NCBI GenBank assembly: GCA_963789955.1
Contig: CAWBMV010000001.1
Span: forward strand, 256,001 to 320,000
Length of the DNA stretch: 64,000 nucleotides
Origin: an uncultured Candidatus Rokubacteria bacterium
GTDB taxonomy: Bacteria; Methylomirabilota; Methylomirabilia; Rokubacteriales; CSP1-6
Direction: 5' to 3'
The notes below the pieces were generated by a model. It had not been told where the DNA came from. It made no database searches and saw only the letters and a list, made by a program, of their open reading frames with translations. Positions 1-64,000 of the stretch are shown in pieces; within the stretch, counting starts at the first letter, position 1, and each line of letters starts with the position of its first letter. A program made the translations under genes and the position numbers.

Positions 1-2
1 TG

Positions 3-901
3 AACCGGTGCGTCACCGAGTCCGACCTTCTCGTCTACGTGAACGCCGGGCACATGCGCGGCTTCAACGGCGGCTGGAAGTCCGTGTGCGTCGGGCTCTC
101 GACCTACGAATCGATCCGCGTGACCCACACGCCCGACGGCATGTCGATGTCGGTCCACGGTAACCGCATGCACGCCGTGCTCGACGAGATGGGCCGGCAT
201 CTCGAGCGCCGGCTCGGCCGGCCGGTCTTCAAGATCGACACGCTCGGCGCCGATCCCTTCTCGGTCACCCGGGTCGTCGCCGGCTCGGTCGCCGGGGCGC
301 GCGGCGCGATCGTGAGCGCGATGGCGGCGATGTTCCCGCCGCGGCGTGACCAGGCGAGCGAGCGCTTCGACGTCATCGTGTACGGGGTGCCCGACGGGAG
401 CCCGTATGCCGTCTTCTCCCACGTGAACCCGATCCTCACCTTGATCTCGTCGGGGCTCGGCTACCTCGGCGGGCTCGTCGAGGCGATCGGCAAGCCGGGC
501 TGCACCGTGATCATGGCGACGCCCGTGCCCGAGCGCTGGGATCGGGTCGCGCATCCGTCGTATCCGGACGTGTGGGAGCGCGTGCTCGGAACGACGCGCG
601 ACCCGCACGAGATCATGCAGCGCTACGCCGACGACTATGCGCGACGCCCGGACTACGTCGAGGCGTACCGCTCGCGGTTCGGGTTCCATCCCGTCCACGC
701 CATCTTCGCGGTCTATCCGCTCAAGCGACTCGGCCACGTCGGCCGCGTCATCGTCGCCGCGCCGCGCGACCCGGCGATCCCGCGCCATCTGGGCTTCGAG
801 GTCGCCGGCAGCGTCGAGGAGGCGGTGGCGCTCGCCGAGAAGGCTCACGGCGCGGGCTCGTCGATTGCCTACGTGAAGCAGCCGGCGCCGGCGCGGCCTG
901 A
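3..901 (+). CDS. Lactate racemase (LarA/DUF2088)-like protein, C-terminal part (5' truncated by the window edge; 3' end probably frameshifted)
   Basis: Frame from position 3 reads NRCVTESDLLVYVNAGHMRGFNGGWKSVCVGL...GFHPVH...GRVIVAAP, typical of LarA-domain proteins. After about 890 the frame runs on as junk over the next gene, and TGA stops at 899-901 and 905-907 in another frame suggest an indel. Confidence 0.65.
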
Positions 902-906
902 TACTG

Positions 907-1938
907 ATGACCTTGCAACGGCTTGCGCTGTCAGTTCCGTTCGACGGCTTCACCTTGGCGGAGCACGCGGAGATCGCACGGGACGCCGAGCGGTTGGGCT
1001 ACGCCGACGCCTGGTCGCTCGAGGCCGACGGCATCGACTGCTTCGCGCCGCTCGCGGTCGTCGGAGCGGCGACGTCGATGCGATTGGGCACGGCGATCGC
1101 GAACGTGTTCACGCGCGGGCCGGCGACCCTGGCGATGTCTGCGGCGGGCATCGCCGAGGTCGCGCCGGGTCGATTCTGTCTCGGCATCGGCGCGGGCTCG
1201 CAGCCGATCGTCGAGTCGTGGAACGGCGGCGTGTTCAGCCGACCCGCGACCAGGGTGCGCGAGACGGCGCAATTCCTGCGCCGCGCGCTCACCGGCGAGC
1301 GCGTCGTGTTCCGGGGCGAGACCTTCTCGGTGGACGGCTTCCGGCTGACGCGACCGCCGGAGCACCCGATCCCGATCTATGTCGCGGCGCTACGGCCCGG
1401 GATGCTGCGCGTCGCCGGCGAGGTCGGGGACGGCGTGATCATCAACTGGCTCTCGGCGGACGACGTGCCGAAGTCGATCGCCGTCTGTCGCGAGGCCGCG
1501 CGTAAGGTCGGCCGGGATCCCGACGCGCTCGAGATCACCGCGCGGCTCTTGATCAACGTCGATCCGCCGAGCCCGCAGTCGGAGCTGGCGGTGCGCCGGC
1601 ACGTCACGGCCTATCTGAACGTGCCCGTCTATCGAGCGTTCCAGGAGTGGCTCGGGCGCGGCGAAGCGCTCGGGCCGATGTGGAATGCCTGGCAGAGCGG
1701 CGATCGCAAGGCCGCGGTGGCGGCGGTGCCCGCAGAGGTCATGAATGACCTGATCATCCGCGGCTCGATGGAGACGATTCGCGCTCACGTCCAGCGCTAT
1801 CTGGACGCGGGCGTCGACACCGCGTTTCTCGCGCTCTCGACCCTCGAGCAGGATCCGGCGCGCCGGCGCTCGATCCAGCTCGACGCGATCCGCGCGCTCG
1901 CCCCCGCTACGCGGCCGGCTCCGACCCGACCACGCTGA
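907..1938 (+). CDS. LLM-class (probably F420-dependent) oxidoreductase
   Basis: Luciferase-like motifs AERLGYADAWSLEADG, RLGTAIANVFTRGP, GRFCLGIGAGS and PIYVAALRPGMLRVAGEVGDG. Confidence 0.9.
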   Translation: MTLQRLALSVPFDGFTLAEHAEIARDAERLGYADAWSLEADGIDCFAPLAVVGAATSMRLGTAIANVFTRGPATLAMSAAGIAEVAPGRFCLGIGAGSQPIVESWNGGVFSRPATRVRETAQFLRRALTGERVVFRGETFSVDGFRLTRPPEHPIPIYVAALRPGMLRVAGEVGDGVIINWLSADDVPKSIAVCREAARKVGRDPDALEITARLLINVDPPSPQSELAVRRHVTAYLNVPVYRAFQEWLGRGEALGPMWNAWQSGDRKAAVAAVPAEVMNDLIIRGSMETIRAHVQRYLDAGVDTAFLALSTLEQDPARRRSIQLDAIRALAPATRPAPTRPR

Positions 1939-3107
1939 CGAACGACACGCACTCGCCGGGCGCCCCGCCGAGGTTGTGGGTGAGGGCGAGCTTGCGGCCG
2001 CGCGCCACCGACGCGATCTGCCGCTTGCCGGCCTCGCCGCGCAGCTGGAGCCACGCTTCGAAGAGCATCCGCAGACCCGAGGCGCCGATCGGATGGCCGA
2101 ACGACTTCAGGCCGCCGTCGGGGTTCACGGCCAGCTCGCCGTCGAGGTCGAACGTGCCGGCGAGGACTTCCTTCCACGCGGTGCCGCGCGAGGCGAAGGC
2201 GAGGTCTTCCATCAGCACGAGCTCGGTCGGCGTGAAGCAATCGTGGACCTCGGCCATCGCGAGCTCTTGCCGCGGGTCCTTGATCCCGGCCTGGGCGTAG
2301 GCATCGACCGCGGACGCGACGACTTCCGGGAACGTCGTGTAGTCGTAGTCGGGATCCAGCGGCCCGGCCGCCGGGCCGGCGATGAACGAGAGCGCCTTCA
2401 CGTAGAGCGGCTTGTCGGTGTAGCGGTGCGCGTCTTCCGCGCGGACGATGATGGCGGCCGCGGAGCCGTCGCTGACGCCGGAGCAGTCGAAGATGCCGAG
2501 CGGGCCGGCGACGAGCGGCGAGCAGGCGATCGTCTCCTTCGGCACTTCCTTGCGGAACTGCGCGCGCGGGTTCAAGGCGCCGTTCTTGTGGTTCTTCCAG
2601 GCGATCCGCGTCATCACGTCCTTCAGGGCCGCGTCCTCGACGCCGTACTTCTTGCCGTAGGCCGGCGCGAGCAGGCTGAACGTGGCGGGGGCGGTGAGAC
2701 CGGCGCGGGTGCCGTCGCCGGGCACGGGCTGGCCGGGAAGACCCGAGATGCCCGGAGTCCTTCAGCTTCTCGACGCCGACGGCCATCGCGATGTCGTAGG
2801 CGCCCGACGCGACCGCGTAGCACGCGTTGCGGAAGGCCTCCGAGCCGGTGGCGCAGTAGTTCTCGAGCCGGCTCACCGGCTTGTAGTCGATTTTCAGCGG
2901 GCGCGAGAGCGTGAGGCCGGACTGGCCCGAGTAGAGCGTGCCGAGCCAGAACGCATCGACGTCGGACAGCGCGATCCCCGCCGACGCGAGAGCGTCCTTC
3001 GTGGAATCGACCAGCAGATCGTTGACGCCCTTGTCCCAGTGCTCGCCGAACGGCGTGCACCCCATGCCGACGATCGCCACCCGGTCGCGGATCCCGTTGC
3101 TCGCCAT
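1907..3107 (-). CDS. SCP2-type thiolase / acetyl-CoA acetyltransferase (one frameshift near 2750)
   Basis: N-half VAIVGMGCTPFGE...ENYCATGSEAF (catalytic Cys). C-half in another frame has AEVHDCFT, VNPDGGLKSFGHPIGASG and HNLGG. SD GAGGAGG lies upstream of the ATG at 3107. Confidence 0.9.
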
Positions 3108-3193
3108 CGCCTGACCTCCTCGGTCGCCGATCGATCACTACGCGGACATCAATTCTATCAGGGCGCTCGCGAGCGCGCAGGTATGCTTTGGCC

Positions 3194-4426
3194 ATGGCCG
3201 TGAGCGAGTGGAGTCGGGCGATCGCGGTCGCGGCCTTCGTCGCCTCCTACGTCGGGCTGGCCCTCGGACGCGTTCCCGGGTTTCGGATCGACCGCACCGG
3301 CGTCGCGATCATCGGCGCCACCGTCATGGTCGTGTCCGGCGCCGTGCCGTGGACCGACGCCGTGGCCTCGGTCGACGCGCCGACGCTCGTCCTGCTGTTC
3401 GGGATGATGATCGTCACCGCGTACCTGCGTCTCTCCGGCTTCTTCCGGCTCGTGATGACGTGGGCGCTCCGCCGGGCCCGGACGCCGCGGATGCTGCTCG
3501 GGGCAGTCGTCGGGGCCTCGGGGGTGCTGTCGGCGTTCTTCGTCAACGACGTGGTGTGCCTCGTCCTGGCGCCGGTCGTGCTCGAGGCCACGCGCCAGCT
3601 CGCGCTGCCGCCGGTGCCGTACCTGATCGCGCTCGTCACCGCGGCGAACGTGGGGAGCGTGGCGACCCTGACAGGAAACCCACAGAACATGCTCGTCGGG
3701 AGCTTCTCGGGGATCAGCTACCGGACCTTCCTCGCCCGCGAGGCGCCGATCGCCTTCGTGGGCCTCGTCTGCGTGTTCGCGGTCACCGCCCTCGTGTATC
3801 GGCGCCAGCTGCCGAACGCGCCGCTGGAGATCACGCCCGACACGCGGCTGGCCGTGCACTATCCCCTCATGTTCAAGACGATCAACGCGATCCTGGTGAT
3901 GCTGGTCGCCTTCCTGGCCGGCGTGCCGATCGCGATCGTCGCGATCGCGGGCGCCGCGTGGACCCTCTTCACGCGCCGGGTGAACCCCGAGAAGGTCTAT
4001 CGCGAGATCAACTGGAGCCTGCTCGTTCTCTTCGCCGGTCTCTTCGTGGTGACGGCGGGTCTCGAGCACTCCGGGCTGATCGCCGTTCTCCTGCGCTGGG
4101 CGGAGGCCGCGAATCTCCAGAGCCCCGCGGTGCTCACGGTCGTCACCGCGGTGCTCTCGAATCTCGTCTCCAACGTGCCGGCGGTGCTCGTATTCAAGCC
4201 GCTGGTCGCCTCGTTCGACGAGCCGCGGCGTGCGTGGCTCGTGCTCGCGATGGCCTCGACCTTCGCCGGTAACCTGACGATCCTCGGAAGCGTCGCGAAC
4301 CTGATCGTCGTCGAGGCGGCCCGGGCGGGTCGTGTCGAGATCGGCTTCGTCGAGTACTGCAAGGTGGGCGTCCCGGTGACGCTCGCGACCCTGTTCCTCG
4401 GCTGGCTCTTGCTCGCCTGGTTCTAG
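3194..4426 (+). CDS. ArsB/NhaD/CitMHS (IT superfamily) anion transporter
   Basis: About 11-12 hydrophobic segments, with SAFFVND, ANVGSVATLTGNPQN, SNLVSNVPA and GNLTILGSVANLIV motifs. Confidence 0.9.
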   Translation: MAVSEWSRAIAVAAFVASYVGLALGRVPGFRIDRTGVAIIGATVMVVSGAVPWTDAVASVDAPTLVLLFGMMIVTAYLRLSGFFRLVMTWALRRARTPRMLLGAVVGASGVLSAFFVNDVVCLVLAPVVLEATRQLALPPVPYLIALVTAANVGSVATLTGNPQNMLVGSFSGISYRTFLAREAPIAFVGLVCVFAVTALVYRRQLPNAPLEITPDTRLAVHYPLMFKTINAILVMLVAFLAGVPIAIVAIAGAAWTLFTRRVNPEKVYREINWSLLVLFAGLFVVTAGLEHSGLIAVLLRWAEAANLQSPAVLTVVTAVLSNLVSNVPAVLVFKPLVASFDEPRRAWLVLAMASTFAGNLTILGSVANLIVVEAARAGRVEIGFVEYCKVGVPVTLATLFLGWLLLAWF

Positions 4427-5832
4427 AATCCGCGGAGCGGGCGGGCCTTCCAGAAGTAGTTGTGGACTCCGCCCGCGGTGAAGAGCCGGCGGAACGTCAT
4501 CTCCACGCGGTCGCCGATCTTCACCGACGCCGGGTCGACGTCGGTCAGCTCGCACTGGAATCGGCCGCCGCCCTCGAAGTCGATGACCGCGGCGACCACC
4601 GGCGGCGAGAGCGAATACGCGAGCCGGTCCACCGTGAACGTCGCGATGGTCGCCGGGACATCGGCGAGTCGCTCGGGGGTCATCCGGTCGACGGCGTGGC
4701 ACTTCACGCACACCCGCTGCGGCGGGACCTGCCTGGCGCCGCACGCCTGGCAACGGCTGCCGGTGAACGCGAACTTCCACGACTCGGCGCGGAACGACGG
4801 CGGCGCCGCGGGGCGCTCCGGATCGGGCCGGCGCGGCGGTTCTCGCGGAAGAAAGCCGCGCCAGGTCAGGAATGTCGCGTAGGTGACGCGCCCGCCCGCC
4901 GCGAGCTGCGCGGCCACCGACGGCGCCGGCCGCCGCGCGGCGATGGCGGCCGTCGCCCGCCAGATCGTGACGTCGCAGCCGTCGGCCAGCGAGACCACGG
5001 CGATCAGCTCGTCGGGCTTCGCGCGGTCGAGCGCATCGGCGAGCATGAGCCCCGCGTGCGCCGTCCCGGTGTTGCCGATGCTCGCGGCGAGATCGTCGGC
5101 GACCGTCCCCTTCGCGGCGCCCACCGCCGAGGCCACCCGACGGCTGGCGCGGCTGTGGGGCCCGGTGACGATCCAGCTCTTGACGGACGCGGCGCTCAGG
5201 CCGGCCTGCTTGAGCGCGTCGGTCACTGCGGCTTCGCCGAGTGGGACGTACGCGTGCTCGCCGAAGCGCTCCTCCCACTGGCGCGAGACCGCGTCGCCCG
5301 GCAGGCGCCAGCGCTCGAGGAACTCCGCCGTGGCCGAGGCGCGCGCCACCGGCTCGGCGAGCACTGAACGATCGCGCGAGTCGGCCAGAAGAAACGCGAC
5401 CGCGCCGTCGCCGCCGTCGCGCTCGTCGCCGCCGCCGGGCAGGCCGGTGCGAATGTCGGCGAGCGCGGCGAGCGTCGGCCGGGACGCGTCGATCGCCGCC
5501 GACAAGGCGCCGGCACCCGAGCGCACCGAGCCCAGCATGTCGAACGCCGGCGCGGTCGCGTCGAGCGCCAGCGCCGCGTGGATCGCGCTCGCGTTGGTCT
5601 TGTCCAGATACCCCGGCGCCGCCGTGGCGAAATAGAGAGCCCCCGGCCGCAGGGTCGGTGCGGCACGCAAGGCCGCGCGGGCCGCCTCGACGGCCATCGA
5701 CGTGGTGTCCTCGTCATAGGAGGCGACGGAGCGCGTGCCGGAGCCGGCCGACGCACCGAGCGACTCCCCGATCGCCTTGCGCTCGAGGCGGAAGTAGGGC
5801 AGGTAGGCGCCGTACGCGACGATCCCGTTCAC
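4423..5832 (-). CDS. HMG-CoA synthase/KAS III-like domain fused to a C-terminal DUF35 (Zn-ribbon + OB-fold)
   Basis: GIVAYGAYLPYFRL, DEDTTSMAVEAA and IGNTGTA motifs. The C-terminus has CQACG...CVKC, FEGGGRFQCELTD and VEMTFRRLF...YFWKARP. Confidence 0.88.
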   Translation of the reverse strand: MNGIVAYGAYLPYFRLERKAIGESLGASAGSGTRSVASYDEDTTSMAVEAARAALRAAPTLRPGALYFATAAPGYLDKTNASAIHAALALDATAPAFDMLGSVRSGAGALSAAIDASRPTLAALADIRTGLPGGGDERDGGDGAVAFLLADSRDRSVLAEPVARASATAEFLERWRLPGDAVSRQWEERFGEHAYVPLGEAAVTDALKQAGLSAASVKSWIVTGPHSRASRRVASAVGAAKGTVADDLAASIGNTGTAHAGLMLADALDRAKPDELIAVVSLADGCDVTIWRATAAIAARRPAPSVAAQLAAGGRVTYATFLTWRGFLPREPPRRPDPERPAAPPSFRAESWKFAFTGSRCQACGARQVPPQRVCVKCHAVDRMTPERLADVPATIATFTVDRLAYSLSPPVVAAVIDFEGGGRFQCELTDVDPASVKIGDRVEMTFRRLFTAGGVHNYFWKARPLRGF

Positions 5833-5887
5833 AGGTCGATGATTCTACCCGAGATCGGCGCGATGGGCCGATCTCGACCCCACGGCG

Positions 5888-6580
5888 CTATCGACGCACG
5901 GCGACCTTGCGGACGGCGACGACGGGTGTCGCTTCGAGGGGCTCGAGCGCCGCCAGACGGTCTTCGAGATTGGGCTCACGAGCCAGGATGCGTTGCTCGA
6001 TGAACGGGGACGCGGGCGGATTCGCCGCCGCGGCGGCGCGCAGCGCGCCGGCGAGCGCCTGGCGCGGGGCCGCGTGGCCCATGTCTCGCAAGATTTCGAT
6101 CGTCCGCTGATCGGCGTCGAGCTCTTGCTCGCGCGAGTAGGCCCGAACGACGAGCGGATTCACGACGAAATCGGCGAGCCCGCCCCCCGGCACGAAGATG
6201 CCCAGCACGGCGAACCCCGCCGTGATCGACAGCGAGAGCGTGCGCTGCTTGCCGGTGTGTCCGAGAATCTCGTGCGCCACCTTCTGGGCGACGAGCGCGT
6301 CGACGTGGCGCTGGGGCAGCCGAGCCAGACCGTCGGAGAAATAGAATGTCGCATCGGAGCCGACGAACGACGTGACGATATTCGTCTGGATCAACGCGAA
6401 CGAGTAGTAGTCAGGGTCGTCGCCGACGGCCTGGGCGGCACGGTAGAGCGTGTGAGAGATCTTGATGGCCCCCGGATCGCGCGGCGACGGGTAGTAGGCA
6501 AGATCGGGACGCGAGGGCGGGATCAGGGCGCAACCAGTCGCGAGCGTCAGCACGGTCACGAGGGCGAGCGAGCGAAGCAT
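5888..6580 (-). CDS. M48-family peptidase-like lipoprotein with a degenerate zinc motif
   Basis: Lipobox LATGC and YSREQELDADQ (ExxAD). The HExxH position reads QKVAH, followed by EILGH. Confidence 0.7.
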   Translation of the reverse strand: MLRSLALVTVLTLATGCALIPPSRPDLAYYPSPRDPGAIKISHTLYRAAQAVGDDPDYYSFALIQTNIVTSFVGSDATFYFSDGLARLPQRHVDALVAQKVAHEILGHTGKQRTLSLSITAGFAVLGIFVPGGGLADFVVNPLVVRAYSREQELDADQRTIEILRDMGHAAPRQALAGALRAAAAANPPASPFIEQRILAREPNLEDRLAALEPLEATPVVAVRKVAVRR

Positions 6581-6834
6581 GGCCGGTCCATCCTATGGAG
6601 GCCCCGGCGAGAATCCGGCCGAAATAACGTCTCGTCGCGCCCGGCGTCTACACGTGGGGGCGCGCCCCGCAAGAGACCACAAATGCAAGGCGCACCCCAT
6701 ATCGATGAGCCGCCGTCCGTCCTGACCCGGCGGCGCCGAAATACGGCCGGTCCCCTGCCGAGACATCCGACCCCATCGGTTCCGGCCGCTTGGTTGCTAC
6801 GCGATCGACAGATCAGACGAAGGAGGTGTGCCGA

Positions 6835-7467
6835 TTATTTGACGGGCTTCAGCAAGGGGCGCAAATAGGGCCAGATGTGGTCGGCAATCACCTGCTGACC
6901 GGCCGCGGTGGGGTGGATGCCGTCGGCCTGGTTGAGGCGCGGCACGCCGGCGACGCCGTCCAGGAGGAACGGCATCAAGGTGATCTTCGCGCCTCGAGCG
7001 ACGGCCGGGAATACCGCCTCGAACTCCTTCGTGTACTCGCCTCCGTAGTTCGGAGGCAGGCGCATCCCGGCCAGCAACACGCGGGCGCCGGCCGCCTGGA
7101 GTCGGGCGACGATCTCGTCGAGGTTGGCCCGCATGGCCGGCGGGCTCTGACCGCGCAGGCCGTCGTTGGCGCCGAGCGCGACGATGACGACCTCCGGGCT
7201 CGAGCGGAGCACCCAGTCGACCCGCCGCAAGCCGCCCGCGGTCGTGTCGCCGCTGACCCCGGCGTTGACGACGCGGTAGGCGTAGCCCTCGGCCCGAAGA
7301 CGCGCCTCGAGTCGCGCGGGAAATGCCTCGTCGGCCGCGACGCCGAGCCCGGCGGTGAGGCTGTCGCCGAGCGCGACCACGACGCCCTCGCTCCGCGCTT
7401 CGCCCGGTACCAGGCCCAGCCACGCGACACACCACAGCGCGAGCGCGCCCGCGGAAAGTCGTCTCAC
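6835..7467 (-). CDS. tesA: Arylesterase / acyl-CoA thioesterase I (SGNH/GDSL)
   Basis: ALGDSLTAG, NAGVSGDTTAGG, LGANDGLRG and DGIHP motifs; signal peptide; divergent from ybbA/ybbP-like genes. GTG start at 7467 is inferred. Confidence 0.92.
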   Translation of the reverse strand: MRRLSAGALALWCVAWLGLVPGEARSEGVVVALGDSLTAGLGVAADEAFPARLEARLRAEGYAYRVVNAGVSGDTTAGGLRRVDWVLRSSPEVVIVALGANDGLRGQSPPAMRANLDEIVARLQAAGARVLLAGMRLPPNYGGEYTKEFEAVFPAVARGAKITLMPFLLDGVAGVPRLNQADGIHPTAAGQQVIADHIWPYLRPLLKPVK

Positions 7468-7494
7468 AGGGCCAGTGTAGTATGAGGTTCGACG

Positions 7495-8159
<665 letters not shown>

Positions 8160-8163
<4 letters not shown>

Positions 8164-10703
8164 AGCTCGGGTTTGCCGTCCGCATGGCCTGGCGCGAGAC
8201 CCGCGGCGCCGGGCGCCACTTCGCGGTGCTCTTCGGCTGCGTCGCCCTCGGCGTCGCCGCGCTGGTCTCGGTCGGCACCTTCGCGGCCAACCTCGATCGA
8301 ACCTTGACCCGCGAGGCGCGCGCGCTGACCGGGGGCGACGTCGAGCTGCGTTCGGCGCAGCCGCTCGATCCGACGGCGCGCGGGGCGCTCGATGCGCTCG
8401 CGCGCCGCGGTGCCGTCACGACCACCGTTCGCGAGATGGTGGCGATGGCGCGCACGCCGGGTCGCGGGGCCACGCTTCTGGTGGAGCTGAAAGCGGTCGA
8501 GAGCGCGTATCCGCTGTACGGTCGTGTCGAGACGACGCCGCCGGCGCCACTCGACACCTTGCTCGCCGACCGAGGCGATGCCGGGGGCGCCGTGGTCGAG
8601 TCGTCGCTTCTTCAACGGCTGGGCCTGGCGCTCGGCGATTCGCTGGAGATCGGCTCAGCGCGCTTCACCGTCACCGGAGTGCTCGTGCGCGAGCCGGATC
8701 GCGCCGGCGGTCTGGTGACGCTCGGGCCGCACGTGCTCGTGGGCGATCGCGCGCTCGAGCGGACGGGTCTCCTGCAGATCGGAAGTCGCGTGCGCTACCG
8801 GACGCTCATGCGCCTGCCGGCCGCCGTGACCGCTCGCGCCGCCGCGGATGACCTCGCCCGGACGATCGGCGATCCGGCCGTGCGCATCGCGGCGTTCGAC
8901 GAATCGCAGCCGGGGCTGCGCAAGTTCTTCTCGCAGCTGGCGACCTATCTCGGCCTGGTCGGGCTCGCGAGCCTGCTGGTCGGTGGAGTCGGGATCGCGT
9001 CGACGGTGACCACGTTCCTCCGGCGCCAGCTGGCGACCATCGCGATCCTCAAGTGCCTCGGGGCCAGCTCGCGCGTGCTCCTCGCGACGTACCTGATCCA
9101 GACGCTCGCGCTGGCCCTGGCCGGGAGCCTGGTCGGCGCCGCCTTCGGCGTCGCGGCGCAGCCGCTCCTCGTGCGGGCGCTCGCCCCGTTCGCGCCGTTC
9201 GTGCTCGAGGTGCGATGGGACGTCGCGACCTTGGCGCGCGGGCTCGCGCTCGGCCTGCTCGCCGCGCTGCTCTGCGCGCTCTGGCCGCTCCTGGGGGTCC
9301 GCGGCGTGCCCCCGTCGCTGATTCTCCGGCGCGACGTCGACGAGCGCGGCTGGCGCGCGCGCCGCCCGTGGGCCGCGGCGCTCCCGATCGTCGCGGGCCT
9401 CGCCGCGCTGGCCGTCTGGCAGGCCGGATCGCTCCGGCTCGGCGGTATCTTCGCCGGCGCTGCGCTGGCCGCGCTCGCCGTGTTGCTCGGGCTCTCGCGG
9501 GCGCTGGTGAGGCTGGCCCGGCGGCTTCCGCGTGCGCGCGGGCTCGCGTGGCGTCAAGGGCTCGCCGGGCTCGATCGCCCCGGCGGGCATACCGTGAGGG
9601 TCGTGGTGGCCGTCGGGCTGGGCGTGATGCTCCTGGTCGCGATCGCGCTGCTCGAAGCGAATCTGGGCCGGCAGCTGGCGTACGAGCAGAAGCGTGAGGC
9701 GCCGTCGTTCTTCTTCATCGACGTGCAGCCGGACCAGCGCGAGCCGTTCAGCCGGCTGGTCGGCGACGTGAGCGGCGTCGCGCCCACGGTGACTCCGGTC
9801 GTTCGGGCGCGACTGGCGGCGATCGACGGCAAGCCGGTGACCCGCGAGCTCATCGATCGGCGCAAGCGCGAGTCGCCGGAGAAGAACTGGTACCTGACAC
9901 GCGAGTACATGCTGACGTGGGCGTCGGCGCCGCCGCCGGCGAACGCGATCACCCGCGGGCGCTGGTGGACGGCCGAGGAAGCATCGGCGCGCCCCCGCGT
10001 GTCGGTGGAGGACGAAGCCGCGAAGTACTTCGGGGTCGGCGTCGGCGGGACGCTCACGTTCGACGTGCAGGGCGTGCCGATCGAGGCCGAGGTGGCGAAT
10101 CTTCGCAAGATCGACTGGCAGAGCTTGAGCGCCAACTTCTTCATGGTGCTCTCGCCGGGCGCACTCGACGGCGCGCCGACCGTCTACCTGGCCACCGCGC
10201 GCGTGCCGGCCGACGTCGAGACGCGACTTCAAGACAGCGTGGTCGCGGCGTTTCCCAACGTCACCGCGATCCCGCTGCGAAGCGTCCTCGAGCGCGTCTC
10301 AGAGGTGCTCGCCCAGATCTCCTTCGCCGTGCGGTTCATGGCGCTCTTCAGCATCGCGGCGGGTCTGGTGGTCATGGCGGGGGCCCTCGCGGCGACGCGC
10401 TACCAGCGGCTCTACGAGTCGGTGATCTTGAAGACGCTCGGAGCGACGCGCTGGGCCATCGCGCGCGCGTTCGCGGTCGAATACGCATGTCTCGGCGCGG
10501 TCGCGGGTGTCGGCGGAACGGCGCTGGCCGCGGTGCTCGCCTGGATCGTCCTTCGATTCGTGCTCGACACGCCGTGGACGCTCGAGCCCGAGGCGTTGAT
10601 CCTCGGGGTGGCGTTGACGACCTTCGTCTCGCTGGCGATCGGGCTCCTCGCGACCGTCCGGCTGCTCGGACGCAAGCCGCTCTCGGTGCTCCGCCAGGAA
10701 TGA
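8160..10703 (+). CDS. ybbP: FtsX/MacB-type ABC permease (YbbP-like)
   Basis: 847 aa with two FtsX-like repeats, GGDVELRS, LKAVESAYPLYG and APSFFFIDVQPDQ; conserved tesA-ybbA-ybbP layout. Confidence 0.9.
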
Positions 10704-10801
10704 GCGCCGCGTGCTAGTCTTCTTGCGATCGGGCGCGCCGCGGGCCGTCGCGGAACTGGGCTCCGGCCGGCCGGGTCGCGCCTAACAATCAGGAGGTGGC
10801 G

Positions 10802-11173
10802 ATGTTCAAGCCGCTCGGCCTCGATCACGTCGTGTTGCGCGTTCGTGACCAGGAAAAGTCGCGGCGCTTCTACGAAGATGTGCTCGGCTGCACGCTGGCC
10901 AAGTTCAACGAGAGGATCTCGCTGATCCATCTGCGATTCGGCGAGGCGCTGATCGATCTGTTGCCCGCCACCGAGGCGGGACCGGTCGGACCCGACCACT
11001 TCTGTCTATCGATTCACTGCGACGACCTCAAGGCGGTCGCCGAGGAGCTGCGCCGGAAAGCCGTCTCGGTCGAGGGCGACGTGGTCCAGCGCTTCGGCGC
11101 GTGGGGCGACGGACCTTCCATCTATCTGCGCGACCCCGACGGCCACATGATCGAGCTCAAGCCGCGCCTCTGA
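10802..11173 (+). CDS. VOC/glyoxalase family protein
   Basis: LDHVVLRVRD, DHFCL and SIYLRDPDGHMIELK; SD AGGAGG upstream. Confidence 0.9.
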   Translation: MFKPLGLDHVVLRVRDQEKSRRFYEDVLGCTLAKFNERISLIHLRFGEALIDLLPATEAGPVGPDHFCLSIHCDDLKAVAEELRRKAVSVEGDVVQRFGAWGDGPSIYLRDPDGHMIELKPRL

Positions 11174-11253
11174 GCGCGCCGAGCGCCGTGTAAACGCCCC
11201 ACCCTCTCCCGGCGTCCCACCATCGGGAAACAGCCGGGGGGAGGGTGAGGGAC

Positions 11254-11403
11254 ATGTTGGCGACGGTGCAGCACGCAGTGAAATACCTCATCGTGCTCTA
11301 TCTCGTGACGCACGGCCTCCCGGCCGCCTCCGAAATCGAGCTCCGCGACCTCGCCACCGCAATCGGCTGGAGCCTCCTGGCCTACTTCCGCATTCCCACC
11401 TAA
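11254..11403 (+). CDS. Putative 49-aa hydrophobic small protein
   Basis: Purine-rich SD-like GGAGGGTGAGG before the ATG. Reads MLATVQHAVKYLIVLYLVTHGLPAASEIELRDLATAIGWSLLAYFRIPT* with GC3-rich codons. Absent from the ORF track because it is short. Confidence 0.5.
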   Translation: MLATVQHAVKYLIVLYLVTHGLPAASEIELRDLATAIGWSLLAYFRIPT

Positions 11404-11523
11404 CCCGCCGCAGGCCCCGCCCTCGCAGACGGTCGATCGGGCGCCCGCGCACGCTACGGCATCGAGCTCTGAAGAAATTTTCCGGAAGCTCGCCTCGAAC
11501 GGGCGCTCTAGCGCGCGAAGGGC

Positions 11524-14500
11524 TCAACGGGAGGGCTGCTCAAATAGGCGACGCGCGCTTCGAAGCTGCTTCGCGCAGGCGAGCAGGTCCCCCACCATCC
11601 TCGTCAGTTTGTCCGGCGTGAACGGTTTCTGGAGCAGCACCGTGCCCGGATCCAGCACTCCGTGATGAACGATCGCGTCGTCGGTATAGCCCGACATGTA
11701 CAGGATCTTCATCGCCGGCCGGGCCCGGACGAGACGGTCTGCCAGATCGCGTCCACTCATTTCCGGCATGACCACATCGGTCAGGAGCAGGTGAATCGGA
11801 CCCGCGTGACGATGCGCGATGTCCAGCGCCGCGCTCGGGCTGCCGGCCGAGAGCACCGTATAGCCCGCGATCCCGAGTACCTCGGTGGCCAGGTCTCGGA
11901 GCTCGCCCTCGTCCTCGACTACGAGCACGGTGCCCGATCCGACGGCCGGCGGCGCGTCGGTCGCGGGTGCGGGCGCGGCGTCCGCCAGTGGCGCGACGCG
12001 AGCGAAATAGATCCTCACGGCCGTCCCGGCGCCCGGCGCGCTCTCGATTCGAATGTAGCCGCCGTGCTGCTTGACGATGCCGTACACCGTCGCCAGGCCG
12101 AGCCCGGTGCCCTTGCCGACGCCCTTGGTCGTGAAGAACGGCTCGAAGAGATGCGCCTGAACGTCGGGGCTCATGCCGGTTCCGGTGTCGCGCACGCTGA
12201 GCATGGTGTGTGGCCCGGCACTCGAGCCCGGGTGCGTCTCGACGAACGCCGGGTCGAGCTCGACGTTCCCGGTCTCGATCGTCAGTCGACCGCCCTGGGG
12301 CATCGCGTCCCGGGCATTCACGGCAAGGTTCAGGATGATCTGCTCGATCTGCGCCGGATCGGCCTTCACGCGACCGAGGACCGGGTCGAGCGACGTGTCG
12401 AGCTCGATCGTCTCGCCGATCAGCGGCTTGAGCATCTGGGCCATTCCCGCGACGACGCCGTTCAGGTCGAGCACGCGCGGCTGGAGCATCTGCTTGCGGC
12501 TGAACGCGAGAAGCTGCTGCGTGAGGGCCGCTGCGCGATCGGCGGTCTTCCTCACCAGCTCCACGTCGCGCCGGTGAGGATCGTCGGCCGCCAGGCGCAA
12601 TAGCAGGAGCTCCGTGCGTCCGGTGATGACGGTCAGGAGGTTGTTGAAGTCGTGCGCGACGCCGCCGGCGAGCTGACCCACCGCCTCCATCTTCTGAACC
12701 TGGCGCAGCTGCGCCTCGCTCTGCCGGAGCGCCTGCTCCGCGTGCTTGCGCTCGCTGATATCGAGCACGGTCGACTGGCTGGCCGGCTCACCCGCCCAGA
12801 CGATCTCGGTGACCTGGATCTCGACCCAGATCTGCGAGCCGTCGCGCCGGGTCGCCTGCAATTCGTACCGGGACGGCACCGCTTCGCCCCGAAGCCGCGC
12901 TGCGCGGTCGCTCTCGAGCCGCGCGAGCTCGTGCGGCTCGATCCAGCGGCGGGTGTCGAGGCCGACGAGCTCATCGGCGGTGTCGTAGCCGAGCATCCGC
13001 GCGAACGCCGGGTTGGCGAACAGGGTGACCCAGTCGCGCTGGATGTGCAGGCCCTGGATCGAGCTCTCGACCAGTGTGCGATAGCGGCGCTCACTCTCGC
13101 GCTCGCTCTCGAAGAGCTGGGCGTTTCGGATCGCGACGGCCGCCTCGTCGGCGAGTCGCAGCAAGATCGCCTCGTCGTGATCGCTGAACGGGCGCTTCGT
13201 GCGATTCGCCACATAGAGGAGCCCGACCACGTGATCCTCGCTCTTGATCGGCACGACCATCGCGCTGACACTGTCGTCCCTGACGACGGCGCCGAGGTAG
13301 TCCTTGCTGAAGGCCGGATCGTTCGTGTAGTCGTCGGTCCGTAGCGGGCGTCCGCTCAGCAGCGCCTGACCGCCGAATCCCTTGCCGGGCTCGATGCGGA
13401 ACGTACGGTCGGAGGTGTAGCGCGAACCGACGCGGTGGCGGACCGTCACGGCCTCTGTGTCGCCTTCGCGGAAGCCGATCATCGCCAGGTCGCTGCCGAC
13501 CAGCTCCTTGGCGCTGTCGGTGATCCGGCGCAGCACCGTATCGAGGTCGAGCGACGCGGTGATCGCCTGCGCGACGCCGGCGAACACCTCGGACTCCCGG
13601 CGCCGGCGCTCGCTCTCCTGGTACAGCCGCGAGTTCTCGAGCGCGAGCGCGGCCTGATGCGCGAACGCCTGCATGAGCTCGATCTGCCGAACCGAAAATG
13701 GCCCGACGTCGTCGCGGTAGGTGACGAGCGCGCCGAGCACCCTCTCGCCGACGAGGAGCGGGACGGACAGCACGGCCCGGTAGCCCTCGGCCTCGACGGC
13801 GGCGCGCGTCGACTCCGTGAGATCGAACGCCGGATCGTTCAACAGGTCGGCCGACCAGACCGGGCGGCGCTGGGCAATCGCGGCGGGTGTCGTGCCGTCG
13901 CGCGGATGCAGCGGACGCATGGCCGGGAACGCTCGGGTCATCCCGCGGCTCGCCGCGAAGAGCGTCGCGGTGTCGGGATGATCGGCGTGCACCAGCGCGA
14001 CCGCGGACCGCTGGGTGCCGAGCAGCGAGCAGGCGCGGTCGACGACCAGCGACAAGATCCGCTCGAGCTCCAGCGACGAGGCGATCGCGCCGCCGAGCTC
14101 GGCGAGCGCCTCGGCTTCCTGTCGGCGCGCGGCGTTGTCCGCAAAGAGCCGCGCATTGTGAATCGCGACCGCGGCATGGTCGGCGAGCCGGAGCAGGATC
14201 TGCTCGTCGCGGTCGGTCAGCACTCGGTCGTCACGGTTGGCAACCGAGAGAAATCCCTCGACGCGATCCTCGATCTTGATCGGCACGGCCATGTACGCAT
14301 GCAGGTCTTCCACGCGCGCGACCGCGAGGAACTCCGGCCCGAACCGGGTGTCCTCGAGATAATGGTCGGTGCGAAACGGCCGGCCGGTCGCGAGCACCAG
14401 ACCGCTCGCACCCTGGCCGGGCGCGATCAGGAACGACCGGTAGTCCGCGTAGCGCGCGCCCGGCCACTGACGAAAGGCGAAGATATCGGTGACGACATCG

Positions 14501-15241
14501 CGAAGGGCGATGAACGCCATGTCGGTCCGGCAGACCTCGCGCGCCCCCTCGGCGATCCGCTGCAGCACGGTCGCGAGCTCGAGCGACGTGTTGACCGTGC
14601 GGACGACGTCGGCCAGGAGCTCGGACTCGCGCTGACGCCGCCCGGCCTCCTCGTAGAGTTGCGCGTTCTCGATGGCGATCGCGGCCTGGTCGGCCAGGAG
14701 TCCGGCGAGATTCTTTTCCTCGGCGGTGAAGTCGCCGCGGGAGCCGAACGCGACGATCAACGCGCCGACCGCGCGTTCGTGGTGGATCAACGGTAGCGCG
14801 ATGCAGGCGTGGAGCTCGCTCGTCTCGGCGAGCGCGCGGTGCCGCCAGCGCGGATCTTGCTGCACGTCGGCGAGGTACTCGGGCCGGCGCGAGAGCAGGA
14901 CGGCGCCGGCGATGCTGTTGTTGTCGCGGGGCACGGCTGTGGTGCGCACGATCCGGCCCGCGCGCTCGGGTCCGGCCCAGTAGCTGCCGCCTTCGCGCAG
15001 GGTCTCGGCGCCCTGATCGACCCAGACGTAGGCCATCTTCGCCTTCAAGAGCAGGGTGGCCGCCTCGGCGATGCCGCGGAACGCCGTGGCGCTGTCGGTC
15101 GCCGACGTCATGAGCCGCGTGAGGCGGCTGAGGGTGGTCAGGCGCTCGGCGCGCTCGTCCGCCTGACGCAAGCGTGCGGTGGTGGGGGTCGGGGGCCGTC
15201 CGCGCCCGCTTCGCGGGCTTGGGACGCTGCCGCTTATTCAA
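11524..15241 (-). CDS. Hybrid sensor histidine kinase (4x GAF, PAS, HisKA, HATPase_c, REC)
   Basis: Four GAF repeats ending in AAIAIENAQLY-like motifs, a PAS domain, AGGVAHDFNNLL, NLAVNARDAM, FFTTKGVGKGTGLGL and receiver LLLTDVVMP. The intact ORF starts at 15171; a TTG at 15241 overlapping the upstream stop needs one indel in a C-run. Confidence 0.92.
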
Positions 15242-16484
15242 TGGCGAAGTGCAATCGCGCGTGGGCCTTTCGGAGCGCTTGCTCGACCGTGTCCGGCATC
15301 TCGGCGCGGGCGAAGATGAACCCGAGATACTGCCAGCCCTCGGGCAGCGGCACCACGTCCTGTCCCGGGTGCATCGTGATGACGACTTCCTCGATCCCGT
15401 CGATCGCGGCGGCCTCGTCGGTGCCGTGGACCGCCGCGAGCCGGCCCGCGCGCGGGATCGGAATCATCATGACGCCGGCGGCACGTCGCTCGCGCTCGAG
15501 CGATGCGAGGGGACGTCCGAGCGCGTGGCAGAGGATGAGCTCCTCGAGACTCAGGCCCGTCCCGAAGGTCAGGGTGCGCGAGCACAGCCCACCGATCGAG
15601 CGCGCGGCGACCTCGAGCACGACGGGACCGCGCTCGTTCAGGCGGAGCTCGGCGTGGATCGGTCCCTCGGTGAGTCCGAGCGCGGAGCAGGCGTCGCGCG
15701 ATACCGCGGCGACGCGGGTCTGCATGGCCTCGGGGAGGCGCGACGGCGTCACGTAGATCGTCTCCTCGAAGAACGGGCCGTCGAGCGGATCGGGCTTGTC
15801 GAAGATCGCCAGCACGTGGAGCGTGCCGCCGACCAGCAACCCCTCGAGCGCGACCTCGACACCAGGGATGAACTCCTCGACGAGCAGCGCACGGCGCGCC
15901 TCGTCCGGCAAGGACACGTCGGTCATTTCGAGGATCGCCGAGATTCGACGGAAAGCCGCCACGAATTCTCGCGCGTCATTCGCGCGGATGACGCCGCGGC
16001 TGGCCGAGAGCGAGAGCGGCTTCAGGACGCAGGGGTACTCGATCTCGGCGGCGCGGGCGGCGGGGTCGTCCGCCAGGGTCACGAGGCGAAAGCGCGGGAC
16101 GGGCACGCCGGCCTCGGCGAGACAGCGGCGCATCGCGTGCTTGTCGCGCGCCGTGCTGACGGCCGGGAGCGAATTGGCCTTGAGACCAAGCCGTTGGCTG
16201 ATGGTGGCGGCGACGACCGTGGTGAGATCGTCCACCGGAACGACGGCATCGATCGGTCGTCGCTGCGCGAAGCGCGCGATCGTCTCGGCGCTCGCGCGAG
16301 GATCGGCGAAGTCGAGCGTGATGAGGGAGTCGGGGGCCAGGGGCTCGAAGGTGCTCGGCCGCTCGGAGGCACACACGAGCTCGACGCCCAGCCGGGTCGC
16401 GGCCTCGACGAAGGCCTCGGTGCGGTACGTCGTCGTCGGCAGGAGCAACAGTAAACGGCTTGCCGACGACGACACCGGCGTCAA
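15234..16484 (-). CDS. ATP-grasp domain protein
   Basis: RDKHAMR, YPCVLKPLSLSASRGVIRAND, LLVEEFIPGVEVALEG, DKPDPLDGPFFEETIYVTP, HAELR and EVAARSIGG. Confidence 0.92.
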   Translation of the reverse strand: MTPVSSSASRLLLLLPTTTYRTEAFVEAATRLGVELVCASERPSTFEPLAPDSLITLDFADPRASAETIARFAQRRPIDAVVPVDDLTTVVAATISQRLGLKANSLPAVSTARDKHAMRRCLAEAGVPVPRFRLVTLADDPAARAAEIEYPCVLKPLSLSASRGVIRANDAREFVAAFRRISAILEMTDVSLPDEARRALLVEEFIPGVEVALEGLLVGGTLHVLAIFDKPDPLDGPFFEETIYVTPSRLPEAMQTRVAAVSRDACSALGLTEGPIHAELRLNERGPVVLEVAARSIGGLCSRTLTFGTGLSLEELILCHALGRPLASLERERRAAGVMMIPIPRAGRLAAVHGTDEAAAIDGIEEVVITMHPGQDVVPLPEGWQYLGFIFARAEMPDTVEQALRKAHARLHFAIE

Positions 16485-16505
16485 CCCCTCACGCCGAGGC
16501 GTGGG

Positions 16506-16787
16506 CTAGGCTTTACCGGGCGTGTAGTAGGGGTTGCTCCCGGCGGAGTGGTCGGTCGCGTCGAGGACTTCGGCGATCTCGGGGATCTCTTCCTTGATCA
16601 GCCGCTCGATGCCCTGCTTGAGCGTGACATCCGCGGCGCCGCAGCCCTGACAGCCGCCACCCATCTGCAGGTACACGCGGTTGTCCTGCACGTCCACGAG
16701 CTCGACGAAACCGCCGTGGCCGGCCACCGCGGGGTTGATCATCGAATCGATCAACTCCTGAACCTTGGTCTTCAGATCATCGCTCAT
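16506..16787 (-). CDS. NifU-like (NfuA C-terminal) Fe-S carrier
   Basis: INPAVAGHGGFVEL and GGGCQGC (CxxC), TLKQGIE; SD GAGGTG upstream. Confidence 0.93.
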   Translation of the reverse strand: MSDDLKTKVQELIDSMINPAVAGHGGFVELVDVQDNRVYLQMGGGCQGCGAADVTLKQGIERLIKEEIPEIAEVLDATDHSAGSNPYYTPGKA

Positions 16788-16797
16788 GCAGCACCTC

Positions 16798-18225
16798 TCA
16801 AATCGATACTGTACCCGAGTTCGTGCTCAGGGCCAACTGGCCCTCCGTGGGCTCCGCTCAGCAAAACCACGGTTCGGTGAGGCGCGGCGGCCGCTTCCGC
16901 TTGGCGTCGGGCGCCGAAATCGGCCGCACGGGGAGGCCGGCGGTCCGGTCCGCCAGCTCCCGGACCCGCTGGAAGGTGACCGCGGCGTCCTCGCGGCGGT
17001 CGGCCGCGCCGGCCACGACGGCCGACACCTCCGCGTGTAGGGCCTCCATGCGTGGGTCGGGGTGGATCCAGCGGTGATAGAACTGTTCTTCGACGAGCTC
17101 GCCCAGGAACGGACGCATGGCGTCGCTCTCGAGCAGGAGCGATCCCGGCGGGATCAGAAGCCGAATCGAGAACTGGACGGGATCGACGGCGTCGACGAGC
17201 CCATGAGCTTCGACGAAGTCCAGTAGCTGTCGGTAGTCCTCGAGCGTCGTCCACGGTGTGAACGCGACCCACGTCGGGCGGAGCGCGATGCCGGCGTCGG
17301 CGGTGACCTGTACCGCCGCCTCGATGTCGGCGCGGGAATGACCCTTGTCGAGGTGCGCCAGGATCTCATCGTTCAGCGACTCGGCGGCCGACACGATGAA
17401 CGCGCATCCGAGCCGCGCGAGCTCCGGCAGCCGGTCGCGATGGCGCAGCAGGTGCTCGATTTTTGCCGTGAAGTCGAAGGTGAGCGTAGGAAACGCTTCG
17501 TGAAGCGCTCGCGCGACGGCCAGCGCGTGGCCGGGACCGTTCAGGAAGTCGGGATCCCCGAACGTGATGTGGGTCGCGCCGGCTTCGACCTGCTGACGGA
17601 TATCCGCGAGCAGCACCTCGACCGGCACCACGAAGAAACGACCGCCGTACACGGGCGGGATCGGACAGTGCCGGCACAGGTGCTTGCAACCTCGACTCGC
17701 TTCGACGTAGCCGACCAGCTCGAGCCCGCCGTCCCGCTCCAGATGCGCGTACTTCTTCAACGAGGGTAAGCTCGCGCGACTCGGCGCGGGAAAGTCGAGC
17801 TTCGCGAGGACGCGCAGAGGCTGGGGGGGCGCCGCCGGTGGGCTCGCGATCTCCAGCGTGCGGACCAGATCGATCAGCGCCCCTTCGGTCTCGCCGCTCA
17901 TGACCGAGTCGGCGATGCCGGCCAGCAGATGCTTCGCGTTGAGCGTCGCATAGAGCCCGCAGAACGCGATATGGCACGCAGGGTTCAAGGCTCGCACGCG
18001 GCGGGCGACGGTGACGCCGAGACGGAGGGCCGTGTGCATCGGCACCGAGATCGCGACGAGCTTCGCGCGCTTGACGCGCTCGGCATCGAAGGGCTCGACC
18101 GATACGTCCATCACCGCCGGCGCGTAGCCCGCGCGCTCGAGAAACGCCGCCGGCCACGCGACGGCCAGCGGCTGATGGCCGAGCTCGTAGCAGGCAACCA
18201 GCAAGATCGCGCCGCGCTCCTTCAT
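16798..18225 (-). CDS. CUAEP/CCAEP-tail radical SAM protein (B12-binding-like N-terminus), probable selenoprotein with UGA at 16858-16860 read as Sec
   Basis: Radical SAM motif EASRGCKHLCRHC and ITFGDPDF. The C-terminus reads RPPRLTEPWFC-TGA-AEPTEGQLALSTNSGTVSI-TGA, and the second stop abuts the NifU SD. Confidence 0.88.
16829..16857 (-). promoter_or_regulatory. Putative bacterial SECIS element
   Basis: Immediately 3' of the UGA: GCGGAGCCCACGG-AGGGCC-AGTT-GGCCCT. This is a 6-bp stem with a 4-nt loop, G at loop position 2, and the loop starting after 19 nt. Confidence 0.7.
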
Positions 18226-18274
18226 GCTCAAGAGTGTACTCCGCGCAGTGTGCAGCCGCAGAGCCCCGGCGGTG

Positions 18275-18390
18275 CGCGCCGCAGGTCGTCGCGGGGCTGG
18301 GGTCCCCGCCGACCGAGGCGCGCCTATGAACGGACCGCGCCGCAGGTCGTCGGGGGGCTGGGGTCCCCGCCGACCGAGGCGCGCCGCAGG
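18275..18390. repeat. Tandem 50-bp direct repeat (2 copies, period 61 bp)
   Basis: cgcgccgcaggtcgtcg(c/g)ggggctggggtccccgccgaccgaggcgcgcc at 18275-18324 and 18336-18385 with 1 mismatch, plus a partial third start (gcgccgcagg). Confidence 0.9.
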
Positions 18391-18448
18391 CATGGTTTGT
18401 GGTGGTATCGTGGGTGGCGCTGCTCAATTCCCAAGGAGGACTCACGCA

Positions 18449-18655
18449 ATGGCCGTCAAGATCACGACCCGGCCGAACGGCCCGTACCTGATCGAGGGTG
18501 AGTGCGAGCTTTACGATCCGACCGGGGCGCCGATCAATACGGCGGGCCAGGCGAGGATTGCGCTGTGCCGGTGCGGGGCGTCGACCAACAAGCCGATGTG
18601 CGACGGCACGCACAACAAGGTCGGCTTCCAGGCTTCGGAGGCCGCGAAGAAGTAG
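18449..18655 (+). CDS. CDGSH iron-sulfur domain protein
   Basis: NGPYLIEG...ALCRCGASTNKPMCDGTH; SD AAGGAGG. Confidence 0.93.
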   Translation: MAVKITTRPNGPYLIEGECELYDPTGAPINTAGQARIALCRCGASTNKPMCDGTHNKVGFQASEAAKK

Positions 18656-18661
18656 CCGAAC

Positions 18662-18949
18662 CTATTCGGGCTGGGTGTCGGGCTCGACGTCGGTCAGGAG
18701 CACCCAGTCGTCTGGCGGCTCGGGAGCAGGCCGCGTCTTCGGCGCCGAGGTGATGGTGCGGCCGCGGCTCGGCGAGAACCACTCCCACACGCCGCTCGGT
18801 GCGCCGGCGTCCTGGGCCTCGCCGACTTCGGGCCCGACAGCGCCGGACTCCGCGCGCTCGGTCTTACGCTGTCGCTTGGCTTCCTGCTTGGCCTTCTGGA
18901 TGTCGGCTCGACGTCGGCGCTCGAAGCCGTAGTGCCCCCCGCGACTCAC
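18662..18949 (-). CDS. Small hypothetical protein
   Basis: 95-aa ORF with coding-like GC3, a basic helical N-terminus and a WEWFSPSRG motif. Confidence 0.55.
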   Translation of the reverse strand: MSRGGHYGFERRRRADIQKAKQEAKRQRKTERAESGAVGPEVGEAQDAGAPSGVWEWFSPSRGRTITSAPKTRPAPEPPDDWVLLTDVEPDTQPE

Positions 18950-19055
18950 CGAACGCTCACATGTGGTTTCATCGCCGAAATTCTAGCACGTGCCGCTGGG
19001 CAGGCGCCGTCGCGCCCGTACCCCGACGTGAACCCTCGCGACGCCCCGGCGGTCG

Positions 19056-20093
19056 TCATCGAGCGGCCGTCCAATTTCTCCACAGTGTGAGAAGAAGGGC
19101 GATGGCCACCGGGCCGACGAAGAGCCCGATCGGCCCGAACGCTACCAGGCCGCCGAGGACGCCGAAGAATCCGAGCAGGAACGGAATCCGAGCTCCTCCG
19201 CTCAAGAACCACGACTTGATCACGTTATCGGTCATGCTGACCACCAAGACGCCCCATGCCAGAAACAGAAGGCCGCCGCCGATCCGTCCCTGCAGGATGA
19301 GCCAGACGGTTGCGGGTACGTAGACCAGCGGCGGGCCGATCGGCGTCAGCGCCAGGAATCCGGCGACCGCCCCGAGCAGCGCCGGCGAGCCGAGTCCTAT
19401 CGCCCACGCACCGAGCGCTACGAGCAGCGCCTGGGTGAGCGCGGTCGAAAGGGTTCCGTACATCACGGCGCGCACGGTCTCACCGAGCGTGTGGATGAGC
19501 GGGTCCACGCTCCCGCCCGCCACACGCCTCGCCGTGATGTGGATCTGCGGCACCAGCTCCCCGCCGTGGCGGTAGAAGAAGAACAGAGTCAGAAGGGTCA
19601 GGATCGCGTCGAGAGCGAGGCGCCCCACGTCACCGGCCGTCGTCGCGATGAGGCCGGCGAGCAGACCTGTACGGGCGATGACCCACTCCTGCATCTGAGC
19701 CGGGTTGGCGACGACTCCCTCGATCAGTCCGGCTGCCCGCTGGCCGATCCACGGGATGCCGCGAAGCGTCGCGGTGAGCGCGTTGGGGCCGCCGGCGAGC
19801 CAGGCCCGCAGGCCTTCGTACGCGTTCTGGAGCTCCAAAACGAGCGCCGTGGTGATCAGGACGGCTGGCACCACGACCACGAGCACCATGAGACCGGTCA
19901 TCACCGCGGCGCTGAGGCCCACGCGACCGCCCATGACGCGATCGACCCGCACGTGCAGGGGCCAGCTGGCGTATGCGAGGACCGCCGCCCAGGCGATGGG
20001 GACGATGAAAGGCCGCAGAACCACGAAGGACGTGAGCACGATGAGCGCTACTCCCGCGATTTGCGCCCATCGCCGCTCCAGGATCACGCTCAT
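19056..20093 (-). CDS. AI-2E family transporter (PerM/YdiK-like)
   Basis: LRPFIVPIAWAAVLAYASWPL, TDNVIKSW and GVLGGLVAFGPIGLFVGPV. Confidence 0.92.
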   Translation of the reverse strand: MSVILERRWAQIAGVALIVLTSFVVLRPFIVPIAWAAVLAYASWPLHVRVDRVMGGRVGLSAAVMTGLMVLVVVVPAVLITTALVLELQNAYEGLRAWLAGGPNALTATLRGIPWIGQRAAGLIEGVVANPAQMQEWVIARTGLLAGLIATTAGDVGRLALDAILTLLTLFFFYRHGGELVPQIHITARRVAGGSVDPLIHTLGETVRAVMYGTLSTALTQALLVALGAWAIGLGSPALLGAVAGFLALTPIGPPLVYVPATVWLILQGRIGGGLLFLAWGVLVVSMTDNVIKSWFLSGGARIPFLLGFFGVLGGLVAFGPIGLFVGPVAIALLLTLWRNWTAAR

Positions 20094-20273
20094 TCGCAGC
20101 ACTCTAGACCGGCCCGACGCGCTGCGCCACCGTGGTGGCCTGACGCGGGTGGTCCATCGCTGAGCAAACTTCGTCGTTTCAGGGCGGTAAGAATCGCGCC
20201 ACTCGCGGCCCCCTCGTGGCCGGAAATTCGAAAAACATCAACCAATACAGTGTGTTACTGGCGTGGCCTCGAA

Positions 20274-20289
20274 TGGTATCGCCTTTGCG
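20274..20289 (+). promoter_or_regulatory. Putative sigma54 (-24/-12) promoter
   Basis: TGGTAT-CGCCT-TTGC with exact GG-N10-GC spacing. The predicted start site near 20300 lies just before SD CAGGAGG of the 20317 gene. Confidence 0.6.
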
Positions 20290-20316
20290 TTAGTACCCGT
20301 GCAGGAGGGAAAGGCG

Positions 20317-20505
20317 ATGATCAGCACGATGGTTCGCACGCTCTCACGGGTTCCGATCTCGCTCCGCGGCCTCGCCGTCTGCGTGGCTTGCGAGGAGTGC
20401 TTCGAGCTGGGCGATCCGACCTGCCCGTCTTGCGGCAGCGACGAGTACGTCCCGCTTCTTCATCAGCTCGAGGGCCGCATCCTCAACATGACGAGCAACA
20501 ACTAA
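20317..20505 (+). CDS. Small zinc-ribbon protein (62 aa)
   Basis: SD AGGAGGG; CVACEECF...CPSCGS (CxxC...CxxC). Confidence 0.7.
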   Translation: MISTMVRTLSRVPISLRGLAVCVACEECFELGDPTCPSCGSDEYVPLLHQLEGRILNMTSNN

Positions 20506-20666
20506 GTGCTGGTTCGGCGCGCCGGGTTGAGATCGCTCGATCGTCCAGCCGACGCTTCAACGGCTCGGAGAGCTGAGCGTTCTGGGGCCCCCGCCAACCA
20601 GCCGGCTGCGGTTTCTCTCGGACCGACCCCTCGATAGTCCGGCCGACCTTCACACCCGAGCAGCGA

Positions 20667-21443
20667 TCAGCGCCCCTGCCAGTCAGGCTTTCGCTTTTCG
20701 AGGAACGAGCGCACGCCTTCGTGGAAGTCTCGGCTCAGATAGCAGGACAGGATGAGATCGTCGAGGTCTCGGGGCGCCAGCACGGCCAGCATCCGGCGCG
20801 TGGCCTCTTTCGTCGCGGCGATCGTGAGCGGAGCCAGCTCGGCCAGGCCCGCGGCGAGCTCCCGCGTGCGTGACTCGAGCTCCGGCGCCGGATGGACACG
20901 ATCGATCAGCCCGATCGTTTTGGCCTCCTGAGCGTCGAGCAGCCGCGCCGTCAGCACGATTTCGCGAGCACGGTTGGGACCGAGCACCGACACGAGCAGG
21001 GTGAGGCTCACCGGCGCCAGGAAATTCCCGAGCGTGCGGGCCACCGGGATGCCGAAGCGCGCGTGCGGGGCGGCCAGCCTCAGATCGCACGCCAGCGCGA
21101 TGAAGAGCCCGCCACCGATCGCGTCGCCCTGCAGCATGGCGATCGTGGGTTTGCTCATGCCGGCCAGCTTCGAGAGCACCCGGGTCAGACGAGCCTCGTA
21201 GTCGAGCGCGTCCTGGCGGGTCTCGAAGTCGAGGAACTGGCGGATGTCGGTGCCGCTCGCGAACGCCTTGTCACCCGCGCCCCGCAAAATGACCGCGCGC
21301 ACGGCCGGATCGGTGTCGAGGGTGGCGCACGCATCGTGCAGCGCCTCGTACATCTCGAACGTCATCGAGTTGCGCGCGTCGGGACGATTGAAGGTGAGCA
21401 GCGCGGTGGGCCCGTCGCGCTCGACGAGGAAGTGGTCCGTCAT
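20667..21443 (-). CDS. Enoyl-CoA hydratase/isomerase (crotonase) family protein
   Basis: FNRPDARNSM, AFASGTDI, GDAIGGG and DFHEGVRSFLEKRKPDW. Its ATG overlaps the upstream TGA (ATGA); the ORF track fuses it artefactually to the cyclase. Confidence 0.92.
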   Translation of the reverse strand: MTDHFLVERDGPTALLTFNRPDARNSMTFEMYEALHDACATLDTDPAVRAVILRGAGDKAFASGTDIRQFLDFETRQDALDYEARLTRVLSKLAGMSKPTIAMLQGDAIGGGLFIALACDLRLAAPHARFGIPVARTLGNFLAPVSLTLLVSVLGPNRAREIVLTARLLDAQEAKTIGLIDRVHPAPELESRTRELAAGLAELAPLTIAATKEATRRMLAVLAPRDLDDLILSCYLSRDFHEGVRSFLEKRKPDWQGR

Positions 21444-24400
21444 CCGAGCCGTCGCGGGGTCACCCCGAAGCCCCAGTCCCGAAGGTCCTGATCGAGCTGC
21501 TCGCGCCGCCGCTCGGCGCGCCGCCGCTCCTCGGTCAGCTCCTCGAACCGCTGGCGCTGCTCGCCGCGGCGCCGATCGAGGAGCACCCGGATCCTCGCGG
21601 CGCCGGAGAGCTCTTGAGCCAGGAAGTCGTAGAGGTCGGGCTGCGAGCGGGCCACGATGAAGAGGTGCCCGAGCTCGGTCACTTCCTTTTCGGGCTGCTC
21701 CCGGCCGGAGCGCATGTCGAGCTCGTCGAAGGCCCGCTGCGCCTGCGAACGGCGCTGCGCGGCGGCCTCGACGTCGCCCAGCCGCGACTCGAGCGGCGCC
21801 GAGGCTCAGCAGGCACGACGCGACGAGCGGGCGCAGCCCGAGCTCGGCGGCGAGGCGCAGCGCCTCTTCGTACCGCGTGCGCGCTTCGCTCGGGTCCGCG
21901 GGGACGCGGCGGGCGGCGATGTCGCCCAGCACCTGAAGCGCCTGCGCTTCGTGCCCGCGCTCGCCGTGCTCGCGCGCCATGTCCAGAGCCTGGCGCGCCG
22001 TGTCGAGCGCCTTTTGATGCTGACCGTCGGCCAGAAAGCCTTCCGCGAGATTGACGAGCCAGGCGGCGAGATACGCGCGGATGCCCAGCTCACGGCTCAG
22101 GGCCACGCCGTCCTCGAGCAGGCGAAGCCCCTCGGGCACGTGGCCCATGCGGACGAACGCGAGGCCGAGCAGCGAGAGCGGAATCGGCAGCCACACGGTG
22201 AGGTGCTTCTTGCGGCAGGCTTCCAGTCCGCGCTCGAGCGGCATCACGGCGCGCGCCAGGCGCCCGCGCCGGATCCATACGAGCCCGATCAGGGTCCAGG
22301 CGATCAGACGGCCGTACGCGTGCTGCGTGGTCTCGGCGGCGCGTTGCGCCTCGGCCAGGTACGAATTCGCCGCGTCGAACGCGCCGCGGTCGGCGAGGCT
22401 GAAGGCGAGCCACCCGCACGAGGCGACGTACGAGATCGTCGCTTGATCGCCGGCGGTCGTGTCGATGTTCTCGCGGAGCGCGCGTTCGGCCCGGGCGTAG
22501 TCGCCCTGGGCGTGATAGCTCTGGCCCATGTACTGGCGCGCCAGTCCCTGGAGCGCGGCATCGCCGATGGCGCGGCCCACGTCGAGACAGCGCTGGCCGT
22601 ACTCGATCGCCTGCTTCGTCTCGCCCTTGAGATAGTGGTAGTTGATCAGATAGGTGTAGACGCGAGCCAGACGCGCCTCGTCGCCGAGGTCGCCGGCCAG
22701 GCGCTCGGCTTCGCGCGAGACGCTCAGGACGTCGTCGAGCCGGCCGAGCTGCAGGAGCGGCGGGCGCAGGTCCAGGCGAAGGTCGATCGCCTGCTCGCGC
22801 GTCTCACGCGTCTCCGGGAGCCGCTTGAGCGCGGCGAGCGCGTCTTGAAAGGCCTGGACCGCTTCGGTGTTCGCCGCATGCAAGACCGCGCGCGCGCCGA
22901 CCTGCCGGTTGTACACGAGCGCTTTCGCCCACACCTCGCCCCGCGATGCATGGAACGCGAGCTGGTCGATATGGCTCGTGCGACGGTCGTGGTAGAGCCG
23001 CTCGATCGCCTCCACGATCCGCGCGTGCAGGACCCGCCGCTGCTCGCGCAGCAAGCTCGCATAGGCGACGTCGCGGGTGAGCGCGCTCTTGAAGCGGTAG
23101 ACGACGTCGGGGAACAGGCTCGCCTCGTAGAGAAAGCCGGCGCCTTGCAGGCTCGCCAGCGCGCGTCCGACGCTCTCGGCCGGAACGTCCACGATCGCCT
23201 CGAGCAGCGCTTGCGGCACGTCCGAGCCGACCACGGCGGAGGACTGGAGCAAGAGCTTCTCGTCGTGCGGAAGCCGGTCGATGCGGGCGGCCAGGACGGC
23301 CTGGACCGTCAACGGCACCTGGAGCGTCTTGAGCTCGGCGCCCATCCGATAGGCGCCGCGCTCGCCCACGAGCACCTTGGTCTCGACGAGGGTGCGGACG
23401 ATCTCTTCCAGGAAGAACGGGTTGCCGTTGCTCCGCTGGATCAGAAGGTCGCGCAGGGCTCGGAGCGAGCGGCTGTCCCCGAGCAGCTCCCGGAGCAGCT
23501 CGTCGGTCGCCGCCGACGAGAGCGCGTCGATCTCCAGATGATTGAAGCCGGCGCGCCCGGCCCAGTCGTGCTCGTATCCGGGCCGGTAGTCGACGAGCAG
23601 CAGCAGGCGCGCGGTCGGGATCCGGTCGAGGAGGCTATCGAGAAAGGCCTGCGTCTCGGCGTCGACCCACTGGAGGTTCTCGAGAACGAGCACGAGCGGC
23701 TGGCGCTCGGTCTCCTTCAAGAGCACGTGCGTGAGCGCGTCGACCACCCGGTCGTGCCGCTCGCGCGCGTCGAGCTGTCGAAACGGATCGTCCGATGGCA
23801 ACGCGTCGAGCAGCGACAGGGTCGGCGCCACCGCCTCGCCCAGCCCGGGATCGAGCTCGCGGATGATCGCGGCGATCTTCTCGGCCACCCGTGAGGCCGG
23901 GTCGAGCGCGTCGAGCTCGAAATACGATCGGAGCAGCTCGATGATCGGGCGATACGACGCCGCTCGCTCGTACGAGTGCGAGCGGCCTTCGAGGATGCGC
24001 CACGTCTGGGTCTTCGCCGAGCGAAGGAACTCGTGGATGAGCCGGGTCTTGCCGACACCCGCCTCCGAGCTGACCGCCGCGATCTGACCGTGGCCGGTGC
24101 GCGCGAGCTCGAGCAGCGTGTGCAGCCGGTCGAGCTCCGCGACGCGCCCGATGAATCGCGAGAGCTGCTGCGTGTCGGCGGAACGCAGCCTCGAGCGCGC
24201 CGGCGCCCCGCCGACGAGCTCGGAGACCTCGACGGCCGCGTCGAGTCCTTTGACCGGCCGGGCGCCGAGTGCAGTGACCTGCACGGCGCTCTCCGCGAGC
24301 CGGACCGTGCTCGGCGCGACGAGGATGGTGCCCGGGTCCGCCATCTGCTCCATGCGGGCCGCCAGGTGGGTGGTTTGACCCACCGCCGAGTAGTCCACCT

Positions 24401-24923
24401 TGAGGTCGCTCCCGATCGAGCGCACCACGACCTCGCCGGAGTTGAGACCGACGCGGATCCTGACCGAGATGCCCTCGGTCTTCTGGATCAGCTCGGCGTA
24501 GCGCCCGACGGATTCCTGCATCCGCAGCGCGGCGTAGCAGGCGCGCACCGCGTGGTCCTCGTGCGCGAGCGGCGCGCCGAAGAGCGCCATGATGCCGTCG
24601 CCCATCACCTGGTTGACCGTGCCTTCGTAGCGGTGGACCGCCTCCATCATGCGCTCGAGGACGGGGTCGAGCAGCCGGCGAGCCTCCTCGGGATCGCGGT
24701 CGACGAGGAGCTCCATCGAGCCCTTGAGATCCGCGAAGAGGACGGTGACCTGCTTGCGCTCGCCGATCATCGCGGCGCGCGAGGTCAGGATCTTGTCGGC
24801 GAGGTGCGGCGGCGTGTAGGCCTTGGGTACGGCGGTGGGTGTCGCCGCCGTGAGGCTGGTGCCGCAGCCGTTACAGAATCGGGCGCTGTCCGGGTTGTCC
24901 TGCTGGCAGGCCGGACACTTCAT
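21440..24923 (-). CDS. Class III adenylate/guanylate cyclase with double Zn-ribbon, AAA ATPase and TPR domains (frameshift near 21795)
   Basis: CPAC...CNGC, VTVLFADLKGS, MGDGIMALFGAP, HLAARME, Walker A EAGVGKT, GNPFFLEE, TPR-like helices. The last about 118 aa lie in the 21440 frame. Confidence 0.88.
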
Positions 24924-25759
24924 CCTTTGACGCTCCCGGCCGTGAGCCCTTCCACCATATAGCGCTGGAGGTAGGTATAGACGAGGATGACCGGGAGTGT
25001 GGTGAGGACGGCGCCGGCCATCAGGTAGCCCCAGCCGTAGACGTCGCCCGTAATGAACGTGGAAAGGCCGACCGGCAGCGTCCGCTGCTTGACGTCGCTG
25101 ATGAACACGAGGGCGTACAGGAATTCGTTCCAGGCCTGCGTGAACGCGAAGAGGCCCGCCGCCAGCACGCCGGGCGCCGCGAGCGGCAGGATGATGCGCC
25201 GAAACGCGCCGAAGCGCGTGGCGCCGTCGATCATCGCCGCCTCTTCCAGCTCCTCCGGGATCGAGCCGAAGTACCCCATGAGGAGCCACGTCACGAACGG
25301 CACCGTGAAGGACGGGTAGGCGGCGATGAGCCCGGCCAGGCTGTCGGCCAGCCCCATCGTGCGAATCTGCGCGTAGAGCGGGATGAACAGGATCGACGGC
25401 GGCACCAGGTACGTGATCAAGGTCGCGCTCGACAGGAAGGCGCGGCCCAGGAAGCGCAGCCGCGCCAGCGCGTAGGCGCCGAGGGTGCCGATGGCCGTCG
25501 CGACGAGCGTGCTCGACACCGCGACGAGCGCGCTGTTGCGGAACCAGACCGCGAAGTCGGTCTTGGTCAGGAGCTGGGTGTAGTTCTCGAGCGCGAACGG
25601 CGAGGGCCAGAACATCGAGACCAGGCTGCGCATCTGGTCCTCGGTCTTGAACGACGTGACCGTCATCCAGTAGAACGGAAACAGGACCAGCAGCAGCAGG
25701 AGGCCCAGGAACGTATAGGCGACCGCGGTCTGGAGCCGTTCGATCGCGTCCCGGTTCAC
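24920..25759 (-). CDS. Carbohydrate ABC transporter permease (MalG-like)
   Basis: EAA loop IPEELEEAAMIDGA and AWNEFLYAL; GTG start overlaps the upstream stop. Confidence 0.92.
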   Translation of the reverse strand: MNRDAIERLQTAVAYTFLGLLLLLVLFPFYWMTVTSFKTEDQMRSLVSMFWPSPFALENYTQLLTKTDFAVWFRNSALVAVSSTLVATAIGTLGAYALARLRFLGRAFLSSATLITYLVPPSILFIPLYAQIRTMGLADSLAGLIAAYPSFTVPFVTWLLMGYFGSIPEELEEAAMIDGATRFGAFRRIILPLAAPGVLAAGLFAFTQAWNEFLYALVFISDVKQRTLPVGLSTFITGDVYGWGYLMAGAVLTTLPVILVYTYLQRYMVEGLTAGSVKG

Positions 25760-26700
25760 TTCGCGTGACTCCGGCGCATGTACCGCGAGAGCACGATGAT
25801 CACCATCGCGAGCGCCGGCAGCATGTAGAGCGCGGCGGCGATCGCCTCGCCGAGCCGCTGGGCACCGAAGGCCATCTCGTAGGTGAAGACCGGGATCACC
25901 TGCGTGGCGCCGCCCGGACCGCCCTTGGTCAGGATGTAGACGATCGCGAAGTCGTTGAAGGTCCAGATCGTCGACAGCAGCATCACGATGATGATGATGT
26001 TGCGGAGCGCCGGCAGCGTCACGTGGCGGAAGCGCTGGACGATGTTGGCGCCGTCCACCGACGCGGCCTCGTACTGCTCGCCCGGAATCGCCTTCATCCC
26101 GGCCAGGAACGAGATCCCGAAGAACGGAAACCCGCGCCAGATGTTGACGAAGATCACCGACGCCATCGCCGTGCCGGCCTCGCTGAGCCAGCCGACGCCC
26201 TGCGGCAGGATGCGGAAGACCTTGACCAGGAGATAGTTCAGGACGCCGAGGCTCGCGTCGAAGATCCAGAGGAAGTTCAGCGCCGACACGACGGTCGGCG
26301 CGACCCACGGGATCAGCAGGAGGCCGGTGAAGAGATTGCGGTAGCGGATGCGCGAGGTCAGCACCAGCGCCATCACCATGCCCAGGACGAGCTTGAAGCC
26401 GACCGAGGCGAACGTGAAGACGAACGAGTTCCAGACGGCGCGCCGGAAGAAGCCGTCGTAGGCCAGGCGCACGTAGTTCTCGAAGCCGACGAAGACGGGC
26501 GGCACGCCGACGTACTTGCGGGTCAGGCTCAGGTACACCGCGTAGCAGAACGGATAGGCGACCAGCGCCAGCACCATGACCACGATCGGCAGCACGAAGA
26601 GGTAGCCCAGATGCCAGTCGGCCCCGAGCCGGCGCCGGAGCGCGGTGCGCGGTCGGGCCGCGCGCGCTCGCTCGACTGGGATCTGGGCGACGGTAGCCAT
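25756..26700 (-). CDS. Carbohydrate ABC transporter permease (MalF/UgpA-like)
   Basis: FVGFENYVRL, YEAASVDGA and LTKGGPG. Confidence 0.92.
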   Translation of the reverse strand: MATVAQIPVERARAARPRTALRRRLGADWHLGYLFVLPIVVMVLALVAYPFCYAVYLSLTRKYVGVPPVFVGFENYVRLAYDGFFRRAVWNSFVFTFASVGFKLVLGMVMALVLTSRIRYRNLFTGLLLIPWVAPTVVSALNFLWIFDASLGVLNYLLVKVFRILPQGVGWLSEAGTAMASVIFVNIWRGFPFFGISFLAGMKAIPGEQYEAASVDGANIVQRFRHVTLPALRNIIIIVMLLSTIWTFNDFAIVYILTKGGPGGATQVIPVFTYEMAFGAQRLGEAIAAALYMLPALAMVIIVLSRYMRRSHAK

Positions 26701-26720
26701 GGGTCGGCGCGCGCTCGCCG

Positions 26721-28091
26721 CTACTTGCCTCCTCTGATCTTGTAGACTTCCTCGATGCGGCCGTGCGTTTCCTTCAGCGCGGCCTCGAGCGAGAGCCCGG
26801 CCGTCACGACGCGGCCCGCCATGTCGCACAGCATGTACTGCGCCTGCACCTCGATGGCCGCGGGCGTGATCGGGCCGGGATAGCCGGGCCACATGCTGCG
26901 CAGGATGTTCTGCAGCATGCCCTCGTAGTTCGGGTCGCTCTTCCAGTACGGATGCTCGGCGCGCGACTTGTACACCGGGCCGGCCTGGCCGCTGCACGCC
27001 TTCATGTACTCCTCGAAGCGCTTCTCGTCCTCGACCCAGCGGATCATGTCCTCGGCCAGCTCGTGGTGCTTCGACTTCTGGAAGACGCCCCAGTTGTAGG
27101 CGCCGGCGAAGACGAACGAGCCGGCCGGCCCGCCCGGCGTGAGGATGACCTGGGTTTTCTCGAACAGCGGGTGCTTCTTCGCCACCATCGCGTAGAAGAG
27201 GCTGGCGCCGTTGTTGGTGGTGACGAGCTTGCCCGCCATGTACGCCTCGTTGTTGCTCGCGTCGTTCCAGCCCATGACGCCGGGCGGCTGGACCTTGTGC
27301 TTCTGGATCGTGTCGACCGCGAACTGGAGCGCCGCCATGTTCGCCTTGAGATTCGACGTCGCGAGCGCGGGCTTACCGTCCTTGTCCCAGGCGCTCCCGC
27401 CGTAGTTCCACAGGATGTTCTGCATGAAGCCGTTGCCGTCGTCGCACCGGTTGAGCGTCTGGCCGAAGCCCCAGATGTCCTTCGACGGGTCCTGGCACTT
27501 CTTGGCGACGTCGATCACGTCGGGGTCGTACACCTTCGGCATCTTGAGGCCCTTCTCCGCGAGCAGGTCCTTGCGGACGTGCAGCCCGCCGCCGAAGGCC
27601 AGGCGCGCGATGCCGAAGTACTGGCCGTTGAACTGCACGACCCGATCGGCGTACGGCAGGAGACCGCCGCGCGCCGCCGCGAGCTCCTTGGCCAGCTTGG
27701 TCACGTCGCGCAGCGCCGCCTTGTAGCGCATCGGTCCCTGGTAGTTCATCTCGGCGACGTCGGGCGGGTTGCCGGCCTCGATGGCGGCGACGAACTTCTG
27801 CTCGCGGTCGCCGAAGGTGGCCCAGTCGAACTCGGGCTCGACGTTGCGCTCCTTCGCCCAGGCCTCGACGTGCTTGGCGAGGATGTCGTTGCCGCCGGTC
27901 ACGTAGCTCTTGAAGAGCCAGATGCGGAGCTTGGTCTTCGGCTGCGCCGACGCCATGCCGCGCAGCACGGCCAGGCCGGCGGCGGTGCCGCCGGTGAGCA
28001 CGGCGGATTTCCGGAGGAACTCGCGGCGGGCGATCAGGCCCGCGTCGAGCTCGGCGGCGAGCCCCTTCAGGCGCGCGTCGGTCGTGATCAT
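26721..28091 (-). CDS. ABC transporter extracellular solute-binding protein (family 1), Tat-exported
   Basis: Tat-like ARREFLRK signal, AAIEAGNPPDVA and WNDASNNEAY; adjacent to two permeases. Confidence 0.9.
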   Translation of the reverse strand: MITTDARLKGLAAELDAGLIARREFLRKSAVLTGGTAAGLAVLRGMASAQPKTKLRIWLFKSYVTGGNDILAKHVEAWAKERNVEPEFDWATFGDREQKFVAAIEAGNPPDVAEMNYQGPMRYKAALRDVTKLAKELAAARGGLLPYADRVVQFNGQYFGIARLAFGGGLHVRKDLLAEKGLKMPKVYDPDVIDVAKKCQDPSKDIWGFGQTLNRCDDGNGFMQNILWNYGGSAWDKDGKPALATSNLKANMAALQFAVDTIQKHKVQPPGVMGWNDASNNEAYMAGKLVTTNNGASLFYAMVAKKHPLFEKTQVILTPGGPAGSFVFAGAYNWGVFQKSKHHELAEDMIRWVEDEKRFEEYMKACSGQAGPVYKSRAEHPYWKSDPNYEGMLQNILRSMWPGYPGPITPAAIEVQAQYMLCDMAGRVVTAGLSLEAALKETHGRIEEVYKIRGGK

Positions 28092-28276
28092 TTGGAGTCG
28101 CTCGCCAGCTTTCCGTTGACGCCCCAGTTCGACCGCTCCACGTCCTGGAAGACGATCTGAACCTGGTCGGCGGTCGTCTTGCCGATCTTCACCATCGCTT
28201 CGGTGATCGCGGCGGTGATCTCGCGCTTCTGCTGGTCGGTGCGTCCTGCGTACCACTGGATCGTGATGTTGGGCAT
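28088..28276 (-). CDS. 4-oxalocrotonate tautomerase family protein
   Basis: 62 aa with Pro-1 (MPNITI), GRTDQQKRE and NWGVNG; SD GAGGAG. Confidence 0.92.
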   Translation of the reverse strand: MPNITIQWYAGRTDQQKREITAAITEAMVKIGKTTADQVQIVFQDVERSNWGVNGKLASDSK

Positions 28277-28518
28277 GGCCTCTCTCCTCGATTTATCGGC
28301 ACGCCTCGACCGGCGGAGCCTGAGCCCCGCGACGGCCTGCAGCGCGCACGTCCGGGTGCTGCGTGGCAGCGATTATCGCAGTGGGCCGTCCGCCGGGCAA
28401 GGCAGCGTCACGCCGGGAACTGTGGCGCGGCGGCTGCGCGAGAAGATGCTCGAGCGCAGCGATCAGCGTCGAAGCGTACCGGCGCAGGATCGCCGAACCC
28501 TGACGAGAGCCGGCTCGG

Positions 28519-29412
28519 TCAGGCGCGGTGTCGGCGCCGGGTGGCTCGTCGAGCTCCGGATGTGTCGCGCGACGGGCTCGGCGCTCGTCGCCGAGAGTCA
28601 GGTCGTGCACGTGGCGATGATCTGACGGGCGGCGCCTCCGGCGTGCGGCCAGCCCGGAGCAGGAAGAGGCGTAGCATCCGCTCGTCGAAGTCCGCGTCGA
28701 ACGTCGGCGTCGGCGGATACCGATGGTAGAGCGAGTGTGCCTCGAGCACCTGGAGTCCTGACGATCGGGTCAGGCGGGCCAGATCGTCGAAGCCCGGCAG
28801 GACGTGCAGGATGTCGGCCCAGATCGACCGGGGATGACCGGCGAACATCTCGCTGAGCATGACGTCCACGATCAGGAGCGCGCCGGGGGCCGCGAGCGTC
28901 ACGAGGTGGCCGAAGCCCCGCGCGAGCTCGCGGTGATCGCGCGCGTGGTTGAGCACGGCGCCGAGCGCCGCCACGATCGAGAACGGGCCGCGCGCCCCGA
29001 GCGCGGCGACGTCTCGCGCGTCGAAGATGTCGGAGCGCTCGAGCCGGCCGGCGAGGCGCGGATGGCGCGCGGCCGCGCTTTCCAGGAGCTCGGGCTGAAC
29101 GTCGGTCATCAGGACGTCGTAGCCGTGATCGAGCGCGGTCACGGCCAGATCGCCCAGGCCGCCGCCGATCTCGAGCCACCGGGCGCCGATCCCAAGCTCA
29201 CGACGATATCGGGCGACGGACTGCCAGAGGTCGAACGACGCCGGGGTGAGGTAGGAGGTGATCTCGTCGGCGGAGATGCCGAGGTAGTAGTCCTTGATCT
29301 CCCGCCGCCGCTGTCTATCGGAGCGCATGCTGTGTAGCGGGGTCCGCGAGTTCGGCTCGGGCCGAGGGTGGCCTGAGATAGGTGCGTGTGGCTCCGACAC
29401 GCCCGAACTCAC
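28519..29412 (-). CDS. Class I SAM-dependent methyltransferase (ends uncertain)
   Basis: WLEIGGGLG motif I, LMTDVQ and LAAPGALLIVD; GTG overlaps the amidohydrolase stop; the C-terminus may be frameshifted. Confidence 0.75.
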   Translation of the reverse strand: MSSGVSEPHAPISGHPRPEPNSRTPLHSMRSDRQRRREIKDYYLGISADEITSYLTPASFDLWQSVARYRRELGIGARWLEIGGGLGDLAVTALDHGYDVLMTDVQPELLESAAARHPRLAGRLERSDIFDARDVAALGARGPFSIVAALGAVLNHARDHRELARGFGHLVTLAAPGALLIVDVMLSEMFAGHPRSIWADILHVLPGFDDLARLTRSSGLQVLEAHSLYHRYPPTPTFDADFDERMLRLFLLRAGRTPEAPPVRSSPRARPDSRRRAPSPSRDTSGARRATRRRHRA

Positions 29413-30568
29413 GTTGACGCTGTTCGGCCCGTCTCGGCGATCTTGTAGACGCGCCGCACGTTGTCCCAGAGCATCTTCGACTGGATCGCGGGCGCGATGC
29501 CGCGGAACTGCTCCTCGATCGCCTTCTGCGAGAAGGGCCAGGTGCCGTCGCGGTGGGGATAGTCCGAGCCCCACATGACGTTGTCGGGCGCGATCTCCGC
29601 CATCGCGCGCACGCCGTGGAAGTCCTTCTGGAACGTCGCGTACATCTGGCGCTTGAAGTAGGCGCTCGGCGGCAGCGTGAGTCCGAGATCGTCGGCCAGG
29701 CGCTCCTCGTACGTGTCGTCGAGGCGCTCGAGCATGTACGGCAGCCAGCCGATCCCGCTTTCGCCGAGCACCAGGGTGAGCTTCGGATGGCGCTCGCAGA
29801 CGCCGGACAGGATCACCGAGGCGCAGATCTCGTCCATCTGAAGCGGCGCGACCACGGTCCAGGAGCCGGCGGACGCCGGGCTCTGGATGCCCTGGACGGC
29901 GTAGCCGACGGTCGCGGCGCCGCCCTCGAAGACGTGAAACGAGATCGACGAGATCGGTCTCCTCCGCGGCCGTCCACAGAGGCTCCCATTCCTGATGCCA
30001 CACCGGGAGCTTCGAGCCCCACGGAACGAAGACGGCGCCACGCAGCCCGAGCTCGGCGCAGTGACGCACCTCGTCGGCCGCCGCGCTCGCGTCGTGATTC
30101 GGCAGACAGCCGAGGCCGAAGAAGCGTCCGGGCTGGGATCGATTGAAGTCGGCGATGTAGTCGTTGTACGCACGGTACACCGCGGCCAAGGTCTCGTGAT
30201 CGGCGATGCCGCTGTGCGTGAACAACCCGCGCGAGATCCCGATGATGCCGTAGATGATCTCGGCCTCGACGCCGTCGCGCTCCTGATCCTGGCGCCGCTC
30301 GGCGGGATTCGAGGGCCGCGTCTGCGTGCCGGAGGCGAAGCCGGCGTCGGCCAGGATGCGGCCGCGCCGTCCACCGGTCACGCCCGGGACCGTACACGCC
30401 CCACGGCCCGAGCACGGCGTCGCCGGACACCCACACCTTGCGTCCATCGCGCTCGACCACCTTCGGCGCGCGGTCGCGCCACGTCGACGCCATGCGCGAG
30501 GTGAAGGTATCGGGCGGGAGGTAGATGAGATCCATGTGGCTGTCGGCCGACATCGCTCTGAGAGACAT
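29409..30568 (-). CDS. Amidohydrolase family protein (Amidohydro_2), frameshifts near 30385 and 29950
   Basis: SADSHM, DQERDGVEAEIIY, AYNDYIADF, SFHV, ERHPKL..GESGIGWLP and MWGSDYPHRDGTWP, spread over three frames. Confidence 0.88.
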
Positions 30569-30776
30569 GGGCGACTCCTCTGTTTCGAGCGGACGCGAGT
30601 GAGGGCGAGCGTAGTCCCAGTCTTGCGCGAACGCAAGAATCCGGAATCTCCCGTGGCACGGTCAGACTGACCAGAAGCGGACAGTCTGGCTCGCACGTGA
30701 CCAGCGCGCATTCGTGGCCGGTGGTCCAAATCTACAAAAACCTTTGGGTCTGTTTTTTCGGAAATCCGGAATCGCG

Positions 30777-30792
30777 TGGCATTTCGCTTGCT
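30777..30792 (+). promoter_or_regulatory. Putative sigma54 (-24/-12) promoter
   Basis: TGGCAT-TTCGC-TTGCT about 70 nt upstream of the FecR gene; palindrome GGTCAG-A-CTGACC at 30660-30672 may be an activator site. Confidence 0.7.
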
Positions 30793-30862
30793 CTATCAGC
30801 ACTTCGCCGCGCGCACCGAAGCCGACCGAGACGTGAAACGTGGCGACGGCGGGGGAGATCGA

Positions 30863-31911
30863 ATGAGCCTCGTGAAGCGAGTCATCGCAGCCTTGCTGCT
30901 CACCGGCGCCGCGGCGCTGCTGCTGGCGTCCTCCACTCTCGCGCAAGAGCGGGTCGGAGTGGTGACGAACATCGAAGGGTTCGCGACGGTGGCGCGCGTG
31001 GCGCTGCCGGAACCCAAGCCGCTTCATTTCAAGGACGACCTCTTTCTCCGTGATCGCATCACGACCGGCGAGCGCTCGATCGTGCGCGTGCTGCTGGGCG
31101 GCAAAGCCACCGTCACCGCCCGCGAGCGCTCCGTGCTGACGATCACCGAGGTGCCGGGTGTCGCCACCATCAACCTCGGCGCCGGGCGCATCGCGGTCGC
31201 GGTCGCCAAGGGCCTGATGAAGCCGGGCGAGGTCATCGAGATCAAGACGCCGAACGCCGTCACGGCGATTCGCGGCACCGTCGTCATCGCCGAGGTCGAG
31301 CCGGCGCCCGAGGGCAACCAGTCGACGATCACGATCCTGCGCGGCCTGGTCGACGTGACGAAGCTCGATCCGGCCGGCACGCTCACCGGCCCCGCCGTGA
31401 AGGTCGGAGCTCTCGAGCGGGTGACAGTGGTCGACGCCCAGCCCGTGCCCGCGCCGCAGAAGATCACGCGGGATGCCGCGGCCCGGCTTGCCGCCGACTT
31501 CAGCTTGCGTGCCGAAGAATGCCCCCGCCGCCAGCGCCGAGGCGCTCTGCGCCGAGGTGAAGGACATCACGATGCGGGACGCGATGCAGATCATCGGCGC
31601 GGTGATTCCGACCCCGCCGACGGCGACGGCATGACCGGCCCGAGCAGCGCTCAACGCCGTGAGCCGGCGGCACGACGGGCGCGCTCGGTGCCGTGACCGG
31701 CGGCGTAACGGGCACCCTCGACGGCGTGACGGGTGCCGCGACCGGTGCGGTGACGGGTCTGACGAGCCCGGTGACTCAGACCGTCGCGCCGGTGGTCAAC
31801 CCGGTGACGAGCCCCGTGACGAATCTGGTGACGACGGTCACGAACACCGTGAACAACGTGACGAACCCGGCCACGAACCCCATCCTACCGGGTCTCTTGC
31901 GCAGGCCGTAG
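30863..31911 (+). CDS. Exported FecR-domain protein with a Thr/Val/Gly/Pro-rich tail (frameshifted after about 31505)
   Basis: Signal peptide, DRITTGERS, IKTPNAVTAIRGT and ITILRGLVDV (FecR). The low-complexity tail VTGGVTGTLDGVTG...VTNPATNP is in another frame, so the 3' end is uncertain. Confidence 0.75.
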
Positions 31912-32009
31912 CGGACGAGGATCGTCGTCGTCGTAGGACGCAGCTGAAGGGAAGTAGCGCTTCCCGTCGCCGGCTCATCCGGCGACGGGAAGATCCTGCC
32001 TCGGACGGT

Positions 32010-32882
32010 CTAGTTGGCTCCCGGGTAGAACGCGTCGCGGCCGCGCTGGTAGGTCCTCTGCTGCTGGGCCGCATTCCGAGAGACCAGCGGGCGCATGTAC
32101 ATCGGATGCGTCGCGCTGCGCACCTCGTGCTCGATGGTGAAGAGCACCTTCGAGGTCTCCGGATCGACGATGTCCTTGAACCGGTACTGGACGGGGTTCG
32201 ACTCCTCGCTGATGAGCCCGCGGTCCTTCAGCCACCGGTGCGGACCCGAGAAGTTCGTGACGTAGATCGCGATGTGATGGCCGTCGTACGGCACCTCGGG
32301 CTCGGTCGTCTCCCGGAAGATCAGGTGCTGCTTGGCGCCCACCTGCACCTTCGCCGAGGTGTTGCCGTTGAACGTGACGCTCGCGGGCGCGCCCATCGCG
32401 GTCTGGTAGAACTTCGCGATCCCGACGGCGGTGTTGGGCCGCACGGCGAACTCCACGTATGGAATGCCGAGGGTCATGTCGCCGAACTCGGGGCCCGGGG
32501 CGTGAAACCGCATCTTGTTGCCCCACGGGCAGGTGACGCTGACGTACTTGTCGTCGGCGGCGCACATGAACTTCGTCCCGCCCAGCTTCTCGCGCGCGCT
32601 CGTGAGCCGCATCTTCAGGCTCTCGAGATCCGGCACGACGAATCCGACGACGCCGCGGAGCACTTCCGGCTTCCCGGTCGGCATGTGGAACTGCTGCTGC
32701 CCGGCATTGATCCACATGTTCTCGGTGCCGGTCATGATGTACGGGTCACGCGTGAGCCCGAGGGCCGTCACGTAGAAGTTCGTCGCGACGATCTGGTCCG
32801 GGATCTTCACGTTGACGTGCTCGAGCAGCACGATGTTGCCGATGTCCTCTGCGCTTCGATCGAACACCCTGTCGCCTGGCAT
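32010..32882 (-). CDS. Glyoxalase/VOC-like hypothetical protein
   Basis: LEHVNVKIPDQ..FY..LGL, QQFHMP and DGHHIAIY; SD GGAGG. Confidence 0.7.
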   Translation of the reverse strand: MPGDRVFDRSAEDIGNIVLLEHVNVKIPDQIVATNFYVTALGLTRDPYIMTGTENMWINAGQQQFHMPTGKPEVLRGVVGFVVPDLESLKMRLTSAREKLGGTKFMCAADDKYVSVTCPWGNKMRFHAPGPEFGDMTLGIPYVEFAVRPNTAVGIAKFYQTAMGAPASVTFNGNTSAKVQVGAKQHLIFRETTEPEVPYDGHHIAIYVTNFSGPHRWLKDRGLISEESNPVQYRFKDIVDPETSKVLFTIEHEVRSATHPMYMRPLVSRNAAQQQRTYQRGRDAFYPGAN

Positions 32883-32960
32883 TGTTGGCCCCCTCCGTCT
32901 TGGCCCCCCGTCATGGGACGCTCAGGCGTAGGATATCTCGAATTTCAAGGGGAGGGCGAG

Positions 32961-34007
32961 ATGGAATTCGGCCTGTTCACGGAGTTCGCGAGCCCGCCGG
33001 GGGTGAGCGAGGCGGCGGCGTTCGACGAATCGCTCGGCCAGATGCAGGCGGCCGAGGACATGGGCTTCGACACCGTCTGGCTCGCCGAGATCCATTTCCA
33101 GAAAGATCGATCGGTACTTGCGTCGCCCCTGGTGATCGCCGCAGCACTCGCCGCCCGCACGCGGCGCGTCAAGATCGGGATCGCCGTTCAGGTCCTCCCG
33201 TTGAGCCACCCACTACGGCTGGCGGAAGACGTCGCGACGGTGGACCACATCTCGAAGGGAAGGCTGGAGTTCGGCGTAGGGCGCAGCGGTTTGCCCGGGC
33301 ACTACCAGGGCTTCAATATCCCGTACAGCGAGAGCCGCGACCGGTTCCTCGAGACGCTCGACATCCTGACGAAGGCCTGGACCCAGGAGCGCTTCTCGCA
33401 CCAGGGGAAGTACTTCCAGTTCCAGGACGTCTGCGTCATGCCGAAGCCGTACCAGAAGCCGCACCCGCCCATCCGCATCGCCGCGACCACTCCCGAGACG
33501 TACCCGCTGGTGGGACGGCTCGGCGCGCCGGTCTTCGTCGCCGTGCGCACGGTCTCGCTGTCGGATCTCAAGCGCCATCTGCCGACGTATCAGGCGGCGT
33601 GGACGGCGTCGGGCCACGCGGGGCGCGGCGACGTCGGTGTGAGCATGCCGCTCTACGTGGCCGAGACCGCGCGCCAGGCGCGCGAGGAGCCCGAGGCGAG
33701 CACGATGGGTTTCTTTCGCTCGATCAGCAAAGCGCTGAAGAAGTCCGACGGCGCGACCGCGCAGACGGCGGAGCGGCGCGAGGAACGGGCGAACCGCTTG
33801 GCGGAGATCACGTACGACGAGGTGCTCGCCGACTACGCGGTCGTGGGAACGCCCGAAGAAGTCACCGAGCGGCTGCTGGAGCTGCGTGAGGACATGGGAT
33901 TTTCGACGCTCTCGCTGTGGATGAATCCCGGCGGACAGATTCCGAATGAGCGCGTGATGAAATCGATGCGGCTCTTCGCCGAGCACGTCGCGCCCCGGCT
34001 CGCCTAG
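32961..34007 (+). CDS. LLM-class flavin-dependent oxidoreductase
   Basis: MEFGLF, GFDTVWLAEIHF, HPLRLAEDVATVD and PKPYQKPHPPI; SD GGAGG. Confidence 0.93.
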   Translation: MEFGLFTEFASPPGVSEAAAFDESLGQMQAAEDMGFDTVWLAEIHFQKDRSVLASPLVIAAALAARTRRVKIGIAVQVLPLSHPLRLAEDVATVDHISKGRLEFGVGRSGLPGHYQGFNIPYSESRDRFLETLDILTKAWTQERFSHQGKYFQFQDVCVMPKPYQKPHPPIRIAATTPETYPLVGRLGAPVFVAVRTVSLSDLKRHLPTYQAAWTASGHAGRGDVGVSMPLYVAETARQAREEPEASTMGFFRSISKALKKSDGATAQTAERREERANRLAEITYDEVLADYAVVGTPEEVTERLLELREDMGFSTLSLWMNPGGQIPNERVMKSMRLFAEHVAPRLA

Positions 34008-34034
34008 GCCGTCGCCGCCGAGCGTCGCGGCCGC

Positions 34035-34964
34035 TCAGTCCCAGAGGCGGGTGGAGAAGTAGCGCTCGCCGATGTCGTTGAAGAGGGTCACGAAGCGGCC
34101 ACGGCCGGTTCGTCGGGCGACTCGCTCGACGCCGGCCATGTAGGCGCCCGACGACTGGCCCACGAAAAATCCGGCCGCCGCGAGCCGCACGCACATTCGA
34201 TACGCTTCGTCGACGGTGACGGGCACGCGCTCGTCGATCAGCTTCTCGTCGAGGATCGCCGGCACGATGTCCTCGGCGCGTCCGAGCGGCTTGAGCCCTT
34301 CGACTCCGGGAAAGGCTTCGGGGATCACGCAGATCAGCCGGATCGCCGGATCGTGCTCCTTGAGACGCCGTCCGAGGCCGGTGAGCGTGCCGCCGGTGCC
34401 GACGCCGACGACGACGTGGGTCACGCGACCGCCGGTCTGCTGCAGGATCTCGACCGCCGTCGTCTCGTAATGCGCGCGCCAGTTGTCCTGGTTGCTGTAC
34501 TGATCGCAGAAGAAGTAGTAGTCGGGATCGGCCTCGAAGCGGCGGCGCACTTCCCGGAGCGCCTCGTCGTAGCCGAGCAGCGCGTCCGTGAAGGTGAGCC
34601 GCGCGCCATGCGCGAGCATCCGCTTCTTGCGCTCGGCGCTCGCGTTGTTGGGGATCACGATCTCGACGGGCACGCCGATGATCCGGCCGATCATCGCGTA
34701 GGCGATGCCGGCGTTGCCCGACGAGCTGTCGAGCACGGTCTTGCCCGGCTTGAGGTGCCCGTCGTCGAGCGCGCCGAGCAGCATGCGCAGCACGGGCCGG
34801 TCCTTGAGCGAGCCGCCCGGGTTCAGCGACTCCAGCTTCGCGAACACGTCGACGTCCGGCAGGTCGCGGCGCAGGACGTCCACCGGAACCAGCGGCGTGT
34901 TGCCCACCGCCCGCAGCACGGGGTAGCGATCGACCAGCGCCTGGATGCGAGGATCCCAGGGCAT
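34035..34964 (-). CDS. cysM: PLP-dependent cysteine synthase (CysM-like)
   Basis: VGNTPL, AKLESLNPGGSLKDR (PLP Lys), SSGNAG, GVGTGGT and ERYFST. The start could be 34964 or 35006. Confidence 0.85.
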   Translation of the reverse strand: MPWDPRIQALVDRYPVLRAVGNTPLVPVDVLRRDLPDVDVFAKLESLNPGGSLKDRPVLRMLLGALDDGHLKPGKTVLDSSSGNAGIAYAMIGRIIGVPVEIVIPNNASAERKKRMLAHGARLTFTDALLGYDEALREVRRRFEADPDYYFFCDQYSNQDNWRAHYETTAVEILQQTGGRVTHVVVGVGTGGTLTGLGRRLKEHDPAIRLICVIPEAFPGVEGLKPLGRAEDIVPAILDEKLIDERVPVTVDEAYRMCVRLAAAGFFVGQSSGAYMAGVERVARRTGRGRFVTLFNDIGERYFSTRLWD

Positions 34965-35131
34965 GGCGCCTAGCCGATCCGGCGGGAAGAAGTCATGGGA
35001 GGCCATTCTAACGTCACTGGCAAGTTTGGCGCTGAAGCGCGGCGGGTTGTCCACGCCGATGCCCATGCGACCAAGGTCGGATTGCCGAGCGCGGCGACCG
35101 GTGGGATCGTGATCGCCGCACCGTGATCCCG

Positions 35132-35530
35132 ATGCCTCGCGCGCTTCGACTCGTCGTGCTGACGCTCTCGGCCGCAGCTCTGGCCGCCTGCGCGACCGTT
35201 GACGTGCAGTCCACGGAGTATATCGGCGCGCCACGCTACCAGCCGACCGACCCGAAGAGTGTCCAGATCCTACGGGCCGAGCCGAAGGCCCCGCACGATC
35301 GCCTCGGCGAGGTCATGGTGGACGCGAGCACCGATCCGCCGCCGCCCGTCACCGAGATCGAGCAGAAGCTCGCTCAGGCGGCGGCCAAGATGGGTGCCAA
35401 CGCGGTGGTCGTCGTGCTCGACCGGGTCCAGCCGGTCGCCGCCTACGTCACCGGACCGTACTGGGGCCGGAGCATCGAATCGGTCTCGGGACGCAAGGTC
35501 ATCGGCGTCGCGATCCGCTTCCGGCAGTAA
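35132..35530 (+). CDS. Hypothetical lipoprotein
   Basis: Lipobox LAAC; AAAKMGANAVV (YbjQ/dodecin-like pattern). Confidence 0.75.
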   Translation: MPRALRLVVLTLSAAALAACATVDVQSTEYIGAPRYQPTDPKSVQILRAEPKAPHDRLGEVMVDASTDPPPPVTEIEQKLAQAAAKMGANAVVVVLDRVQPVAAYVTGPYWGRSIESVSGRKVIGVAIRFRQ

Positions 35531-35619
35531 GAGCGATTTCGACTGGCCCGCCGTGCCGCCGTGATGCGCGGCGCCCAGGGTCGGTGGGCGCCGCGCGATT
35601 CCGTTGACCGATTCCGGTT

Positions 35620-36013
35620 CTACTCCTTGGCGTACTTGAATTCGGGGGCGGCCTTCAAGGCGTCCTTGGTCGCGCCTTTCAGGACGATCTTGCCCATCTG
35701 CTGCTTGCAACTTCGACACCGGGACGGCGACGTCGCGCTCGCCCACGCCGAGGAACCCGCCGACGCCGACGATCGCGTACGACACCGACTTGTTGGGCGC
35801 CACGATCAGATCGCTGATCTCGCCGATCTTGTCGCCGGTGTCGTTGTAGACGTCCTTTCCGAGAATCTGCTTCTTCGCGCTCCAGCCCTTCGCGACTTCT
35901 TTTACCTCCGATACCGAGACGCTGACCACGCTCGAGCCGGCAGTCTGCGCCACCGAGTCGGCCGCCGCGGCTGCGACGACGAGGCTCATGAGCACCACGA
36001 CTACTGTTTTCAC
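35620..36013 (-). CDS. Exported PRC-barrel domain protein (frameshift near 35705)
   Basis: SAKKQILGKDVYNDTGDKIGEISDLIV, VGVGGFLGVGERDVAVP, and in the next frame GATKDALKAAPEF; SD CAGGAGG. Confidence 0.88.
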
Positions 36014-36109
36014 CGCGTTCCTCCTGTCAGATGGTATTCGATCGGGTGTTCGGGCCAACACGCGGGCCCCCGGTACGAAGGACTACGCTTCTCTGGGTGA
36101 GGTGGGAAC

Positions 36110-36123
36110 TGGACCTTAGTCCA
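36110..36123. promoter_or_regulatory. Palindromic site TGGAC-CTTA-GTCCA (candidate regulator box)
   Basis: Perfect palindrome arms in a divergent intergenic region; the motif recurs at other intergenic sites between 39 and 52 kb. Confidence 0.65.
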
Positions 36124-36181
36124 ATCGTCGACACGCTTTGCGGGTGATGACGACTTCGCGATCGGAGTAGGCTGAAGCATC

Positions 36182-36874
36182 GTGGCAAGACGCGGGCGCG
36201 CGCCGATCGTCGCCGTCGTGGCCGGACTCCTGTTCGGCTGCACGCCGCTCTACATCTGGGACATCAACACCACGTCCACGGCCAGGCCTCCGTCGTTCGA
36301 CGTCGGCGAGCTCTCGCGCGAGCCGGTGGCAACCCCTGGTCTCGTCGCCCCCGCCGCGCTCCAGGGATTGAGCACGGCGCTGTCTCACGCGCTCGTCGCC
36401 GCGCTCGCCAACGCGTCTCCGCCCATCCGCTCGATTCCGGCCCGCGAGATCGCGAACGCACTCAACGATCAGGGGCTCGCGACCGCGTACGCCGAGCTGC
36501 TGGAGGGCTTCGCCCGCACCGGCATCATGGATCGTGAGCGGCTGCAGCGAATCGGATCGGCGCTGGGCTTCCGCTATCTGCTGCTTCCGGGGCTGGCGCA
36601 GCTCGATCACGTCATCCTGGACAGGTTCGAGATCGCCGGCATCAAGGTGATCAGGACTCGCGTGACGGTTCTGCGCGTGTGGCTGCAGCTGTGGGACACG
36701 CGGACGGGCCACATTCTCTGGGAGTCGGCCGGGGAGGTCGCCACCGCGAGCGAGGTGTTGAGACACGACCGGGTCGTCCCGATCGACGAGACCGCCGAAA
36801 AGTTGTGGCGCCGCATGATCCAGCACGACTTGCTCGAGGGCGGGACCGGGTCACGGTCCATCTTCGACCTCTGA
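36182..36874 (+). CDS. Hypothetical lipoprotein
   Basis: Lipobox LFGC; LQLWDTRTGHILWE (CsgG/LpoB-like C-terminal pattern). Confidence 0.75.
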   Translation: MARRGRAPIVAVVAGLLFGCTPLYIWDINTTSTARPPSFDVGELSREPVATPGLVAPAALQGLSTALSHALVAALANASPPIRSIPAREIANALNDQGLATAYAELLEGFARTGIMDRERLQRIGSALGFRYLLLPGLAQLDHVILDRFEIAGIKVIRTRVTVLRVWLQLWDTRTGHILWESAGEVATASEVLRHDRVVPIDETAEKLWRRMIQHDLLEGGTGSRSIFDL

Positions 36875-36905
36875 ACGCCTGTCGTGATCGAAAGGGAGCC
36901 AAGTG

Positions 36906-38613
36906 ATGCGGAAAGCCGTGTGCTGTCGGGTCCTTGGCTTCGCCGTCATCGTGGCGACGCTCGTCGTCGCATCGCCGGCGGCGCCGGCTGACCACGACGG
37001 GCGCCAAGTCCGCGCCCGTCGCGACAGCGCCGCCGCCAGTCGACGAGCTCGGACGCGGCACCCCTCAAAGCGCGCTGCGCGGCTTTCTCGACGCCGCAGC
37101 CCTTCACAACTATCGTCGCGCCGCGAGCTATCTCGACTTGCGGCGCATCCCCGCTGCCGACGTCGCGGCACGCGGACCCGAGCTGGCGCGTCAGCTCCGG
37201 GTCGTGCTCGACAACACGCGGTTCGATCTCGGGGCGATCTCGGACGAGCCGGAGGGACGCCCGGAGACCGGCTTGGCATCGAACCGCGAGCTCATCGGGC
37301 GGGTCGAGACCGACAAAGGAACGTTCTCGCTCCTCATGGAGCGGGTGCCCCGCGACGACGGCGTCCCGATCTGGCAGTTCTCGAACGTCACCGTCTCGCG
37401 GATCCCCGATCTCTACAAGAACCTGACCTACGGCATCGTCGGCGAGCGGCTGCCGCCGTTCCTCGTCGAGACGCGAGTGCTCCGGCTCGCGCTGTGGCAG
37501 TGGATCGGGCTCCTGATCCTGCTCGGAGTGTCCGCGCTCGTCGCGTGTCTCGTCGTTCGCCCCGGGCTGCCGCTGACGCGTCGGGTGGCGATCCGCGCGG
37601 GCTTCGACGTCACCGATCCCGCCTTCGGCCGAGCGCTCTCGCCCCTGCGCGGGCTGGTCGGGCTCGTCGCGTTCAAGATCGGCGAATCCAGCCTCGCGCT
37701 GCCGGTGGCCGTCCAGCCCATCGTGGTCGGCATCCAGAAGTTCGTGCTCGTCATCATCATGAGCTGGCTCGCCCTGCGTCTCATCGAGGTATCGAGCCAG
37801 CTCGTCCGGCGGCGACTGCTCCGGCGCCAGGAGCCCCCGAGCCAGCCGGTCATCGACTTCATCCAGCGCGGGCTCAAGATCGTGGTGACGGTCATGGCGG
37901 CCCTGATGCTCCTCGAAGCGGTGGGCGTCCAGGTCAGCGCGCTGATCGCGGCGATCGGTGTCGGCGGCATCGGGATCGCGCTGGCCGCCCAGCGCACCGT
38001 GGAGAATCTCTTCGGAGGGCTCGCGGTGGTCGGCGACCAGCCTGTCCAGGTGGGTGACTTCTGCCGCTTCGGCGACCAGCAGGGGACCGTCGAGCGGATC
38101 GGCCTGTGGTCCACGCGCGTACGTACGCCCGAACGCTCGGTGATCACGATCCCCAACGCCAAGTTCCTCGACCTGCAGGTAGAGAACCTTCAGGAGCGGG
38201 ATCGCATCCTGTTCAACACGACCCTGCGCTTGCGTTACGAGACGTCACCGGACCAGCTTCGCTGGGTCCTCGTCCGCGTCCGGGCCTTGCTCGACGCGCA
38301 TCCTCGGGTCGACCCCGACACCTCGCGCGTGCGATTCAGCGGCTTCGGCGTGAGCTCGCTCGACGTCGAGCTCTTCGTCTACGTTCGCACCCGGGAGCTG
38401 AGCGAGTTTCTGGCGGTCCGCGAGCATCTCTGTCTGCACGTGATGGATGTCGTCTCGAGCGCCGGGACGGCATTCGCCACGCCGGCGCAGACCAACTACA
38501 ACGGCGCCCTCGGTCTCGACGCGGAGCGGGCCGGCGCCGCGGCCGCCGAGGTGCAGCGCTGGCGTACCGAGGGCAAGCTTCCCCTGCCGGAATTCCCGCT
38601 CAAGACGCGGTGA
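36906..38613 (+). CDS. MscS-family mechanosensitive channel with a periplasmic N-terminal domain (frameshift near 36990)
   Basis: DELGRGTPQS, GVGGIGIALAAQRTVENLFGG, DQPVQVGDFC, GTVERIGLWSTRVRT and TIPNA. Confidence 0.9.
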
Positions 38614-38879
38614 GGGCGAGCACGACCGCCGCTGGTCGTCGGGCGCCGGGCGACCTCGACGCAGCTTCTCATCGGTCAAGAGCCCGAGCAGGTACCGGTC
38701 CTGGCGGCCGAGCCGGCCCGGCGCCGCGGTGCGCGCGACGAGGCTCGGATGACGCCGCGTGCAACTCGCGCACGCGCGTCATGAGCATCGGCAACCGACC
38801 CTCCACGGTCGGCGGAAGAACCGCCGAAGCAGCGTCGAGCGCGCTTCGTCTGTTTCTTCGGCGGCCTGCTCCGCGCGGC

Positions 38880-39506
38880 CTATTTCTTCGCGGGTTTGTC
38901 GAGCGACACGGCGAGTGCCTGCATGTAAGTGATTTCGACCAGATCTCCGACCTTGACGAGGTCGAGGTTCTTCGGGTCCTTCGCCTTGACGGTCTCCGTG
39001 TTGCCGTCGGGACCCTTGATCGTGACGGTGTGGGCCTTCTTGTCGATCGCGGTGATCGTGGCGGTCACGGTGACTTCCTGGCCGATGGCGCCGGCCGGCG
39101 TCTCGCCGGGCTTCGAGCTCACGCGGCTCTCCTGAACCGCGGTGCCCGGCGTCGCGGTGCCCGGCTTCTTGATCTGGAACGCGACCGCCTCCATGTAGGT
39201 GGCCACGACGGGATCGCCGACCTTGATCACCTCGAACTTCTGGGGATCCTTCACCTCGAGGGTGATGGTGCGGCCTTTGGGCCCTTTGAGCGTGACGGTG
39301 CTCTTTTCCTTGTCGATGGCGGCGATGGTTCCCTTGACGGTCACGGCCCGCCCCTGGGAGCGCCCAAGCGGTTTGTCGGTGGCCGCCGGCGCCTTCTCGG
39401 TCCCCGACGTCTGGGCGAGTCTCAGCGCGTCAGCGTCGACCGCGGGCGACTGAGCGCACATCAGAATGCCGGCGATTGCAGTGAATGTCGTCACCTTCAG
39501 GCTCAT
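38880..39506 (-). CDS. Exported protein with two tandem OB-fold-like repeats
   Basis: Signal peptide; repeated TITAIDK..TVT(L/I)KGP.G...VKVGD.V..TY unit; SD CAGGAGG; paralog of 53029-53613. Confidence 0.8.
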   Translation of the reverse strand: MSLKVTTFTAIAGILMCAQSPAVDADALRLAQTSGTEKAPAATDKPLGRSQGRAVTVKGTIAAIDKEKSTVTLKGPKGRTITLEVKDPQKFEVIKVGDPVVATYMEAVAFQIKKPGTATPGTAVQESRVSSKPGETPAGAIGQEVTVTATITAIDKKAHTVTIKGPDGNTETVKAKDPKNLDLVKVGDLVEITYMQALAVSLDKPAKK

Positions 39507-39613
39507 GTGAGGCCCTCCTGGTGCTCAGGGTATGACGAGTGGACGAATCGGCCATGAGACCTAGGTCCAGTGTCCGGCGGCAGTCAGCGACGAGAAGGGA
39601 CGGGGGAGCGGGC

Positions 39614-40036
39614 TCAGGCCCGCGGGTGATCTTCGGTGCCGGCCGGCGCGCCGACACGGCCCATCACATTCGCGATCGCCTCGAGCAACAGCTCGTCGTG
39701 GAGTGGCTTGCAGAGATACGCGCCGGCCCCGGCGCCCAGGCACCTGGCCCGTGCCTCCGGCTCGTCGTGGGCGGTGATGATGATCGTCGGGAACTGCACC
39801 CCGGCCGCCGTGAGCGCTCGCTGAATCTCGAGCCCGGTCAGGCCGGGCATCTGAAGGTCGAGGATCAGGCAGTCAGGGTGGCGCCCTCTCAGGGCATCGA
39901 GGAACTCCTGTCCGGAGGCGTAGGCCACGGCGTCGAGGTCGGCTGCCATCAACAGGCGCCGAAGGGACTTTCGGATCGATTCCTCATCGTCGACGATGGC
40001 AACGAGCGGTCGGGTGAGGCTCAGGTGGCTGATCAT
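39614..40036 (-). CDS. Single-domain response regulator (receiver only)
   Basis: AIVDDEES, CLILDLQMPG, IITAHD and YLCKP. Confidence 0.9.
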   Translation of the reverse strand: MISHLSLTRPLVAIVDDEESIRKSLRRLLMAADLDAVAYASGQEFLDALRGRHPDCLILDLQMPGLTGLEIQRALTAAGVQFPTIIITAHDEPEARARCLGAGAGAYLCKPLHDELLLEAIANVMGRVGAPAGTEDHPRA

Positions 40037-40196
40037 GAGACCCTGCAAACGATAGTAGCAAACGTGTACCCTAGTCCACGCGCTGGACCAAAGTCGGATT
40101 GCCCTGGGGCTCAGGACCCCATACCTTTGAGCGGCTGAGCTGACCCCGGGTAAAGGGTCCGCAAGGCCGATACCAACGAGGTGGCGAGCGGAGCCC

Positions 40197-40892
40197 ATGT
40201 CGATGTCGATCACCCCGAATCCACCGTCGAGTCGCGAAGCGTCGACGGCTCCCGCGGGGCCGCAAGGCGAGCCACTCGAACAGCCGATCGTCTTCGTGAT
40301 CGACGACGACGACTCGGTGCGGCGCTCGCTCGAGCGCCTGCTCCGGTCGGTCGATCTCGAAGTCGAGACCTTCGCTTCGGCTCAAGACTTTCTCCGCAAG
40401 CCGATGCCGGATCGGCCGGCGTGTGTCGTGCTCGACCTGCGGCTACCGGGTCCGAGCGGCCTCGAGCTCCAGGAAAGCCTGATCCGGTCCGGCCATGACG
40501 TCCCGATCGTCTTCATCAGCGGTCACGCCGACGTGCCCTCGAGCGTGCGCGCCATCAAGGCGGGCGCGATCGATTTCCTCCAGAAGCCGTTCGGCGACCA
40601 GGCCCTGCTCGACATCATCCACGGCGCGCTGCAGCGCGATCGCGAGGCACGGCGAGATCGGGCGGAGGTCGCCACCATCCGCGGGCGGTTCGACACGCTC
40701 ACGCCTCGAGAGCGCGACGTGCTCCGGCTCGTCATTCAGGGGCGACTCAACAAGCAGATCGCGGGCGATCTCGGCATCAGCGAGAAGACGGTGAAGTTCC
40801 ACCGCGGCCGCGTGATGGAGAAGACGCAAGCCGGATCGGTCGCCGAGCTGGTCCGCCAGGCCGACCGGCTGGGGCTTCGTCCCGGCGAGTGA
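40197..40892 (+). CDS. FixJ/TodT/NodW-family response regulator (REC + LuxR HTH)
   Basis: VIDDDDSVR, VLDLRLPG, DFLQKPF, LTPRERDV and NKQIAGDLGISEKTVKFHRGRVMEK. Confidence 0.94.
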   Translation: MSMSITPNPPSSREASTAPAGPQGEPLEQPIVFVIDDDDSVRRSLERLLRSVDLEVETFASAQDFLRKPMPDRPACVVLDLRLPGPSGLELQESLIRSGHDVPIVFISGHADVPSSVRAIKAGAIDFLQKPFGDQALLDIIHGALQRDREARRDRAEVATIRGRFDTLTPRERDVLRLVIQGRLNKQIAGDLGISEKTVKFHRGRVMEKTQAGSVAELVRQADRLGLRPGE

Positions 40893-40922
40893 CCGCGGGA
40901 TCCGCCGGCCCAGTCGACGCGG

Positions 40923-43304
40923 TCAGCTCACCAGGCTGAGGCTGTCGTTCCTCGGCAGGAGCAGCCGAAAGGCCGATCCGCGATCCCCGTTGTTGCCGGC
41001 CCGGAGCTGACCGCCGTGCGCGGTGGCGATCGACCGGCAGATGGTGAGCCCGAGCCCCAGGCCCTGCTGCTTGGTGGTGACGAACGGCTCGAAGAGCTGA
41101 TCGAGGATGTCGGGCCGGATGCCGCTGCCGTTGTCGAGCACCGCGATCCCGACCGTCTCGTGATCGACGACGCTCGTCTCGATCACGAGCGCGCGATCGT
41201 TCGGCTCGTTGCCGATCATCGCCTCGCACCCGTTGACGATCAGGTTCAACAGCACCTGCTGCACCTGGACGCTGTCCCCCCGCACCTGCGGTAGATCGGG
41301 AGCGAGCTTCGTCGTCACCTGCACGTGCCGGGTGAGGATGTCGCTCCGGGCGAAATCGAGCACGTCGCGCGTGATCTCGTTGAGGTCGAGCAGTTGCCGG
41401 TTCGACTCTCCGCGCTTGAACATCGCGCGCAGGCGCCGGATGACCTCGCCGGCGCGCCGGTCTGCGCTCGCGATGTCTGCCAGGATCTCGTCGATCTCGT
41501 GCAGGTCGACGGGCTCCCGCGCGAGCAGGCGCCGAGCGGCCTGGGCGTTGCTCAGAATCGCGGTCAGCGGCTGGCTCAGCTCGTGGGCCAGCGCGCCGGA
41601 GAGCTCGCCGAGGACCGCGACGCGGCCCAGATGCGTCAGGAGCTGGCGCTGCTCCTGCGCCTCACGCTGGGCGCGCTGGCGCTCGGTGATGTCCCGGATC
41701 GTCGTGATGAAGCACGCGTGACCGCTCATCTCGACGGTCTCGGTCGCGATGATCGCCTCGCGCAGCTCGCCCGTCAGCGTGAGGAACTGGGCCTCGACGT
41801 CGCGCACGGGGCCCGGCGCCTCGACCAGACGTCGCAAGATGGCCTGGTCGTGAAGGCCGGCGGCGAGCGGTAGCTCGGTCATCGTGCGCCCGACCACGGC
41901 CGCCCGGGCGTAGCCGAAGAGCGTCTCCCAGCGATCGTTGACGTCGATGATCTGGCCGCCCTTCTGGCGGCTGATGAGCATCGCGTCCGGGCTCGAGCGG
42001 AAGGCGCGCGCGAAGAGCTCCTCGGACGCGCGCACGGCTTCGTCGGCCCGCTTGCGGTCGGTGATGTCGACGTTGACGCCGAGAAGCCGCACCGGATGGA
42101 CGTGCTCGTCGCGCAGGACCTCGCCCTTGCCCATCACCCAGCGGACATTGCCGTCGGTATGCACCACGCGGAACTCGACGTCCCAGGGCGCGGCCTTCTC
42201 GATCGCGGCGGAAATGGCCTCGGCGACCACCAGCTGATCGTCGGGATGCACCGCGCGGAGCATGGCGCCGAACGGCGCGGGGCTCGACTCGCGCGGCCAG
42301 TTCCTGTCGCCCGGCGGCAGGGTCCAGTCCCAGATCGTCATGCGCGCGGCGTTGAGCGCCAGCTTCAAGCTTTCGGCGCTGAAGACGGCCGCGCGCTCGG
42401 CCCGACTGCGCTCCTCGATGACCGCGCTGAGCAACAGAAGCGGAATCGAGGCGAGGATGAGACACAGCTGGATCGACAGCGCGCTGTCGCTCGGCGAGCT
42501 CGCGACGAAGGGGCCGACCAGGTTGATCGCGCCGCGGGTCTCCAGCAACGCGACGACGAGCGTCGCGGTGCTGGTGCCGATCGACCCCAGGCGCACGGTG
42601 GCCCAGACCAGGAAGGGCAGGGGCGCGTAGAGCAACGCGTGGATGCCACCCAGTCCGGAGTCGCGCCACACGAAGACCGCGACGCTGACGCCGAGGAGGC
42701 TGACGATCAGGCCGATGACTTCGGCCAGGGAGCGCCCGGACACTTTCCGGAGGTTACGCACGTCGACCTGCGACCACGCGATGATCGCGGGAACCACGGT
42801 CAGCTCCGCCAGCACGTTCGAGAAGAAGCGCGATCGCCAGAGCTGCCAGAAGGGACCCTGGCCCCAGCCCCCGACGATTTCCACGAAGCCGACGTCGAGA
42901 AAACTCGACACGAACACGCCGACGATTGAGCCGAAGACGAACACTCCGACGTGGCGGGAATCGTCGAATCGCAGCGTGTTCCCCGCGAGGTGGCGAATGC
43001 ACGTCGCCCCGACCAGCGCCTGCGAGCAATTGCTGATGAACCAGAGCAGGATCATCGTCACGGGGATGTGGTTCGCGAGCTGGATGGCGAGATGCGCGGG
43101 GAACGCCGCCAGGAGCAGCATCGCCCAGGACCGCGTCGGGGCCAGCAGCAGGGCAGCCAGCAAGATCGAGTTGGGCGGCCAGAGCGTCGATATGGGAGGG
43201 TCGATCGTGAACGCGAAGCCGACCAGCGCGCCGACGAAGTACCCGACGCACACGAGCGCCGCTGCCGGCAACATCGACGCTCGGTCCGTCGAGTTTCTGC
43301 TCAT
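40923..43304 (-). CDS. MASE1-PAS-PAS sensor histidine kinase (FixL/NodV-like)
   Basis: MASE1 (LWPPNSILLAALL, many TM segments), PAS/PAC, ALAHELSQPL, QQVLLNLIVN and GLGLGLTICRSI. Confidence 0.93.
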   Translation of the reverse strand: MSRNSTDRASMLPAAALVCVGYFVGALVGFAFTIDPPISTLWPPNSILLAALLLAPTRSWAMLLLAAFPAHLAIQLANHIPVTMILLWFISNCSQALVGATCIRHLAGNTLRFDDSRHVGVFVFGSIVGVFVSSFLDVGFVEIVGGWGQGPFWQLWRSRFFSNVLAELTVVPAIIAWSQVDVRNLRKVSGRSLAEVIGLIVSLLGVSVAVFVWRDSGLGGIHALLYAPLPFLVWATVRLGSIGTSTATLVVALLETRGAINLVGPFVASSPSDSALSIQLCLILASIPLLLLSAVIEERSRAERAAVFSAESLKLALNAARMTIWDWTLPPGDRNWPRESSPAPFGAMLRAVHPDDQLVVAEAISAAIEKAAPWDVEFRVVHTDGNVRWVMGKGEVLRDEHVHPVRLLGVNVDITDRKRADEAVRASEELFARAFRSSPDAMLISRQKGGQIIDVNDRWETLFGYARAAVVGRTMTELPLAAGLHDQAILRRLVEAPGPVRDVEAQFLTLTGELREAIIATETVEMSGHACFITTIRDITERQRAQREAQEQRQLLTHLGRVAVLGELSGALAHELSQPLTAILSNAQAARRLLAREPVDLHEIDEILADIASADRRAGEVIRRLRAMFKRGESNRQLLDLNEITRDVLDFARSDILTRHVQVTTKLAPDLPQVRGDSVQVQQVLLNLIVNGCEAMIGNEPNDRALVIETSVVDHETVGIAVLDNGSGIRPDILDQLFEPFVTTKQQGLGLGLTICRSIATAHGGQLRAGNNGDRGSAFRLLLPRNDSLSLVS

Positions 43305-43311
43305 TCCGCTC

Positions 43312-43737
43312 TCAAGATTGTGGCCGGAGCCGCACGATGTACGGACGCCCGTCGGCCGCGGTGCCGTTCACTTGCAAGAGACGCGGCGGCTGCCCGGTCT
43401 GGGTGAACAGTGTAGCGGTCCCCCGGCCGCCGCGCTCGCCCCGGATCAGGAGCTTGCCGTCGGACACAGACACGGTTCCCTTGACGTCCATGACCCCGAT
43501 CGTGCGCGCCGAGGCAGCCTGGTAGGTGCCATCGCCGGCGATCGTCACCTCGACGTAGTCCTCCCGGTCTCGCGAGCCCGATATCTCGAGCAGTCCGACC
43601 CACTTGCCCGTGATGCTCGCCACATCGCTGATCGCGATCGGCCCGCCCGCTGTCGCCGACCCGCTACTCACGCAGCCGGCGAGCCCGAGCACGACCGCGA
43701 GCCCCAGCGCGCAGATGCCTGATGTGTCACAACGCAT
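43312..43737 (-). CDS. Hypothetical lipoprotein
   Basis: Lipobox LAGC; beta-rich ITGKWVG; SD GGGAGG. Confidence 0.75.
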   Translation of the reverse strand: MRCDTSGICALGLAVVLGLAGCVSSGSATAGGPIAISDVASITGKWVGLLEISGSRDREDYVEVTIAGDGTYQAASARTIGVMDVKGTVSVSDGKLLIRGERGGRGTATLFTQTGQPPRLLQVNGTAADGRPYIVRLRPQS

Positions 43738-43967
43738 CGGTTCCTCCCGCGAGGGTTCATCTGGCTGAAAGCGTGATGAGTTTACCGCGTCGCGAGCGGG
43801 TCGAGGCGCGGGATCTGGACGCTGACATTCAGCATGGCTCTTGTGGTAGCCTTCCCGTGTCGTGGGTCGTGAGCGTATCCGACCAACGTCCCATTGAGTC
43901 GGCTTGCCAGGGCGTATAGGTGTAGCAGAACCATTGCAGTAGGCAGAAGAGGAGCGGAGGGCTAACC

Positions 43968-44545
43968 GTGCGCACGTTCATTGACCGTTCAATTCTCGCT
44001 TCACTGATCGTCGGGCTCCTTTTCGTGTCGGCCTGCGCGAAGCGCCCGGTGGCAGCCCCGAATCCGGTGGCGGCCCCCGCGCCCGCGCCGGCCCCGCCGC
44101 CGCCGGCGCCCGCGCCGGCCCCCGTCGCGCCGGCCCCGCCGCCGCCGGTCGTCGCCGCGCCGCCGCCGCCCGCGCCGCGTCCGGCGCCGCCGAAGGAGTA
44201 CATGGCGAACGACAATCTGAAGCCGATCCACTTCGATTTCGACAAGGCGAACATTCGTCCGGCGGACGCGAAGATCCTCGACGCCAGCGCCAAGTGGCTC
44301 GCCGCCAACCCGAATCAAATCCTCTTGATCGAGGGGCACACCGACGAGCGTGGCACCGAGCAGTACAACCTCGCGCTCGGCGATCGGCGCGCGAAGGCCG
44401 CGATGAACTATCTGGTCGCGCAGGGCGTCCAGGGCGACCGGGTGACGCATCTCGTTCGGCGAGGAACGCCCGCTGTGCAAGGAAAACAACGAAGGGTGCT
44501 GGTCTCAGAACCGTCGAGACATGTTCCTGGTCAAAGACAAAGTAA
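43968..44545 (+). CDS. pal: Peptidoglycan-associated lipoprotein (Pal/OmpA family) with a Pro-rich linker (frameshift near 44450)
   Basis: Lipobox VSAC, IHFDFDK, IEGHTDERGTEQYNLALGDRRA, and in a shifted frame FGEERP..C..CWSQNRR. Confidence 0.88.
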
Positions 44546-44551
44546 GCGGCA

Positions 44552-44595
44552 TCACCCGCGGAAACGCGCGAAGACTCGCGCGTTTCCGCGGGTGA
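44552..44595. terminator. Perfect 20-bp stem-loop between convergent genes
   Basis: tcacccgcggaaacgcgcga-agac-tcgcgcgtttccgcgggtga, 6 nt after the pal stop; no clear U-tract. Confidence 0.7.
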
Positions 44596-44657
44596 CAGAC
44601 CCGTCCCCGCTCTCGCTTTCTGCTTCGATTGGAGCGTGTCGACCGCCCGGCGCGCGG

Positions 44658-45086
44658 TCAGTGGCTGTCGAGCGCGCGCCGGATGCCTGCGAGCAACGAC
44701 TCGTCGTTGAAGGGCTTGCGGAGGTAGTCGATGGCGCCGGCGCGGCGCGCACGCTCGCGCGTGGCCGCGTCGTCGTGGGCGGTAATGAAGACCACCGGGA
44801 TTCGTCGCCCCGAGGCGAGAAGCTGCTCCTGGAGGTCGAGCCCGCTGAGCCCGCCGAGGTGCACGTCGAGCACGAGACAGGCGGGCGTCGCCTTCGCCGA
44901 CTCCAGGAAATCCTCGGCCGACGAGAACGTGCACACGCGAAAGCCGCCCGCGACGAGCAAGCGGCGAAGGGCACGCAGGAGCGAGGCGTCGTCGTCGATC
45001 ACGTACACGAGGGGTGACGGCGATGCGGTCGGGCTCAGTCGGCCCGCGTGTTGTTCTCGGGTATCCGGACAATCAACTTGAGCCAC
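44658..45086 (-). CDS. Single-domain response regulator (receiver only; start uncertain)
   Basis: VYVIDDDAS, CLVLDVHLG, FITAHDD and YLRKPF. Confidence 0.88.
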   Translation of the reverse strand: MAQVDCPDTREQHAGRLSPTASPSPLVYVIDDDASLLRALRRLLVAGGFRVCTFSSAEDFLESAKATPACLVLDVHLGGLSGLDLQEQLLASGRRIPVVFITAHDDAATRERARRAGAIDYLRKPFNDESLLAGIRRALDSH

Positions 45087-45161
45087 GTTGGTGGCTACTA
45101 TCGCCGGGCGCCCCTCTTCGCGCCAATGCGTTATTGGTCCCATACGGGCGGGCCGATCGGC

Positions 45162-48100
45162 TCAGCGAATCGGCGTGCCGTTCTGCGGGACGACGCTTTC
45201 CTCGCACGGGAGCTCGACGTGGAGTGTGAGACCGCGATCGGGGTTGGCGATGGCGCGGATCTGTCCCCCGTGCGCCTCGACGATCGATCGGCTGATGGCG
45301 AGACCCATCCCGAGGCCCCCCGGCTTCGTGCTCACGAACCGCTCGAACATCCTCGCGAGATCGGACCCCTTCGCGCCGGTGCCGCTGTCGCGTACCGCGA
45401 CCTCGACCCGACCCGGCGTCCGGTACCGGGTCGTGATCGTGACCTCGCGCTTGCCGCCGTCGGTCAGCGCGATCGCCTCGCTCGCGTTGACGAGCAGGTT
45501 CAGGACGACCTGCTGGAGCTGGACCGGATCGCCCGAGACCGTCGGCACGACCGGATCGAAGGCGCGGAGGACCATGATCTGCTTGCGCACGAAGTCGTGG
45601 CGGAGCAGGCTCACGACGTCGTCGATCAGAACGTTGAGATCGAGGCCCGCCTGCGGGGCGTGCTCCTTGCGTGACAGGGCGCGGAGACGCTGGATGATCG
45701 CCGAGGCCCTCCGGGCGTCGGCCGCTATGTCGGTCAGGGCTTCGGACACGTCGGTGTGCGCGACGCCCTGCCGATTGAGCAGGCGAACCGCCGCCTGGGC
45801 GTTGGTCACGATGGCGGCCAGCGGCTGATTGATCTCGTGGGCGAGCGAAGCGCTCAGCTCGCCGAGCGTGGTGACGCGCTGCGCATGCGCGAGCTCCTCC
45901 CGCTGTCGTCGGGCCTCCTCCTCAGCAAGGTGTCTTCGGGTGATGTCGATGTAGGAGATGACGGCCCCGCCCTCGGGGCGCCGGAAGGGCTCGACGGCCA
46001 TCTCGAACCAGCGCTCACCGTCCCGCGAGCGGCAGGCGTACTCGAACACGTGGTCCTTGTCGCCCTTGAGCACCGCGGTGACGGCCTCGTACGCGCGGAA
46101 CGCATCCGCGTCGCCGGCGGCGGCGGTCTCGCGCCAGACCTCGAGACAGTTGGCGCCAACCGCGAGGCCGCGGGTCGGGTCAGGGCTGTTCTCGGCGAAC
46201 CGCGTCCACGAGTGGTTGACGGCGATGATGACCCCGTCGGAGTCGATCGCCGCGACCTGCCCGTACAGCGAGCCGAAGATGGCGCTCCGGAGCGCGTTGC
46301 TCTCGAGGACCGCCTGGAGCGCGGTGTTCAGCGCGGTGATATCGATGACCGACCCGACATACCCGACGAAGACGCCGTCCTCGTCGATCCGGGGGACCCC
46401 GTGATCGAGAATCCACCGGTCCTCGCCGTCCAGCCGCCGCAACCGGTAGTCGATCGTGAAGGACCGCCGCTCGGCGACCGCCTGCTCGTACGTCTCGTGG
46501 AGGGCCTTGTGGTCGTCGGGGTTCACGCTGTCTATCCAGCTGTCGGCCAGATCTTCGTCGGCGCTCCGGCCCGTCAGGTCGAGCCAGCGCCGATTGAAGT
46601 ACGTGCGCCGGCCAGCCGGATCGGACATCCAGATCATCAGCGGCGCCGTCTCGGCCAGCAGCCGGAACCGGTCCTCGCTCTCGCGCGCCGCGCTCGCGGC
46701 CTTGTGCCGGGCGAGCGCATTGGCGAAGATCTCGGCCAGCAGCCGCAGCCGCTGTGCCAGCTCGTCGGACCACTCGCGCTCCTCTGAGATCGAGCTGAAC
46801 GCGAGCGCGCCGCCGACGACGCCGTCGATGATGAGCGGCACCGCCACGAGCGACCGGGTGCCCATCGCGATGAGACTGGCTCGGTCAGTCTCGGCCTCGG
46901 CGGGAAGGTCGTCGACCCGCCCCAGGGCCACAATGTGGCCCGCCTGCACGCGTGACCCCACCCACGGGTACGCTCGCTTGACGACCGGTCTTGGAAGAGC
47001 GTTGACCCCTGAGCGCGTCCACGAATGCGTGACTTCCATCTCGTCGGGGCGCCGGTTATCGCGCTCGACGAGGACCGCGCGGTCCAGGCGCAGCTCATCC
47101 ACGATGCGCTCGAGTGCTTTCTCGATCTGTCCGGGCGCGTCGCGCGCGGGCAAGGTGATGAAGGCGGCCGAAAGCTCGGAGACGAGCGTCTCGAAGCGCA
47201 GGCGCTCGGCGAGGGCTCGCTGGGCCCGCCGCCGCTGCCGCCGGTTCACCAGCAAGCCGACGATGAGGGCGCCCTGGAGCGCCACCACGGCCACCCCGCC
47301 CAGCACGGGCCACTTGTAGAGCTCCCACGGCGCCGGCTGCCGGAAGCGCACCTCGCTCCCGGCCGGCAGGCGCGTCTCGTCGAGTCCCCACCGCCGGAGC
47401 TGCCGCCAGTCGAACACGTACGTGTTCGCCGCACCATCGAGAGGACCGGGCCGGGCGCCATTGAGTACGCTGGCGGCGAGGTCGCCGGCCCGTGCGCCTT
47501 GCGTGGTGAAGCTCACGACGTGACCGCCGACGATCCCAGCGCCGACATACGTGTCGCCCGGTCCGTACACCGGGACACTTGAGCGCGCGGCGACGCGCCG
47601 GACGACTTCTGCTGCGATAAGATTCTGGCCGGTCGAATCGCGGGTGAACGCGCCGAACAGCACGATCGTGCCCTGCGAGAGCGCGGCCACGCGCTGCAGG
47701 ACCTGGTCGACCGCGAGATCGGTCACGTACTCGATGGCCACCCCCCTATAGCGGTCGACGTCGAGCTGACGGCGGGCGGCCGCCTGCCACACCCGGTCGA
47801 TCGCGGAGGTTCCCGTGATCACGACCACGCGGCGTGTGCCGGGCTGAAGACGAAGCGCGGCCTCGAGGGTCCCCGCCCAATCGGTGTTCAGCCAGATGCC
47901 GGTGACATCGTCGTCGAGCTTGAGATCGCCGAGGGCAGCGCGGTCGACGCTGCTGAACACGATGGGGGCGCCCGGAAAGAGATCGGCGCGATTCTGGACC
48001 GCGAACCGCACCGCGCGACTGGAGAACGCGGCGACCAGGTCGAGCTTGACGCCGACATACTTGTGCTTCAGCAGCGCGCGGAGCTCGGGCCGCGGCTCGT

Positions 48101-48395
48101 CACCGCGGAACAGCGTGAGATCGAGATACTCGGTGTAGAAGAACACGGGCGCCGACAGCCGCGACGACAGGGTCGATCGAAACGCCTCGTCGATCGCGAT
48201 CTGGGCGGGTGTCAGCCGCGGGGACGCAAACAGCAACAGCACGTTATAGGAGGCGCGACTGGCCGGCGGCGGATCGGCGGTCGCCGTCGGCGGCGTCACC
48301 AGCAGGGCGAGCAGCAGTGCCGCCGACGCGAGTGCGGCGCGGGGGACTCCGCGGGAGGACCGTCCTGACCAGGAGCAATTGGACGAGCGATTCAT
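45162..48395 (-). CDS. Sensor histidine kinase with a periplasmic ABC-substrate-binding-like domain, GAF and PAS domains
   Basis: Signal/TM, YTEYLD...GIVGGHV periplasmic domain, TM, GAF, PAS (APLMIWMS), SLAHEINQPL, QQVVLNLLVNA and GMGLAISRSI. Confidence 0.93.
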   Translation of the reverse strand: MNRSSNCSWSGRSSRGVPRAALASAALLLALLVTPPTATADPPPASRASYNVLLLFASPRLTPAQIAIDEAFRSTLSSRLSAPVFFYTEYLDLTLFRGDEPRPELRALLKHKYVGVKLDLVAAFSSRAVRFAVQNRADLFPGAPIVFSSVDRAALGDLKLDDDVTGIWLNTDWAGTLEAALRLQPGTRRVVVITGTSAIDRVWQAAARRQLDVDRYRGVAIEYVTDLAVDQVLQRVAALSQGTIVLFGAFTRDSTGQNLIAAEVVRRVAARSSVPVYGPGDTYVGAGIVGGHVVSFTTQGARAGDLAASVLNGARPGPLDGAANTYVFDWRQLRRWGLDETRLPAGSEVRFRQPAPWELYKWPVLGGVAVVALQGALIVGLLVNRRQRRRAQRALAERLRFETLVSELSAAFITLPARDAPGQIEKALERIVDELRLDRAVLVERDNRRPDEMEVTHSWTRSGVNALPRPVVKRAYPWVGSRVQAGHIVALGRVDDLPAEAETDRASLIAMGTRSLVAVPLIIDGVVGGALAFSSISEEREWSDELAQRLRLLAEIFANALARHKAASAARESEDRFRLLAETAPLMIWMSDPAGRRTYFNRRWLDLTGRSADEDLADSWIDSVNPDDHKALHETYEQAVAERRSFTIDYRLRRLDGEDRWILDHGVPRIDEDGVFVGYVGSVIDITALNTALQAVLESNALRSAIFGSLYGQVAAIDSDGVIIAVNHSWTRFAENSPDPTRGLAVGANCLEVWRETAAAGDADAFRAYEAVTAVLKGDKDHVFEYACRSRDGERWFEMAVEPFRRPEGGAVISYIDITRRHLAEEEARRQREELAHAQRVTTLGELSASLAHEINQPLAAIVTNAQAAVRLLNRQGVAHTDVSEALTDIAADARRASAIIQRLRALSRKEHAPQAGLDLNVLIDDVVSLLRHDFVRKQIMVLRAFDPVVPTVSGDPVQLQQVVLNLLVNASEAIALTDGGKREVTITTRYRTPGRVEVAVRDSGTGAKGSDLARMFERFVSTKPGGLGMGLAISRSIVEAHGGQIRAIANPDRGLTLHVELPCEESVVPQNGTPIR

Positions 48396-48587
48396 CTCGC
48401 TCCTCTGCCGTCCACGGGTCACCGCAGTGGCCCGTCGACCCGGACGAAGCTCGTCACGTTCGACCGGAGCCGGTTCGGATCGGAGCCCGTATGGTACACG
48501 ACCTCGGCCGGCTGCGCTCCGCGACTGACTCGATCCGGCCGCCAGGCTCTCGAAGCACCGGCTGGCGAGGGTGCGTGCGCAGCCGCC

Positions 48588-48959
48588 CTACCTCGAGCGG
48601 CGGAGGCTGACGGGAAGGCCGGCGAAGACCTGGCCGCTCATCGTGTCTTGTTTGACCGTGAGCTCACCGAGCGCCACGCGCTCCAAGGATAGGATCAGCA
48701 GCTCGCCCTCGATCGACCCCGTGACGCCCCCGGTCAGCCCAGACCGACCCCCCACGCTCATGTCGCCGGTCACGGTCGTCCCGGTTTGCGTCAGGGTCAT
48801 CGTGACGGGCATGAACGTTTCTCCAGTCCTGGCGCTTCCCGTCCACACGCCGGACACGTTGGCCGTCGGCGCATTGGCCGCCGGCCTCTGTGCTTGCGGC
48901 GCGGTCCCGCAACCAGCCAGGACACCGCACAGCGCCAGGAACACGAACGTGAGCCTCAT
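48588..48959 (-). CDS. Hypothetical lipoprotein
   Basis: Lipobox LAGC; NVSGVWTG...MTLTQTGTTVTG beta-rich pattern. Confidence 0.75.
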   Translation of the reverse strand: MRLTFVFLALCGVLAGCGTAPQAQRPAANAPTANVSGVWTGSARTGETFMPVTMTLTQTGTTVTGDMSVGGRSGLTGGVTGSIEGELLILSLERVALGELTVKQDTMSGQVFAGLPVSLRRSR

Positions 48960-49031
48960 GGGCACGCCTCCATCCCCAGGTAACAGGTCGGGGGGCCGGC
49001 GTCCTACTGGACCTTCGTCGCAGCGCGCCGG

Positions 49032-49558
49032 CTAGTTCAGCTTCTCGATGTCCGGCAGCATCCCTCCTCGGCGTTCAGGTGGTAGAGGTTCCCGAAGAAC
49101 TCGTCGAACCCATGGTTGGTCGGCAGGAACTCGTTCCGGTCCCCGAGGTGGTTCTTGCCGAACTGACCGGTGGCATAGCCCATGGGCTTCAGCGCCTGAG
49201 CGATCGTGATGTCGCGGGGCTGGAGTCCGACGGGAGCACAGGGGATGCCCACCTTCGACAGACCGGTCCGCTTGGGCGTCTGACCGGTGATGAAGGACGA
49301 GCGGCCGGCGGTGCAGCTGTTCTCGGCGTAGTAGTCGGTGAACATCACGCCTTCCCGCGCGATGCGGTCGATGTTCGGCGTCTTGTAGCCCACCACGCCG
49401 TGGGCGTAGGCGCTGATGTTGGTCTGCCCGACGTCGTCGCCGAAGATCACGAGGATGTTCGGCTTCTTCTGCGCCACCGCGGGGGACGCGACGCTGGCGA
49501 GCGCCAATGCGACGATCGCCGGAACAATGGTCCTGGTCAGGAGGGCCCGCTTTCTCAT
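49032..49558 (-). pseudogene. Truncated arylsulfatase (about 165 N-terminal aa, then apparent internal deletion)
   Basis: [39 protein letters not shown] (formylglycine Cys motif), GKNHLGD and [16 protein letters not shown], then an abrupt end. Confidence 0.8.
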
Positions 49559-49863
49559 TCCGTTTCTCCTCAGTGTCCTCGACACCGCGAACGAAGCACT
49601 CGAACGCAAAGATCCTCTTCCAGCCACGACCCTTCGCCTCGTGGACGAGGCCCATGAACCGCCGCCTTCGCCGGCTGCCGTCCACTGGAGCATCTGCTGG
49701 TCGAGATGAACCGACTACTAGACCTTTGGTCTATGAAATGTATGGACCGATGCCGCGCCGATGGCATCGGTCGAATCGTCAAGTCCGCTTGCTTCGGCGC
49801 CGTCGCGACCGTACAGTGCGGTCGGACTGAGCCGGCCTCGTGAGAAGCAACAATTCGAACCGC

Positions 49864-52218
49864 ATGCCAACAACCGCACTCGTCGCCGCCGGCGTGGTCC
49901 TCCTCGCGGCTGGCGCCCTGCTCGGCTGGCACTACTTCGGGACCTGGCCTCTCGGCCTGCTTGGCTCGTCACGAACCAGCCGCGACGAGCCCGCCGCAAC
50001 CTACGTCGGTGCTCAGGCGTGCGCCCGCTGCCACGCGAAGGAGCATGCGGCGTGGATGGGTTCGGATCACGCGCGGGCGATGCAGGTCGCAAGCGAGGCG
50101 ACCGTGCTCGGCGACTTCGCCGACCGCCGGTTCGCGTACGGCGCCGTCACCTCGACCTTTTCCCGGCGCGCCGGCCGATACATGGTCCAGACGGATGGAC
50201 CGGACGGCAAGCCGGCCGAGTTCGAGATCAAGTACACGTTCGGCGTGCGGCCGCTGCAGCAATATCTGATCGAGCTGCCCGGCGGCCGCCTGCAGGCGCT
50301 CTCCATCGCGTGGGATGCGCGCCCGCGTGAGTCCGGCGGCCAGCGCTGGTTTCATCTCTATCCAAAGGAGAAGATCGACTACCGCGACGAGCTCCACTGG
50401 ACCCGCCGGCAGCAGAACTGGAACTACATGTGCGCGGACTGTCATTCGACGAACGTCCGCAAGAACTACGACGCCGCGGCGGATCGCTACGCGACCACGT
50501 GGTCCGAGATCAACGTGGCGTGCGAGGCGTGCCACGGCCCAGGCTCTCGCCACGTGGCCTGGGCTGACGCGGCACGACCCGGCCAGACATACGACGCGAG
50601 CGACCGCAAGGGACTGACGGCGGTGCTGCGCGAACGCCGCGGCGTGCAGTGGGCCATCGACCCGAGCTCGGGCAACGCCAAGCGGAGTACGCCGCGCGCC
50701 ACGGCCGTCGAGGTGGGCGTGTGCGCCCAGTGTCACGCACGGCGGAGCCAGATCTCGTCCGACTACGTGGCCGGTCGGCCGTTTCTCGATCACTACCTGC
50801 CGGCCGTGCTCACGCCGCCGCTCTACTGGTCCGACGGGCAGCAACGCGACGAGGTCTACACGTGGGGTTCCTTCCTCGAGAGCCGGATGCACGCCGCCGG
50901 GGTCACGTGTAGCGACTGTCACGAGCCGCACAGCCAGAAGCTCCGCGCGCCCGGCAATCAGGTCTGCGCCCAGTGCCACGCGCCGGCGAAGTACGACGCG
51001 GCGACGCATCACTTTCACCGTGCCGGCGGCCCGGGTGCCGAGTGCGCCGGCTGCCACATGCCGGTGACGCGCTACATGCTCATCGATCCGCGCCACGACC
51101 ACAGCTTGCGGGTGCCGCGCCCGGACCAGTCGGCCGCGCTCGGCGTGCCGAACGCGTGCACGCGCTGCCACGCCGATCGCAAGCCCGACTGGGCGGTCGC
51201 CAGGATGCAGACCTGGTACGGCCACACCGCAGCCGGCTATCAGCGATTCGCCGAGGCGTTCCACGCGGCGGAAACGGGTGCGGACGCTGCGGCCCGGCAA
51301 CTGGCCGCGATTGCCCGCGACCCGCTTCAACCCGCGATCGTCCGCGCGTCGGCGCTGGTGCAGATGGCGCGCGACCTCGGGCGCTCGCCGTCGGGCGTGG
51401 ACGCGGTGAAGCAGGCTCTGGGCGAGGCGGATCCGCTGGTGCGACGTGCCGCCGTGACGGCGGTCGAATCGCTGCCGCCCGACCAGCGGAGCACGCTGGC
51501 CACGCCGCTCCTGAGTGACCCGGCGCGACTCGTCCGGATCGAAGCGGCGCGCGTGCTGGCCCCGGTCCGGCCCGAGACACTCGACCAGGCCTCTCGCGCC
51601 GCCTACGAGCGAGCCGCCGCCGAGTTCATCGCGGTGCAGCGCACGAACGACGACCGGCCGGAGTCGCGGACCAACCTCGGCACCTACTTCGCCGCCCGCG
51701 GCCGGGTGGCCGCGGCGGAGACCGAGATGCGCGCGGCGCTCGCGCTGGATCCGACGTTCGTGCCCGCGTACGTGAATCTGGCCGACATCTATCGGGCCGA
51801 GCAGCGCGAGCCCGACGTCCGCCGCGTGCTCGCGGAAGGATTGACGGCCGTGCCGGACGACGCCTCGCTGCACTACGCGTTGGGGCTGGCCCTCGTGCGG
51901 GCGCAGCGAACGGCCGAAGGATTGATGCACATCGAGCGTGCGGCCGTGCGCGCGCCCGACAACGCGCGCTTCGTGTATACGTACGCCGTCAGTCTGTACT
52001 CGACCGGTAAGGCGCGGGAGGCCATCGCCGTGCTGGAGAAGGCGCTCCAGCGGCGCCCGAACGACCGCGACGTGCTGGTCGCGCTGGTCACGTTCAACCG
52101 CGACCAGGGCGCGAGCGAGCAGGCTCTTCGCTACGCCGAGCGCATGGCCGCGCAGTACCCCGACGACCCCGAGGCGCAACGGCTCGTCGCGCAGCTCCGC
52201 GCACGATCCCCCCGCTGA
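49864..52218 (+). CDS. Multiheme (8 CxxCH) c-type cytochrome with HEAT and TPR repeats
   Basis: CARCH, CADCH, CEACH, CAQCH, CSDCH, CAQCH, CAGCH, CTRCH; N-terminal TM anchor; DPLVRRAAV HEAT-like and TPR C-terminus. Confidence 0.92.
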   Translation: MPTTALVAAGVVLLAAGALLGWHYFGTWPLGLLGSSRTSRDEPAATYVGAQACARCHAKEHAAWMGSDHARAMQVASEATVLGDFADRRFAYGAVTSTFSRRAGRYMVQTDGPDGKPAEFEIKYTFGVRPLQQYLIELPGGRLQALSIAWDARPRESGGQRWFHLYPKEKIDYRDELHWTRRQQNWNYMCADCHSTNVRKNYDAAADRYATTWSEINVACEACHGPGSRHVAWADAARPGQTYDASDRKGLTAVLRERRGVQWAIDPSSGNAKRSTPRATAVEVGVCAQCHARRSQISSDYVAGRPFLDHYLPAVLTPPLYWSDGQQRDEVYTWGSFLESRMHAAGVTCSDCHEPHSQKLRAPGNQVCAQCHAPAKYDAATHHFHRAGGPGAECAGCHMPVTRYMLIDPRHDHSLRVPRPDQSAALGVPNACTRCHADRKPDWAVARMQTWYGHTAAGYQRFAEAFHAAETGADAAARQLAAIARDPLQPAIVRASALVQMARDLGRSPSGVDAVKQALGEADPLVRRAAVTAVESLPPDQRSTLATPLLSDPARLVRIEAARVLAPVRPETLDQASRAAYERAAAEFIAVQRTNDDRPESRTNLGTYFAARGRVAAAETEMRAALALDPTFVPAYVNLADIYRAEQREPDVRRVLAEGLTAVPDDASLHYALGLALVRAQRTAEGLMHIERAAVRAPDNARFVYTYAVSLYSTGKAREAIAVLEKALQRRPNDRDVLVALVTFNRDQGASEQALRYAERMAAQYPDDPEAQRLVAQLRARSPR

Positions 52219-52236
52219 CGCCGACAGCCGATCAAC

Positions 52237-52250
52237 TGGACCTTCGTCCA
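52237..52250. promoter_or_regulatory. Palindromic site TGGAC-CTTC-GTCCA (candidate regulator box)
   Basis: Same arms as 36110-36123; about 100 nt upstream of the DUF481 start. Confidence 0.65.
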
Positions 52251-52346
52251 GGCTGCCGAGCGCCGAATCGGGCCTTAGGTCATTGGTCCGATTGACGAGC
52301 CGGCTCAGTCTGTCTATTGTCCCGCGCGCCCCTGGGAGGTGCCCAC

Positions 52347-52996
52347 ATGACGGGTCGATCACTGCGGTTGCTCGCGTGCCCGCTCACGCTATCACTGGTC
52401 GTGGCTGGTCGGGCCGCGGCCGATGAGATTCTGTTTCTCAACGGCGACAGGCTCAGCGGCAAGATCGTCAGCGCCGATGGTGGCAAGCTCACGATCAAGA
52501 GCGAGACCGCCGGTGAGGTCATCGTGGATCTGGCGAAGGTGAAGACCTTCTCGACCGACGAGCCCATTGTGATCAAGACCGGCGACACCACGCTCAGCTC
52601 GAAGGTCACCGGCGGGGCCGACGGCACCGTGCAGGTCGTGCCCGTCGGCGGCGGGAGTCCACAGGTGATCGCGCTCAAGGACGTGGCGAAGATCAATCCG
52701 CCGCCGGTCACGTGGACCGGGTCGGTGGTGGGCAACGCGCTGATCACCACCGGCAACTCCGAGACCGAGAGTTTCGGCGCAAGACCGTCAAGCTCTTCAA
52801 CAACGTCGAGTGGCTGCCGAACATCACCGACTGGTTCGGCGACTACAATTTGAACGCGGACGTCGGCGCGCGGGCGACCATCTACGAGGGCCTCTTCGCC
52901 GAGGCCAAGATCGAGCTCCGCTACGACTCGACTCCGGCACCCGGAGCGAAGAAGGAAGATGTACGCTATCTCCTCGGCGTCGGCTGGTCATTCTGA
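52347..52996 (+). pseudogene. DUF481/YdiY-like outer-membrane beta-barrel, internally deleted and frameshifted near 52778
   Basis: ADEILFLNGDRLSGKI N-terminus and TGNSET first strands are joined out of frame to the final strands ..YDSTPAPG..YLLGVGWSF (beta-signal). Confidence 0.7.
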
Positions 52997-53028
52997 CCGA
53001 TGGCACACCCGTACTCGGAGGATGCTCG

Positions 53029-53613
53029 ATGAAGACCTTGATCGCGGTGCTCGCCGTGGCCGCGGTGGTCACGGCGCAGGCCTGCACGTCCACCCAGACG
53101 CCGAGCGCCGAGGAGGGGCCGGCCGTCGGAGTCGTCGGCGAGGCCGGCATGGTGACGGTCCGCGGATGGATCGACGCCGTCGACAAGACCAACCGGACCG
53201 TGACGTTGAAGGGACCCCGGGGCGGCACGGTGACGCTCGACGTGAAGGACCCGAAGAAGCTCGACACGGTCGCGGTCGGCGATCCGGTCGTCGCCGCGTT
53301 CATCGAGGCGCTGGCCCTTCAGGTCAAGAAGGTCCCCGGCGCGACGCTGGGCGTGAGTGTGACGGAAGCTCGGATGACATCCAAGCCCGGAGAAACTCCG
53401 GCCGGCGCCGTCGGCCGGGAGGTCGTCGTGACCGCAACGATCACCGCGATAGACCGAAAGGCGCAGACCGTGACCATCAAAGGCCCTCGCGGCAATATGG
53501 AGACCATCAAGGTGAAAGACGCGACGAACCTCACGGGAGTCGAGGCCGGTGACGTGGCCGAATTGACGTACACCCAGGCGCTGGCGGTCACGCTCGACCG
53601 GGCCGGCCTGTGA
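53029..53613 (+). CDS. Lipoprotein with two tandem OB-fold-like repeats
   Basis: Lipobox AQAC; strong similarity to 38880-39506 (TVTLKGP, VKDP, VGDPVVA, SKPGETPAGA). Confidence 0.8.
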   Translation: MKTLIAVLAVAAVVTAQACTSTQTPSAEEGPAVGVVGEAGMVTVRGWIDAVDKTNRTVTLKGPRGGTVTLDVKDPKKLDTVAVGDPVVAAFIEALALQVKKVPGATLGVSVTEARMTSKPGETPAGAVGREVVVTATITAIDRKAQTVTIKGPRGNMETIKVKDATNLTGVEAGDVAELTYTQALAVTLDRAGL

Positions 53614-54471
53614 GCGCGCCGGCTCGGTTCTTCGCCGCGGCCGTGCTCGCGCTGTTGCTGCCCGGCGTCGCGCCGGCGCAAGAGCTCACGGGAACCTTGA
53701 AGAAGATCAAGGACAGCGGAACGATCACGATCGGCTACCGCGAGCAGTCGGTGCCGTTCTCGTTCCGCGGCCCCGACGGCAGGCCTGCCGGCTACTCGGT
53801 CGACCTGTGCCAGCGGATCGCGACGGGTGTCCAGCAGCAGCTCAAGCTGCCGAAGCTCGACGTGAAGTGGGTCGCGGTCACGCCCGAGACGCGCATTCAA
53901 TCGGTCGTGAACGGCACGGTCGATCTCGAGTGCGGCTCGACCACGAACTCGCTCTCGCGCCAGGAGCAGGTCGACTTCAGCCACATGATCTTCGTCGACG
54001 GCAGCAGCCTTCTCATCAAGGCCGACAAGGTGGCCGCGATGCAGGACCTCGGTGGCAAGAAGATCGCGGTCATCCCGGGGACGACAACCGAGCCGGCGGT
54101 GCGCGCGGCGCTCCAGAAGGCCTTCGTGACGGCGCAGCTCGTTCCGGTGAAGGACCATCGTGAAGGGCTCGCCGCGGTCGAAAGCGGCAGCGCCGACGCC
54201 TACGCCTCGGACCGTGTCATCCTGATCGGTCTCATCATTACGGCGAAGGAGGGGCAATTCGCCATCGGCGAGCAGTACCTCGTCCTACGAGCCGTACGGC
54301 TTCATGCTGCGGCGGGGCGACGCGCCGTTCCGGCTGGCGGTCAATCGAGTCCTCTCGAGCCTCTATCGGTCGCGCGAGATCATGCAGGTCTACGGTCGGT
54401 GGTTCGGCAAGCTCGGTGAGCCCAGCAATCTTCTGCTCGCGATGTACGCGCTGCACGCGCTGCCCGAATAG
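53610..54471 (+). CDS. Amino-acid ABC substrate-binding protein (GltI-like; frameshift near 54280)
   Basis: GTLKKIKDSGTITIGYREQSVPFSF, DLECGSTTN, GTTTE, and in a shifted frame SYEPYGFMLRRGD...ALPE*. Confidence 0.9.
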
Positions 54472-54570
54472 GCCCGCGCACGCACCGCGCACCGCGGGCG
54501 CCACGCTCGCGCAACACGGCCGACCGCCTCGCGGTCCGGCGGTCGGCCGCGCTGGTATGCTAGGCGCGCC

Positions 54571-57500
54571 ATGAGCGAGAGCTTCCCGAGGCGTGCTCGG
54601 CTCTGGCGCTATCTCGGCTACGCCGCGGGCGCACTGGTGCTCCTGGCACTCGTCCTCGTCGTCGGGACGTGGCTCGCCGTCCGCGCTTGGGGCCCGGAGT
54701 TTGCGCGCGAGCGACTCGAGACCGCGCTGACCGCAGCACTCGGCCGGCCCACTCGTGTCGAACAGATCTCCGTCCAACCCTGGCTCGGTCGCGTCGTCAT
54801 CGGCAACGTCACCGCCGACGCGCTCCCGGGCGAGCCCGGGACCCATTTCTTCAAGCTGGGGCGGCTCGACGTCAACTTCGCCGTCAGTAGCTTGTGGCGG
54901 CGCCGCTTGATCCTGCGATCGATCGGGCTCGACGATCTCGACCTCACGATCCGGGCCGGCGGCGGCCCCGCGCTGCGTGAGCTGCCGATGCTGCCGGAGG
55001 TCGTGCGGGCCGGCCCGGTCGAAGTCGAGCTCGGCACCATCGAGCTTCGGCGCGGCCGCCTCGTCTACGACGATCCGGCGACGGCCACGCGAATCCAGGT
55101 GCAGGGCATCACCGCGAGCCTCGTGCCCGGTCGCGACGCGATGAGCGCGACCGTCGCCGCGCAGGAGCTGGCGCTCGACTTCGAGAAGATCCGTGAGCGG
55201 GTCGAGCAGCTGGACGCCGACGTGCGCATTCGGCCGACGCGGCTCGAGATCCGGCGGGTCGCGGCCACGTGGGAGAAAGCGCGCATCGTCGTCGCCGGCA
55301 AGGTCGACGGGCCGTTCGATCAAACTCGTATCGATCTGACCGTCCGTGGTGACGTCGAGCTCGCGGATGTCGGCCGCCGCGTCGGCGCCCCGGTGCCGCT
55401 GGCCGGTGTGGTGCGCGTCGACGGCAAGCTCGAAGGCCCCGCCGCGTCGCCGCGGGTGACCGCCGACGTCGCGTTCGACGAGCTCACGGCCGGGCCCGTG
55501 AAGGCGCGATCCGGGAAGGCGCACGCCGCGCTCGCCGACGGCGTGCTCTCGGTCACGAAACTCGACGTGCGAGCCTTCGACGGCGCTATCAACGGCTCGC
55601 TCACCGTCGAGCTCCAGCACGTGGACCGTGCGCACCTGGTGCTCGGTGCGCGCGGAATCTCCGTCGCGGCGCTCGGGCCGCTCGCGGGAACCCGGACCGG
55701 TGTCACCGGCCGGCTCGACGCCGCCGTCGAGGCCCGGGGCGACCTTCGCGATCCCGTGCGCGCGCAGAGCAAGGTGCGCCTCGAGGCGCGCGCGCTCAAG
55801 CTTCCCGATCGCCTCGCATCGCTGGGATACGGCACCGTCGATGCCGAGGCGCACGGCCAGCACGGCACGCTCACGCTCTCTCGGGGCGCCGCGAGCTGGC
55901 CGGGTCTGCAGATCGACGCGCAGGGGCCGGCGACCGTCGACGGGCCGAAGGGCCTGCGCGTGACCGCGAGCGGCGAGCTCGCCAAGCTCGGTCCGTTGAT
56001 GGGGCAGAAGTCGGCGTCGGGCCATGGCGTGCTCGTGGCCGATCTCACGGGGCGGTGGCGCGACCCCGTCGTCACCGGCAACCTCGAGCTCCGCTCGCCA
56101 GCGGTCGACGATCTGCGCGCGGACGAGATCGTGCTGCCCTTCGAGCTCACCACGCATACCCTGAAGCTCGCGGCGGCCAGCGCGCGCCTCGGGCGTGCGC
56201 GCCTCGTCGCATCGGGGAATCTCGCGTGGCCTCAACGCGCGTCTCCCGCGGTCCCGTCTCCGGAAACGGTTCGCGTCGATCTCCAGGCGCAGACGGAAGA
56301 TGCGCGCCTGGAGGATGCGTGGCCGTGGCTTCCGCCGGCGGGCCGCGGCAACGGGCCGGTGCGCGCGGCCGTCGCGGTGAAGGGGACGCTCACCGCCTGG
56401 CATGCGACTGGGCAAGTCGAGTCGAGCAACCTGACATGGCCCGATATCCCGGCGTCGCGCGAGCTGAGCGCGACCTTCGAGGCGACGCCTGATCGCATCG
56501 ACATCTCAGCGTTCAAGGCCGTGGTGCTCGACGCTCCGCTGACGGCACGCGGCCGCTGGCGGTGGGCGGGAGGCGGCGAGGTCGAGGCCAGCACCGGGCT
56601 GGTCGATCTCGCGCGGCTTCCCGGCATACCGGCCCGGTTGCGCGTCGAGGGCCGCGCGCGCGCGAACGTCACCGCGAGCGTGCGCGACGGCCGCGTGAAC
56701 GGCTCGGGCAAGCTGGTGGGTGAGCGTCTGGCGGTCGCCGGCTGGGCCCTCGGTCCAGCCACCGCGGATGTCTCGCTGGACGACAACGCGCTCAAAGGCG
56801 ACGCCGCCCTGCCCGAAGCGCGGATCAGAGCGACCGCGCAGGGCCGACTGGACGGTATGATCGCCACGCGCCTCACCGCGACGGACTTCGAGCTCGGGCC
56901 GATTCTCCGCCAGCTGCGCCCGGATATCTTCGGTGACGCCGCCGGCCGCCTCTCGGCCGTGGCCACGCTCGACGTGCCCGCGCGAGACCCGCGTGCCGCG
57001 CGCGGCGTCGTTCACCTCGAGCCGGTCCACCTCGAAATGGCTGGCGAGCGCTGGGACGCTCAAGGACCGATCGTCATTCGGCGCGAAGCCGGCCGGCTTA
57101 CCGTCGAGCGCCTCGAGATTGCCGGGCGACTCGGGACCGCCAGCGCCACCGGCTGGCTCGACGACGCCGGCACGCTCGACGGGACGCTCCGTGGCCAGGT
57201 GCCCCTTGGGCTATTGGCGGTGCTGCGTCACGAAGTACGCGAGGCCTCGGGAAAGCTCGATCTCGACGTGCGCTTGGGCGGGACCCTCGTGAAGCCGACC
57301 GTCCTGGGGCGCGGCACGATTACCGGCGGACTGGTCGCGCTTCGCGACCTGCCGTTCGTGGCCCGCGATGTGGAAGGACGGCTGGTGCTCTCGCCGGCGC
57401 GGCTGCGCATCGAAGAGCTGAAGGCCGGCATCGGCACCGGCACCGCCCGCGCGACCGGCGAGATCGCGCTCGATGGCGCGACGGTCGGCGCCTACCAGGT

Positions 57501-58392
57501 CGCGCTCACCGCCCAGAGGGTCGGGCTCACGCCGGCTCGATGGTCTGGAAACGGGCTGGAACGGCGAGCTCGCGCTGGTCGGCCGAGGGCCGAAAGGGCT
57601 CGCGCGCGGCGAAGTCATCTCTACGCGGCACGTACACGAAGGACCTCTCGATCCTGCCGCTTCGGCTCCAGGGCGGCGGCCGGGCGGAGCCGGCCGCCGG
57701 AGCCGGGAGTCGCGCTCCAGGTTCAGGTCCATTCGACGACAGACCGGTGATCGCTCGCCGCAGCGCAGGTCCGGGCAGCGGCACGCCGGCTGCGCGGGAC
57801 GATCGCTGAGCCGACGATCCTGGGTACGCTCGAGACGCAGGACGGCCGGGTCACGTTTGCCGGAACTGGTTGTCTCGAGAACGTGCTCGTGCGCTTCGAT
57901 GATCCCGGACGGACCAATCCCTAGATCGACCTGCGCGCGACCACCGGGATCCGCACGTATGACGTGACGATGCGGCTCAGGGCCGCGCCGAGGACCTGAC
58001 GATCCGGCTCGCGTCGGAGCCGCCGCTCGCGCAGGCGTCTCCTCGCGCTGGTCAGGTCGGCTCGACAAATCCGAGCTGGAAGCTGGGCGGCGGTGGCACT
58101 GTGTTCGCGACCGAAGCGGTGCAGCTCATTTCCAAGGAGCTCCTCGGCGGCGAGCTCAACGCGCCGACCGTCGACATCCTCGAGTTCGGGGAGAACGAGG
58201 CAGGCGAGAGCGAGTTTCGCGTCGGTAAGCGCTCCACGACCGCACCTGGCGACGTACTCGGGAGCTTCTCCGAGAACGGCAAGCAGAAGATACGCATCGA
58301 GTATCAGCTGTTCGGACCCGTGCTCATCGCGGGCGAGCAGGTGTTCAGCGGCGGCGTCGGGGGCGACGTGATCGCGCTTCGGATTTCGATGA
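54571..58392 (+). CDS. tamB: TamB/AsmA-like (DUF490) translocation module protein; several frameshifts after 57530
   Basis: N-terminal TM anchor and a long beta-taco-like repeat region. Fragments GTIAEPTILG, FDDP..TNP.IDLRATT.IRTYDVTM and EYQLFGP are typical of the DUF490 end; followed by an Omp85 gene. Confidence 0.75.
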
Positions 58393-61136
58393 TCCGCTGC
58401 CTCGCCGGGGCTCTGCGGCGGTTCTCGCCGCGCTCTCGCCGTGATGACCAGGGCGAGCCCCGAACCGCCGGCTCCGACGGCGACGGGGTCGAGGGGGTTC
58501 ACGGCATCAGTCGACCGGGTGGTCGGTCGATCAGTTCTCACCGGCTTGGTCGGCCAGCCGTTCTTGCGCGCGCGTACGTGAGAGCCTCGACCGCCTCTGG
58601 GTGCCGGGCATCTTCGACAAGGTCGAGGTCGAGTCGGTCGACGAGCCCGGCGGCGTCCGGCTGCGTTTCGTGTCTCGCGGCGACCGTTCTCGAGAGCCTG
58701 AAGTGGACCGGTGAGCTGGGCTCGACGCCGCCGACCTTGCTGCGACGCCGCGCTCGCGTCGGAGGCCGGCCGAGCCCGCGCGCCTCGACCGCGCGCAAAG
58801 GGAAGTCCTCCGCCGCCTGCGTCGCGAAGGCTATCTGGCGGCCAACGTGCGCGCTGACGCGCGCGAGACCCTGTAACGAATGGACGGCAGTCACGATGGT
58901 CGTGGACGCCGGCAGGAAGCGCGGATCGGTCGCCTCGAGATCGGCGGACTCGCGCGCGCCGAGGAGAAGCCGCTCCGCAAGGCGCTCGACCTCGACCCGG
59001 GCGACAAGTTCAAGGAACGCAAGTTCCGCGACGGCGTGCGCGCCATGGAGGCGACCCTGCACACGCAGGGGCTTCTTCGAGTCGCGCGTGTCGTCGCGCG
59101 AGCCCGCCTTCGACGGGGCGACGAACACGGTCGATCTCACGGTCGAGGTGATCGAGGGCCCACTCACCGTCGTGGAGTTCCTGGGCCGGGAGGCGCTGAA
59201 GGAGGCGGCGCTCGCGAGCGGCTGGTCTCGGCGACGACCGCATCGTCGACGATGTCGAGGTGCGGGCCAGCGCCGATCAGATCGAAAAGGCCTACCACGA
59301 GGCGGGCTACGACTTCGCCAAGGTGAGCGGGACGCTCGGCGGTGACGCGACCGGACGCATGGTGAAGTTTCAGATCGACGAGGGCCGCGCGTCGTCGTCG
59401 AGAGCATCACCTTCGAGGGGGCGGTCACCCTGACCGACAAGCAGCTGGCCGAGCAGATGCAGACGCGCCCGGCCGGGCTGATCCCGATCGGCATCTTTCG
59501 CGGCCTCTTCGTGAAGAACGGCTCGAGCAGGACGTGAGGCTCATCCGCTCGTACTACCGCACGGAGGGATTTCCGTCGGCGGAGGTCGGGCCTGCGCGCG
59601 TGGCGTTCAGCGATGATCGAACGCACGCGCAGATCGTCATTCCGGTCGTCGAGGTCGCGGCGCATGGTGTCCGCGGTCACCGTGACCGGCAACCGCGTCC
59701 TCGACACCGACACGGTCATGAAGACCATCGGATTCAAGGCCGGCGATCCCTGGGACGCGTCGCGCGCCGAGGACGCGCGGGGCAAGGTGGAGAAGCTCTA
59801 TCAACGGCGGGGATACCGCGGCACCGTGTGGGCCTGAGCTGGCGGACAAGGATGGCGCCGTGTCGGCCGCGTACACGGTCGAGGAGGGCGAGCTGACGCG
59901 GATCGGCCAGATCATGGTGTCCGGCCTGACGGCCACGAAGCCGTACGTGGTCGCGCGCGAGCTTCAATTCTCGCCGGGTGATCCGCTCACCGCCGTGACG
60001 CTTTCGGAGGCACGACGCCGCCTGGATACGACGCGCATCTTCGACCGGGTCGACGTCGAGCCGACCGGCGACCCTTCCGCGCCGATCCGGGACGTGCTGG
60101 TGACCCTGCGGGAAGCGAAGCCGTGGCGCGTCGAGTTCGGCGTGGGCTACGAGACGGAGGAGGGCTTCCGGCTTCGTCACGATCGCCTACGACACTTGCT
60201 CGGGACCGGCCGCGGCGCCTCGATCCGGCAGCGCGTGAGCGAGAAGGGGTATCGCACCGACCTCGACTATCTCGAGCCCTGGATCCTGGGCTCGGAGTGG
60301 CAAGGCGACGCCCTCGGGTTCATCGAGCAGAAGCAGGAGATCGGCTACCTGAGGAACAGTTTCGGCTCGTTGCTCACCGTGCGGCGTGATTCCTGAGACC
60401 TCTCTTCCGCCCCGAGGAACCCACCGATCATCCCAAGAGCCTGCAGGGCGGGTTCCGGTATCGGGTCGAGCACTTCAAGCGCTCGAACATCGATCCCGAC
60501 CTCATCGCGGATGGCAGCATCCGGGAGCGGGACGACCTGGTCACGAGCGTGAGCTCGTTCCTTACCCTCGAGCTGCGCGATCAGATCGCCGATCCCAAGC
60601 AGGGCAGCTATCATTTCACCGCGCTCGAGGTGGGCAGCACGGCGCTCGGCGGCAATGTCAACTTCGTGAAGTTCCGGCTCGAGGACACCTGGCTGTTTCC
60701 TCTGCCGGCGCGGACCCTCCTGGCGTTCTCGACTCGCCTCGGACTCGCCGGGCCCTACGGCGACACCGCGGACCTCGTGATCGAGGACCGATTCAAGGCC
60801 GGCGGCAGCACGACCGTTCGTGGCTACAAGGAGGACATGGTCGGACCCCTCGACGCGGGCGGCAACCCGCAGGGCGGCGATCTGCGGATCCTCATCAACA
60901 ACGAGTTCCGCTTTCCGATCTACCGCTGGCTCGGCGGGGTCGTCTTCTTCGATGTGGGCATGGTCACGCCGACCGTGCCCGACTTCGCGTTCTCGGCCTT
61001 CTACCCCGGTGTCGGGAGCGGATTGCGGATCACGACGCCGATCGGACCGATTCGTCTCGACGTGGGCTACGGGCTCCGCCAAGTTCGCAACGACGACCGA
61101 ATCCAGGTCTATCTGACGGTTGGGCAAGCCTTCTGA
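58389..61136 (+). CDS. Omp85-family outer-membrane assembly factor (BamA/TamA-like, multi-POTRA); heavily frameshifted
   Basis: POTRA fragments (YYRTEGF..AEV, VIEGP, IMVSGLTATKPYVVAREL), barrel motifs GGSTTVRGY, NNEFRFPI and TPIGPIRLDVGY, terminal GQAF. Confidence 0.85.
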
Positions 61137-61137
61137 T

Positions 61138-61800
61138 GTGCGGGCGCGGCCGGAGCCGCGCGATCCGCGCCGGCCGGGGCTCGCGGCGGTCGTGCTGCTG
61201 ATAACGCTCCTCCACGTTTCCTTTGCGCCGGCCGAGCCCATCGATACCTTGCTCGCCCAGGTCGACGCGCGAACGATCGCCGCGAGCGACATCGCATTGG
61301 CGCGCGCTCTTCGCGTGCTCGGCTTCGCGCCGTCGAGCTCGCCGATCACGCGCATCGATGTCGATCGCTTCGTCGATGTCCGGCTGATCCTCTCGGAAGC
61401 CGGAAAGATCGGAGTCGAGGCCGAGCCGGCTGCGCTCGACCGGGCGTGGGCCGAGGCCGCCGCGCGCGCCGGGGGCGAGGCCGCGCTGGCGCGCTGGCTC
61501 GAGGACAAGGCCATCGACCGCGACTGGGCGCGCCTGATGGTCGGGGAAGACATCGTGAAGTCGAAGTTCCTCGAGGCTCGATTCGCGGCGTTCATCGTCC
61601 CGGACGAGGAGATGGTGACGCGCGTGCTCGGCCCGGGCCAGCACGACGAAGAGGCGCGGGAGCGCGTGCGCCAGAAGCTGATCCGTGAGGCGGCGGTGGA
61701 GGCTCAAGCGAAGTGGCTCGATGACGCCCGGCGTCGGGCTTCTATCAAGATTCTGCTGCCCGACGGGGCGTCGGTCGTTCCGCCCTTTTCTGGGCCGTGA
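61138..61800 (+). CDS. SurA N-terminal-like periplasmic protein
   Basis: Signal peptide, IDTLLAQVDARTIAASDI and WLDDARRRASIKI; directly after the Omp85 gene. Confidence 0.65.
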   Translation: MRARPEPRDPRRPGLAAVVLLITLLHVSFAPAEPIDTLLAQVDARTIAASDIALARALRVLGFAPSSSPITRIDVDRFVDVRLILSEAGKIGVEAEPAALDRAWAEAAARAGGEAALARWLEDKAIDRDWARLMVGEDIVKSKFLEARFAAFIVPDEEMVTRVLGPGQHDEEARERVRQKLIREAAVEAQAKWLDDARRRASIKILLPDGASVVPPFSGP

Positions 61801-61807
61801 GCGACCT

Positions 61808-61979
61808 ATCGGGGCGGCACCGGGGCAGGGGTAGTGAAGGGGGTCCTGGGACCACGCGGCGCGCGTGCGCTGCTCCTGGGGTGGCTGGGCTCCATCTGGG
61901 CGCGCCTCGTCCGCGGCTCGCCTGGATGGAACGGGTCCCAGGACCCCCCTCACTACCCCTGCCCCGGCGCCGCCCCGAT
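61808..61979. repeat. 172-bp element with 46-bp terminal inverted repeats (MITE/REP-like)
   Basis: 61808-61853 and 61934-61979 are reverse complements with 2 mismatches, around an 80-bp core. Confidence 0.85.
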
Positions 61980-62222
61980 GACGTCGGCTCGCTGCGAGGG
62001 AGGGTTGCGACGATTCCCTGCGCAGCGGATTGGTCGAAGCGCGAATTTTCGGTGCGAGCCTAGGACGTCGTGGCAGGCATCGCGACGTCGTGCGCGGGCG
62101 GTCGTGTTGGGCGTGCCTGCATGACCGCCGTGCAGCTCGCCCTGCCCGATGGCCGTACGCCGACGCCGGCGTGAGGCGACCGCGAATGACCGCCCACGAC
62201 GCTTCCTTGGAGCGGGGTGGGG

Positions 62223-63446
62223 TTAGTTGGTTGGGGGGTGGCGGGCGGTGATGGTGGGGTCTGGTTTGGGGGCGTAGTGGAGGATGGCGATGTCGAGGGC
62301 GCGGAGCATGGCGAGGATGTAGGTGTCTTCTCGCCAGCGGGCGAAGAGGTGATCGGCGCCGAGCGCGACGATGTTGACGCCGCCGGGCCACACCGCGTCC
62401 GCCAGGAGCACGACGCCGTCGTTGGGGCCGCGCGACGTCAGGACTTGATAGCCCGGGTACACCTGATAGCCGACGCTGCCGGAGACGGGTACCGCGACGA
62501 CGTTGAGGACCATGATCGTCTCGGCCAACCGCAAGGTCTCGAGGCGCTGCCGGCTCTGTGTGGTCTCGAGCGACTCCAGCGCGTCCCAGTTCCAGCCGCT
62601 GAGCCAGAAAATTCCTCGAGCCATCCACCTCACCGGCCGGCGCAACGCCGAGTCGGCGAGCGGCGTCCCGCGCAACGCGCCAGCGATGTTGATCCACGCT
62701 GCGACGCAGCCGGCTTCCTCTGACGTCAGGCCGGCCAGGCCCATGGCCGCTTCGGCGCCCGACTTGCTGGCGCTGACCAGGACGACGGGCCCGTCGTCAC
62801 ACCCCAGCTCGCGGATCGTCCGGCTGATCACGGCCGCGTTGTCTTCGACCGAATCGCTCTCGCCCGACTCGGCCATCCGATTGCGGATGCCGAGCTCGTC
62901 GAGGAGCTGGCGCTGGCGCGCGAAATCGGCGCCGTTCTCCGGATGGCTCTTGTAGAGCCACGACGGCGCGAAGAGCACCGTGTAGGGAAAGGCCCGCGGA
63001 CGTTGCAGCGCATCGGCCGAGCGTCCCGCTCCTTCCTGTCGGAAGCGATCGAACGCGGCTTGCACCGTCCGGCTGCGGGAATCGGTCGTGAGCGCGCGCG
63101 CGAAGATCAGCGCGGCGAAATCCATCGACGTCTGGTCGGCGAGCTTCTTCAAGACGGCTTGATCCGGGAGGCGCGCCGTGTCGGCGGCTCTGCCGAGCTG
63201 CGGCTCACCCGACGCCAGATCGGCCAGATAAGAGCTTTCGGCCGCGGCCGGAGGCCAGGCATCGGCCAGACGCCGGGCCAGCAGATCGACGAGCAGCCGT
63301 CGCGCGGCGTCGGAATCGACCAGCGCCGCCAGCTCCGAGTCCGGCGAGTCGCTGTTCACCAGGTCGATCGGGCGGACGCAACCAAACGTCAAGGTCGCCG
63401 CGAGAGCGAGCGTGGCGCCGCGTACCGACCACGACGGACGAATCAA
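62223..63446 (-). CDS. Putative lipoprotein with an alpha/beta-hydrolase (lipase-like) fold
   Basis: Lipobox LTFGC, VVLVSASKSGAE nucleophile elbow, GALRGTPLAD, GPNDGVV and GADH. Confidence 0.7.
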   Translation of the reverse strand: MIRPSWSVRGATLALAATLTFGCVRPIDLVNSDSPDSELAALVDSDAARRLLVDLLARRLADAWPPAAAESSYLADLASGEPQLGRAADTARLPDQAVLKKLADQTSMDFAALIFARALTTDSRSRTVQAAFDRFRQEGAGRSADALQRPRAFPYTVLFAPSWLYKSHPENGADFARQRQLLDELGIRNRMAESGESDSVEDNAAVISRTIRELGCDDGPVVLVSASKSGAEAAMGLAGLTSEEAGCVAAWINIAGALRGTPLADSALRRPVRWMARGIFWLSGWNWDALESLETTQSRQRLETLRLAETIMVLNVVAVPVSGSVGYQVYPGYQVLTSRGPNDGVVLLADAVWPGGVNIVALGADHLFARWREDTYILAMLRALDIAILHYAPKPDPTITARHPPTN

Positions 63447-63459
63447 GAGGCTTCCTCTA

Positions 63460-64000
63460 TTACCCGACGATCTGGTGGAGGTACCACTCCGTGTAGCGAA
63501 TCACGTTGTATTCGCGCTTCGTAGAGTAGGGCCCGGGCGTGAACGCCGACGAGTTGACCCCGGCCTGATTCTTCTCGCAGAGATCCCAGTCCTGCTCGCT
63601 GGTGAGCTCCCAGAACGGGAGCAGCGCGTCCAGGACGTAGTCCTTACCTTCGACGGCGTCCTCGTGAACGAGCCACTGCACCTGCACGAGCGTCGTTTGC
63701 GGCCCGGCCGGCGCGAGCCGTGTAGCCACGGCGTGATCGGCGCTCGAGTGGTTCCAGAAGTTGGGCATCGTCCGCATGCGCAAGGTGCCGACGTCGCGCG
63801 TCCGGTACGAGCCCATCAGCGGCGCGACGGGCCGTCCGTCCATCGACTCGCTCACCCAGCCCGGCACCAGCGGCGTGCGGTTGATCGACCACCAGTAGTC
63901 GGGCGACGGGAAGCGCACCATGCCTGCCTCCTGGTAGTCGATCCGAAGCCCGTCGGCCTTCAGGCGATCCGACGTCACCCGGGCCTGCGTCTCGATCTCG
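63460..64000 (-). CDS. Rieske aromatic-ring-hydroxylating oxygenase alpha subunit, C-terminal part (glycine-betaine/choline monooxygenase-like); runs off the window
   Basis: SESMDGRPVAPLMG, PNFWNHSSADHAV, WLVHEDAVEGKDY and FWELTSEQDWDLCEKNQAGVNS..PGPYS. Confidence 0.88.
   Translation of the reverse strand, partial: EIETQARVTSDRLKADGLRIDYQEAGMVRFPSPDYWWSINRTPLVPGWVSESMDGRPVAPLMGSYRTRDVGTLRMRTMPNFWNHSSADHAVATRLAPAGPQTTLVQVQWLVHEDAVEGKDYVLDALLPFWELTSEQDWDLCEKNQAGVNSSAFTPGPYSTKREYNVIRYTEWYLHQIVG

Follow-up and report, generated by a model that had tools for sequence, protein, structure and literature searches.

A CUAEP-tail radical SAM selenoprotein of Rokubacteria, its kinship with ArsL and its ATP-grasp ligase partner

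The window analysed here, 64,000 nucleotides from an uncultured Candidatus Rokubacteria bacterium, holds a radical SAM gene whose first in-frame TGA almost certainly encodes selenocysteine; the insertion itself we infer from comparison of related genes. The gene is a further member of a named, functionally open family, the nearest characterised relative of which is ArsL, and its near-obligate partner is an ATP-grasp ligase. The closeness to ArsL and the near-constant presence of the ligase suggest that the two enzymes likely build a small peptide. The features of the locus are collected in Table 1.

Table 1. Features of the radical SAM locus, in positions of the window
Feature	Positions	Strand	Details
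L-amino-acid-ligase-type ATP-grasp gene	15234..16484	-	single genome copy; invariant Cys301 in R-S-I-G-G-L-C loop; conserved partner
NifU/NfuA C-terminal-type Fe-S carrier gene	16506..16787	-	93 aa; ribosome site overlaps radical SAM stop; in 25/29 relatives' loci
CUAEP-tail radical SAM selenoprotein gene	16798..18225	-	475 aa, Sec456; NF040546 664.3 bits, cut-off 500
Post-UGA tail, 19 codons	16801..16857	-	AEPTEGQLALSTNSGTVSI; P(+3) 100, E(+2) 98, Q(+7) 98 in 100 distinct tails
SECIS hairpin	16829..16844	-	6-bp stem, 4-nt loop starting at nt 20 past UGA, G at loop position 2
In-frame UGA, almost certainly read as selenocysteine	16858..16860	-	directly after Cys455; TGA 73, TGC/TGT 27 in 100 distinct tails
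CDGSH Fe-S protein gene, divergent	18389..18655	+	15/29 relatives' loci, 13/80 wider loci

Recoding of the TGA codon

The radical SAM reading frame opens with an ATG at 18225 on the minus strand and runs for 455 codons to ...PWFC before the first TGA, at which the public gene calls stop. A preliminary description of this DNA held that the frame continues beyond this codon to a second TGA at the NifU ribosome-binding site, and all of these elements lie where it placed them: the second TGA (16800-16798) overlaps a GAGG site 10 nt 5' of the NifU-like ATG (16787). The same description read the first TGA as a selenocysteine codon, a claim upheld by alternation of TGA with Cys codons, conserved residues after the codon, a covarying hairpin and selenocysteine genes in the genome. 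The comparison took in the locus of the window, 29 loci of relatives and 80 of other genomes, 110 in total; the tail was located in 105, giving 100 distinct tails. Alignment past the UGA reveals the expected replacement of TGA by a Cys codon in 27 of these, with conservation of the following residues that extends, beyond the positions in Table 1, to A (93) and T (92).

Bacterial SECIS elements follow a consensus of a hairpin shortly 3' of the UGA with a G early in the loop. The hairpin of the preliminary description was recovered at 16844-16829 with the geometry and position given there. Taken alone it lies within chance: compared with shuffled sequences its folding z lies between -0.70 and -1.87, and when the tail peptide was recoded synonymously 20000 times, 2477 versions (12%) carried an equally long stem at that place. 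The SECIS call is therefore established by comparison of genes rather than by the single hairpin. At least five of the six stem pairs are kept in the same register in 63 of 63 TGA genes versus 7 of 26 Cys genes, as counted after collapsing identical hairpin regions, while slid-register controls reach only 0-9 of 63. Changes on both sides of the stem are found at pair 2 (C-G 51, U-A 9), pair 3 (G-C 50, A-U 8) and pair 4 (G-C 54, A-U 7); as all tail and hairpin sequences are related by descent, these counts overstate independence. In 80 further metagenome loci, 73 of them with a locatable tail, the stem is kept in 59 of 61 TGA genes and 6 of 12 Cys genes. Cys forms thus sometimes keep a SECIS-type stem.

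The selenocysteine machinery proposed as a check is present in the genome. The genes for tRNA-Sec, selA and selB adjoin one another, and selD, in which a UGA and a SECIS-like hairpin are likewise present, scores over its cut-off but is frameshifted near codon 41 in the assembly (G000 C6, about 164500). Judging from the relatives, this break is more probably an error of the assembly: selD occurs in 36 of 40, and 33 of these match the whole model. Across a chosen subset of 24 TGA genomes outside Rokubacteria, selA is found in 23, compared with 9 of 26 Cys genomes. An end of the protein at PWFC, whether by a genuine stop codon or by a sequencing error, is hence hardly credible. The hairpin that is not significant alone, the frameshifted selD and the truncated public gene calls speak for it; the TGA/Cys alternation, the conserved residues past the codon, the covarying stem, the distribution of selA and the selD genes of most relatives, which have no such break, speak against it. 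A one-off sequencing error is ruled out by the occurrence of TGA in 73 of 100 distinct tails from other assemblies.

Two unusual tails were met among the related loci. An Anaerolineae locus (L115:7354-7359) has TGA at both tail positions (W-Y-U-U-A-E-P) in a genome with selA, and is likely a double-selenocysteine form. In two Myxococcota Cys-Cys forms with a CCAAP tail (L105, L109) the SECIS position is still occupied by a hairpin of 11 bp, and no selA was found in either genome.

Family identity and kinship with ArsL

The protein scores over the cut-off of NF040546, the CUAEP/CCAEP-tail radical SAM (seleno)protein family, and reading through the TGA raises the score to 678.3 bits over a full-length match. 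Score, length and the CU-AEP tail are those of the family, and nothing distinguishes the present copy. Its N-terminal domain is Rossmann-like, and the CxxxCxxC motif at residues 180-187 has its cysteines (C180, C184, C187) invariant in 69 alignment rows. The closest named relatives come from Rokubacteria/Methylomirabilota, and 36 of 41 genomes of the host order carry the gene over the cut-off. The family is called uncharacterised, with its CU motif noted, in the passage that names it (bioRxiv 2022.07.06.499078); that passage mentions neither the ligase partner nor the Fe-S context. Searches of the literature for CUAEP, CCAEP and NF040546, with most subscription journals outside their coverage, returned no assigned function and no ligase link. 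The family name and the remark that its reaction is not established, both made in the preliminary description, are thus borne out. The recoding is correct but already catalogued.

The preliminary description passed over the kinship with ArsL, as it did the ligase partner. In the NCBIfam ranking the second model is ArsL (NF040542; 321.8 bits, below its cut-off of 450), and the third scores 50 bits. The two proteins share 34% identity over 408 aa (E 2e-80), the domain order and a vicinal Cys-Cys in the C-terminal tail, which aligns with C455-U456. CUAEP and ArsL proteins form sister groups with support 99 in a quick tree of 36 CUAEP, 4 ArsL and 4 long-branch outgroup proteins, for which long-branch warnings were raised. 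Among the best 150 profile matches the tail is of the E-x-W type of CUAEP proteins in 84, CCxxC as in ArsL in 6 and unrecognisable in 60, so that the ArsL tail is the only other recognisable type. The RCCLKC tail of ArsL has three cysteines, whereas the CUAEP tail offers two chalcogen ligands and lacks the third Cys. Motifs on the active-site side diverge (PMHTA, which includes the invariant His64, against PLFD; CxHC against CxYC; GDPDF against xDADF), and 64 alignment columns conserved among CUAEP proteins differ in ArsL. CUAEP proteins are also about 50 residues longer ahead of the tail, commonly occur in the Sec form and have no clear ars genes nearby.

The ArsL tail binds As(III) and is needed for the C-As product, with no extra cluster (bioRxiv 2024.02.01.577332; bioRxiv 2026.04.29.721666). 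ArsL turns methylarsenic directly into arsinothricin, best with the variant MCCA, according to a review (PMC13598754). By our own reading, the name of the variant stands for Cys-Cys-Ala. A two-thiol site suits methylarsenite.

An AlphaFold model of the radical SAM protein, with Sec456 modelled as Cys, has a mean pLDDT of 94. The preliminary description spoke of a flexible tail; the model does not support this, being ordered through the Cys455-Sec456 pair, with means of 96 for residues 441-450, 85 for 451-460 and 77 for 461-470, and low only in the last five residues (44). The tail is predicted to dock on the protein body, which is compatible with motion in turnover. Of the three roles suggested earlier for the tail—redox arm, binding of a metal or metalloid, or binding of an auxiliary cluster—metalloid binding has the best precedent, in the matching tail of ArsL. 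The best solved folds are AprD4 (PDB 6FD2), OxsB, TsrM and MiaB (TM 0.55-0.67), which share the Rossmann-like domain and radical SAM barrel but only 13-20% identity; no ArsL entry is among the PDB matches listed.

The ligase partner and the gene neighbourhood

The ligase gene lies two places downstream of the radical SAM gene. It adjoins its counterpart in 24 of 29 relatives' loci and, with varying order and strand, in 43/80 and 33/80 loci of the wider sets; of the 37 genomes in which no adjacent copy was seen, 35 have a ligase elsewhere. An even sample of 121 Acidobacteriota genomes, which includes the centre genome with both genes, contains 18 with both, 1 with the radical SAM gene only, 3 with the ligase only and 99 with neither. 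These figures comprise 19 radical SAM genes and 21 ligases of at least 46% identity, kept from 24 query matches after three at 29-32% were set aside. One unpublished ligase-only genome (G100) enters the ligase-only count and, as a non-CUAEP genome, the acetyltransferase and BshC counts given below. The ligase is accordingly a near-obligate partner of the CUAEP radical SAM protein. Pairwise identities of the two proteins correlate over 39 loci (rho 0.73), as shared ancestry alone would also produce.

The ligase finds its best PDB match in BL00235 (3VOT, E 4e-43) and has the three-domain LAL ATP-grasp architecture of BL00235 and BacD; it differs from both in falling under every NCBIfam cut-off and in its Cys, just past the conserved Arg loop and invariant in 42 of 42 sequences. 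BL00235 makes Met-Gly and Met-Met (PMC6920838). A complex prediction for a natural Cys-Cys radical SAM protein and its ligase gave 0.02 and 0.25 against a mark of 0.32, and was used neither for nor against an interaction. Of six matches to long 'fusion' proteins, four unite radical SAM and ATP-grasp parts, but the sequences look like adjacent genes joined by frameshifts and indicate adjacency only. An apparent in-frame fusion of the ligase with a CCAAP-tail radical SAM protein (P0263) is known from a single-member cluster.

Iron-sulfur genes are the other recurrent element of the neighbourhood. An Fe-S helper (Nfu, IscA, YggX or CDGSH) is found in 43/80 and 47/80 loci, 90 of 160 in all, and differs by lineage: Rokubacteria and Nitrospira have Nfu, and the metagenome set has YggX (46/80). 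Genes for SufB, SufS, SufU, ferredoxin and Rieske proteins recur around the loci, and aconitase flanks 16 of the 80 metagenome loci. The CDGSH gene is a lineage-level neighbour of uncertain membership in the system. A gene for a 95-aa protein at 18662-18949 (minus strand), with no Pfam or NCBIfam match, lies near the radical SAM gene in 15 of 29 relatives' loci. The intergenic region between the radical SAM and CDGSH genes (18263-18385) contains a GC-rich, REP-like hairpin repeat in two copies, with 94 genome matches of at least 40 nt. No sigma-70-like promoter was found. Of the 24 sequencing runs listed, 14 contain at least half of the sampled words, and six RNA runs reach 0.19-0.27. DUF169 neighbours the radical SAM gene in 18/80 and 4/80 loci, but the association disappears at the genome level (7 of 19 CUAEP genomes, 31 of 102 others).

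An ars gene neighbourhood like that of ArsL was not found. Queries of 160 loci, many of which end at contig ends, returned no ArsN1, ArsQ, ArsB, aquaporin, arsinothricin-type ArsM or MerB, one ArsM (a short generic methyltransferase match) and two weak ArsR matches. By contrast, all four ArsL-family plasmid loci opened, out of 36 such records, hold arsM or ArsR-type and aquaporin genes. An ATP-grasp gene stands beside three of the four, a likeness to the CUAEP loci; it belongs to another subfamily, and the one compared is only 23% identical to the present ligase, so the radical SAM/ligase pairing may have arisen independently of that of ArsL. Plasmids of Priestia, Alicyclobacillus and Pantoea (L123, L124, L125) contain RCCLKC-tail clusters with an ATP-grasp ligase, two of them with ArsM and an MFS transporter, and from their gene content may make arsinothricin peptides; a literature search, again without most subscription journals, found no paper linking arsinothricin and ATP-grasp. 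Two fusions are each known from one sequence: a CCAEP radical SAM protein joined to a MerB domain (P0137, a single-member cluster), of which the 160 loci hold no second case, and a GNAT-ArsM-ArsL triple fusion (P0245).

Canonical ArsM scores over its cut-off in 8 of 19 CUAEP genomes and 61 of 102 other Acidobacteriota genomes, and ArsN1a in 1 of 19; neither tracks the CUAEP gene. Weak ArsN1-like acetyltransferase matches under the cut-off occur in 8/19 CUAEP genomes and 12/102 others, a difference that genome size and kinship could bias. In 11 of the 121 genomes (L126-L136), 8 of the 19 CUAEP carriers and 3 of the 102 others, there is an ArsM-like methyltransferase gene with a TGA in frame (W-x-G-U-I-A-G-A-L). 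Scanned up to the TGA, these proteins reach the cut-off of none of the named ArsM selenoprotein models. The association is confounded by kinship and by Sec use, and the gene is absent from the present genome. On another contig the present genome has an arsR-arsM-aquaporin-arsN1 operon (G000 C17 63900-66300), the ArsN1 of which scores over the family A cut-off.

Possible chemistry of the pair

The reading that we favour, at a probability of roughly 0.35, is transfer of the ACP (aminocarboxypropyl) group of SAM to a metalloid held by the Cys-Sec pair, followed by ligation of the product into a dipeptide. The reduced cluster, perhaps supplied by the NifU-like protein, would cleave the C-gamma-S bond of SAM; the ACP group would pass to a soft atom held by Cys-Sec, here a trivalent metalloid; and the ligase would join the ACP product to a second amino acid. 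ArsL-like chemistry is suggested by the homology, the matching tail, the activity of ArsL on methylarsenic and the Met-using nearest ligase structure, Met itself being an ACP amino acid. The Sec-containing ArsM-like gene counts for a metalloid insofar as it is commoner in CUAEP genomes, and counts for less in being confounded and missing here. Also against the favoured reading stand the loci free of arsenic context, the distribution of ArsM and ArsN1a, the absent third tail Cys, the divergent active-site-side motifs and the tree with its four long-branch outgroups. Carriage by most genomes of the host order fits a housekeeping role better than the synthesis of an antibiotic.

The same two-enzyme pathway could act on sulfur or selenium, a possibility that we place only just behind the favoured one. 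The Cys-Sec pair would then bear a persulfide, a selenide or a sacrificial Fe-S cluster, the last restored by Nfu, much as NfuA rebuilds the sacrificial cluster of LipA, and a product of homocysteine or selenohomocysteine type would become a small thiol or selenol peptide serving iron or redox balance. The lineage-specific Fe-S helpers, the recurrent Suf, ferredoxin, Rieske and aconitase genes, the missing arsenic genes, and the ligase with its invariant Cys and Met-using relative all agree with sulfur or selenium, as does the lack of GshB and BshC matches over cut-off in the 87% complete genome. However, the Fe-S helpers could merely maintain an oxygen-sensitive cluster, YggX occurs in no more than 10 of the 19 CUAEP genomes and not in this one, and the ArsL tail was found to be free of any additional cluster (bioRxiv 2024.02.01.577332). 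Simple replacement of bacillithiol by the pair is unsupported, as 8 of the 19 CUAEP genomes keep BshC, compared with 67 of the 102 others (p 0.07). The acceptor is weighed near even because homology points to arsenic while the gene context points away from it, towards Fe-S upkeep.

Departures from ArsL-like chemistry are less probable still. The protein might be a canonical 5'-deoxyadenosyl-radical enzyme acting on the peptide of the ligase or another organic substrate, with Cys-Sec as a redox arm that gives or takes electrons; vicinal Cys-Sec redox pairs occur in thioredoxin reductase tails. The nearest solved fold, AprD4, is a canonical enzyme (TM 0.64), and the columns at which CUAEP proteins depart from ArsL would fit. 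We consider it improbable, as the sequence is much nearer to that of ArsL than to that of AprD4 and the tail is predicted to be docked; the literature consulted names no residues that decide which S-C bond breaks, so that the sequence alone favours neither chemistry. A cobalamin-dependent (class B) methyltransferase, which we consider very improbable, is suggested by a Pfam B12-binding domain match (34.4 bits, cut-off 32.1) and by the fold matches to OxsB and TsrM, but the NCBIfam models for class B enzymes all stay far below their cut-offs, at 50 bits or less. AprD4 and ArsL homologues are described in a review (PMC12931638) as having a Rossmann-like domain without binding cobalamin.

Setting the identity of the acceptor aside, a broader proposal comes a little short of even odds: an undescribed two-enzyme pathway in which the ACP radical meets arsenic, sulfur or selenium on a Sec-tipped tail, and the ligase then turns the product into a heteroatom dipeptide of a new kind. 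Such a pathway would span Rokubacteria, Nitrospira, Acidobacteria, Gemmatimonadota, Myxococcota, Planctomycetota and others. The recoding itself is unsurprising and changes the annotation only, gene callers truncating these proteins by 19 residues; it is the near-obligate ligase and the missing arsenic context that sharpen the question of function. An orphan family becomes a testable pair of radical SAM protein and ligase: ArsL provides the first assay, and expression of the natural Cys-Cys orthologues needs no Sec machinery. If the proposal is true, CUAEP proteins would be a second ACP-radical family with a canonical cluster motif, and one that uses selenocysteine to hold its substrate. Abundant soil bacteria would then make an arsenic-, sulfur- or selenium-containing peptide, with consequences for how arsenic and selenium are cycled and for the understanding of non-canonical SAM cleavage.
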